Below, in pieces: positions 1 through 64,000 of a stretch of 64,000 bases of DNA. The DNA comes from Lytechinus pictus (lineage: Eukaryota). Below the pieces are notes generated by a model. It was not told where the DNA came from. It did not search any database and saw only the letters and a program-made list of their open reading frames with translations. Location: positions 14,758,001 through 14,822,000 of the forward strand of contig NC_087250.1 of NCBI RefSeq assembly GCF_037042905.1, given 5' to 3'. The stretch's first letter is position 1; every line of letters starts with the position of its first letter. Both the position numbers and the translations under genes were made by a program.

Positions 1-1445
1 TTACTCATGTAAAAGTTCCTCCCTACTTATCGTGTATCCCTCCTTAAGTTGCAAATGCATTTTGATATTTGGTTTAACAACCTCTTTTCTGGAAAAGTAT
101 AAAATCACTTTAAAAAAAAATAATGTGTCAAGTCTTTTTAGCAGGGATCCTGCTTAACAGACTTGGTGTCTTATACTTTTTAATTTTTCAAGTTTTCATG
201 ATTTAGAGCCCCAGGTGTGCTAAAATGCTGAGTTTATTTTTCATTTGCAAATTGTTCCTTTCATATAGTCACCCTTATCAGCGCAATTATTTTGTATGCA
301 AACTTATATTTGATTTCTTTTCCATTTCAACACCAAATGACTTTTTCAGAATACCAAATGATTTTTCTAGTATTGAATAGAGAAAATGTACAATATGCTG
401 TAGTATCTGATAATGTTTGGAATGGTTTTTATTTCAAAAATAATCGTTCATCTATTATACAATTTTTATATTTTTTTAAAGTTAAGAAATGCTCAGATCA
501 TTGCTTATCACTGTTCAGAGTTGGTGGTTTTGATGAATTGGTTTAACAAGCCTAAAAATAGGTTATGTGAGAGGCATCATCACTTTTATGAGGGGGCACT
601 TCTTCAAATCTTAAAGGAGGGAGTGAGGGGGGGGGCAGAAAGAGATATGGGGATGCAGACAGATATGCTAGATATTTACAGCTGAATACAACTTTTTAAA
701 TCTCATCTTCTATTTTACAGTAATCTCGTCATATGATATGGGTCATTGCTACCCCATTCTCTTAGAATTTACCTAATTTGCATAAAAAATACTTTGTCCC
801 GATGATGTGAATTTACTTCTGCGGAAAAAAAGATTTTGAAATTCAGTATTTGATGCTGCATTTGTTACTTCAGTTGATGAATTTCCAAGATAGTTAGTGC
901 ATATCATTTAAATTATTATTTTTTTGTTATTAAGTAGGAAAGTTCCAATAGAATGAGGTAGATGATAAAGAAATACAACAAACAAATGTTGCTTTTACTT
1001 CAGGTGTATTAAGAATTTAAAAAAAATTCACATTGATGGTATGGATTTGTGGATAAAGTAGGTAAATTTTTACAGCAAGAATAATCAACATAACTTTGAG
1101 AGGACTTCTAAAAATGATGTAACTGCAAAACTTAATTTCATCTGATAATAAGAAAATTCTCGTTATTAGTGTCTTTTGAAAGTAGAAGAAAGAGGAAGAC
1201 AAGAAATTATAATGATATCATGAGGCCTGACATAGCAACAGAGATCAATTGTACCACCATTTGATTCTCATCTTTTCTTTTCCCTAAAACACTGGAAAAG
1301 CTTCTTCCCAGTAACAGTTATACCACATTTTGAATTGATTATGTCAATTATTAATTGATGTATGCCGTTTTCATACTTCTCCTTGAAAAGAAGATCTCAG
1401 CATTTACATTTTTTCTTTCTCCTTTTTCTCTTTCTAATTCATCAG

Positions 1446-1534
1446 GTCGCCAAGTCGATGACCACAAGGACAAGAGGAGCGGCCAAAGGATTATGGCGCC
1501 CCCTGGAGGCACGTCAAGCATCTCTTTCAATTAG
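1446..1534 (+). CDS. Terminal coding exon of a Jupiter/HN1 (JPT1/JPT2)-family microtubule-associated protein; upstream exons not identified in the window
   Basis: Pyrimidine tract plus CAG acceptor at 1443-1445. The exon reads (G)RQVDDHKDKRSGQRIMAPPGGTSSISFN* (TAG 1532-1534). The C-terminal PPGG-x-SS-I motif is typical of the Jupiter/HN1 family. About 4 kb of UTR-like sequence follows, with AATAAA at 5042 and 5577. Confidence 0.7.
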
Positions 1535-4500
1535 ATCCCCTACTGGTTTCACCAAACCACACCCTGGTCTCTTAAGGACCACACCCTCCACGCATAGATT
1601 GTAGCCCCCAAAAAATCAGTATGTTTTAACTGTTATTACAAATTTGTTATTATACATGTAACAAGTTTCATGAAATAGGCCCCTAGTCTTTATAAAAGCT
1701 TGTGTAAATAAAAGAGGGAGGGAAATGCTAATGGGTTTTAATTTTTTTTTTTGCACTGCCAAGAAGGATAAGAAGATATTGTGTGGAAAAGTGGATGTCA
1801 AAAATATAATATTATGTAAATGTTTAAGTGGTATATGGAAAGGCTGGGCCAAATGGGACAATGTTTTGTCTTGAGAGTTGGTTATGAGGCAATGGAAAGG
1901 CTATTCAGTATTTGTCAACTGCCCATACTATTGAATGAGGGCATTTCTGCTCCGATGCGGGGCGCGAGAATGTTTTGCTAAGGGCGTTCTTGCACCGACA
2001 CAAAAATTTAATGAACTGTAGTATATTTGAGGCAAAGAACGCAAAGTTAAGTTGAATTTTGTTTCTTCTTTTGAGGAAAAGACGACAGAGTGCTATCTAT
2101 CTGCAGTGCTTTCATCTCTCCTCTTCATATTCATTCCATTTATTTTTCATTTTTTAGAGAAATCGAAATGTTGAGTCTTTAAAAACAGGGCCTTTCCAAA
2201 TGATTGATAGGAAATCAAAGTGCAACAGGGGCGTTGTAAAGCTTATAAGTGTTTTTTTCTATCTGGGAGGCTTGAGGTTCATTCTAACTTGATTTCTGGT
2301 GTTCTTTAGTGAGAAACTTGTCTGCATCCGTAAAAATTGGGAGTGGCAAATTGGCAACAATATGTAATGCTCCCCAGGGAGTGGAGAATTTGCGTATATT
2401 GTGTGCAAGTAAGGCAAAATTTGTTGTCCATAGCAGTATAAGCATTTGACATAATGTGAATTTATGAAATCAAATAAGTATGAAATTATGATAGCAATCT
2501 GAGTGAATTCTCTTTCAAATGTCACCACATTTGAATTTTGATAGACCTGGTATAAATACAAACAAGCAAAAAATATCATGTTTACATACTGATATTATTA
2601 TCATGCATTTGATATTTCAATATTTGATCGGAATACTATTGAAGTGTAATCATGAATGTAAAATCCAATGTTTTCAACAATCATGCTACTATTCCAACAG
2701 GGGAAAAAAATCTAGGCAAAGAAAATATTCTGTCTTGCCTAAAGTTACACATCATCCTAAATGTATACGCCCAGTATTTACCTTAAATTATGTTATAAAC
2801 CCAAGGAGCTTGTCCTTATAGGGCAAAGGAATTTTCATAAACTTGCCATATAGCATTGTGTAGCTTTCCCTGAAATTTGGCACATAGGTTTAAAGTGAGA
2901 GTTTTCTTACGCCTGGGGATATGGTATCATTTATGAATGTTCAGGTAGGTGTAATTGTGTAATTGCTACTTAAACAAAATATAGATAATCATGTATACAT
3001 TGTAGAATGAAAATTAAGCATTATAAACACATATGGTGCATTTATGGGGGGACAGTTGTTTGTTGTTGTTTCATTTGTACTTAAAACTTATAGTGTTTTA
3101 TTCGATCGTGTCTGAGTTTCAGCTATCATAGATTTACGTCTGATTACTTTTCTTTCAAATTACAAAGATTTTTATTTCCTGTGCATGTTGATTGAATTGA
3201 AATAGGTCTTTATTTGGTTTGTAGATAATTTTACATCAAATGGTTAATGTATTATATAAGAAAGGATTGTTTTATGTTTATCATTTCTCTTTTTATAAAT
3301 GGTTTACAGTACATAGATAGTACTAAAAGATCAGTGTTTCAGTAGATAGATCATTTTTTATACCGAAAACTGAAAAAGTATTTGGCGAAATTCTAAGTCG
3401 TGTTCCATCAATGCAAATTCTTCCCATTGTTTAGTGTTTGAAAGAATTTTCTTTTATGCACGTGTGGCTGTTTAGTGATAATGGAAAGTAGATGCCCTAT
3501 GGCAGTGAAGTGCGCCATCTACAGCCAAGCCTGGCACATGCAGATTGAGGCTTGTGTAGGCCCTGTTCGCATGGAAAATTTAAGACATGAAGCTTTCATG
3601 TATCTCTTATGACGGCCTTTTTCATGATAAGGAAGACGCTAATTGCACGAATGCGGTGCGATTGCGAACTTTTCTTGCACCAAAATACCTGAATGCATAC
3701 TACGCATGAAAGCTTGATGTATATCAAGTTTTCTGTGCTCGCATTGGTTTTGTGTGTTGCATACATGTCAATGAATCCAAGGGCCCATTTCATAAAGACT
3801 TTTCATAATAACAAATGCACAATTTCTATAACAAATTGACTATCAGCCAATCAAATTGAATGATTTCAGTAGCTTTTAACTGTTTAATATTGCAAATTTG
3901 TTATTCTAACAAATTTAATGGAACAGGCCCCCAACTGCAGGGGTCCTCTATTCGTATGCACTACAAATATACTGCAGTGAAATACAATAGCCTTTTCATA
4001 TTAAAGCAATTCATGAGGGCTGGCTGATAAAACCTTGTATCTCAAGATTTGACATTTTGAGGGCGGCTTAGAAAAGGCAGTGTTTTAAAAATATAGCAAT
4101 GGTGGCAGTCTCATATTGTCTGAAAACAGTCTTCTGATGCCTAGAAGAACTTGTTCGAGGCAAAAGAAGGTTGCTACCCATGTTACCACTCTAAAATCTA
4201 GCTCATTCTGAGCCGTTATCAAAATATTTAAGTTTTGAGCTACAAGTTTTTATCAGGCCAGCCACTTATTGCCAGTTCCTGGAAAGCAGTGATGTTAAGA
4301 TTTGTGCCAAAGAGGTATATACATAGGTCATCATGTTCATATGCATTATTCACTCATAACTTTTGTGTGATCACTCCCTTTCGCGCAACTCTCCTACAAA
4401 ATGTATTCAAGTTGGTGTCTGTGCAGAAACTAAACACTTTTACTGTATAAAAAAATAACAAGCATTGTGCAAAATGACTGACGGCAGTGCATAGTTCCTG

Positions 4501-5685
4501 AAAAAAAGTCTCTGCTCTGTATGCAAAGCTACAATGTATGATAGAATAATCTCTGTATGCACTTGTTTTAAATGTTTGCAAAATCACTGGAACGGAAAAT
4601 GAAACTATCTATCATAGAAATTGATGTTGTATATAGATTAATATGCCTTGTCGATAATACTTAAATTTCTCTTTGTATCCTTCTCACTTTCTGTCTGAAA
4701 ACTACTTATTTTTTTTAATCACTCTTTCTCTATACCTCTTTCTTGTCTGGCGCCCTCTTTGTCACTGTAAATAATCAGGTAGATGTGTCCTTTGCGCAAA
4801 GTTTTAGTGAAACGTAGTCGTTACTGCCGGAAAATATCTTGTGAAATTACAATTTCTCAATGGAAATTGACGAGTGTAATCATTTCTCTTAATTTTCACT
4901 TGATGAGCTGCTCATGCAACTTTCATTCACTGGCCAGTAGTAATAGCCACTTTTGAAAGTTCTGACTTATTTTTACTACAAAAGGACAATTAATGTCCAT
5001 TTTCAGTATAAAAGTTAGCTTTTTAAATTTTCTTGTTTATTAATAAAATGTTATTTTTTGTGGCTGAAATCATGTAGGAATAATTATTCATAAATCATGG
5101 TTCTTATGAATTACAATTGCTACTTATTTTGACTTATGAAGTACATGTATATTTTATAGGCAAAAAAATAATTATGTGGTGTTACTGTATGCTAGTCCAT
5201 TCTATAACTGCATGCCTGCTGCTATATTGTATTTAACTTGAGTGTATGAAAGGAGTATGTTATTTATACATGAAAGAAATTTTCACCCCCTTTTATTCGC
5301 AAGATATAGAACAAAAGCAACATATTTGTGCAGTCTTGTTACAATACGTGTGAGCGTAAATGCTTTGAAGCACCGCGTCTGTATCTAAAAGAATTTATGA
5401 TTTGGAATCTCATGGAGAACTATGTGTTTCTATTAATTTGCAAGAAAGTATCTTTTAATTCTGTAAAAAACAAACTGAGATTTTCTTCATTTTTGGTGGT
5501 TTGTCGAGCGTTGTGGTGTATTGCGTATATGATCTTACTAAAAGAGTGATTTTGTTTTTAGAGAAAAAAAATATCAAATAAATGAATGTTGAAAAGCTGG
5601 ATTGCTATGACCCATTGTTTTTATGTTTGTTGGTTAAAAAGATTGATGTGTGGTTTATGGTGTGAAAACTTAGAATGGTTAAGTG

Positions 5686-6242
5686 GAGGGGGGGGGGGGC
5701 AAAGACAGAGAGAGAGAAGGGGGGGGGGGTAACGAGAGCAGAGAGAGAGAAGGAGGGGGGTAACGAGAGCAGATGGAGAAAGAGAAAGGATAAGAGAATG
5801 AGAAGAAAGGGAAGCGAGAGATAGAGATTGAGAGAAGTACAGTAGATGGAGAAGGGGGGAAAGAGGAGATAAGAGAGAGAGAGAGGAGATATGAGAAAGG
5901 GGGAGGGGGAGATGAAAAAAGAGAGGAAGAAAATAGAAGAAATAAAAAAGGAATGGAATGAAATGAAAGTAAGAATTGAGAAGACAAGACAAATATAAAG
6001 AGCACACAGAAATGAGACTTCCTTTCTTTCTCTCTCTCCTCTTTCTTTCTTTCTCTCTCTCTCCCCCTCTTTCTTTCTCCCCTTCTGCTATCTTTCTTTC
6101 TCCCCTTCTGCTATCTTTCTTTCTCTCATTTTCTAACTTTTTTTCTCTCTCTCTCCCCCTCTTTCTATCTTTTCTTTCTTTCTCCCCTTCTGCTATCTTT
6201 CTTTCTCTCATTTTCTAACTTTTTTTTTTTCTCTCTCTCTCT
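5686..6242. repeat. Low-complexity G/AG-rich tract followed by a CT-rich tract
   Basis: Directly visible: purine run about 5686-6010, then pyrimidine run about 6018-6242 with short internal duplications. Confidence 0.9.
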
Positions 6243-7887
6243 TAGTAACCAATCTACTAAATGTGTGCTGAGTATTACACAGTCAAACCAGTCTTTTAAA
6301 ATGGTTTAAACGACATTTTTGCTTTAATAGGGCTTCATTTCGTCGCATATGTATAGGGCTAGGGTTAGAATCAATAGGATTTTGTGTTGGGTTTAGGAAA
6401 GCGTACATATTCAAAAAGATGGTGACTCTATTAGTGTGTCAAATTTACTGCGGAGCAATTGTCGCTGGAGCTTTTTGAACTTTTTAAATATATAAGACCA
6501 CCCAAGGGACACATGTTAAAACTTGGAAAATTCAAAGGTAACAAAACCTAGTGGTATTTATAGGCAGGTGTTCCTTCAATACAGATGGTTCCTATTAAAA
6601 GAGTTTAGATTGTATCACATTCTATATTATATTGTACGCCTACTTAGCTTGCTGTACATGAGCACATGAAAGGCCGAATGTCAGAGGCGGAAATATTGAT
6701 CATTTTTATTTTCGCTGGCGTTGTACGACACAAATAGCGAATATTCTTATTCGTGCAATAGTGTGACATTTTGCATTTGGTGAAAGAGACGCTCTATTCA
6801 ACTCCGCTAACGCCTCGTTGAATAGAGCATCTTTCTTTCACCTCATACAAAATCTTGTACCATCACACTCATGCCTATTTGCTATTTGTCTAATATACAA
6901 AATACAAAAAAAAACAATGTAAAGAAAATTATGCTTACAGTTCTATATATATTTTTAATATCATTAAGAATCACATCAAAATTTTATCATTTTATCCACC
7001 ACTCTGTTACATGATGTAATATTCACAGGGTACTCTTGTTAGCAGCCTGGGACGCATTTCATGAAACAAACATTCACTGATTTTCACTGACGTTTAATAT
7101 AAGCTACTGAAATCCTTGCATCTGATTGGCTCAGGGCAAATTAGTCAGTGAAAATCAATGACAAGATGCCTTGTGAAACAGTCCCATGGAGTTCATTCCA
7201 TGACTTGCAGTTTTGTGAAAATGGGTCGCCTAAATCAAGGATTAATCATCAGATTAAACAAAAAAATCTAAATCTTAACCTATTGGTGAAACCAGGTCTG
7301 TAAGAATGACCATGGTGTGGTTTACACTGAAATCCTCTTCACCACTTCTCGTGAAAACTGCTCCATAAGGACAGCCAGAGGGTGAATTACACAGAGAATA
7401 TGTGTTATCAAAATTGAAGGGGAAAAAAAGGAGGGTTGCTAGACATTTAATAATAACTCTGTGCTGCATCAGTTCACAGGAAGCCTACTATGGAAGCAGT
7501 AAGTGTATTTCACATTCCTGTATTTCCAATCGGTTTGTAACGTTCGGAAAAGACACTTGCAAGATTCCTGCATAAATAAATGATGAGGCTCTGAGTTCGG
7601 GCAGGCTGCCTTAAACATGATAACTAATGTATGCGCCATACATACATGCATTTTGTAGGGCCTATAGGCCTATACATATATTTTTGTGATTTTCCTCCAA
7701 GACAGAATTTGCAGGGGTATATTTTTAAAGGAATTTACGGTATTTGCATTCACTTTGTCGAGAAGTATCAGGAGGTGAAAATATTTTGGTGTTCAGTACA
7801 TTGCAAACTTCACAACAAAAAAAACAACCACAAAATATTCATCATATACAGTATTTCTTTCGATACTCCTGGGGCCCCGTTGCAGAA

Positions 7888-8403
7888 AACAATTAGACAC
7901 CACGGCCCAGATATATGGAACAACATACCCAATCATATTAAACTCACTGCATCTGTCTTTTCTTTTAAAGCTTCATTAAAAAAAATACCTTTTATCCAGA
8001 TATTCATAAATCCCTCACATGCACTTGCACCCACTAGCACTCACTAGCACACACTTCATTTTTAAATTTCTACTTTTTTCCCCGTTATTTGATGATTCGT
8101 GACATTAATTTTTTTTTTCTAACAGACAATTAATTTCTTAGGTTTCCATGTAGCCGTTCCCTTTTTTGGCTGCTATGCTTCAAGCATATATTTGCTTATA
8201 TAGTTTGCCTCTGCATTTCACTTATTATATATGTTTTTTATATATTGTATTTATGTCTTTCTCCAGTCACTACATATAAGATTGTCACTTGGTTATGTAC
8301 TTTATGCTATATTATGATTATGTCTCAAGCATTGTAAATTTGTTTTGTATATATTCCAATAAATGCAGAAAATCCTGCAAAAAAAAAAAGAAAAAAAAGA
8401 AAA
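7888..8403 (+). mobile_element. 5'-truncated CR1/L2-group LINE 3' end, inserted in a MITE
   Basis: Translates KTIRHHGPDIWNNIPNHIKLTASVFSFKASLKK, the G-P-x-x-W-N-x-(L/I)-P...S-F-K ending typical of CR1/L2 ORF2. AATAAA at about 8358 and an A-rich tail at 8379-8404. Host MITE ends GGGGCCCCGTTGCAG (7871) and CTACAATGGACCCC (about 8524-8537). Confidence 0.6.
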
Positions 8404-8786
8404 AGATGCGATCAAACACAAGTCCAAAAATCAAACGCAATTTGACTTTAAGCCAATGAAATGCATGTTTTAGGGACTTGCGCTCGATTTTAAGTTTGAT
8501 TTCAACTTTAAACGTGACTCTTCCTACAATGGACCCCTGGAAAAATATCTTATACAGAATGAACTAAGGACGGTTTCAACAAGACATCTCTATCAATCAG
8601 CTCTATTGGATAGTAAACAGGTCCATGGCAATCATCAAAATGGAGAATTCCACACAGCTTTCTCTACATTCCTTCTTGTGAAAACCTCTCCATAAGTTTA
8701 AGCATAGGGTCATTTACACATCAAGCAATCCCTGTTCAGCACTCTGTTCTTGTGAAAACCAGTTCATAGGTACAACCAGGGGTGGT

Positions 8787-9128
8787 TTACACAGGCCATG
8801 GATCTGTTCTGTTCTTCCTCATGATAAACTGGATCCTCCGTCCCATCTCTTGGTTATAGATTTTCTTCATGTTCTCGTACTCCTTCCTTCGACGCTCCTG
8901 GAAGGGCTTCTCAAAGTAGCGCTTTCTTCTCACGCTTTCTATCAAACCATCTCTGTTTAGGGAGCTGCGGATAAGAATAATTTAAAACAAGGAGATAAAG
9001 TAATGCTACTTCTACTATTACCACCACTACTACTACTACTACTGCTGCTGCTACTTCTACTACTATTACTAAGTACTACTACTGCTGCTGCTACTGCTAC
9101 TACTGCTGTACTACTGCTTCTACTACTT

Positions 9129-9162
<34 letters not shown>

Positions 9163-9167
9163 CACTA

Positions 9168-9209
<42 letters not shown>

Positions 9210-9213
9210 ATAC

Positions 9214-9245
<32 letters not shown>

Positions 9246-9271
9246 TACTCCTACTACTACTACTACTACTA

Positions 9272-9311
<40 letters not shown>

Positions 9312-11912
9312 CACTACTACCACCTCTACTACTACTACTACTTCTACTACTACTACTACTACCACTACTACTACTACTACTACATTTCTTGTATAGTGCT
9401 TATCACTCATATTTGAGAGTCTATATGTGCTTAAAGATAGAGATTTAAAAAAAAATCACATTTCTTTAAGGAAAGTTGGCTTCTATGTATACAACACAAA
9501 TATAATTATTTTGATAATTTTCTGTGTTAGGGAAAATAAATCATGGAATTTGGGAACAAGGCAGATTTCACCTAATTTCAAGGAAAACACAATTTTTCAG
9601 GCTCCAAAAAATTCAATTATGCAAAAGGAAGGGAAAATCGTGAAAAATCAAGCAAATAATGATGTGGATGATATGATGCTTGTGGTGATGCCGTGATGGT
9701 GATAATGATGATGGAAATAGTATGAAAAATAATGATAATGATGATAAAATAATGGTGGTGGTGATGATGGTGATTATGATGATGAAGAAGATGATAGTGG
9801 TGATGACAGTGATGATGATGCCAATGATGATTATTACAATAAAAGCAAGTCTTCAAATTATTTTCTGCCTTGAATAAGTCTTTGGAGATTCATCCACTTC
9901 ACATCTCTTGTGGGCAATCTTTCATGAATCCAATAATGATTTTTACAGACTAATTCATTATTAGCCAATCAAATGCAAGGATTTCAATAGCTTATAACAG
10001 TTGGTAGTGATAACATCATTGGCTACATGTATTTGTTTCATGAAATGCTCCCCCCATTTACATTACGAGTGTTAAACAAAAGAGAGCAGAGGAAATGATT
10101 TAAGACAAGGTCTTAGCCAGGGCTCGACACTAGCGCCGGTCCGACGGTCCCAGACCGGTAAAAATCACTGTCGGGCCAGTAGATTTTCAGAAATAGCAAG
10201 ATTTACTGGTCTGACATGACCAGTAAAAAATATCATTGTCGGGCCAGTAATTTTTCCAAAAATAGCAAGATTTATGGGTCCGACATAAACAGTATAAATA
10301 AAAACTATTGTTGGGCCAGTAACTTTTTCAGAAATGGTCAAATTCGCTAGTCCAACATAAACATGAAAAATATTCCATGACTCAAATTGCGAACCATTTT
10401 CCTCCCGTTAAATTCTGGCATTCACACACAGAACACACACAGAATGAATCGCATGCAATTTTTAATAGGGTAACATACAGTGTACACATGGCTAGCCAGC
10501 CACACAGCCCACATGGTAAATTTCCTACTGGCTGCACGAACGAAGCTTGGCTAACCTCTGGCAGAAATCTCTCACAGAACTGTCAAAATTCACATTTCAC
10601 ACTAATGAAAAGCTCTTATAATGTCCATATTTCCTAAAAATTTGCCAAAATTGGGGTAACTCTGTCATTTGTAAGCAGTAAAAGGAGAAATTTTCACTTC
10701 TGTTTTAGTTCAAAGAGATCGGGTTTCGAGTGATATCGTCTGAATACATGATAGCCCCACATATGCATTTGTGTGTGTGTTGATACACTTGGTTTCTTTC
10801 GTAGCTAGTACTAGTATATTTTAATTGAGCCAAAAAGAAACTGATAATTTATTTATGATGATAGTTTTAGCTTTCTTCTTTTGTTTTCTTTCAATCTTTC
10901 TTTCCTTCTTTCTTTTCAATCTTTCTTTGTTTCTTCCCTCTCTTCTTTTACTGTCTTTCTTTTTTAATTTTCCCTTTTTCTTTGTCTTTCGTTCTTTCAT
11001 TCTTTCTGTCCTGTTAATATTTTTCTCTATTTCTAATGCTCTTTCTTTTTCTTTCTTTTTTGATTTCCTTCTTTCTTTAATTCTTGAGTCCATCCATCCT
11101 ATATTTATCTCTTCTTTCTTTCTTCATTTCCTTCCTTCTTTTCCCCTTTCTTTCCTTCATTCTTTGTTACTTTCTTTCTTTCCTCATTCCATCCATCCTT
11201 TCTTGACCCTTTCTTGTTTTTATTCCTTCTTTCAGCCCTTTCTCTCTTTCATTCCTTCCTTTCTTCTTTGTCTTTTGTTCTTTCTTTTTCCCCTTTGTTC
11301 CATCTATCCTTTTACCTTTTCTTTCTTCCTTTTATTTACTGCTTGCTTCCTTTCCTTTCTTTCTTTGAAGTTTGGTCTTTCTTTTTTGTTCTTCCTTTCA
11401 TTTATTCTTTTACATTTTTTTTTTTTTTTTATATTGCTTGCTTGCTTCCTTCCTTCTTTATTCCTTCCCAACATTCTTTTTTCCTTAGATCATTTTCCCT
11501 TTTCTTGATTTCTTCCTTCTTTCAATCCTTTCTTTCTGTTTTCCTTCTTTCCATCTCTCCTTTTATCCTTTCTTTCTTTTTTTATTCCTTCTTTCCTTCT
11601 TTCTTTCATTACTTTGTCTTTTGTTCTTTCTTTCTATATTGCTTGCTTCATTTCTTTCCTTCTTTCTTTCATTCTTTTTTTCTTTTGTTCTTTCTTTCCT
11701 TCCTTTCCTTCTTTGGTTTTTTTTCCTTCCTTCACATTTTTTCTTTACTTTTTTCTTCCTTCGTTTCTTTTATTCTTTCTTTTTTCCTTCTTTCCATCTC
11801 TCCTTTTACCCTTTCTTTCTTGTTTTATTGCTTCTTTCTTTTTCTTTTTTCATTACTTTCTGTCTTTTTTCTTTCTTTATTGCTTGCATCATTTCTTTCC
11901 TTCTTTTTTTTT

Positions 11913-11972
<60 letters not shown>

Positions 11973-12552
11973 TCCTTCCTTCCCTTTTTTCTTTAATTCT
12001 TTCTTTCTTATTTTTGTTCTTTCTTTCCTTCCTTTCCTTCTTTCTTTCTTTAGTTCTTTCTTTTTTTCCTTCCTTCACATCTATCCTTTCTTTACCTTTG
12101 CTTTTTTCTTCCTTCCTTCCTTTCTTTTATTCTTTCTTCCTTTCTTTCTTTTTGTCTTTCATTCATTCATTCCTTCATTTTTTTTTGGGGGGGGGGGGTA
12201 ACAAGAAAGGACAGCAACATAAACTCACACCTTTTTTTAATGTTTTCTTTATTTTTTGGGACCAGTAGATTTTAGGTTCGGACCAGTAAAAAATTGAAAA
12301 ACTGGGTATCTACTGGTCCGACATGAATAGGTTGGACCAGTAGAAAAAAAGGGTTAGTGTGGAGCCCTGTCTTAGCCAATCAGATGCAAGGATTTCAGTA
12401 GCATATACAGTTGTCAGTTAAAAATCACAGAGGTTTTGTTTCATGAAAGGCTCCCCTGGATTAACTTACTTGTTCAAGGTTCTATATGCTCCATCGACAT
12501 CCCCTCCTTTCACAAAGACGGTCCTCCCAACGAATCTCAAATGACGACTCAT
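8787..12552 (-). CDS. MRPS21: Mitochondrial ribosomal protein S21 (bS21m), 86 aa; coding exons 12552-12470 and 8964-8787
   Basis: Spliced translation [86 protein letters not shown] matches the MRPS21 pattern (HL.F..RTV.V..G.V..AYRTLN; YFEKP; RKNR.DPW). GT-AG phase-2 intron. A further acceptor at 12565-12567 implies an upstream non-coding exon. Confidence 0.96.
9003..9383. repeat. (CTA)n/(CTG)n/(CCA)n trinucleotide microsatellite
   Basis: Directly visible, in the MRPS21 intron about 40 bp from the acceptor. Confidence 0.95.
10118..12369. mobile_element. Non-autonomous TIR element with CA..TG ends and 7-bp TSD (P-superfamily-like), containing a long CT-rich tract
   Basis: TIRs CAGGGCTCGACACTA and TAGTGTGGAGCCCTG (15 bp, 1 mismatch). 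TCTTAGC on both sides (10111-10117, 12370-12376). Repeated subterminal GGTCCGAC/GGGCCAGTA motifs. Confidence 0.8.
10860..12200. repeat. CT-rich low-complexity tract including (TTTC)n
   Basis: Directly visible; source of the F/L/S-rich spurious ORFs. Confidence 0.95.
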
Positions 12553-12587
12553 CGCCTCAAAACCCTGTCAACAAGAATGAAATTGAT

Positions 12588-12770
12588 CGTTTATTTCCAA
12601 TTCGTCTAATGCCAATTCGTCCAATTTCCAACTCGTCTATTATCATTTGGTCTACCATCAGTTCGTCCACTCACTATATGGTCTACTTTCATTTAGTCTA
12701 ATGCCATTCCGTCTAATAACCAGTGGATCCAATAGCCATTTAGTCCATATACCATGTGGTCTAATTAAAC
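12588..12770. repeat. Fragment of an interspersed repeat with GTCTA/GTCCA subrepeats; a reverse-orientation copy lies at about 41120-41490
   Basis: GTTTATTTCCAATTCGTCTAATGCCAATTCGTCCAATT... is the approximate reverse complement of ...AATTGGACGAATTGGCATGAGACAAGTTGGAAATAAAC at about 41452-41489. Confidence 0.7.
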
Positions 12771-13942
12771 TTACCGTAAGTAACGGTCTATTAACCGCAC
12801 CTTTTTCTCGGCGGGATAGAAGCAAAAGTCGGGGGTGCGGTTTATCCACGGTGATAGGTCTGAGCCAGACTTGGCCTGAAAAAAAAACACCAAGTCCATT
12901 TCCCCCTGAACGAAGGTTATTCACAGCGAAATTGGTTTTGGTTTATTTTATATCTATAGCTAACATGATATTTGATGTCTGTTATGATGACAAGGCCAGA
13001 AAGACTCAAGAAAATAATAATTAGCATCCCGTCATAACTAACCCCTTCCGAACATGTACCATAGACGTCTGCCAGTTCACAACACATCGAGTGGCCGGGC
13101 GTAGCCGCCTAGGGCAATGTTGCTTTAGAGGGATATGAGCCGCGGAAAATGGGAGGCGATTATTACGATCTTAACCAAATATTGTCCATAAAAGTTTGAC
13201 TTCATGACACTCTACGTGATTATAAATAATTAGTAGTATATACTAATTATTTATAATCACGTATTAAATTTTAGTATTTGTGAAATAATGATTTTTATCT
13301 ATAAATTGTTCTTCAAAACGGCATCGCTAGTCGGATGTACGTCATCACAAAGCGGTTCAAGGGTCAGGTCTATTGTCTCTGCTTTGTTGACAAACGGATC
13401 GAGGGATCTACGGGAGATCGGTCTGGTTAGAAACGTCTCATTTTTACCATATGTAGTGAAATAATTTTTATCCCTTTATACGCATTAGGCGCATGAAGGT
13501 TCATAGATAAATAAAATTCACCTACTACAAACCGATTTCACCCACTAACTATGGATTTCCTAGGGAAATCCATCCGGGTGTGTAGGTCTCGCTGCAGCTT
13601 CTATGGAACGAGTGTCAAGACTCCATGATGAAGAAGTATATGTCAAAATATAAAAAAAAACATCATCATGGAGTTCTCAAGACTAGACTGTACCCCTGTA
13701 CAGTGTATACAGTGGCATCGTAACAGGCTGGATTTCAGCTTGATTTTGATAGTAAATTTAGCTTCGAAATCCAATGTAATTCGCTAAAAATAAGCTCAAA
13801 TCTATCGATGAATCGGAGAATCTGATGGCTCATTTAGATTTACATTTCGCCACATTTTTTGCATTTTATGAATTTTTGGTTCAATTGTTGTGTGTTACCC
13901 TAATTAACGCGGGTGCATGCACATTCAACCCATATGCGTTTT

Positions 13943-14389
13943 AGAGGCTGTTCTCACTACGTTCCTAAAACTAGTTTAGTGGAAACTAGTTTAACGCGTA
14001 GTGAGAACGGTCAAAGCGGTCTCGGAAGCGATTTTCCAAACAAGTTTGGAAAACCACCTCGCAATGTAGTTTTCAAGATCGCTTTGCCTCGTTAAACTGG
14101 TTTAAGCGTGAGGACACAACCGTTCTTCGGGAAGCGATCTTCCCACATTTTGAGCTTGCTACTCCACACGACAGGTGTAGAATGCCTATGCTGCAGTTTC
14201 GAATTTCGCGCGAAACGTGTCACCCCACTGAGAGGGTTTCCATAGCAACAAGAGCGCTTTACGTGAAGTGATTTTGAAAACCACTTTCGTGTGATCAAGT
14301 GGGAACGCTAGCAAAGCGATCTTCCAAAGTGGTTTCCTGAATCGGTTTCCAGTAAACTAGTTTTAGAAAGCGTAATGAGAACGGCCTCT
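13943..14389. mobile_element. MITE, possibly Harbinger-like
   Basis: Imperfect TIRs AGAGGCTGTTCTCACTACG and CGTAATGAGAACGGCCTCT with subterminal AAACTAGTTT repeats; TSD not clear. Confidence 0.6.
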
Positions 14390-15149
14390 CTGTCACCTAT
14401 GAGGTCAATACTGTTATGTATTGACCTCACTGGTACAAGTTCGGAGTGAAGTCATCCCATGGTGTGTGGTCAACGAGGTGACTGATACCACTTGTTCACT
14501 GCAACCATCCTGCATGTGGGGAATCTACAGGTAGGACTATGCCATGGTAGGCCCTAATGTTGTACAGAGCACACACTTTAAAAAATCATTAAAATATCAC
14601 TTTTGTGACCAAAATTACTAATTTTCATACAGTTGCAATTTATTTTTCATTAGTAACTTGGGAATAATTTTTGTATTCACTAGAGCGCTCAAAAACTTTA
14701 AACAAATAATTTAATGAATCGAATTTACTTAAGACTAAGAGCCAAGTTGTATGACGAATAGGTGTAATGGAAACTGTCAGTGTAAAAAAATCAAGCATTT
14801 GTCCCCCAAAAAAGAGAAAATAAGCCAAACATTGCCACCCTTATTTTGCCACACATGGAGATATAACTGAGAACAAGGTTATATCATAATTCATATCCTT
14901 GTTCATTGAATGAGTGACTGATATTAAATTATGATTTATTATTAACCGACTGGTTGTAAAACGTCAACCACCACACGCCCTGATGGCAATGCATGACAAT
15001 TGACATGTACATGTGACACAGATAAATCTCATGTAATAATCTGGAGAGCTTCCATTACACACAGATGAAAATCCTTGATAAGATACTACTTTTTCGTAAG
15101 TTTACTGTCTACTGAGCTGACACTGGCATGAAACCAGTCTAACGTTAAT

Positions 15150-15396
15150 AACGTAAAATTACACGTGTGGGACTCCCCACTCTTTCACACAAAATTTTAC
15201 CGGCAGCTTCCGAGTCGTCACACACGGGACAAGCAATTTTCGTCATTTCAAAGACACTTTATCTCTCTAAAAGGATGTTAGGCAGTTCTGCAGTTTGATT
15301 TAGTTCTTTTCATTCAAAGTCCACTCTCTGTATCTCACCTTTTAATGGAAGAAAAACCTTTTGGTGATCACCTCCACACTCCACAGCTCAGGTAAG
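15150..15396. promoter_or_regulatory. Probable bidirectional promoter and non-coding first exons of MRPS21 (-) and TYSND1 (+)
   Basis: Consensus + strand donor CAG|GTAAGT at 15389-15397. Candidate - strand donors at 15199-15200 (CCG|GTAAAA) and about 15337 (AG|GTGAGA). E-box CACGTG at 15162-15167. Both flanking genes start with acceptor-preceded ATG exons that need upstream exons. The assignment is inference. Confidence 0.45.
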
Positions 15397-16124
15397 TAAG
15401 CTCCGCCGGCCAGCTCTATCGAAAGTCTATCGATCGAGTTGCCTAGTCTAGTTCTAGACGATATTAAACGAATTTGTTTTCACCGATATATACGTTCTAT
15501 TCCGTGCGTACGCCCAGCCGAGTGTGCGCGCAAAACCGAAAACCTGTACTCCGAGAAAAATATCGTCTAGAACAGTTGCTCAGCGGTGACGTCACTCCCT
15601 CAGATTTTTGAGGGAAAGTCGTTAAAAGTGGACACGCCTCCCGTTCAGCCGCTAGTCTTTGTTAACAGCAGGGAAGATTACTGGGTTGAGAAATATGGTG
15701 TGATCTACCGATAAAATGAATATTAATTACCTAAGAAAGGACTTTTTGTTGTAAATAATTTATAAAAGAAATCAAATTAAACACACAAAAACATCATAAA
15801 TGAATCGGATCGTGTATGTTTCCCCTGATACCTACAATAAGGTTTTTGAGCGTAGACTATCGTATATAGATTACATATACAATACACACACACACATAAT
15901 CAATCGGATCGCACAAAGCAGCACAACATTAGCCATAGACTTGTGTACTGTACCGTCTGCCGTGATGTTGTATCAGGGAGACTCCCAACTCCCTGGTTGT
16001 ATTGTGTACTGTAGGCCTATACATAATTATACAGCGCGCGGTTTCCAAATTCAGTTTCTTGCGTGTTTACCAAATCAGACAAGTCTTGATCACTTATATC
16101 TTCGTTTTTTTCATATATGGTGTG

Positions 16125-16290
16125 ATGGCGACGGGTAATTAACGTCATTCTATCAGAGATTCCATCCTGCATATGTCCAAACAGTTGGGAACAACGACTT
16201 TGAAGATCCAACAGAACAAAGCTCTCGAAAGTTTCCTCCGAGGCCACGATGTCTTCTTGAATATACCTACTGGGTATATATGGAAAGAGG
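16125..16290 (+). pseudogene. Decayed N-terminus of a RecQ-like SF2 helicase carried by the transposon
   Basis: Reads MATGN*RHSIRDSILHMSKQLGTTTLKIQQNKALESFLRGHDVFLNIPTGY, then GK after a 4-nt TA-repeat frameshift. This is RecQ motif 0/Q plus Walker A (D-V-F-x-x-x-PTGYGK). One in-frame stop at 16140-16142. Confidence 0.75.
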
Positions 16291-16553
16291 GTAGCAACTT
16301 TATATCCTTCAAAAATGACACTCCCCTTGATTTGGGTTAATTATGTAATTTCTTCATGATGCCAGTTTAATTGAAGTCACATGGCCCCAAGTTTCCTAAA
16401 TGGAGTCACTTAAAAAGCAAGAAATTCTATATTTCCACATGTAAAATGACAATGACAATTTTACACATTTCCTCATAAACTTGTTCCACAGAATTGCTTC
16501 TTTTGTTCGCATGACAGTAATATATAGCAGGAAAATAATGTCAAAGTCATTAA

Positions 16554-17141
16554 AGGTCAAGTCTACCCCAGAAAAAATGATTTGAATAAATAGAGACAAA
16601 TCAAACATGAATAATGGTGAAAATTTCATCAAAACCGGATGTAAACTTAAGAGAGTTATGACATTTTAAAATTTGGCTTATTTTTCACAAAACAGTTCTA
16701 TACTCAACTCGGTGATATGCAAATGAGAGAGACGATGATGTCACTCACTCACTATTTCTTTTGTTTTTGTTTGAATAATACAATATTTCAATTTTTACGA
16801 ATTCGATAATATTAGTGCCCCTTTGCTCGAACCACAAAATGTTAGAATAATGGAATTACATGTGTTCAGGGAGGAATGAAACTTTTTTAACAGACAATGA
16901 CGAGAAAATCAAAATATTTCATAAAATAAAATACAAAAGAAATAGTAAGTGAATGATGTCATCGGTCCCCTCATTTGCATGCTGACTAAGATGTGCATAT
17001 AACTGTTTTGAAAAATTAAGCGAAACTTGAAATTGTTATAACTTTCTTATTTTACATCCAATTTTGATGAAATTTTCAGAGTTATGTTTGTTTGATTTTT
17101 CTTTATCTATTCAAATCAGTTTGTTGGGGTGGACTTGTCCT
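16554..17141. mobile_element. TTAA-target MITE (Kolobok-like) nested in the Academ-like element
   Basis: TTAA|AGGTCAAGTCTACCCCA ... TGGGGTGGACTTGTCCT|TTAA; same family as 45497-46409. Confidence 0.75.
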
Positions 17142-18166
17142 TTAACTGGCAAGTTTGATCTGAAATGTACTGTTCTTTCATAATATGGCTGACCAAACAA
17201 TAATTGGAATTTGCAGTAGAACAAGAATATAATTGTCTCCCTTTTGCATTTATTGAAGTTGACTGAGTAAACTCTCTCTGGAACAAAAAAATCCTAAAGA
17301 ACCATGACCAAAACAAAACTCACAAGTCGGTCATATTTGTACGTACAGTATCGCACTTTAAACAGTGGCGTACCTGGAATTTTCCACAGGGGGGGGGGCA
17401 AAACCGTCCGCCAAAAAAATTGACAAGCAAAAAAAAAGTCTTCAATCACAAATAAAGGACTTCGTACCTGGAAAAAAAATTGACAAGCAAAACAAAAAAA
17501 AGGTCTTCAAGCTCGTCAGGGGGCCAAGATAGTCCTTCGCCCCACCAATAGAAATAATTGGGGGGGGGCAAACATATCGTTTTGCCCCCCCCCCTCCTCC
17601 AATAATTCCGCATGTACAAAAATAAAATAAGATGGTAATGTTACACAGAAATCAGCAAGCGATATTGAGCTACACGACTCGTTCTTTGTTTAAAATCGTG
17701 CTCAAATTGTCCGCTTTTCAGATTGGAATACAAAAATTTTCAGCACGCGCTTCGCGCTCGCACCATTTCTGTAGCAAAACCCCATACTTTTCATGATTAA
17801 ATAGGTGAATAGAATGTCCCGTTCTCAGTTCTAAACCTCAAAAGAAGTCCCGCTTTGATTTGCAATAATCTTTTGTTGGATATAATCTTGTTCTTTATTA
17901 AAAACGTCCATTAAACTGTCATTTTTTTTTCAGATCGAAATTTTGCGCTCGCATGTTTTGTCTTTTTTAGATACCCATCTTAATCATAGGTACCAAAATG
18001 CAGAGGATATCAAGCTTTCTGGTCAGAATATAAAGAAATTTCAGCTCGCCCTCGGCACTCGCATTATCTGTGTAGTGAGATATGTATTCTCCTCATGAGT
18101 TACTACAAACAGTCTTTAAAAGGCACCTTTTTCCTATTTTCAGGTCAGTTTACTAAAAAATTTCAG

Positions 18167-18167
<1 letters not shown>

Positions 18168-18209
<42 letters not shown>
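18168..18209. repeat. (TA)n microsatellite
   Basis: Directly visible. Confidence 0.95.
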
Positions 18210-18210
<1 letters not shown>

Positions 18211-20827
18211 GAGTGTGTGTGAGTTTGTTTGTTTTGTGTGATCGAGCGCCATTGGAAAGTTGATTTATGATTTTGCCCCCCCCCCCCCAATGTGAAAAAA
18301 AGGATCGACGCCCCTGTGTATATATAGTAAAAGTATTGGCCTCATCGCAATAAAAGGGTTGGGACACGAGATTTTGAAATCGCACATAACATGCATAATT
18401 TGTGTTACTTTTTGCTTGTTTCTTTCTTTAATAAGTTTTTCAATCTCTCTCTATATATGTCTAAGAAAGATTATATGTCTAAATTCATGTATATTTTATG
18501 TTGTAATGATATATGTTTAAGTGGATTTCAGGGAATGGTCGTACGCAGCAAGGGGGAAGGGGGGGGGGCAAATTCCCGATCAGTTGTTGTGAAAACACAT
18601 TTTTTCCCTTAACATTTCATGAAAACTATGAAAAATGTGCAAATGTGAGATGTGTACCAAATACTTTTATTACACTTTATAAAAAAAATAATCGCCGCAT
18701 GAGCAGCTCGGTCCGTTTACTCTATCGTTTTTATTTTTATTTTTCAAAAATATGTTCGAGTTTTGCCCCCCCCCCCCCCCCCCCGGAAATATTATCTGCG
18801 TGTGGTCATGCAAAATGGCATGACTGGAAATCCTACATTTTGAAAAGAGCATTTGACAGGGTCAGACTTTACCCCTTTTTCAACATTTTCTTTTATGGTG
18901 CAAAAATATGTGCGCCGCTCGGCGGTGCCCCCCCCCCCTTTTGCCAAAAGCTGGATCCGCCTATGCAAACTACATGTAAAAGTTACACTGCAAACGAATA
19001 GTTACTAGCAATTTAATTAACTGGCAAGGTACATGTAGATCTGAACATAACGCTCTTTCATAATGGCTGCAAAAAATATATTTCATAAATACTGTACTTC
19101 AAAGGTAATGAGAAAATGTGCCTTCAAGTTTATTTATAGATCCAGACCGGACCCGAAATGAAATTGATAAATTATATACCAATCGAAAGCTTATAAGCTA
19201 CTAAATACAGCAAGGTATGCTATATTGATTTTCACCGCTTCCCAGCTGAGTAATTTGCTTAAGAATATTCCAATTATCGGCCTTCGAACCCCGCTTAGAA
19301 AATAGGCTTTATTGTGCTTTTCACCTGCCTCGAGACCGTGACGTCACGTTGTGTAAGAAGCGTTGTGATTCCATAGGTTTGTACACAGAAAAACAGGGTG
19401 ATTTTTTTGCTTTCCAGATAACGCATTTCATTCTCTTCACTTCTATCACAGAGGGATATCACATATATTTTTACCCACAAGCTTGAAATTATGAAATCTA
19501 CAGTTTTGAACTAGTTTTTGCCATATTTATTTCCTGCTTACTTGGCGCAAATTTCAATTCTATCTGCATTTAGATTATGTATAATAACTTTTCCTGACAT
19601 AGCAATTTAGGCCCAATAAGAGCCAAACAAAGAAATCACAAAAAAGGTAGTGAATAGTTGTAGGTTTACAACAATTTGAACAGTGAATAATTTTGAGTGC
19701 CATTTTCATCTGAAAACGAAAAAAAAATGGATTCATAACATGGAAATGGAAGAAAATACCCAATGCTTTTGTACACAAACCTACAGAATCACAACCCTCC
19801 TGACACAACGTGACGTCATCATTTCCAGGCGACATGGGGGTGCTCAATCGAAGCGTACTTTGGAGGAGTAGTTTCTTTGATTTTTATTTAATATTTTTAA
19901 CTATTGGAAGAATCATTACCTTTATTTTAATATATGATTGTTTTTACACCGGTCAGGGTCTTTATCGAAGAGGCTTCGTGTATACATCATTGGCAATATC
20001 ATTTCCTGGCTACCTGTAGCTAGATAATAATGTAGCTGAACAACAAAAAATAATTGTACGCATTATCTATATGTCCATGTAAAGTAAATAAATAAACTAA
20101 AAGTTCCAAGGACAATTGCAAAGATTTTCTTCCAAAATCTGATGCACGCATCAAAATCCGCATTTGTGAGATTAATCTACTTTTAAAAATCAATAATGAT
20201 TTTTATTCTGTTTTCCTTATCCCTTTCACAGCTCTGTACTAATCTGTACAAAGTACATGTACTTCTCAACCCTTTTTGTCATACTCTCTGCCCATGGGTG
20301 TCGATCGGTATTCTTGGTTGGGGGGGGGGGGTGATTGACACAAATGTTCTTGTGGATGGGGATCTTTCAACATTACCCCCACTAAAATCACAAGTTAGGA
20401 CATTTGAGAGTGGTTGATATGCATGGTGTTCTTGGAAATTGCTTAATTGTTGCAGTGTACTTTACTTATATAATTTTTTTTTTAATTCAATTTGTGTTAC
20501 AAGTAAGCTTATTATAAACCCATACGAAAGAAAAATGACAAAAAATGTCTGGACCATGTACAAAGTGATATGTTTATTGAGCATAATGTATACAACTTCT
20601 CTCTTAAATCTAACCCGACTGGCAATATTTTTTTTCTTCTTAATGCATGATGATAAAATGCACATTCGGACAAAAAATATAAGATTAGCACAAATTACAA
20701 ACTGTGTGGCTTCTCGTGTGCCATCGGGCTTACCGTCATTCCTTAGACGATTTTAACCCTGGATTTTAACATGTTTTAAATACTTTACAAGTGCATGAAA
20801 CAAAAACAAACATTAAAACAATCAAAA

Positions 20828-21110
20828 CCAGTGGATTAGTCTTCGGACTTTGAAACAGAGGGTCGTGGGTTCGAATCCCAGCCATGGCGTAATTTCCTTC
20901 AGCAAGAAATTTATCCATACTGTGCTGCACTCAACCCAGGTGAGATGAATGGGTACCCGGTAGGAAGAAATTCCTTCAATGCTTTGAGCGCCTAGGTAGC
21001 CCAGCTAAAGCCGGGGTAATAATAATAGCAGGGCCCGCTGGGAGAACAGTTTTCGGAACTGAAGCGGCTTCCCTGGGTAAATATACCTGTATTATTATTA
21101 TTATTATTAT
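20828..21110 (+). mobile_element. tRNA-derived SINE with slightly 5'-clipped head and (ATT)n tail
   Basis: B-box GGTTCGAATCC, anticodon-arm-like GACTTTGAAAC, body motif CCCAGGTGAGATGAATGGGTACC, (ATT)n end. Homologous to the copy at 55839-56130. Confidence 0.85.
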
Positions 21111-21752
21111 AAAACTCAACTGTCATGTCATGATATTTCTCCAACATTTTCTTGAACCATCAGTGTGTAATATCAGCTAATATACATTATGTGTTACAAT
21201 GAAATTTACGTACCGCATGAGTGTGCTCATATAGAATGTAAAACTGCCATCCTTTTCCAAACTCAAAAGATATTTCTTTTTGCCAAAATAAGAAAAAAAT
21301 AATCAAGTTTAGTTATTCAAGTCCATAACAATAACAAGAATAACATGAAAAAAAAACATCCGATGTTCATATCCTCATATCCGCTTTAGAGAGAATGAAT
21401 GATTATTCTTTCTGAAACCATCAATTGATTTCACTTATTAAAACATTTGTAAAAATATGATCATATTATATTGAGCTCACTGAACCTCAATATTTTCATG
21501 AGAGGTATCTGATGGGGTCACATGATAAAATGTTTTAATATCAATTACATCCAACCGCATACAACAAAGGCACCATATATGAGCTACTGATCACCAAACG
21601 ACTATATATTATGACTTTTTTAAAGTGAAATTTTTGCATTTGATGTGGGCTCACTCTTTCATGACTATAGGCACCTCATTTCCACATAGATAGATAATGA
21701 GGACATCGATGCTCTCCTGCAAAATATTATTGACCAAAAGTTATCGTTCAAG

Positions 21753-21773
21753 CATGGACCTACTAGGTCCATG
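21753..21773. mobile_element. 21-bp head-to-head TIR remnant of a P-like element with 7-bp TSD
   Basis: GTTCAAG|CATGGACCTA-C-TAGGTCCATG|GTTCAAG; same termini as the element at 34072-34804. Confidence 0.75.
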
Positions 21774-23730
21774 GTTCAAGTCAAGGTATTTGGATATACA
21801 AGTAGGGGTGACTTTCGTTTTGTGCACATCTTGCTTTTGGTATATTTTCTTGTTCAAAGGTTTACTGAATGCCGAACTTAATATATAACTAACATGACAT
21901 ACATCGGTAAAGTGTGTATAACCAGGCAAATAAATGAAGTGATAAGCCTATACTCTATAGAAACGCAAAGGTATTTTTCTTTTTCTCTGAATTTTCTGGG
22001 AATGAATAAGAAAAAGGGTGAAATAGAACAACATCTATTTCAGGTAGTCTCAATAATGTCCGAAAATCTTTCGCCTCATGTCAGACCTCATTGCAAATAA
22101 CTTTTTATGAGCGGCGATCCCTGGCGATTTACTTATTTTACATAACAAAAAGGAAGTGATATTCAAAAGGGTTGTAGATTAAATGGAACAAACATCATGC
22201 ACTTGGATGTGGGAGGGGTAAATCTGAGAAAAGTTATTTGTACTTTTTCAAAATTTACCCCTCTGGGATTTACGTCCATGGGGTTTTCCCTGTTTATCTT
22301 GCCACCCTTTTACTCCCGTTTATTTTTCCACCCGTTTATTTTTCCACCCTTTTGAATTAATTGATTTATTAAAATGTATTTATTCACCACTACCTGGTGG
22401 GATAGAACACCCTATCAACAAAAGTTGTTTTTAGTTCGTCGGGGTCCTTTTATGTCATGTGTTAAAACTTACATAAACATTTAAATTTTTGTCATCTTGA
22501 ACCTCCACCCATCTGTTTTAAAGTCCTGGAAAATAATGTTTTTATTTAATAACAATATACACACATTGCGACGGAAACAAACTGATTGATGGCATACTAT
22601 AATCATCACTATAATTATCATGATCATACTTTTTCATTTTTCATCATCATTATTATAATTTTTCTACCCTAAATTATTGGGGGGGATGATAATACAGGCC
22701 ATCCCCCACTTGAAATATTAGGGGGGGATATATCCCCCCATCCCCCCCCCCCCCCGTGATCGACACCCATGTCGATCTTTGACAGTGAAATATGTGAAGA
22801 AGACTTTGAAAATGATATATTTACAAGTGCCCACAGTAAAATGTACCGTGATGTGATCCATTCACAAGAATGAGAGTTTAATTACATGTATGAGTCTGAA
22901 TTTTCAATACCCATACTAAGACAAAATGCCTTTATGTAATTACATGTGTAGATGAAGAAGAATATAAAATATATCATTCAAACATGTACATTAATTATTC
23001 CATCTGAGTAAAGTGGAAAAACTATAGTCTGTATTGTTTTGAAGTTTGAAATTTGGTACATTAGCACCTTCTTTCATATATCATGATGGTAACATCATAC
23101 CCACAGATTTAACCAAGATATGCACATAGAGTGAAATAACTATTATGCATGTAACAGTAATTTCCCAACAATGAAATTTCTATTTGTAGCCTTAAAAGTA
23201 ATGAACTATCTCAAACTGTCGTATGATACATGTACATGTATTTACATCACATAGATCACGGACGCTCACGTCCCTGCATAGATATACTACACCAATCCCA
23301 CGTGCACAATGTATGCAAATAACGAGTGCAAAACGTAAACAACGGTTCGGCGCAGCGAGATTGACAAGTAACTCATGCATATTCATGAGCACTCGTCCGT
23401 TGACCTTTGACCTCTGACGTCACCGCTGAGCAACTGTTCTAGACGATATTTTTCTCGGAGTACAGGTTCTCGGTTTTGCGCGCACACTCGGCGGGGCGTA
23501 CGCACGGAATAGAACGTATATATCGGTGAAAACAAATTCGTTTAATATCGTCTAGAACTAGACTACGAGTTGCCCGGCGCCGGCGCCGCGCGCCCGGCGC
23601 GGCCGGCCGCCTCAGCCCGGGTCGCACTGTGCTGGCCGGCGGAATGCAAGGGCAAGGCCCAGGCCAGGGCCCCGCCCCGGCCGCGCCCGGCCCGTTCCAT
23701 AAAACAATCAGGAACAATGGTATGGTTGGA

Positions 23731-25930
23731 ACTACCCCTTATCGACCACCTAATCTTCTCAGAATCGTATCTGCGAAAATATCCATCAATTTTACCCAGT
23801 TTTAGTCTCATTTGTGCAGAAAATTGAGCAGATCAGATTCCCATGCTTCGCTCGGCGACTCCGATTCAATCCGCGTATATATCGACGAACAACGAATACG
23901 ACGATTTTACATTTGCTCATTTGCACCCGTCTTTTGAAACCGACCACCCGCGATACACTAAGTTTACGGCCGATTCTTGTCGCGGTGGCGAAATATTTTT
24001 ACTCTTCCAAATCAGTTCTATGATGTCAACATGCTAAATGATCGTCTCACTACTTCCACTGCGAGCTCCGGCACATGATTCGACGATTGACGACGGATAT
24101 TTGTTCTACAGCCGTTTCCTATCGGATTTCTTGGTTTTTCAGCGGGAATTGGGTCTGGTCAATACAATTTTGATTAATTCTACTAAATTTTTACTTTTTG
24201 TTGCTTCTTTTTTTCTCGTAAAATCGATTCTTACCGTTTCTATGGACACTGCGCCTACTCTCCCGCGCGTATCGTTTGTAATACGCAATAATTTTAACGC
24301 GCGCAAGGTGGTCGGTTTCAAAAGAGGTGGTCGATATCCCAGGACCAAAATCCAATTGAAACCAGTTGGATTTCCAACTGGTTTCAATTGGTTTCAATTG
24401 GTTTTAACTGGTTTCAATTGGTTTTAACTGGAATTTAACAATTTCCAGTTGAAACCAATTGAAACCAGTTGGGCATGCTGGAAATCCTAACTGGAACCAG
24501 TTGGGCAACTGGAAATCCTAACTGGAACCAGTTGGGTAACTGGAAATGACTTCCAACTGGAAATGATTTCCAACTGGAACCAGTTGGGCAACTGGAAATC
24601 CTAACTGGAACCAGTTGGGCAACTGGAAATCCTAACTGGAACCAGTTGGGTAACTGGAAATGACTTCCAACTGGAAATGATTTCTAACTGGAACCAGTTG
24701 GGTAACTGGAAATCCTAACTGGAACCAGTTGGGTAACTGGAAATGACTTCCAATTGGAAATGATTTCTAACTGGAACCAGTTGAGTAACTGGAAATCCCA
24801 ACTGGAACCAGTTGGGCAACTGGAAATCCTAACTGGAACCAGTTGGGTAACTGGAAATGACTTCCAACTGGAAATGATTTCTAACTGGAACCAGTTGGGT
24901 AACTGGAAATCCTAACTTGAACCATGCAGTTGTGTAACTGGAAATCCTAACTGGTACCAATTGGGTAACTGGAGATGACTTCTAAATGGAAAGATGGGTA
25001 ATTTGAAATGAATTCTAATTGGAACCAGTTGGGTAACTGGAAATAAAACTGGAACCAGTTGGGTAACTGGAAATGATTTCCAATTGGTTTCCAATTGGAA
25101 ATTTTCCAGTTACCCAACTGGATCCAATTGAAACCAGTTAATTTGCATATTATCTGCCAGTGTGCACAGATTAATGTTTTATGAGATTCATCATCATTAA
25201 CAATGTATCTATTTAATTCTTTTCAATTTCAAGTGCCACACTTTTTAAAGATAAGTATTTAGAATACTTAGCAGTGAAAACCATGTTCATAAATGTTATA
25301 GATTATAATTAAAACAGATTAAAGGATAATTAGTACACCACTAACTGTTACCAAATTACATCAAATAAAAATACATATAATTATTTGAAGATCTTCCATA
25401 TAATATATACATATGAAAGTCTGTATTTTATCAATGCCCTTTACATTGGTATCAATAGACATATAATACTGCTTCTGTGTTGGCATATGAGCAATAGTTA
25501 GTGCAAATGCTAATTAATTTGTAACTAATTAAGTTCATTCCAATTAGTTCCAATTGGATCCAGTTGGAAACCAATTGGTTTCAACTGGTTCCAGTTGAAA
25601 CCAGTTGCCTCCAATTGGTTTCAACTGGAACCAATTGAAACCAGTTGCCTCCAATTGGATTCAATTGGTGTTAATAGGGAAATTGGAACAACTGGAACCA
25701 ATTGACACCGATTGCCAACTGGTTCCAGTTGCCCAATTGGTTTTAACTGGAACCAATTGGCAACTGGTTTTCAATTGGAACCAGTTGGTTTTAACTGGAA
25801 CCAATTGGCAACTGGTTTTCAATTGGAACCAGTTGTTCCAATTTCCCTATTGAAACCAGTTGGCCAACTGGTTTCAATTGGTTTTGCCCTAATTGGTTTT
25901 AACTGGATTTTGGTCCTGGGATGTGGTAGT
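23731..25930. mobile_element. Older TIR element (about 0.6 kb when reconstructed) whose right TIR is interrupted by the CCC..GGG element
   Basis: Left end ACTACCCCTTATCGACCACCT (23731-23751). The right end, rejoined across the insertion, reads AGGTGGTCGAT-AT-GTGGTAGT (2 mismatches). Internal inverted pair CTTTTGAAACCGACCACC / GGTGGTCGGTTTCAAAAG. No TSD found. Confidence 0.55.
24338..25920 (+). mobile_element. Non-autonomous CMC/EnSpm-like element, copy 1, with subterminal satellite arms
   Basis: TIR CCCAGGACCAAAATCCA ... TGGATTTTGGTCCTGGG; 2-bp TSD AT. Arms are built from CCAATTGG/CCAGTTGG/AACTGG words around a unique AT-rich core at about 25140-25530. Strand is arbitrary. Confidence 0.85.
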
Positions 25931-27206
25931 CTCACCATACTTGCCATTATGGTAGACAGCTGGCAGCCGTGGCCATATCCTGAAATAAGTCACCTCTCTT
26001 CTCATGTGTGTGTGTGTGTGCGTAGCTCGTTGTGTACAAAGACGGTCAATCAATTATTCAATGGGAGACCGGAGAGGAAAGAAGTCACCGCTGCTAGCCG
26101 CTGACAAAATAAACGGTAGTGAATGGAGTGGTGACTTAAACCAGAATCATGCCGCAGTCATCTGTTTCGATGAGTTTTTTTAACATTTTAATTTTTTTTC
26201 TCCTTGTACACTAGCTGTACACAGACGGCTCGCAATAGATCGTGCAGCTGCCATTATGTTAGGGCCGGTTAATGCAAAATCCCCCCGATGCGATGGGGCT
26301 CATCAATTTTTGTTTTTATTTCATAGATATATCATGAATATATAAAAAGAACTAGACGAAAATAAAGCTAAGATTATTATTTCGTTTTTGCCTGAAATGC
26401 ACCAAACGGGAAAAAATGAACTTAAAAAAAAAATCAGTGACATACTTCGGCTGTCGCGCAAGTATGTATGGCCATTGAGTCCCTGCAGATAGGTAGAACT
26501 TCTGTAAAATTTTGGTGAGTGGAGCCAACGCCGGAGTTCAGCGGAACAACCAATATAACAAAGACCGAAGCTTTAGGTCTACCATTATTGGTAACTACCA
26601 CTCATCCTATCATCGTCTCTGTTCCTTTGTGTGAGAGTGAAAGAGGTAAAAAGGAGTGAGCAGTGGGTGAAAATAATGGATCAGACAGAATTTTACATTT
26701 TAGGACCATATAAAGGGGGGGGGGGTAAGTTAGTGAAAAAATTACCCCTTTTCACCATCTGCCTTAAAAATCTGCTTTCGTTTTCAAAGGATTTTTGTTG
26801 TCATCCACACAAAAACAAATCGCTTCTGACCTCACTGAGTAGAAATTTTGGGGAAAAAAAATTATGTTGTTGGTTTCGTTTCTTTTGTCCTTTTGCAAAA
26901 CAAGTCTCCAATATGGGAGATTGTCTTCCATTTTGGAGAGTCTCCTGAGTCCTGACTCCCTTATTGGTTGTGCGCCTCTGCTGGTCTCTGGAACTGCTCT
27001 ATTCTCAATGATGCAGTTCTGGAATGACACAAATTAAAAACCACCTTTGTGAATTTGGGCCAATGAGTCTAGAAGAGTGGACTAAAATTACTGATTAGCC
27101 TGAAGATAATTGTCAATGTAAACTTTAGAATACCACCTTTAAATGTGTTGTAATGATTTATTTTCATTTATCATATTTACTTCCTCTGCAGCTAGGCAAT
27201 AAAGTC

Positions 27207-30200
27207 ATGAAGTTTCCAGAGAAAGAAGATTACCCCGTCTGCCTGGTCGCTTGCAAGAGTAATGAGCAGCCGCTCTCTCCTGAAAAAAGGTACCAGTCTC
27301 CTCAGACCTCGACATCTTCATCAGCATCTCACAAGAATGATGGGAGGTCACTACAGGATTTCTCTTCCCAGGTCGGAGCGAGCGGCGTCGTCATCGACCA
27401 CCAAAACGGACTGGTTATCACAACCGCCCTGCCTTTCACAGAGTATATCCCTAGCGAACACGGCGGAATAAATGATCACCAAACGAATAGTGAATTCGAT
27501 GGTTCTGCAGATCATTATAGTTCAAATGAGTTCAAAAACTTATCAGTTTCTGTCATTTTCCAAAGTAGAGCTAAAAAGGAAAAAGAAGAGGGATGCGGCT
27601 TGCAGTCATCAGTACATAGAGCCGCTACCCCGCACCGTCCAAGTGCGAATAAGGTTTTCTCGGCATTGCGTCAACCCACTGACAGAGCACCTTCACACGT
27701 TGACGATAAAGCGACCGATTCGTTTGAGGTATACGATGCAAGAGTTCTTTTGCTATGGAAATGCAAATCATTCCATGATGAGGTTCAAACGCTCATGCCA
27801 GTCGCAGATGGGTGGGAGTTGGACTATGGAGACAAGCGTGGAGAGATCGGTAGCAGTTCCCATCTCGATAGCAGCAAGGATGTGGTTGCGGATGGGGAGG
27901 CGGAGACGAGAAAGGAGAACTTCTTATCCTGGTTTGCTCTTATTCAATTCAAAGGAGGTTCTCAAATGTCTGCCCAAGCTCCTATCAAGTAATTTTTATC
28001 ATTCTTAACAGTTTGAAAATCTTTTTTTTGCAATTATAACCTGTTTCTTCTGAATCTGAATAGTTGAGTCAGTGAACTATTGCTTGATGACTGACACTCA
28101 TGCTAACTTGCATTGCATTTTATAACAGAGGCGGCTGAACATCAGGCTCGGACAAAGAAAGTGGAGGAGCACCTTTTGTCCGCCAAACAATAGGTGCCCC
28201 TCCACTTTTATTGTATGAGCCTGATGTTCCGCCGCCTCTGTTTTATAAGTTAGCATTCCGTAAACAATATCACTCAAGTCAAAACAAAATTTGAAACCAG
28301 ATCATGCAAACAAATTATTTTTTTACATCTCTTTGAAGTGAAGCAGATTTCTGTTTTGGAAAAATTAGATTATAATAACAATGTAGTTGGTTTGTGAATT
28401 GTAACTGGTAGAATTAAGACCTGGGCAACGCATTGGTCATGTTCATTATTCCCAGGACCAAAATCCAGTTAAAACCAATTAGGGCAAAACCAATTGAAAC
28501 CAGTTGGCCAACTGGTTTCAATAGGGAAATTGGAACAACTGGTTCCAATTGAAAACCAGTTGCCAATTGGTTCCAGTTAAAAACCAATTGAAAACCAGTT
28601 GCCAATTGGTTCCAGTTAAAACCAATTGGGCAACTGGAACCAGTTGGCAATTGTTGTCAATTGGTTCCAGTTGTTCCAATTTCCCTATTAAAACCAATTG
28701 AATCCAATTGGAGGCAACTGGTTTCAATTGGTTCCAGTTGAAACCAATTGGAGGCAACTGGTTTCAACTGGAACCAGTTGAAACCAATTGGTTTCCAACT
28801 GGATCCAATTGGAACTTCCAGTTGGAACGAACTTAATTAGTTACAAATTAATTAGCATTTGCAGTAACTATTTATCATGCCAACACAGAAGCAGTGTTAT
28901 ATGTCTATTAATACCAATGTAAAGGGCATTGATAAAATACAGACTTTCATGTATATATATTTATATGGAAGATCTTCAAATATATGTACTTTTATTTGAT
29001 GTAATTTGGTAACAGTTAGTGGTGTACTAATTATCCTTTAATCTGTTTTAATTATAATCTATAACATTTATGAACATGGTTTTCACTGCTAAGTATTCTA
29101 AATACTAATCTTTAAAAAGTGTGGTACTTGAAATTGTAAAGAATTAAATAGATACATTGTTAATGATGATTAATCTCATAAAACATTAATCTGTGCACAC
29201 TGGCAAATAATATGCAAATTAACTGGTTTCAATTGGATCCAGTTGGGTAACTGGAAAATTTCCAATTGGAAACCAATTGGAAATAATTTCCAGTTACCCA
29301 ACTGGTTCCAATTAGAATTCATTTCCAGTTACCCATCTTTCCAGTTAGAAGTCATCTCAGTTACCCAATTGGTACCAGTTAGGATTTCCAGTTACACAAC
29401 TGAATGGTTCAAGTTAGGATTTCCAGTTACCCAACTGGTTCCAGTTAGAAATCATTTCCAGTTGGAAGTCATTTCCAGTTACCCAACTGGTTCCAGTTAG
29501 GATTTCCAGTTGCCCAACTGGTTCCAGTTAGAAATCATTTCCAATTGGAAGTCATTTCCAGTTACCCAACTGGTTCCAGTTAGGATTTCCAGTTGCCCAA
29601 CTGGTTCCAGTTGGGATTTCCAGTTACTCAACTGGTTCCAGTAAGAAATCATTTCCAATTGGAAGTCATTTCCAGTTACCCAACTGGTTCCAGTTAGGAT
29701 TTCCAGTTGCCCAACTGGTTCCAGTTAGAAATCATTTCCAATTGGAAGTCATTTCCAGTTACCCAACTGGTTCCAGTTAGGATTTCCAGTTGCCCAACTG
29801 GTTCCAGTTGGGATTTCCAGTTACTCAACTGGTTCCAGTAAGAAATCATTTCCAATTGGAAGTCATTTCCAGTTACCCAACTGGTTCCAGTTAGGATTTC
29901 CAGTTGCCCAACTGGTTCCAGTTGGGATTTCCAGTTACTCAACTGGTTCCAGTTAGAAATCATTCCCAATTGGAAGTCATTTCCAGTTACCCAACTGGTT
30001 CCAGTTAGGATTTCCAGTTGCCCAACTGGTTTCAATTGGTTTCAACTGGAAATTGTTAAATTCCAGTTAAAACCAATTGAAACCAGTTGAAACCAATTGA
30101 AACCAATTGAAACCAGTTGGAAATCCAACTGGTTTCAATTGGATTTTGGTCCTGGGTTATGAGGAATTGTTTTGTTAATTTTTTTCTCTCCTAACCACTT

Positions 30201-33200
30201 ATTTTTGGGAAGTAATCAAAATATAACAGATATCATTCATATTTATTAGGGACACTCATAAAATATCCTGAGTATAACTTGGAAAAATTACATTTCATGT
30301 TGACTGGGCAAGAGGGGGGGGGGGGGGCAATGGGGCATGTGTCCATAATTTTCCCTGTGCGTCTGTCCCTTTGATCCATTGCAGGCATATTTTTCAGGAA
30401 CTGAGTCCTTTGTATATTCCCCCGAAACAATTCATCGACATGTTTTCATTCACTTCTTTCCCAAGCAGAATAACTCCAAGTACAGGTCTTCATCTAGCTC
30501 AGCCCGTTGTGGCCTGTGGAACTCCGTTTGCAACGCTCAGTCCATCCATCTTCTACAACAGTCTAAGTCGGGGTATCATTACGAAGCATTGTGGGAAGGA
30601 TCTCGTCATTACGGACGCAAGGTGTATGCCGGGTATGGAAGGAGGAGGGCTGTTTGTACAAAGGTATGGTTGGCCTTCCATACAATGCCACAGCTAAATT
30701 GAACAGCGCCCCCTCAAGACCTAAACTATCTCATCACAACTCTCCATTCTTTACCAGGATGCAACATTATTATTTATAAAACGAGGTCAAGGTTGTAGCC
30801 AGTAGCGTGTGCACGTGCAGGTCAAGTCTTCATGCTTTAATTGCCTGCAACCTCTGGGCCTTACATTTTTCGTGCAGCACTGTGCATTTTGTGCGCATCA
30901 TTTGACCCATAGCGCTTATAAACTGGGACGCTATCAGAAATATATGCATTCTTTCAAAGAAAGGGCTATATGGCAAGGATTTTGATGCACTTAGACATGC
31001 ATACTAGATATGCCTGTTATATCATAATAGAAAGCTGTTGTGATCTCTTCATCCATGCGATCCTCAAAAATTTGGAGAGACTAGAACCTTTCCACTACAG
31101 ATTTATACTGCCAACCCATTTTTATAAAACAAATAATGCACATTTTCATATTTTTGCATAATTTCTATAATATAGTTCAGTTACTTATATACTCACTACA
31201 GTGATGCATAATTTCCTTCATACCTTTACAACATTGATAACACAATATTTACCACAAAATTGAATGCTTTTTAAATGCACGTTTCCCAGCATTTTTGTTT
31301 TTCTGATAGTGATTAAAAAGTACTAATATGTTTTAGTCCAAAATTCATGATATTTTTCTCATTCTTTGTTGAAAGGTTTTATTTATCAAGGCTATTCTGG
31401 TAGTTGGCCTGTGGCAGAGTATTCATTGAATTAGGTATCAATGGTGCACCTATAGAAGGCTAAAATGTAAAGAAATTTCAGAAGAACAATTGTCATCATC
31501 TTCAAAATTATTTCAGTGTGCAAAGAGTTAAGTACCCATCTAAACCAATAGTCGGCTCTTGAAATTACCCACATGACATAGCTGAGTGATAAGTAGGCTT
31601 TTGTGAGTACTTGGCCCTGTCTTACAAAGAGTTACGATTGATCTGACCAGCCTCAAGTATATGGAAATCCATCCATACCATAATTTTTTTCTACAGGAAA
31701 TTTGCACAATGTCCTAAGTAAACAAAGAGAATCACACTGAATCTTCAAGAGAACAATGAATGTATGAATATAGGCCTACACCATATCTTGAACAAATTTG
31801 CATTTTAGATGTTGACGTTGCTGGCCGTCCATAGCTGTGGTTGATTGGATCAATCACAACTCTTTGTTTGTAAGACGGGCCCCTGGTATTAGCCATCAGG
31901 GACTTTTCACAAAACGGCGCGAAATGAATCGCAGCAAATGCATTGAAAATGCAAGTCAAATCCTAATTGAAGGCTTTGTCGAGATTCTGTAAATCGAAAT
32001 AGCAGTTTTGTCTTATGTTTGAGAGATTACAAAAAATTGCAAATATGTTAGTTGAATCAGAAATGGGGGTTCCCGTGCACTCTCAGAATACGATCAATTT
32101 TTTCAACCAACTTTTTTGTATTTTCAATGTGTCTAGTTAATGAATCTTGATGTTCTCTTTGCCAAATTGTGTCCCATGGCGTTCAAAATTGGCAATTTTG
32201 GCGTCCATCTTGCATTTTTCATGAAAATCAATCATTTAAATATTTTTTGCACAGACAATGGGAACCCCCATTTCTGAATAGACCATGTTGTCCATTTGGT
32301 CCCAGTGCAAGGTCCAGCCCTTGGTCTAATGGGGGTCTAACCACCACTTGGGCTGATATGTACTTGTCCGATCAATGACTCCTTTACAGATATTTAGCTG
32401 CCATGATTGTATCTCCTCTGTGTTGGAAAGCCAATGAGTGGATTGGCCTGACTCTTGCTTGTTCTATGACAGCCATCTTGGATTCCCTTGAAGGAATGAC
32501 CTCCATTGACCTTTCGAGAATAAGGTCGACAAACTTTGGAAACAGCAGTCATCATGCGCATCGTAGTAACACAGGTAAGAGCATTTACATGTACAGATTG
32601 TAGTTGGTCGTTAGTAGTGTTGGGTCTGAGACGAGACGGACTGAATCCAAGACAATGATCTCGATGACCAAGACAGATACAATGATAACAGAGACAGAGA
32701 ACCCTGTACCCACAATTAGCCAAAACAAAGACAATAATTTGACAAGATTTTGCCATAAAAAACTCTGGAAAAATTTTTGCCAGAGTTTTTTTAATGTGTA
32801 ATTTTCCATGGCATAAATTTGTTTGCCAAAGTTTTGGTTTATTTGACAGAGTTTTTTATGGCAAAAGTTTTATGCAATGGGCCCCTGGACGAGAAATACC
32901 TAATTTCCCCTGTAAATTGCCAGCCCTAGACAGGGATCAAATGGTTGTCTATTGAGATTACCTTCATTATAGTTTTTAATTTTGTGGAAGGTAATGCCTC
33001 AAGAATAAGAGTTATTTATTTCTTGTGTTTTCCAATAATAGAATTGTGCTCGGGGCATTTCTATAGCCTATTTCGAATGCAAGTTAGAACATTTAGTAAG
33101 GGGGGGGGGGTAATGTCTAATGCAAAAGGATGTGTCTTAAATTACCTACATTCTTTCTTTTCATTATGTGAAGCTAATGCCTCAAGAGTAACAGAAATGT

Positions 33201-36200
33201 ATTCCTGTTGTTTTTCATTTTCTTGTGCATGGTAGAAACATGTCCGAAGCATTTTCAGAGCGTAGTTCTGTTGCGAGTCGGAACAGTGTGGGGGTCAGGG
33301 GTCATCATTGACGCAAACGAAGGGCTCATCCTGACATGTCGACATGTAGTGAAGAGTTCAGGTCAAAACCAAGGTGAGATTAATCTCGTTTTTTTTTTAT
33401 CAGGGAGTAGCCATGATAGGCCAATGGCTTTGTAATACTCCTTCCCATCCAATTCATTACTTTAAACATTTTTTAAAAGTTTGCATAAATTGTATGATTG
33501 GTTTTTTTTTAAATGCTATTCACAAACCATGGCTACTCAGGGAGTATCCATGATAGGCCGATGGCTTTTTAATACTCCTTCCCATCCAATCCATTACTTT
33601 AAACATTTTTTATTTCTTTATTTGCATAAATTGTATGAATGTTTTTTTTTTATGCTATTCACAAACCATGTGATTCGTTTAATTCTTGATGCATCGTGTC
33701 GGTTTATTTTTTGTCATTAGTGGGTGTGAAAGTTGCCTCTGGCCCATGGATGAAAGCAAGTGTTCTACATACAAACTCAGCGACCTCACCAATTGACCTT
33801 GCTATTGTTAAGGTCAAAGGTCAACTTGATACCGCTTCCTCCATTAGCATCAGAATGGGTTCTGACTATCAAGAAGGTAAATTGAATGGAGAATAGTTGA
33901 TGATTTGATTTTAGTCCACTATCATTTCTCTCAAGTTCAGTAAATGTTTTTTATTGCTTCTGCCTGCTGTAGGTGGCTGCCAGAAATTTTCATTTTCTGT
34001 TTGTATGTCCAAACGTCTGTCCATCCTTCCTAGTTTCATCCTCATGATGACCAAAGAATGGTTTGACAGACCATGGACCTATGAAAAGATGGACGATTAA
34101 CGCGAGCATTTCTTTGATCCAATGAGAGTCACCGTCACCGTCACCTGGTTATGCGCATCTTAATAAGAACATACAGGTGTTGTAACAATAGCAATTACCA
34201 TGACTACCAAGGGTATCTGATCACTCAAAGACGGAACAGTTTCCCGGTCCTGATTTTTGTCGGCTGATACCCTCTTTCAGTCAACATGCTTCATATATGG
34301 AGCAGCAAATTTGAGAAGCAGACGATTTGGGTGATATAAAATATGATATTATTCGATCCGCTAACTACGGTACCGCTCACTCATACGGACCTCAATAACA
34401 TTGAGAGATATACGATCTATACATGTTATGTGCCACATATATCTGGAATATTATGGAGAAAATTGAATTTTAAATGGTAAACAATCAATCACAATATTGC
34501 CTCAATATTAAAATATGCAGACATTTCCCCAAATAAAACACATGGAACTAAGATTACCAAAGGTAAACAAAAACAAAAACTGCACATCGATTTTGCATTA
34601 TTTCATTGATTTATTATCAACTGCGCATATAATTTGTGAAATATAAATGTCCAATCACGAACTGCTTCAGTCCCTTCTCACGGTGACGATCATAGGACCA
34701 AAGAAGACTAGTATGAAGAGAATGTTAATCAGATGACATTGACAGTCACCTGTTAGTGAAATCATTATCTAAGCGATGAATGTCCATCTCTCCATAGGTC
34801 CATGGACAGACCAACTTCAAACTTGTTCCAAATATGCATATAAGAGTGATGAAGTTAAGTTTGTTTTTGGGGTACGAAAGCCAAAGTTCACAGAGGTCAT
34901 GATATACCTGAAAGTATCTTGTTATTGTGATGAATGGAGAACCGTTTGAAGGGTCATCTTCCGACTTGGTTCATGTATGCACGATGATATGATTAGGATC
35001 GGTCTGGAGGTCAAAGGTCATGGTGGTCATTTTATACCTGAAAATATCTCTTTCTCACAATAACCTGTGGACTGTTTGAGAGATCAATTTTCAAACTTGG
35101 CTCATATATGCATACGTGAGTGGGAATGATCTGATCAGATTTTGAGGTTACAAGATCAAATGTCATATTAATAATACTCATTTTTTCTTTCTCAGGATCT
35201 CGGGTATATGCTGTAGGATTCCCTCTCTTTGATCCCAGCCAAAGTTCAACGCCCTCCGTGACTGCAGGGGTCGTGTCAAAGGTCATCACAATCAACCAGC
35301 AACCAATCATGATCCAGGTATCAAAAAATTGTATCATGTTCATGATGTTCATAAGTTGCGCTCCATATGATTTGTGTTGACAAAGTTATGTACCGGTATT
35401 CACGTTGTGCGTTGACTCGGTCACAGTTAATTCAACTCATCCCAACGATATTGTTCAAACTTTCACCCATCAACTTGTCTGATTTTTCTTTTTCCTCTAA
35501 AATGAAGTTTTATTTGGGATGGATTCCCCTCTAAACAGATTTACATGTCATTATTATTTATCTTTTCCTTTCTCATTCTCAGTCTAGCTGTGCTGTTCAT
35601 GCTGGAGCAAGTGGGGGCGCCCTGTTATGTGCAAAGACCGGGAATCTCGTCGGCATTATTGCAAGCAACTCAAGGTGTGTATTGTAGTCTAAATCAATGA
35701 TACATTTGTATAGCACAGCCACTATACAGTGCATCCCACAAAAAAGGAAACCGGGATTCCCATGTCTTTTGAATTCAAAAGCAAATAAATTATGATAACT
35801 CATTGACAATCATATAATTCTAATATTTTGATACCTAATATGAGACAAACACTTCATGCATTAATGAGCAAGACGAGTGTCAAATTTTAATGTCGAAACC
35901 AGATTTCGCAGAAAAATTTGACAAGATTGGTTCGTGATACGATGACCGTGTATATTCGATGATTGGCCCATTAGTATTTCTTTTGTATTCTTTGTTAAGC
36001 TTCTCTCACTGATCCCTGAAATGAGAGTGGATTCAGATTCACACGTAATTTTCTTCGCAAATCGTTTCTGATATGCCCCAATATTTATTGCTAGTAATCT
36101 GTCATGCATCAACGATTTGCTAAACTAGAGAATTTGAATTTGACATACATGACAAGGACAGACTGAGTACGTATATGAATATACAAAAAAGCCATATCTG

Positions 36201-38648
36201 TGATAGTTTATTGGAGTAAATCATGATTTGAATTTATTCCAACGAAACATTTTTTGTTTATGCTTAGTTCCTACTGTGTGTTATTAATATTATCAATGTT
36301 ACATGATATTCTGTCAAAACATTTCTTGTTATGCATGGTGAAAAATGAAACAAACAATTATGCACTCGACCCAGGCGAGGTGAATGGGTGCCCGGCAGGA
36401 TTAATTCCTTGAATGCACGAGCGCTGAAAGGAAGCTAGAGCTAAAGCCAGGGTAATAATAATAACAATGCACCTCGGAATAGATTGTTTCTAGATAGATG
36501 GCGCTATACAAATGCCATTATTATTATTATATTATTAATAATAATGCACCTCGGAATAGATTGTTTCTAGATAGATGGCGCTATACAAATACCTATTATT
36601 ATTAGTATTATTAATGAAGCTGCATTTATTGATATTTTCCCCCTTACAGAGATAGTGAGAGTGGGGCCTCCTTCCCTCATGTTAATTTCAGTATACCAGT
36701 CGACTGTTTCAGATATGCAATACAGCAGTTCATCAACACAAAAGGTATGAAAGTAAATAAGATAGTGAGAATAGGATCTAACTCCTCATATCAATCCTAA
36801 TATACTTGTAGGGTACTTTTAGATGATGTGAATCAGTATGCCATGCACTATAGATAATGAGAATGGGGTATAGCTCCTTTGATAGTGTTCTTGTGGAGAT
36901 GTTCTTAGACATGCAGTAGGTCACAACCAAAAGCGGGTATACAGAGATGGTGAGAATGGGGTCTTAGTCCCGATGTCTTTCTTAATGTTCTTGTAGAGTA
37001 CTTTTAGACCCACTGTGTGACGGCAAAATGTGATTAACAGGTGACTAGGCATAAGCCGTCCTATCAAATAGACTCGTGTGGCACCAAGAAACCCAACTTG
37101 GGTAGAGCCATATGTATATTCATGCATCTATTATTGTCTTAATTGCCAAATACGTGCTCCTCTTTGCTTCGGAAGGTAAACTGTACATATTATGAAGAAC
37201 TATGACACTAATGGATTTTAATAGCTGAAATTTATTTATCAGATTAATGACATCTCATTGTACGAAGGGGCAAAGGCCAAGGTCTATCAAAATAATTGTT
37301 TTTTTACGGTAAATATGAAGTGCTTTTACAACTTGTCTCACATGGCATTGCCCCTCTAATACATTTTTCACATGTATGATGGGGGGACCTAAAGCTACGC
37401 ACTTTGTATTCAAACAATAAAAACTATCCCAATTTTAATATTTCAACAAATATCTTTCACTAATTTGTGGCAAACATTCTAAAGATCATTAACCAAGAAG
37501 AAAATATCGCAAAACTCACAAATACGAAAATCCCGCCGTGTTTTCAGAACACCTCTTGATTTCGCCACCCGATGTAGAAGGGGTCCTAAAGCTACGCACT
37601 CGATTTATCATGCAAAAAAATAGTATTTCCTGTGCCTCAATTTCTAAAATATATTCATATTATTATAGGATAAAATGAAATTAAAGCGAATATAACTCTA
37701 AAATTACAAACAGTTGTTGGTTTTCTCTGCATTTAGATATTTACTGCAGCCTCTGTAGAAAAAATTGAATAGGAATCGTTCGTCACTCTGCAGTCACAGT
37801 TCCACACACAGAGTGCGCATTTGCCATAAGAACTGTATGCGCGATGAGTGGTGCGTAGCTTTAGGACCCGCGCAGCTTTAGAACCCCCTACCATACATAA
37901 TTTTGACGAACATGGATAACTGTAATGCTCAAAATCGCCTAATTTCTGAATTCATGGACAACTATAACAGTTTTTTTTTTCACTGATCATTGCCAGAAAC
38001 TCACCCGTCTGGAAAAATCATGTGTTACCACTTCATCATAGGCAGTTTAGTCCAAAGTGGATGTTGATGTTTTGAATCTCTCTTTCCCAAAGCTAATGTA
38101 GAGGGCCTCCAGACTCCCAGTTTCTAGCCCAGTGTTAATCTCCTCATCTCCCCTCATCATACCTTGACTCTGGGTTAGAGATTGGGAGTTAGGAGGCCCT
38201 CTATGTTAGCTTTGGGAAAAAAGCTTCTGTACATCAATGTCCAATCAGGACTAAGGCAGTGGAAGCACCGGGGGGGGGGGGGGGGGGGGGGCCGTTTCAT
38301 AAAGCTGTAAGTTAGGAGCGACTTTAAGAACGACTGGTGATCCTTTCTTACGCGCTCAATAATCCCCATTGAACATTTATTGGTTAATATCATTTACCAC
38401 AAGAAAGGATCACCAGTTGTTTTTAAAGTCGCTCCAAACTTATGAACAGCTTTATGAAACGCCCCCGGTTCCTCTACTCCTACATGTATGTACCATAGGT
38501 AGTCGGCCATGATTTTACCTTGTGCTATCTCTTTGCTTCAGATCCATCATGGTTCAAGGAATTAGAGACGACGGATGAGAGAATTAAATCAGTCTGGGCT
38601 CTGGAGGAGACGGGAACATACACCAAGAGATTACCAAGCAAGCTTTGA
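27207..38648 (+). CDS. TYSND1: Peroxisomal leader peptide-processing protease (trypsin-domain containing 1), 623 aa; exons 27207-27988, 30469-30663, 32390-32574, 33236-33373, 33721-33876, 35196-35317, 35583-35674, 36650-36744, 38542-38648
   Basis: All introns are GT-AG with consistent phases (CDS 1872 nt). Motifs: SGVVID..NGLVIT, CGTPF...PSIFYNSLSRG, TDARCMPGMEGGGLF, PLCWKANEWIG, WGSGV. Catalytic triad contexts TCRHVV / PIDLA / HAGASGG, then FPHVNFSIP and a C-terminal PTS1 SKL*. Confidence 0.95.
28126..28240. mobile_element. 115-bp palindromic hAT-like MITE
   Basis: CAGAGGCGG..CCGCCTCTG ends, arms of about 48 bp, 8-bp TSD TTTTATAA (28118-28125, 28241-28248). Confidence 0.8.
28451..30156 (-). 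mobile_element. Non-autonomous CMC/EnSpm-like element, copy 2, inverted relative to copy 1
   Basis: Same CCCAGGACCAAAATCCA TIRs; 2-bp TSD TT. The core (about 28830-29220) is a near-identical reverse complement of the copy 1 core, and the long satellite arm has more units. Confidence 0.85.
31613..31882. mobile_element. MITE; a related copy lies at about 48223-48596
   Basis: Ends GGCCCTGTCTTACAAAGAGTT and TTGTAAGACGGGCC with subterminal GATTGATC motifs. Confidence 0.65.
34072..34804. mobile_element. P-superfamily-like MITE, 733 bp
   Basis: 23-bp TIRs CATGGACCTATGAAAAGATGGAC and GTCCATCTCTCCATAGGTCCATG (2 mismatches); CAT..ATG termini; 7-bp TSD GACAGAC. Confidence 0.8.
36361..36614 (+). mobile_element. 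5'-truncated SINE with a tandemly duplicated 3' tail
   Basis: Body GCACTCGACCCAGGCGAGGTGAATGGGTGCCCGGCAGG. The tail block AATGCACCTCGGAATAG...GGCGCTATACAAAT-(ATT)n occurs twice. Confidence 0.8.
38288..38466. mobile_element. Short MITE of the abundant GGGCCGTTTCATAAAG..TTTATGAAACGCCCC type; related copies at about 3781, 7049, 39722, 42957 and 62540
   Basis: Imperfect TIRs visible; several related copies in the window share the AGCCAATCA.ATGCAAGGATTTC core. Confidence 0.65.
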
Positions 38649-38697
38649 CATTGATTGAAACTGAGGGGGGAAGAAATGTGGGATACACTACTCTTAG

Positions 38698-38786
38698 AAT
38701 TAGAGATGACGGACGAGAGAATTAAATCAGTCTGGGCCTTGGAGGAGACGGGAACATACACCAAGAGATTACCCAGCAAGCTTTGA
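38698..38786 (+). other. Duplicate of the TYSND1 terminal coding segment; possible alternative last exon
   Basis: Copy of 38560-38648 preceded by CTCTTAG; reads (E)LEMTDERIKSVWALEETGTYTKRLPSKL*. Confidence 0.6.
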
Positions 38787-39214
38787 CATTGATTGAAACT
38801 GAGGGGGAAGAGGGGATGGGTGTCAAAACCCATCATAGGCCCAAGATACACATGCGTCGGGCTTGAAGCCGCCTCTGACGCCGGCCTCACGCCTGCAATT
38901 TTGTGCGTATACATATACACCGGAAGTAGACTGAAACCGCTTTGAGATTTTCTTTCCAAGATGACTATTCAAGCGACACACGTACCTGTCTTTTCACGTC
39001 AGCATTTTCTATTGTTCAATGGAAATTGTTTGGGATCATACATGTACATGTACCTATATCTAGTTCAGTGGTCAAGCAGCGGGCCAGCTTTAGTCCACCT
39101 TTTGACGTATGTGTATCATGGGCCATAGAGAGGGCTCTGCTCTACAGAGCCCTAATGCATTTGTATCTTGTGTATTTCAAAAATTAATTAAAATCATGCC
39201 ATAATCGTGTCATT

Positions 39215-39525
39215 GATGGCGATGATGATAGTGACAATCACATGTATGAGTGCATGATGATAATTTTGATGATGGAGATAACAATGATGATAATGATATC
39301 TTTCTTATTTGCTCTGTAATCTTTCCATCAAGGCCCAAAATAAATATTTCAGTTCAGTACTATGGGGAAGATTTTGATGGTGATGATAGAGATGGAGATG
39401 AAAATGATAATCATGCTGATGATGTTGATGATGATTGTGATGATTGTGATGACAATGATAATAATGATGATGTTGGTGATGATAATGGTAATGATGATGA
39501 TGGTAATAATGATGGTGATGTTGGA
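39215..39525. repeat. Degenerate (GAT)n microsatellite
   Basis: Directly visible; source of the D-rich and M-rich spurious ORFs. Confidence 0.9.
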
Positions 39526-42500
39526 AATGTTAGTGTTGCATCTACTACTATGGGTGCAAATATTGATATTGTGATGACAATGGTTGTATTCATTCAGCGC
39601 TTAAGATATTGTAGCGCTTACAGCTGTTTTGATCACGTACCTCATATCAATGTTTTGAAGAATGACTTGGGCTTTGATAGCATTAATGAACCGAGGACAG
39701 CCATGCTGGATAGAGAGGTCTGGGGCCTGTTTCATAAAGGATTTGCAACTGTTGTAACTTTGCCATAATGACAACTACCATGGAAACGGGGCCTAGCAGC
39801 CAATCAGAATCAAGGTCGCCATGGTAATTGCCAAAATGGCAAAGTTACAACAGTTGCAAGTCCTTTATGAAACGGGCCCCTGGAAGCGCTTCTATGTTCA
39901 TGGTACCCGAGATGGCATAGGCTAAAACCTTTACCTGCCCTCGAACTGACTGAACTATAAACCAAAGAACTTCCACATTGATATCTTGTACTAATTGTTG
40001 ATTTCTGTTGAATATAAGCTGCAATAAAGATCAATTTTATATTGTTATGAAAACGACTCCACCCTTTCTTTCTCTTCCCCCTTCATGTCATGTATGTTGA
40101 ATGTAGAATGTGTGTTAAAGTTATGACCGATTAAAACTCAATTTTCACCTAATGCTATACTCAGATTGCAAACCTCAAGGCCAGACTGAAATCACCTAAG
40201 ATGTTGAAGTTAGTTGCTTAATTCCTGCTTTAAAAGATGACTATAATAGTATACGCATCCCTAGGTATGTGTTAACATTGTAGTCTATACAGGGACAAAT
40301 TATCATTTTCTTACTGCAAAACGCGATATATGGACAGTTTAATTGCTTATTCTCTTTATATCAAGCTGCATGAAACCAATTGCAAAAGTTGGAAATGGAA
40401 TCAAACAATACAAAATAAAGAATGAAATGAAAACAAAAATGTGATGTAAAAAAAAAATTGTTAGGGAGTTGCATAGGTGTGACACCATGACAAGTTGGTA
40501 TAAATAAAAGCAGAAATATTAGTGAAAAATATTGCTGTAGGTTTGGTGAAAATTCAGAATAAAAGTTATAAATTTGTTAATTTATGTCATATGGGAGCAG
40601 CTTCCCCAAATACCTAATATAAATTCTATAAATTTTTCTTTTAAATGGAATATGATACCTGTACACATATTCTAATAGAAAGGGGTGTGAAATGTGTCTT
40701 ATTGTTTATGACGCGTCTATTCAGTGCTTCTTACTCTTAATAGTTCCTTTCATTGTAATGTACTTTTCTATCTTTTCATTCTTTCACGGCACCTCGGGCG
40801 CATTACAAATCCTATCCATTATTATTTTTTATCACACAAATTAAAGCACTTTCCAATGTTTCAGAAACTTCTTAATGTATTTTGGGGGATATCACAACAT
40901 ATGAAGGAACTGCTCTTGTGATGTCACAAAAATCAAACTTTCACTAATATTTTCTCTTATTTATCTCCATTTATTAGAATAAAGTTATAATTAGGGTAAA
41001 CTACCCCTTTAAATTATCATGGCTTAAGCACTTCATGAAGTTGAGTAAGAATGGATTAACATGCGGGTTGGACGTAAAGAGGTTTTCACTGAAATTATGC
41101 AATTGCCCATATATGAGGGGTAAATTGCCAATTCATCCACTCACCATGTCTCCTTTCATTTAGTCTAATGCCATTCTGTTGTCAACATTTTGTCTAACAA
41201 CCATTTGGTGCAATCATCACTTTGACTAATGACCATTTTGTATGTGACCATTTCATCTCATAAGTTGGTCTAATATCAATTTAATTTTCATTAATTTTGC
41301 ACAATTAACACTTGGTCCAAATGCTATATGGACTAAATGGCTATTGGACCAACTGGTTTTAAGACAAAATGGTGAGTGGATGAATTGTCAATTAGACCAT
41401 GTGGATAGTGGACGAACTGATGGCAGACCAAATGATAGTAGTCGAGTTGGCAATTGGACGAATTGGCATGAGACAAGTTGGAAATAAACCATATCAAACG
41501 ATATTCTTCCCTGATGAAATAGAATTCCAAAGGGTATTTATCCACATGTCTAACAATTCTACAATGATGAGATTTAACTGAGAATCAACAAAGACAATTT
41601 TATTGTGCACTGAATTCATTTCTAATCACATGTCATTCACCTTTGTTCCATATGACTGTCACAAATTGGCACATGATGATGCATTTAATGCAAAAAAATG
41701 TTCAATTTTACAAAACATATTTTATACACAATTTACATATGTCATTCAAGCAAAGCTGATGAAACTCCTCTTCCATAAAACTTTGAGCCCTGTATACAGG
41801 GATGTAATCAAGGCCAGTCTCCAGGCCACATTTTGCCGGCCTTGGCCTCGGCCTGAGTCCCAGGTTCTTGTAATAGACTGAGTTTGCTATGGATGCGGTC
41901 GCTAAACAAATGCCTTGGTAATACCCATTGACATGACATTCTATAAACTTAGAATCAAATTCGTGTTGAAATAAAAAGTAAGAAATGCCCCTTTATATAC
42001 TCAGAGGAAGAAATCTTGATCCGGCTTATTTGAAGTGTCTATCGGGATTGCTATGAAAAAATGGGAATTTAATTGAAAATAAACATTTAAAATGTTTAAC
42101 AGAGTAAATAATATCATTAATATCATGATGCATGATATGCACAACAAAATGTACTCGAGGATCAATTTATTGTCATGTAAGTATAACATTTAAACAGTGA
42201 CAAAACTCTTCTGCTAATACAAGTTATCAAGAGGGTATTGTTGATACTAGCAGTATCACGATTTCAGATAGGGACAGCGAGGGGCAGTCATGATTCAATA
42301 AAGAGAAAAAGTCTCAAGTAATAGAGAAAAAAAATTCAGACATTGACAAACCTAGACGAAACAAAAAGTAACACATATCTTTACTCTTCACGCCACTAAC
42401 ATTGGCACACCTTTGCCTGTTTGGATCCTACTCTGGGAAATTTGGGAGTAAGGAAGATTGAAGCAAAGGAGTAGGAGGATGAGAAGAAGAAGAGCAGAAG

Positions 42501-43504
42501 TGGGAAGAATGCCAAAATGAGTTTCAGATGAATACAATCAATAAAAATTCTGCTATCAAAAGGGGTACTCCGGGCTGTATATCTAAATAAATAGAGTAGA
42601 AGTCACAGAGCAAAATGCTGACAATTTCATCAAAATCTGATAACAAATAAAGTTATAGAATTTTTAAGTTTAGCAATATTTTGTTTAAAAAAAGTTATAT
42701 GCACATTGTCATGAATATTCATTAGGTGGGCTGATGATGTAACATCCTCACTTTCCTTTTTCTTATGTTATTACATGAAATCATAATTGTTTCATTATTT
42801 CATTCGAGTGTGAATGGTATATCTCCAGTGTATTGAAAAAAGTTGCAGCAATGAATATCTAATGAACTAAATCAGTTTTCAATCCAATTATTTTATTCTT
42901 GGAGGAAATTTTTTTTATAAGCCTAATTTCATGTAAGAAAATACAAAAGAACATGGGAGTGTTTCGTCAACATTTTCATCCGACAAGTTGTCAGATCTGA
43001 CATCTTTCTCTGATGTTGATTGGCTGAGAGGTACTGTTACTATGGTAACTGTCGGATAAAATGGGACTTGTCGGATAAAACGTCTGACAAGTCCTTTCAT
43101 GAAACGCCCCCCCTGGTGGTGATATGACATAATCAATTTGGTCATTGAATATTCACGAAGACATGCCGAGAACTGTTTCACCGGAATATTGCAAAACTTT
43201 AAAATGTCATAACTTTGTTATTCCTTGTCCGATTTATATCAATTTTTGGCCGTTTGTTTGTCTGATTTTTCTTTATCTGTTCAAATCATACTATTTTCAA
43301 CCTGGAGTACCACTTCAAAGTGAATCCTACCCTCGATTTTACATGAGCAAAAAAGTCCTGCCATAAACTCTTCTTCCAACACAATAATATAAGAGCATAC
43401 TGGGAGAGATCTTTTCTCTTTGTCAAGGTCAATGATTTACAGAATTTCTGCTCAGCCTCGAATGCAGCCCAGAAAGTTCTGGCAAGCAACGTGCATTATT
43501 GGCA

Positions 43505-46500
43505 CTATGTCCTTGTTTGGTCCGTACTTTCAATAATGGATAGAAGGTCATCGCCACTGCCCTGAGTCCTCTCAGGAACACTGGAGCTACCAGGCTGGAC
43601 CATCCTCGAGGCTTCCGGTGTTGTAGTTCCTCTGCCAACATTAGCTGTTGGCAATCTTGATGGCATAAGTGAGGACTGCATTCTCCCAGCAGCCGGTGAT
43701 TCTCTGTGACCTCCGACTTTCGACACTTGTCTGACCCCTGGTGCGGAGGACGTGGATGATGTGATCTTTGCTACTTGAGAGATTCCAGGATGTGGCATTG
43801 GTGGCCGAGCGCTGCTTTGACTTGGAGAAGCATGGGCAGAAGCAACAGGTGGTTTAGGTCGGACAGAAGCAACAGGGAGTTTGGGTCGCACTGAAGCAAC
43901 AGTCGCACCAGGAGTTTGCCGAGCCTTCGGCATGATTGACCCCAGACCAATCTGCCCTAGCAACGATCCTGACACGACCTTGCTGACAGGAGCAGGATTC
44001 TGCCTCACTGAGGATTCAGGACTAGGGATGTTGAAGGTTCTGACGACAGAGCTCAACTGCTTCTGCTGCGTCTTCAGGAACTTCTGGAAACTGTCTGCAA
44101 AGGATCCTGTGCCTGAGGGTGGTGGCGAAAGAGGACTTTTAGTGGCAACAGATTTCTTGATCAATCCCTGGGACTGTCGCGAAGGGCCTTTTGGTAGACT
44201 CTGAGAGTGACCAACCTGCATGCTCCCTATTATTGAAATACTTGCTGATGAGGCTGAGAATACAGCCTGCTTGCTTGTCCCAACTAAAGAACTGGGACGC
44301 TGTTGAGGTTGCTTAGGAGAAGTAGTCACAGAGCCAAGTGCTCCAATATGTACTCTTGGGGTTGACTCATAGAAGGCCTTGCCACCGGGAGTTTCCATGC
44401 TGCCACTGGCAAATCGTTTCGCTTGAGGAATCACAGATGAACTCTGCCCGAGCCTCTCTCTCCGCTGAGCCTCTGTCTTTTCATACTGGCGTGCTGCAGC
44501 CTGGACTATACTTGCAATGTTCGCGCCTGTACTTTCCATCTCATAAAACCGGCGCTTTACTCCACCTTCTGGCGTCCTGGAGGTGCTTCCTTCCACTTTC
44601 CTTGTACTACCACCCTCCCGAGATGTGGCCCTTGGCTCTTCACCAGGCACCAGTCCTTCCTTGCCTCCTGGTTCTGCATTTCTTGAGCTCACATGGATGG
44701 TACTGTCCACCGACGTCTTCACAGGCATACCAACACTACCTCCTGCAGCAGCCTTCGTCCTACTTGCCCCACCTTCCACATATTCTATTGGTTCTCCTCT
44801 GTCTGTGGTCTTCCCATCCTGTTCCAATTGCTCACCAACCCCTCCTTGGTCTGAACTGGATGAAGAAGATCGGCCACTAGGTCTCCTAGTCTCTGAGGAC
44901 ACCCCAGGTCTTGTGGAGCCAGACAGAAAGTCTCGTTGATAGCCCTTGGATTGGACACCCTCAGCATGGGTTGGAGTCTGAAAGAAAAGAACATGTATTA
45001 TGAATAAAGGTAAACATTATAATAATCATCATGAACATCATCATAACCACCATCTTCACGATCATCATCCTGATAATCATCACCAAAATCATCATCTTCA
45101 TCATCATCATCGTCACCATAATTATCATCATCATCGTCATTATCATCACCACTACCACTACCATCCACATCATCACCATCTTCACCATCACCAGTATCAT
45201 CATCATCATCATCATCATCACCAGCCTCATCATCATCATCATCACCATCTTCTTGAAACTCACCCTAGGTATCTTGTGAATGGTCATGTGGTGTTCACAG
45301 AACCTTGTAGCTTGGTCTACCAAAGGTGGCCCTGGCTCGATCTAAGAAAGCAAAATAAATAAATGAGGTAATATTTTCATTTTTGATTTTCCATCCCCCA
45401 CCTCCAACTCAATACTTAAGATCTTTGCATGGCACTTGTTAAGGTTTATATTGACTTGGTGTACAAGCAGATGATCTACTTCTCAGACAGTCTTAAAGGA
45501 CAAGTCCACCCCAACAAAAAATTAATTTGAATAAAAACAGAAAAATCCAACAGGCATAACACTGAAAATTTCATCAAAATCGGATGTAAAATAAGAAAGT
45601 TATGGCATTTTAAAGTTTCGCTGAATTTCACAAAACAGTTATATGCATATCTTGGTTGGTATGCAAATGAGGAGACTGATGACATCATCCACTCACAATT
45701 TCTTTTGTATTTTTTATTTGATTTTTGATTTGATTTATTTTATTTCCACATTTCAAAACAAAAACAAAGAATATACAAGTATAATATTTTTTTTCTCGAT
45801 ATTACATAATTGGCAAATATTTTTTTAAAACATAATTAATAATGCACATAAATCATAAAATATCAACTGTACTGTGAAAATTATATCTATATATACATTT
45901 TCTTTAATTACTGAACATATATATATAGAAATGTGGGAGACCTCCATCTTAAGCTTGGAGCTTGAAAGTGATGGAGGCCTCGAAAGGAAAGGGGATAGAA
46001 AACCAGACTGTATAGTGCAATAAAATTTTATGATATGAAACATTCTAATTTTCTCCTCATTGTCGAGTGAAACAGTGATTCATTCCTCTCTGAACATGTG
46101 GAATTAGCATTGTTTAGTACTATATGATTCAGTCAAGTCGGTCCCTATGGTCAAATCTGTAAAAAATGAAATATTGTATAATTCAAACAATAAAAAAACA
46201 AAAGAAATAGTGAGTGATGGACATCATCGACTGACTCATTTGCATGTCAGCGAGTTGTGCATATCACTGTTTTGTGAAAAATAAGCGAAACTTTAAAATG
46301 CCATAACTTTCTTATTTTACATCCGATTTTGATGAAATTTTCAGTGTTATGCTAGTTTGATTTTTCTCTATTTATTCAAATCAACATTTTGCTGGGGTGG
46401 ACTTGACCTTTAAGGCGACCGCACACCTTAAGATTGGTCTGCGACCCGATTTTGGAATAAAACCTAGTAGAATTAGATGCTAATATTGAGACATGGAATA

Positions 46501-49500
46501 CCTTACTGTGTAATGTTCAAACTCACCGTACGAATTCCTATGTTCAAATCTGTGACTATGCTATCATCCTTCTTAGAATAAAAGCAAATTTAATATCTAG
46601 TCGTAATGACGTCATACATGTAGCAGTCGAACGATTGGCCATGATTTGAAACTAATTTTGCCCTTACTCCAAAATAAAGGCTTGCAATTGTTCAAAATGG
46701 TTATATTAGTATTCTTTCAATTAATTTTAACCTCAAATAAAATGATATGTTCAATTCACATTTTCAGAAAATGAGCAAAATGCGATTCGTTCCAAAATCG
46801 GATTGCGAACAGTCGTAAGGTGTGCGGTGGCCTTAATACCACATGGGATAAATCCAATTCTGCTAACTAAACTTAAGTTATATATATAAATAAATAATAA
46901 CTAGACCATATTGTTAGTAGATGAACTGGTTGTAGACGAGAGTAGACCAGGTGGGATGAATGGGGGGGGGGGGGAAGGGGGTCTAGAGACCCCCATCCTA
47001 ATCTCCTGTCTATGCGAGTGCCTAAGATTCAAGCAAGTGAGACCAAACCAAGTGGCAATTCTGATAAGGAACTGCCCTTCTATGAAACTATCAGTTAGTC
47101 AGAGTTAACAAGGGTTACAAAATAGAGATCAACGTTGACTCACCGGATCGCCTTTAAGCGCCTTGAAGGCAGTGGTCATCAGCTCCGAGGCATGAGACGC
47201 AAGGGCTGGCTGCTTCATTTGGGTATACTGGAAACAGCGATAAGACGAAAGCAGGAGTGAAAGGCATCGCTCGGCTGTCGCCGTCGGTACGACAAGCAGT
47301 GATTGGACGGTTTCCCGGTACGAGTCGAAAGCTTCCCGCGCCAGGAAAAGACGGTCTGCATCCCTGAGGTATTTCCTTCAATAAAAAGAAAATTAAATGA
47401 GAATGTTGGTCTTACTTCCCTCATGGCTAGTAGACAAATAGGCAAATCAATGGTAACTCATGGTCAAGTGGTTCTGACTATTGCCTTTTATTCAAAGGCT
47501 TCTGGATTCAAATCCCAGCATAAAAAATATGTGTACAACAATTAAAACAGGTCAATACATAGCTTTAAGCGCAATGCTACTAAATGGCGTCATATAGTAA
47601 TGAACTACATGTAAGTCGTATTTCTATGATCAAATTGGTCTTATGAAGTGAGGCCATATCAATAAATTGTGATATGACTTCCCCTATCAAAATTTTCCCT
47701 ATTTGTTTTTTGGAAGGGGGGGTGGGTGGGATAGATAATATTTACATTGGATGGCTTTATTTCATGGAATACCAGAAACATTCCACTCGTTGGGCACAAT
47801 ATTCCACAAATATTGGGCCTAACTCTTTGAATATCCATGGTATCCTATTCTGAGCCAGCCAATCTAATATAATCATCTAATAATTAATATTCTTCTCGCA
47901 GCATTCTTTTAAAAATTTGCTAAATATTTTTCTACTGGGGATGTTTACCAAATCACCAAATAGTAAGAAACACATTCCTACTTACTTGCCCTGTTCTGGA
48001 ATGCGATAGAGTTTTGAGGTGACCTGTAGCAGGAGGATGTAGTCTTTCAATTCCCGTAGGATGTAGACCAGGAGAGCCACCGAGCGATACATGTGCCACG
48101 GGAAACTACCAGACCTAGTACACAACGTAAATGGAAAGGAAATAGAATTGAATGTGATAGAGTTTAATGGTGATCTGTAGGAGGAGGATGTAGTCTTTCA
48201 ATTCTCGTAGGATGTAGACCTGAGGCCCGTCTTACAAAGAGTTGTGATTGATCCGATCAATCGCAACTATGGAAAGCCAGCAACATCAACAGCTAAAATA
48301 CATGTTTGTTCAAAATATTTTCTAGAAATGACGTAAATTCATATATTCACTATTTTCTTGACAATTCAGTATGCTTCTCTTAGTTTTCCAAGGACATTGA
48401 GCAAATTTCCTTAAGAAAAATGTCCTCTGCAAACAAAGGCGAACACAACAAATTGTCAAGAAAACAATGAATTTATGTAATTAATGTCATATCTAGAAAA
48501 CATTTCTAACAAACATGCATTTTAGACGTTGACGCTGCTGGCCATCCATAGTTGTGATTGATCGGATTAATCGCAACTCTTTGAAAGACAGGGCCCAGAA
48601 GAGCCACAGAGCGATACATGTGCCACGGGAAACTACCAAATGGAAAGGAATTAGTTGAAAGCAGTGTTTGGTATCAAGACATGACTCAAGTGACATGTAA
48701 ATACATGTACCAGTGACTCCAGGATCCCATAACACAAAGGTTAGCAATTAGTTGTACGTTTGATTTTAACGACTAATTGTACATCGTAGTCGATAGAATC
48801 AATGGTTGAAAAATGTTATACGAAGATTGCTACGCTTTGTGTTACATTCCCCAGAAGTAACGTTATTCTGTGACTTATTCCTATTGACATTTGTCCAGTG
48901 AAGTGACTTGACTCAACCTCAACCCTAAGATGACTCGACTTGGACTAAAAATTGAGTGACTTGTTACGACCCTGGTTAAAGGGGCGTTTTATAAAACTTT
49001 GTCAGCTAAAAGATGTCACAACTGACTAGATTCAAGACTGGTGAATTGCTGAGAAGCACAGGTCTCTAACGGTTAAAATATTTGTTAAAGAATGACCATT
49101 GTTGATGCTGTAAATGTACATAAAATGGTACATAGTTCCCTACGTTAACCCAAATAAAAAGTTGAGTTAGATAATATAGAAAAATAAAACATAATATCGA
49201 CATTTACATCGATGTCAGTAAAATAAGAAAGTTGTGACATTTTCACATATTTTCACTAAACATTGATATGTAAATTATTTCACATTTTATCAATACATTA
49301 TGATACATAGTGTTTCATTCTGATGTGCAACTCAACACTTACTACTATCAATAAAAGTAGAATATGAGACCAGACTCACCGATCAATATCCTGTATAGGA
49401 TTCCTCCAGATTCCCTGGAAGAGATTCTTGCTCTTGTGCTGCTCCGAGAAGAGGCCCGGTGCAACAATGTGATCCATAGGAATCTTTGGCGGATACCCAC

Positions 49501-52500
49501 TGCTACTACCGATCAAGATGTCCTTACTCCAGGCTAAGTTCTTCAAAGTGAAAAATAAGAGGTAAATCTAAAAATGATAAAGAATTGGCTTTTGTTCTTG
49601 ACTTTGTCTTGATTTCAGAAGAGGCAGACTATCAATTCATATTTCATTTCATTTTTCATTTCATTTATTTCCATTTTCAATTAAAAACAAACAATCATCA
49701 AATCACAAACAAGAAATATATACATATATATATCACATACAGAAAAACACCTATAAAAATGGAAATGGAAAGAAAGTGAGAGAAGGCTTTTTTACATACA
49801 TATAAAAAATACATAACAAATTGCAATATGGTGGAAACACCAAAAGCCACGGAAGCTTATCGAGGGTATTCCCATACGATTAAAAAAACATATTAAACAT
49901 ATTTTCATGAAGAGATGTCAAAGCCAAGATAGAAAGAGAAAGAGTGAGAAGGAGAAAAGACTGTAAAGGAAATGAAAATGAGATTGCATAGTAAACAGGA
50001 GAGATTGACACCCTGTAGCATGTTTCTACAAAAATCTATTATCATTTTGCAGTATATATGCAAGCTGGATGAACACGCTGTCATTCCTCAGTTTCACTTA
50101 AAATTTGTAACTTCATCCAACTTTCAAAAGTAATACTAGTAGTTTGGCTATTACTTTAACCAACAATAATTATTTGCTTTATACTCTCTAACATGAATAA
50201 TATGACTTTACTGTGATAACTTTAAATTTAGGCATTTTAGAAAATACGTTTTGCAATCTCTTTGGTATTAAATAAGCCAGTTCGTAGTTCCATTCTGCGC
50301 ATGATCAGAAGATTCTGCGCATGATCAGAGAAAGTTCATTTGTACTTAAGTGGCATGGTGGTTTAAAATTTAATGAGATAAGCACCAACTTTGGTGTCTT
50401 GATTATTCATATATTCTTTTCAATTGTGTTTTTCATTTGCATCCACAAAGATTTCACTGCAGTTTGCCAAGTACGTTGTACAACATGCTATAATATGCAT
50501 TCAAAGTAGAAATGCAACAAATACCTTCATTGAGTCTTCAATGGTGTGCTATTCTAGTCACCTGGTATAATTCAATTTCTTCATCCTGCTATGTAAGGCA
50601 TGCATATGTTATATCCTGCTTTGAAATCTGCCTATCATAATGAAATAAATGAAAGGTCATTTGACCAAAATTGTCCCTGATGTAACTACAAACTGGTCTA
50701 TTTAAAGCTACAGAAGAATTAACTTTTGGTTCAAAATCTAATATAATAATAATAACAATAGCCAATTTTTATATAGCGCTTTTCCCAGAATGGCTCAAAG
50801 CGCTTTACAGCATATTATTACCCCCGTCATTGGATTCATTTCAATCCCGCACGAAAAGTGCACAATTTCCACTCCCTGGGGAGCATTCATCGCAGCCTCA
50901 TTATGGCGCTGGCAAATTCAAACATACAATATCTTTCGCATCCTACCGGGTACCCATTTAGCACCTGGGTCATGACTTATATGACTCATAAAAGAACCCA
51001 CCTTATGTGTTGGAGCATAGGCATACAGGTAAGCCATTCTGTACGCTGCCTTGTAATGCTGAGGAAATCGCTGAAGACACAACCTCATGGCTCCAAGACA
51101 AGCATCAATCAATTGAAGATGCCTCTTCTTGGTCTTTTCATCAACCACGATCTCTCCTTCTCCCTTTCCTTGAGTATCCCCTTCCTTCTGTCCTTGAGAC
51201 TGTACCATCTTTCCTTGAGTGTCTCTTGCTGTTTGTTGAGTTTCTTCTGTCTTTCCTTGAGTCCCCTCTTCTTGCTTTCGTTGAGTCTCTCCTGCCTTTT
51301 CTTGAGTCTCTCCTGTCTTTTCTTGAGTCTCTACTGTCTTTCCTTTAGTCTCTCCTGTATTTTCTTGAGAATCTCCTTCCATCTTTTCTTGAGTTTCTCC
51401 TGTATTTTCTTGAGAATCTCCTTCCATCTTTCCTTGAGTCTCTAATTGAGTCGTTCCATGAGGCTCTTCTTCCATCTTTTCTTGAATTTCTCCTGTATTT
51501 TCTTGAGAATCTCCTTCTTTCTTTCCTTGAGTCTCTCTTTCCGTCTTTCCTTCATGTTCTCTTTCCGTCTTAAATTGAGTATCTTCTCTCTTTCCAGGAG
51601 TCTCATTTGTCTTTCTTTGAGTTTCTCTTGTCTTTTCTTGAGTTTCTCCTGTCTTTTCTTGAGTCTCTCCTTCTTTCTTTCCTTGAATTTCTTCTGTCTT
51701 TTCTTGAATTTCCCCTTCTGGCCTTACTCGAGTCTCTCCCAGGGTCCTTTCACTGGTTTCCTCTTTGGTGACAGCATTATCTTCTGCTTTTTCCTTATCC
51801 TTTTCCTCCGAGGTTGCTCTTACATTGCTTCCAGGAGACTCTGTGGCAGGGATCTCTTTGCCTTGGACCCTGTCATCCATTTCTTGAATACTGGTGTCCA
51901 TTGCTTCGTCAGCCTTTTCCTGTGGATTCATTTCACTCACTTCAGTCTTTATCTCCTTGTCTAGATCTTCATATCTTTGGCCTTTGCCATCTTCTGCCGA
52001 ATTCTCCTGATCCATCTCCTCAGGATCACGTCCCTTTGCCTTACCACCTAGACTTGATTGAAGAGGAAGGACATTCTCACTGTCTCCTCCTTCCTGTGAA
52101 AGGCCATCATCTACCTTGGGACTTGCTTGACCTTTTCTCTCTACTTCACTTTCACCCAATTTCTGTTCCAAAACTTTTTTCTCGTCACTGCTTTCACTTT
52201 GGACATCGCTAATTCTTGGTGCATCATACACTGCAACATTGTCTTTTGCTCCAACATCTGTGCAGTCCGCTTCCTCTGTCTCTGCAACTCCTATAGGCTC
52301 TGCCCCTTTCTCAGGACAAGGTAGGTCTGAAAGGTCTTCTCTTTCAATACCTTGGGAACCTAGCTCTGCAGTCTCCCCTTCCTTCTCATCAACAGCAAGG
52401 ATCATTGGCTCGTTTTCATTATCATTCAACCCTTGCTCTTCCTGATGCTCCTTTCCTTTGTGTTCCATCTGGGATACATGTGCTTCAGTCTCCATCTCCT

Positions 52501-55500
52501 CAGAAGCTACTGCAGTCCCTCCTGGGAGAAGTTTATTCGCATCACCGCTCAGTTTTTGCCCCTCTTGCTGTGGAATCAATCCTTCTGCTTCCTTGTCTTT
52601 GCTATTTCCTACTTCAATAACTTCCATTTCGTCAGATTCACAAACGCTCTCTTTGTCGACCTCCCCATCTCCTTTCCCAGATCCTATCCTATCCCTTGAC
52701 AGCAATGTTTTCTTTTCCTCATCAACCACACTGTCCTCCAAAGTCCTCTCAAGTGCTTCTTCTGCTTCCTCCTGATGTCCTCTACGTTGTTCCATAGATT
52801 CTTCAGCTTCAATCTTTTGGACAGCTCCTGGCTCATCCACCTCCATACGAACTTCAGCTGGTCCATCAGTCTTTTCCTTCTCACCTTTGCTTGTTTCTTC
52901 TTCTGTGGAAGTAGGAGCAGGTTCCTCTGCATCTGCTGCACCTAGACCAACAGCTTGTCCTGCAGTATTAGGATTAACATCATCTGGGAAACTAACAGCC
53001 ATAGATGACTCCAGTTCAGTCCTCTGCTCATCAAGTTTCTCGGTCAGGTCCTGCCTTCCATCAGTCAAAGTGGAAGGATCACTGTCAAGATCTTCACCCT
53101 GTCCAGCTGCAGGTTGCCCTTCTGGACTTGACTTTGAGATGACTATGTCAGGGACCTCTTGCTTGGTGTCTGTAGGTGCAGTCGCAGTGATGTCCTCAGG
53201 GGTTGTTCTACTTTCAGGTTGATCTGTGGAAGGGTCATGAAAGAGGCAACATGATAATGATGAAAGAGGAACAACATGTCGACGCCTTTAAAGGAACTTT
53301 CAACCACGATCATAACTGTGTCCCTTGAATTATAATATCTCTCCATACACAACAACCTGCTGATGCCTAGGTGCACCATGGGTGTATCATCGTCAAATGC
53401 AAAATGAATATTATCTGACCTCACACTTTAGTGTACAGTGTTCCTGGTATTTACTTGGGGACATAATCGTGTCTTGATAAACATATTGTTGTGTATATCT
53501 GTAGAATGCTGCTAGTTTTGCTTTCATCACAGTGCAGTATTTAAAAGAACATAACCACGGTAGCTGCAAGAGTTTTAATCAATTCTAAAGCACTGTTATG
53601 TGCGTCTACTATCTTATGTATTTATGCATTTTCTCCGGCCTTTCGACAAGAGGGCTCTTGAATTGTCAGTGCACGGAGCAGTGGGAGGACACTGGAGCCC
53701 CAATAGGCAGAGGTGGCAATTGTAAAAAAAAAAGCTAGAAATGTATTCAAAGAGATCTGTTTGTGACAAAAGCAATGAAAAGTCCTGGATGGAATGTTCG
53801 CTCAAGAAGTCTACACTATCGTAATCATTTACATAATTCTGAATCACATGGAAAGGCTTTAATCAAGCAACCTACAATACCTACCTTGTACGGGCTGGTT
53901 AGCAGGAGAATCTCCCCTGGTCGTTTCCTCTTCCGCTCCAGGTTTCCCTTCTCCTATCCCAACAACAGAGGGTGTACTATCGGGCGTCGTTGGGACCGCC
54001 TGGGACTCTGCCACAGACAGGGCACGACGGGCAGGGACGGGGCGTAGCGTGATGGCGCTACGTTGGGCATGGAGGAAGGACGACATGCTCTCGTCACCTG
54101 AGAAGATGTCACTCTCAGAAGCGGTATCTATAAGGGAGTAACAAAAATTCATCATGGGCATTTGCAAAAAAATAAAAGTGTGACCCCCAATTTCTCTCCA
54201 TTTTCATGTACTGATCAAGAAATGAAAATTTGAGAGTATTACAACTTCTATGAAAAAAAAAAAGAACAGCGAAACATCATTTTAGGATGGTCCCATACAA
54301 TGGAGTTGGATGCTTAATGGAATTGCCCTTGTAACAATATTGAGCTTTTATAGTGCTCAAGACGGACAATTTCTCCAAAGACTTTAGATATATGTATTTA
54401 CCCTAAAAAATTTACTAAATTAATGTCTAAAAAGAGGGGGAGGGGTGCAGATTCAGCCCTACCCCAGGCAGGATATTGCCCGTTTGGTCCTTAATTGTTC
54501 AGATTTTTATACTTTAGAATGTTCATATCAAATTCTATCAAAATCCTTTGAAAAAAATCAGATCGTAATGGATCATGCATTAGCTTAAATAAAGCAATAG
54601 GGGGGGGGGCAACAAACAAAATCCATGAAAAAACAAGAGAAATTGAGAAAAAAACTTCAATATTCTGAGAAGACAAAGAATACCTGTGGTCGGATCCTCT
54701 TGGCTGCTGACCCTAGATCTGCGGTATTTCTCATGAAGATAGTCATGATCCTGGGGCGTGGCAACATAGATGGGGCTGCCACGCCTCTTAGGGGCAAGGC
54801 TCGGGGGCGTGTCAGGCTTGGAAGGGCGTATCCTCGATTCCTGTTCAGTATCTGTTGATCTGAAGGGGGAAATGGCGAATAAGAAACAATAGAAAACCAG
54901 TAATATTCTGCGCAATCAGATTTTTAATTGAAATACTTCTGCACTGTAAAAAAACCCTGCCAGTCCTTTAGAAGTCCACCTGAAAATTTGTGTGTATAGC
55001 ATATGTATATAATTGTCATATACAGTACTGTAATGGTTTCATTGAAACTGGCCTACATGTATATACTACTTGTTAGTGTTGATCCCTTGTTAGATTTGAA
55101 TGTTTAGAGGTAAATTAGTTTATAGAAATTGTCAAATAAAATTGCTTGACTGATCCTTTTGTTTTAAGAAAGATTTTGCAGTAAAAATGCTCCTGAAACC
55201 AAAAGGATCAGTCAAGCTATTTGACAGTTTCTGTGAACTAATTTCCCCTTAAACCATTCTTATGATACAAAATCAACACTAACAAATTATATTTGGCCAG
55301 CTTTTAATGAAACTGTCACATTTTTTTGTTACAGTTATTACATGTACTATACTATACACAACACTCAGGTGGTCTTAAACTTTTGCAAATGATGGTAATT
55401 TCCAAGTCCTTGAGAAGTGACTCAAGATAAATATCAGTTGTGGCAACGATCTCAAAATGAGTTTGAACAGAATCCAATAAAATTACCACCCAAGAGTTTG

Positions 55501-58500
55501 TGTGTATCAATAAAAAAATATGTGCCAAATGGCTGTGGAAAAAAATGTAATTGCTGAAAAATTAGCAAAATAAGCACAGAATTCCATAATATGTCGGCTA
55601 TTTTTCCAAAAAATAATAATATACTATCCCACATGTGCCTTTTTGTGCATAGTGATCATTAGACTAATCCGTTTTTATCTAAGATTTCATGATTTCACAA
55701 AGATGAGTTGACTTCAATGTACCAGAACTAGATCTATGATAATATGGTGGTAATTAATCTTGATTTTAAAGACTTTCTAAAGAAATAATTGTTTGCTGCA
55801 ACTACTATCTTTTACCATTAATAGTACATGATTTGTGCTAATAATAATAATAATAATAATTAGGCATTTATATAGCGCCATCTATCTAGAAATATTTTAT
55901 TCCGAGGCGCGTTGTTATTATTATTACCCCGGCTTTAGCTCGAGCCGCCTTTCAGCGCTCATGCATTCAAGGAATTAATCCTGCCTGGTACCCATTCACC
56001 TCACCTGGGTCGAGTGCAGCACAACGTGGATAAATTTCTTGCTAAAGGAAATTACGACATAGCTGGGATTCGAACCCACGACCCTCTGTTTCAAAGTCAG
56101 AAGACTTATCCACTGGGCCACAATGCTCCACATATGCTATACAAGAACTACACATTATTAATATTATCAGAGTATCTTACGGTTCACTACTAGTCTCCCT
56201 CTTCTTCTCCTCTGCTCTCACAAAATGAAGCTGGGCTGCTTCTTGAACGAGGCCCTCTAGTGTCCCGTACTCGTCCAACTTGATCTTTGTACCTGGCAGC
56301 GAGCACTGGACAAGCTTCAAGATGGCCGAATGGATCCTGAAGTACATCTAATTGAATCAAATGAAATAGGAAATATATTTGGGATGGCTCAGAATGGGAG
56401 ACCAGAAATATTCAACAAGATAGATAATTTTGCACAAATCACAGATGAGTGCAATATTGTCCTGTCGAGTGGAAAATGAAAGAAAGATGCTTTATTCAAC
56501 AAGTTGAATAGAAAATCTCTTTCTTTCACTGAATGTGAAATGTCACACCATTTCAAAAATAAGAATATTCCCTATTCATGTTAGCAACGTAGCGAAAATA
56601 TGAACAATAATACATTTTTTCCTACGTTAATCTATGAAAATAAGAATCATTAAAGCGAAAAGCAAAATCCCTGAAACGCGCATCTGACCTGAAGCAGCAA
56701 TGCGCATTTAGCCAGTAAACCCTATGCACATTGCACCTGCATTTACTATGCGCAATGCATTGAATCCAAAATTTCATAGTGACATGACCTTGTTCCCGAC
56801 TGTGCAACGGTACATTATGGACAGTACATTTTGGACGGTACGTGTGCAATGGTACAAGTTTTTATTATTCATCCTCCCATTTGCTCGCGTACATGTATAA
56901 TGAGAAATGTCTTACCTCAAGAGCTTCTAACGAGAAATCTGTTGGGTTGTGGTAGGGTATCTTCTTTGGGTATCTTGCTTCATTCTCATGAAGATGATGA
57001 CTAGCCTGCATAGATTAGATCAATTCAATGCAATGCAATTCAATTCAATTCAATTCAATGCAATGCAATTCAATTCAATGCAATGCAATGCAATGCAATT
57101 CAATTCAATTCAATTCAATTCAATGCAATTCAACGCAATTCAATGTAATTCAACGCAATTCAATGCAATTCAATGCAATTCAATGCAATTCAATGCAATT
57201 CAATGCAATTCAATGCAATTCAATTCAATGCAATTCAATGCAATGCAATTCAATGCAATGCAATGCAATTCAATGCAATTCAATTCAATTCAAAGCAATG
57301 CAATGCAATTCAATGCAATTCAATTTATTTTAATTTAATTCAATTCAATGCAATTCAAAATAATTCAATTCAGGTTTATTGCAAAAAAATGATTGGCAGT
57401 CCCTGACTGAACTGTACATGTTTACACAATGCCAATATGTAAAATAATTAAAATCATTGAGATTAACAATAAATATACAAATAAAATAATATATGTGCAA
57501 TTAAAAATAGACTTAAAAGGGATAAAATGATAGATAGCTTAATATTGCACATTTTAGGCACACAAATTACAAACTCATTTACCATGGTATTTGTTTAATA
57601 ATCTTTTCAGACTTGGAAGAGCACTATTATCAAATCTTTTGTTTTTACATTTAATCTCCTTATATGAATTATCTATATGTCGTACATTAGATTAGATTGA
57701 TAGCATTTATTCCATTAATCATAAAAAAAAACAAGATACAAGTGAACATACATTACATAGAAAAATCGTAAAATAATGCAATATTGATAAAATCTGGAAA
57801 AAATTGAAAAAGAGTACATATGAATGAATGAGGAGGGAACTAGAAAGGCATAGCTTTAATAGTGCTACCACCTTTACAAAAACTGGAAACTGAAAATCTG
57901 ACATTGTGAAATGTATGATGTAATTAGATTCTGTATACCAGATTTAATCATTGGGCATACTTACATAAGGGGGGAAGTGCAAATTTTATATTCATTTCAT
58001 TTCCAGGAAGACAATAGGTAAGATTGATACAATGATAATGATTCATACAATATGAGAGATGTAATATCATAATAGTATGAGAGCACATGAAACAGAAAAT
58101 GAATTGAACTTCTTTGTCTTTGACATAATTACCTCATAAACTGGTCAAAGAAAAATATAGAAATGCAGTCGAAACATTAATGATAATGATGATGATAATA
58201 ATACTAATAATGATAATAGTTATATTATTATACAATTATTATACAGAAGGGGGGGGGGTGTTATTATGAACCAGTAAAAAAAGATAGGATAAAACACCAA
58301 AAAATCATTTTTGACTGGATGAATGAAATGAATTGATATCACTTTACCTTGAGATAATGTTGCAAGCTCTCTTCCATCAGAAGTCGCTTCTCGGCGACCT
58401 TGCCCAACATATAATGAACGAGCCATTCCTCGTCGCCTTCTCCCTCGCACATCGAGGCTTGCTTGAAGCAGTGTTCCGCTTCCTCCAGCATTTCCCCTTG

Positions 58501-61500
58501 TTTCACACTCAACAAGGCGACGTCTTCGTCGCTGACCTTCAGCTGGTCTTTCTGTAAACATTAAAGGTAAAAGAAAGTAGGTAAAGGAAATAATTACGTC
58601 ATGAGATAAACCTTCAAAATCAAGGTTAAATGCGACCATATTATCAAAGATCTAGTTCTGGTACATTAAAGGAAACCAAAACCCAAGAAGAGAAGTAATT
58701 TTATTGGAAAGAGTAAAATGAGAGGAACAATTAAAAAAAAGTTTCATCAAAATCGGTTATGAAATAAGCAAGTTATGGGAGTTTGAAAACTCTTGTTGTC
58801 ATTTCTATGGGCATCCTCAAATTGGCAAACGTGCTTCAAATTGGCTGATTTTGTGGACAACTCTCCATTTGTTTTGTACGCAAATTTTCAGATTTTTCTC
58901 ATTATCTTTCAAATTGCATCTTGCCTCCTTCTGAGCACAACATATGTCATGGGAAAATATAATCCACACCATATATGTCAAGGTCAGGAGGAGACAATGT
59001 GAAATATGTAAAATAGAGGGGAAAATCTGAAAATATATGTATAAAACAAATGGAGAGTTGTCCACAAAATCAGCCATTTTGAAGCACGTTTGCCAATTTG
59101 AGGATCCACATAGTAAGTACAACAAGACTTTTTAATTGTCCATAACTTGCTTATTTCATAACCGATTTTGATGAAACTTTTTTTTAATTGTTCCTCTCAT
59201 TTTACTCTTTCCAATAAGATTGCTTCTCTTCTTGAGTTTTGGTTTCCTTTAATATAAATTTATCTTGGTAAAATCATGAAATCTTAGCTTAAAACCGCTC
59301 ATTCTGATGAGCAGTAACACAAAAAGGCATATGTGGGACAGTGTATTTATATTAATTGGAAAAATGCCCAACATAATGTATTGTGGAATTCCGTGCTTAT
59401 TTTGCTCATTTCTCAGCAAGGACGCTTTTTTTTTCCAGAGCCATTTGGCACATATTATTTATTTTTACATACAAACACTTGGGTGATGATTTAATTAGAT
59501 TCTGTTTGAACTCGTTTTGAGATCGTTTCTACAACTGATCATTAACAAACACACAAAATTATTGATAAGTCAAAATTAATTCCTTGGTTTGACCCACTGC
59601 AATATAATACTGTCATTACATGTATTTCATGTTTGATGTTTTTAACCAGTTGTACTGCTATGAATGTAAACCTGTAAATTGTATACAATTCAGCCTTTTG
59701 GCTGCAAAGTGCAATATCAATAGACCCTTTTCAATTCAAATCAAATCAATTCAAGGACTTTCAGTTGTTTATAAACAATAACACACAAATAGTAGATTAG
59801 TCAAAATTCTGGCAAACAAAAGGTGTTTTAGGGGCATAATTCCTTGGTTTCACAAATGAAAAGTATACAGTGATGCTCAAAAGTTAGTGAACCACGCCAG
59901 AAAATGAACATTATTATTTAAAGTGTTCAAGTTCTGCCATGTTTTAGATATTTAATTCAACTATTGTTAAGTCAGGTGATAAAATATTTCATTCAATAAA
60001 GTTTGTTATTTTGGGCTCGCCGAATATTGTAGTGTTGCTGCATGAAGGAGTGAATTTCTTGGTGCGGTTACCTAACTATTGAGCACAACTGTAATAGCAT
60101 ATGCATCTTTATAGGAACCAAACTCAATCCAGTACCACACCAAAAGAAATATTTCTAAATCGTACCTGTTTAATTTGTCTGGACGCGTGTGAATGAAGGA
60201 TATATGCGTAAGAACCGTATTCAATCCAGAGCGAATAGTTGGTAGCGTCAATCTCCAGTGCTCGCTTAAAACATCGCAACGCAGCGACGCCATGTTTGAA
60301 GATCGGTCCATCGCTCTTGGCATCTGTCTAGTATCAAAGAAGAAAAAGCAGACAAGAATAGTTCTTCATAAAATTATAAAAACCAAAAGGACATGAATCG
60401 TTAAGCATATTTGTGCTTAAAGGCTTGGTCCCACTGCACTTACGGATGCAGAGAGGATGTAAAACGGAAAAAAATATATTGCTATCATTTGGAAAACATT
60501 ATGTATCTGTTGTGTACTCTTTGCATACATGTTTCATACGCTCTAAATCCATCGAGCATCCGTCCACTGATTTCATTTTTTGCCCATTTTGTCCATTGTC
60601 TGGAGCGGATGAATACGGATGGAGCCACCCCGAAATTTTGCTTGTCTGCTGTATCCGTTATGAATACATTTTGTGTCCGTCGGCCAGTGGGACCAGGCCT
60701 TTACATAAAAACCTCACTCTAAAGTTGACATTTATGTACGGGGTACATACACAAGAACAGACAAAGCGTACCAACATAGACGTTGCTTAATTTTTTCCAA
60801 CAAGTGATTCTGAAAGCATACACAGTAGCTTCCATGTCCAATATCAAAATCGAGAGTGTGAAAACCATGATTACTCTCACATAGTCTAAATGTAAGATGT
60901 GTTGCACACGCGTCAACAGGTTTACCACATCACAAACCGACTTCTTCGGGCCATGTGCATCCAATGCGATTTTAAACATTTTCAAAGATGTGTCACTGAC
61001 TTATTTGCTGTAAGCCAATCAGATGCAAGGATTTCAGTAGCATATAAAATCAGTCTTTACAAATCACAGACAAAGATCTTCATGACACTTCCCTAGATGA
61101 ACACTTACCGAGTTATTGAGTTTGAGGTCAAGCCGCCCGACCCGAGCTAGAGCCATACCAGCCCAGCTATCTAACCGGTCTGGCGATACGCACAGGTCAT
61201 GTAGGTAGAACTTGATAGCTTTCCTGAAATGAAGAAAGAAGATTGCCATCAGAAATGAAATCATAGATTCGGTGGATTCAAAATACCGTGCGCCACCTAT
61301 CGGTTGTGGTGGACAGGCCCAAATTCGCAATGCCTCGTGGGGAAAAGGCGACATCTGCAGAGCGCACTAGTGCCTGTATGTGATTAAGCTGTGCTGGCTG
61401 AAGAGGCTTGGCATGGCCGGCTGATTATCAGGGTCCAGGAGGTGGGAGAGAAATTTGCCGCATATTTCTTTGGAAATTTAGACCTTTTTGGGTGAATTCT

Positions 61501-64000
61501 TCGTCTGCTTTTGCCATATGGTTTTCATACTTGAAGCATCACCCTCACATTACAGTACTAGCACTGTGCGCTGCCTGCGCCTGCGCAAGAGTTCAACCCC
61601 AAAGTTAAAAATTTGCCTGTCCGCTGCAACCGATAGAGGGCGCACCGTCTTGTGAATCCACCGTATTGGATCATGATCCAATGCATCCAATACTAGCCAC
61701 TGTATTGCTTGGCCAGCTGTCATAATCATGTACATGTAGGAGGACATAGAAATAAGCTTGGAGACAATCTGAAAATGTGCTGATAAAGATAATTGTACCA
61801 AAATAAAAACCCACAAATACATACATTAAGGACATTGCATTTGCAATCAATCCCAAATTTTATTAACAGTCAAGGTACATGTAATATCATTTACAAATGT
61901 ATAACATGAATTCAGCGGCGCAACTTACCCAAAATCTTTATTCTTGAAGTGAAAGTCAGCCAGGAGATAGTATAGCTCTTGCACTACAGTGCTGAAAAAC
62001 AATAATAATCGTAAAGGAAAACAAAATAAAGGTTTGATGCTGATCATTTGGTCTGTTTGTAATAACACAGTCATAAAGCCAGGCATGATACACAGAAATA
62101 TACAAATAGAAAAACCGTTGGATCAGACACTCAAAATCTGTGGGAATATGGCTGTGCCACTCCCAGAAAAAATAATCACAGAAACAAAAATCTCACTATA
62201 TATTTATCTAAATCATTTTTTTCCTCAGGATTTCAAGGTCTGCTAATCAGCATAGAAAATAATGCCTTCAAAGTAGGCCCTTGGGAGAAGTCTGTTCATT
62301 ATTTAGTTGTTTGTATGTTAAGCATCACTTTTTCACTAGTGGTAACAAACACAATCACTTATACCAAGGGCCTGTTAGACAAAATAAAACTTGAAACAAA
62401 TAGTAGTCCAAATGGAGCCAGCCCATGTAGACATTTTCCCATGTAGCAGGGCCCTATTTACACTGGCAAGCTTGTATCATAGACTCCTGAAATTGTGTTG
62501 TTTTGTTAAGGAGAGAGTAGGTGTCACATTGAACATTTCAGGGGAGTGTTTCAAGAAGCAACTTGTCAGTGATTTAACCGACTAGTCTGTTATGAGCCAA
62601 TCAAATGAAAGGATTTCAGTAGCTTAAAATAGTTGTATCAAAGGCTCCTTAGATTGAACCACATCCATCAAGCAGACCCTGTTACCTTGACACTTGAAAT
62701 CCTACTAATTTGCTCTGAGCCAATCAGGTGCAACGATATCAGTAGCTTATAACAGGTGTCATTGAAAATCACTGGCTATTTGTTTTATGAAAGACTCCCC
62801 AGATTAAAAACAAGTTCAAAGATGCGAAAGGTTAGCAATTAATCTTAAGCTTGTTTTTCAAGATTGATTGTACATGTACATTGTAGTCAATGCAATCAAT
62901 CATAGAAAAATGTTCTACGATCATCGCTAAGCTTTGTGTTACGGGTCCCCCTGTTACCTTGAGACTTGGAACCCTTCTGGTAGCACCGGGGCCTTCTCGT
63001 TGCTCCCATCCACGTAGCCCTGGACCAGCTCCAGAGCGTTCTCAGGTCTGGTGTCCTGCGGGATGACCTTAGAGATCTTGAGCAGGAGGCCTTCCAGCTC
63101 GGCGGACATGGAACTGGTCTTGTAGCTGTCAAACTCTGGGAAGGTCTTTGGCTTGAAGTAATCGAAGATGTAGCAGCAGTTGGACCAGTCGAGTTGGACC
63201 TGGAATAAGAGCAAATTAAATGACCGAAGTGGGTCTTGTAGAGCTCTGTTGAATTTCAAATAATATCAAACACAATAAGAGTTTGTCATGTAGCTGCACA
63301 ATTCTGGGAAGACATAAGGCTGGAAGAATCAAGAGATGATCAGCGTAAGTAGTTGGACCAGTACAGGTAAAGCTGGAGCAAAATCCAAATACATATTGTC
63401 ACGGTTCCTTAATCAAAGCCTTGGGCTTAACACAGCAATAAATGCTACAGTGAGACTAATCCAATCTAACACGATTACATTTTTCTTGTAGCTGCCAAGT
63501 CTTGTCTAAATTTGTTCAGTAGGGTGTTCATAGAAAAAAAAGAAACACTGTTCTGTAAACGAACAAGCCTTGACTTTAGTCTTACCTCAGTTGTTCCATG
63601 ATCCTGTAGATGTCCTGTCTTTGTCTTCTGGGTAGAATGTACATAAAGACAAGAGAAACACTGTTCTGTGTCTAAACAAGTCTTACCTTAATCGCTCCAT
63701 CATCCTGTAGATGTCTTGTCTTTGTCTTCTTGGTAGGGTGTCCATAAAGACAAAAGAAACACTGTTCTGTAAATGAACAAGCCCTAACTATTCTAATCTT
63801 ACCTCAATCGCTCCATGATCCTGTAGATGTCTTGTCTTAGTCTTCTTGGTAGGATGTCCATAAAGACAAAAGAAACACTGTTCTAAGGTATGTCGAAGGT
63901 CACTCGAGAATGGATGCCTCTCATCCTCAGAGAACTTGCCGAGCTCTCTGCTCAGAACGCGGATGTACAGCTTCAGGAGGGCTCCCTCGCAGTTACAACA
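43505..64000 (-). CDS. CABIN1: Calcineurin-binding protein cabin-1 (HIRA complex subunit), 3' part of about 1984 aa; exons 64000-63803 (partial), 63199-62958, 61991-61929, 61223-61109, 60327-60166, 58551-58348, 57005-56916, 56347-56181, 54859-54684, 54127-53885, 53223-51002, 49540-49380, 48114-47986, 47375-47144, 45341-45264, 44977-43505
   Basis: Phase-consistent GT-AG splicing gives CABIN1 motifs: [58 protein letters not shown]...[15 protein letters not shown]...[79 protein letters not shown]. Stop TAG at 43507-43505. Confidence 0.95.
45020..45250. repeat. (CAT)n/(CAC)n microsatellite in the last CABIN1 intron
   Basis: Directly visible. Confidence 0.92.
45497..46409. mobile_element. TTAA-target MITE (Kolobok-like) with long inverted arms
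   Basis: TTAA|AGGACAAGTCCACCCCA ... TGGGGTGGACTTGACCT|TTAA. Confidence 0.78.
46414..46832. mobile_element. Second MITE abutting the previous one, also flanked by TTAA
   Basis: TTAA|GGCGACCGCACACCTTA ... TAAGGTGTGCGGTGGCC|TTAA. Confidence 0.72.
50740..50971 (-). mobile_element. 5'-truncated SINE of a different subfamily with an L2-like tail
   Basis: On the - strand: CCCAGGTGCTAAATGGGTACCCGGTAGG body motif, ending GTAAAGCGCTTTGAGCCATTCTGGGAAAAGCGCTATATAAA then (ATT)n. Confidence 0.7.
55839..56130 (-). mobile_element. Full-length tRNA-derived SINE
   Basis: On the - strand: TGGAGCATTG, A-box TGGCCCAGTGG, CTGACTTTGAAACAG (TTG anticodon-like), B-box GGTTCGAATCC, body, GGCGCTATATAAATGCC and (ATT)n tail. 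Confidence 0.88.
57020..57372. repeat. Compound pentanucleotide microsatellite (AATGC/AATTC)n
   Basis: Directly visible; source of the QFNA/QCNS repeat ORFs. Confidence 0.95.
58670..59248. mobile_element. Foldback-type TTAA-target MITE nested in an older repeat (host about 58561-59540, with a related inverted copy at about 55427-55821)
   Basis: TTAA|AGGAAACCAAAACCCAAG ... CTTGAGTTTTGGTTTCCT|TTAA; highly similar inverted arms longer than 200 bp. Confidence 0.8.
60421..60700. mobile_element. Harbinger-like MITE
   Basis: TAA|AGGCTTGGTCCCACTG ... CAGTGGGACCAGGCCT|TTA. Confidence 0.6.
63470..63885 (-). repeat. Tandem array: the 3' end of a CABIN1 exon plus three progressively degraded copies
   Basis: The unit AACAGTGTTTC...CATCTACAGGAT...AG|GTAAG recurs at about 63803-63882 (real exon), 63687-63766 and 63586-63665, and in degenerate form at 63477-63553. 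Confidence 0.85.

Follow-up and report, generated by a model that had tools for sequence, protein, structure and literature searches.

A young non-autonomous transposon family with long inverted repeats and a dead helicase exon in the sea urchin Lytechinus pictus

Academ is among the least studied superfamilies of DNA transposons; to our knowledge, neither transposition of a member nor a function of its helicase has been demonstrated. An AcademH lineage of this superfamily was reportedly treated by Kojima in 2020 (Mob DNA 11:15). Other cut-and-paste elements have habits of their own: MuDR/MULE elements make target-site duplications (TSDs) of ~9 bp, have long terminal inverted repeats (TIRs) whose termini usually start with G, and prefer GC-rich targets, while the TSD measures 8–9 bp in Merlin, 8 bp in hAT and 4 bp (TTAA) in Kolobok. 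MITEs consisting only of TIR sequence can arise through abortive gap repair, as in internally deleted derivatives of P or Ac/Ds. AcademH elements have TSDs of 9–10 bp and AcademX elements of 3–4 bp (PMC10045372), and AcademH is described as encoding a helicase of the DEAD/Helicase_C type (PMC10799480). A RecQ helicase is also encoded by KolobokH, with Kolobok-1_CCri as an example, which is reported only from fungi (PMC9587614). For non-autonomous elements, the Repbase rule asks for the same TSD length and for positions 1–11 to align with those of a classified member, with one mismatch allowed (PMC4455052).

In the window, the 64,000-nucleotide stretch of the L. pictus genome analysed here, an element of 8122 bp end to end occupies positions 15444–23565 (Table 1). 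We put the probability that it is a copy of a young, non-autonomous family of cut-and-paste TIR transposons at roughly 97%. The original prediction, made from the letters of the window, had proposed two TIRs of 151 nt with two mismatches, TAG..CTA termini and a perfect 9-bp TSD (CGAGTTGCC), and every part of this was borne out. The arms are 99% complementary: they mismatch at exactly two repeat positions, 73 and 97, and their similarity breaks off abruptly at repeat position 151; the element opens with TAGTCTAG on the left and ends with CTAGACTA on the right. Within the left TIR, the motif TTCTAGACGATAT reappears inverted (ATATCGTCTAGAA) close to the inner end, and the repeat closes with a TGACGTCA palindrome.

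Table 1. Features of the element and its flanks, in window positions.
Feature	Position	Strand	Remarks
Left TSD copy, CGAGTTGCC	15435..15443		9 bp, identical to 23566–23574
Left TIR, 151 bp	15444..15594	+	starts TAGTCTAGTTCTAGACGATAT
Left subterminal block	15595..17360	+	conserved at 85–88% in more distant sister families with otherwise unrelated interiors
Dead RecQ-like helicase first exon	16125..16277	+ (inward)	ATG at 16125, TAA at 16140–16142, GT donor-like after 16274
Nested short inverted-repeat element	16567..17129		79-nt arms, 81% complementary; in shared interior
Second nested inverted-repeat element	19327..19830		90-nt arms, 74% complementary; in shared interior
SINE-like insertion, ~282 bp	20828..21110		(ATT)n run at end; window copy only
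Right subterminal block	23192..23414	-	also conserved in sister families; includes 75-codon open frame
Right TIR, 151 bp	23415..23565	-	ends ...CTAGACTA
Right TSD copy, CGAGTTGCC	23566..23574		9 bp

A search of the 811-Mb genome with the 30-nt terminus gave 235 matches (114 forward and 121 reverse) against none in either orientation for the reversed control pattern, which excludes chance. Among the 100 of these 235 matches that were listed, about 30 formed long pairs (7.1–17.2 kb) and 14 formed short pairs (149–340 bp). TSDs were checked in 14 long pairs, which take in 28 of 30 end loci (L023 and L024 stand outside the pairing), and in eight MITEs of 149–340 bp built of repeat ends alone. A perfect 9-bp duplication was present in all 22 insertions (14/14 and 8/8, respectively), and the 22 TSDs all differ in sequence and follow no TTAA rule; hence the copies checked elsewhere in the genome are paired and flanked by duplications like the one in the window. 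Every MITE consists of two fused TIR fragments, with a breakpoint that differs from one MITE to the next. The mean GC content of the TSDs was 54.5%, compared with 37.5% for the window, and the family inserts by preference into locally GC-rich DNA.

The copies fall into subfamily A (7.9 kb, including the window copy), with a substitution identity of 99.6–99.8% within it, and subfamily B (8.5 kb), with 99.7–99.8%; the two are ~98% identical to each other. These figures come from 15 aligned copies and exclude L039 and L040, whose interiors differ and which have only ~570 and ~220 bp of ends, respectively, in common with the family; both are also non-coding. The high identity within subfamilies indicates that the burst was recent, in line with the age proposed from the window copy alone. 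No joint of 15443 to 23566, as expected of an empty site, was present among those listed from four sequencing runs, and the contig runs gave almost no depth over 15663–16304.

Across sister families only the ends are conserved: the left one over ~1.6–1.9 kb, the right one over no more than a few hundred bp. Sister locus L063 is 88–90% alike to element positions 1–1625, and L058 is 85% alike to positions 1–1921. The middle of the element is filler with other repeats. Of the two nested inverted-repeat elements, the first showed very high read depth (depth bins 16626–17267). The SINE-like insertion is missing from every copy compared by BLAST, with its breakpoints mapped against L043, and accounts for most of the excess length of the window copy over the 7.9-kb copies; its depth was extreme in 4 out of 4 sequencing runs, and no tRNA gene was called in it. 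The 75-codon frame of the right block matched no transposase locus in any of the 79 candidates scored. All its strong matches (E < 0.1) lie within copies of its own or of sister families, and none of those among the 79 candidates is near a DUF6589, MULE or IS1595 hit. As all but two of its matches, both of these very weak (E 0.3 and 1.1), are own- or sister-family copies, we rejected this frame as the first exon of a transposase.

Near the left end, the original prediction had placed a decayed RecQ-like helicase start at 16125, and the ATG, the in-frame TAA and a tblastn match to helicase N-termini agree with it. The exon reads MATGN, a TAA stop and then RHSIRDSILHMSKQLGTTTLKIQQNKALESFLRGHDVFLNIPTG, with GT directly after ...ACTGG at 16274. 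In tblastn searches of a ~0.37-Mb database, residues 1–57 of annotated echinoid RecQ-like helicases aligned to the exon, which matches the N-termini of five of them (P0001–P0005); P0002 aligned from residue 1 (E 1.7e-5), and P0001 was 47% identical over 45 aa (E 5e-7). The remnant amounts to ~51 codons, the first exon alone, with ~45 aa of helicase, and tblastn within the element returned no later helicase exon or other helicase piece. By itself, the window peptide went undetected by Pfam, among PDB sequences and in a large protein index. The exon also matches the first helicase exon of L057, to which Pfam assigns DEAD and which finds its best PDB matches in BLM and RecQ. Sister families that are 50–98% alike carry the exon at the corresponding end. 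A family with an unrelated TIR has the same layout as the window element: in L058, 16 or more copies, 98–100% alike, begin at L058:4989/4990 with TAGCCTC..., and a helicase exon starting MAT... begins 238 bp further in.

The window peptide is similar to short stand-alone RecQ-like helicases, an amplified family for which the genome gives more than 150 matches, and does not stand out as one of the few canonical host RecQ genes, an origin that would have spoken against the transposon reading. An exhaustive search with P0001 returned mostly short stand-alone helicases among its top 150 hits, and 11 of the longest (675–1606 aa) were all RecQ-type by Pfam, nine of them with RQC and one also with HRDC; DUF6589 was found by Pfam in none of these 11. 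Searched against the large protein index, the L057 exon matched five stand-alone helicases of 340–587 aa, none of them with a fused transposase, whereas neither the L058 exon nor the window peptide matched any longer protein there. In one RNA run, of which ~6% was read, depth over the helicase exon was at most about one read.

Across 17 copies, the longest ORF is 235 aa. Pfam gave nothing above noise for the 32 ORFs of the window, and Rfam and tRNA searches gave no match. In all 15 aligned copies the helicase exon is interrupted by the same stop, at codon 6, which had already killed it before the family multiplied. Since no ORF exceeds 235 aa and the stop is shared, the family spread as a non-autonomous element, as had been proposed for this copy, which is invisible among predicted ORFs. 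Two oversized copies were rejected as autonomous elements: the 17.2-kb copy (C7) is an ordinary copy with insertions of 0.4 and 8.9 kb, and the 11.2-kb copy (C6) is of the L039 type with nested material. The autonomous partner with the same TIR that had been envisaged did not come to light, as neither such an element nor a transposase with the window TIR was found among the 100 of 235 terminus matches listed. Likewise, none of the 26 DUF6589, 17 MULE (PF10551) and 53 IS1595-like (PF12762) matches in the genome lies inside or adjoins any listed family copy.

Taken with the remnant helicase first exon, the conserved ends suggest that the element most likely arose by internal deletion from a TIR transposon that encoded a helicase. 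Such an ancestor, together with a 9-bp TSD, suggests the AcademH lineage within Academ. We therefore lean towards an AcademH-type ancestry for the family. The rule for AcademH TSDs on which the original prediction relied agrees with PMC10045372, and all 22 insertions, at 9 bp, lie within the published 9 or 10 bp. The window family further resembles AcademH in being an animal TIR element with a RecQ-type (DEAD/Helicase_C) remnant at one end. It differs from AcademH in that it encodes neither a transposase nor a working helicase, with no partner found among the listed copies, and in that it consists of 8-kb non-coding copies plus MITEs of TIR sequence only. Internal deletion of the ancestor would have given rise to the present family, with the promoter-proximal first exon kept on the left. 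A transposase produced elsewhere may bind putative TCTAGACGATAT-type sites that recur within the 151-bp TIRs, excise the element and reinsert it with a 9-bp staggered cut, the repair of which would leave the 9-bp duplication. Incomplete gap repair after excision could then account for the many short derivatives made of repeat ends alone. In this respect the family recalls P and Ac/Ds, since its 149–340-bp derivatives are two TIR pieces with their own breakpoint and 9-bp TSD each; in contrast to those systems, its long partners are themselves non-coding.

Related helicases have a convergent DUF6589 neighbour, a candidate transposase, at two loci. On C10, the helicase lies at 32260035–32263513 (+) and DUF6589 at 32269949–32272083 (-); on C5, DUF6589 lies at 55936791–55937657 (+) and the helicase at 55954692–55957478 (-). 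By an arithmetic estimate, ~0.01 such pairs within 20 kb would be expected by chance, compared with the two loci observed. However, the window peptide is no closer to DUF6589-linked helicases than to unlinked ones, with 40% identity to the linked C5 helicase and 45% to the unlinked L057, and with C10 not matched. That a helicase-plus-DUF6589 autonomous element of the sea urchin moves the family now, or did until very recently, is a tentative proposal that we regard as doubtful. XPG domains were rejected as a bridge between DUF6589 and Academ, as none of the XPG_I (4) or XPG_N (7) hits is near any DUF6589 gene. The supplements of PMC10799480 contain no occurrence of DUF6589, PF20231 or Academ, a literature search for DUF6589 found a single preprint, which does not call it a transposase, and literature matches for Academ in sea urchins were confined to the words "academy" and "academic".

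Among the alternatives, the one that survives best is a non-autonomous MuDR/MULE element moved by one of the MULE transposases of the genome, with the helicase exon as a gene fragment captured in the manner of a Pack-MULE. The strict 9-bp TSD in 22 of 22 insertions, the long TIRs, the internal gene fragment and the GC-rich targets are all features of such elements, and the MULE transposase domain matches in the genome include open frames of 723–894 aa. Yet none of the 17 matches is in or beside a family copy among the 100 of 235 termini listed, so that no TIR-linked MULE transposase accompanies these copies, and the terminus begins with TAG and not with the G usual in MULEs. Moreover, several sister families, and one family whose TIR is unrelated, carry the same helicase first exon in the same terminal position and facing inward; that it was captured independently again and again is unlikely. 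We consider a MULE origin unlikely.

Alternatively, the helicase and DUF6589 could belong to a lineage outside Academ, that is, to a superfamily still unnamed. The two convergent loci, the negative XPG test and the preprint that gives DUF6589 no transposase designation are consistent with this. As AcademH is already described with both a helicase and a 9–10-bp TSD (PMC10045372), the simplest reading is that the two are the same thing, and a separate superfamily seems quite unlikely. The genome also holds IS1595-like transposases (53 matches), and a non-autonomous Merlin-type element moved by one of them would fit a TSD of 8–9 bp. We find this very improbable, because none of the 53 is in or beside the listed copies (the closest approach is 15 kb, to a C7 MITE), the TSD is strictly 9 bp and the helicase exon is left without explanation. 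KolobokH resembles our family as a TIR transposon lineage bearing a RecQ helicase; it was rejected, as was hAT, since their TSDs should be a 4-bp TTAA and 8 bp, respectively, against 9 bp in all 22 insertions. Finally, that the inverted repeat is fortuitous and the stretch a segmental duplication or an artefact of assembly has a practically negligible probability, as the terminus matches are spread over many contigs and the 22 duplications are all different.

As a young family of non-autonomous TIR transposons, these elements bear on both annotation and experiment. Around 30 or more 8-kb copies without ORFs, together with the MITEs, will be missed or misfiled by ORF-based pipelines, and the preference for GC-rich DNA possibly brings insertions near genes. 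An identity of 99.7% and many independent deletion derivatives suggest that the family was active very recently, and the sea urchin belongs to a genus used as a genetic model. If the source of transposase were found, the family would provide transposition assays with natural donors that span a wide range of sizes, and possibly a new transgenesis vector with a capacity of 8 kb. Should a helicase-plus-DUF6589 element prove to be the mover, this would be the first Academ-type or unnamed helicase-bearing transposon caught active in a laboratory animal, with substrates from 149-bp MITEs to 8-kb copies on which the role of a transposon RecQ helicase could be probed.

The element in the window was found to be delimited as the original prediction had proposed, by two 151-bp inverted repeats with TAG..CTA ends, which differ at only two positions (73 and 97 of the repeat) and lose their likeness abruptly at position 151. 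It runs from TAGTCTAG... on the left to ...CTAGACTA on the right over 8122 bp, and the 9-mer CGAGTTGCC occurs on both sides, in agreement with the perfect 9-bp target site duplication (TSD) claimed for it. Together with its TSDs, it occupies positions 14,773,435-14,781,574 of contig C6; the expected reading of the insertion site without the element, derived by retaining one copy of the TSD, is ...GATCGAGTTGCCCGGCG.... This copy lies 50 bp beyond a CAG/GTAAGT donor-like site at 15388 and adjoins a CpG-rich run (23575-23640).

Coordinates of the features of the window element (window positions) and of the helicase/DUF6589 pairs (contig positions)
Feature	Position	Strand	Remark
Left TIR	15444-15594	+	151-nt inverted-repeat arm
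Right TIR	23415-23565	-	151-nt inverted-repeat arm
Small inverted-repeat element in shared interior	16567-17129		Inverted-repeat scan
Small inverted-repeat element in shared interior	19327-19830		Inverted-repeat scan
Private insertion, SINE-like, ~282 bp	20828-21110		Ends in (ATT)n; main excess of the window copy over 7.9-kb copies
Helicase + DUF6589 pair, C10	Helicase 32260035-32263513; DUF6589 32269949-32272083	+; -	
DUF6589 + helicase pair, C5	DUF6589 55936791-55937657; helicase 55954692-55957478	+; -	

The terminus of the family reads TAGTCTAGTTC. Searching the 811.7-Mb assembly (368 contigs) for the 30-nt terminus with up to 3 mismatches returned 114 forward and 121 reverse matches, and none for the reversed control pattern. 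The 100 matches listed include about 30 inverted pairs with a spacing of 7.1-17.2 kb and 14 short pairs with one of 149-340 bp. Identical 9-mers flanked all 14 long pairs (28 of the 30 fetched end loci were paired), and the eight short elements fetched with flanks likewise had perfect 9-bp duplications; the check that had been proposed on other copies thus gave 9-bp duplications in 22/22 insertions. The 22 duplications are all mutually different and show no visible position-specific consensus. Insertions favour locally GC-rich DNA: mean GC was 54.5% in the TSDs of the 22 sites (L001-L030, L064-L071) and 45.6% in the 50-bp flanks of the 14 long insertions, against a background of 37.6% in the far flanks and 37.5% in the window. 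The short elements (MITEs) consist of two TIR fragments with a head-to-head junction, the breakpoint being different in each, and may have originated by abortive gap repair following excision. Partial extra tandem TIRs were seen at two fetched loci, L018 (C7:13911381-13911650; positions 1-121, then TIR from position 4) and L061 (C6:18366008-18366260; positions 1-115, then TIR from position 18), with both breakpoints near the inner inverted ATATCGTCTAGAA motif; in each, the partial TIR precedes the full one.

Besides the window copy, 16 further full-length copies were fetched, 14 of which are collinear with it. The collinear copies split into subfamily A (7.9 kb, including the window copy) and subfamily B (8.5 kb). 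Fifteen copies were aligned with MAFFT, L039 and L040 being excluded as their interiors differ and L046 being entered without its additional partial TIR. Substitution identity was 99.6-99.8% among A copies and 99.7-99.8% among B copies, but about 98% from one subfamily to the other, which bears out the description of the element as fairly recent. The private insertion of the window copy is covered at extremely high depth by each of the four sequencing runs and therefore belongs to a very abundant, probably active, repeat; ARAGORN called no tRNA gene in it. The shared interior also contains modules edged by poly-C/poly-G runs. GTTTTGC followed by 10-16 C (or the complement) occurs five times in it (17579-17600, 18270-18291, 18552-18575, 18760-18781 and 20306-20331), at sites common to all collinear copies that seem to bound short repeat modules.

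As predicted, the element is non-autonomous and would not show in an ORF track. Stop-to-stop frames in the 17 copies reach 235 aa at most, no frame is consistently common to them, Pfam returned only noise for the 32 window frames of at least 50 aa, and neither an Rfam family nor a tRNA gene was found in the window element. A 75-codon frame at the right end matched only the window family and its sisters, besides two very weak matches (all 79 candidates scored). Two longer copies (17.2 and 11.2 kb), considered as autonomous candidates, turned out to be ordinary copies with nested insertions. The window family is a real, very young, non-autonomous TIR transposon family with strict 9-bp duplications.

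The decayed RecQ-like helicase start was also recovered: from the ATG at 16125, the plus strand reads MATGN, a TAA stop, RHSIRDSILHMSKQLGTTTLKIQQNKALESFLRGHDVFLNIPTG and then GT. In tblastn searches, residues 1-57 of five public echinoid proteins of 340-587 aa, called RecQ-like, RecS or wrn-1-like (P0001-P0005), aligned to 16125-16277 (E 5e-7 to 2e-4 in a ~0.37-Mb database), residue 1 of P0002 falling on the window ATG; the best protein matches bear Lytechinus and Diadema names. The first helicase exon of another locus, L057, is 44% alike to the window peptide over 45 aa, is recognised by Pfam as DEAD and has BLM and RecQ as its best PDB matches. The window peptide alone had no match in Pfam, PDB sequences or a large protein index, and later helicase exons were found in none of the copies. 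The TAA at codon 6 is common to 15/15 aligned copies, so the exon was dead before the burst; that of subfamily B has an extra 4-bp insertion.

Grouping with host RecQ/WRN/BLM, which had been named as evidence against a transposon helicase, was looked for. The window peptide has at least 150 genome matches (150 of 402 candidates scored), and the L057 exon 81 at E <=1e-6, most spanning the same ~58 residues only. In an exhaustive search with P0001, more than 120 short stand-alone relatives ranked above the first canonical RecQ proteins (those bearing RQC and HRDC domains), which set in at about E 1e-40. The relatives of the window peptide are an amplified helicase family and not the handful of host RecQ genes.

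Both subfamilies, A and B, and also sister families that are 50-90% alike carry the exon at the same end and directed towards the interior. Two distant sister families have the ends alone in common with the window element, with unrelated interiors (L063, 88-90% alike over element positions 1-1625; L058, 85% over positions 1-1921). Another high-copy family (at least 16 copies, 98-100% alike) is present at the L058 locus; its TIR is unrelated to that of the window element, and it too has the first exon of a RecQ-like helicase. It starts at L058:4989/4990 with TAGCCTCTTGTCGAGG..., has its first 80 nt inverted again at L058:3816-3895, and its exon (MATRGF...) begins 238 bp inside the terminus; in L058:3816-5500 (C17:442115-443800), the space between the two outward-facing termini is taken up exactly by a different 1.1-kb repeat. 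Since repeated capture of one exon at the same position is unlikely, we infer that the exon is a leftover of an autonomous ancestor and was not captured, and the window family probably derives, by loss of its coding content, from an element that encoded a helicase.

A genome search with the DUF6589 profile (PF20231) gave 26 matches (all 34 candidates scored), two of which adjoin helicase genes in convergent orientation; by chance, ~0.01 such pairs within 20 kb would be expected (computed from ~22 DUF6589 and 12 helicase loci). The inward left-end exon of the window element fits this convergent layout. The window peptide is no nearer to DUF6589-linked helicases than to unlinked ones, and neither XPG_I nor XPG_N was found near DUF6589 genes, so this test of a link between DUF6589 and Academ failed. 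Less probably, the family is of the MuDR or Merlin type, both of which make 9-bp TSDs as it does. None of 17 MULE and 53 IS1595-like matches, nor of the 26 DUF6589 matches, lay in or beside the listed family copies. Most DUF6589 matches fall within long open frames (1451-1854 aa), and the listed helicase matches are all more than 20 kb away from these. Those at C2:69719789, C5:12277810, C5:13589833, C20:3208006, C11:9109021 and C11:9280131 are uninterrupted (1658-1854 aa), several with identical scores. These long-frame loci look like an intact multi-copy element and could be an active transposase source. Separately, a weak XPG_N match (C2:66706938-66707192, minus strand, E 0.004) lies in a 729-aa intron-free frame, unlike spliced host XPG-family genes, and could represent an AcademX-type nuclease carried by a transposon. 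Perhaps by coincidence, an open 247-aa piece of a helicase C-terminus, 45% alike to P0001, is found 8 kb past the right end of family copy L046 (C7:13927615-13928217, minus strand).

Kolobok elements duplicate TTAA, and KolobokH is ruled out by the 9-bp duplications; hAT, with its 8-bp TSD, falls on the same ground. KolobokH does share a RecQ helicase, but PMC9587614 describes it as known from fungi only. In PMC10799480, AcademH and KolobokH are both described as having DEAD and Helicase_C domains; AcademH elements encode such a helicase, and the window element has a first-exon remnant alone. Repbase sorts non-autonomous elements by TSD length and terminal alignment over positions 1-11 (PMC4455052). 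By TSD length, as set out in PMC10045372, the 9 bp of all 22 insertions falls within the 9-10 bp of AcademH (AcademX, 3-4 bp). The AcademH label is our best available guess, with a probability of roughly 60%. The very recent activity of the family suggests that this model sea urchin may still have a functional transposase of a kind about which little is known.
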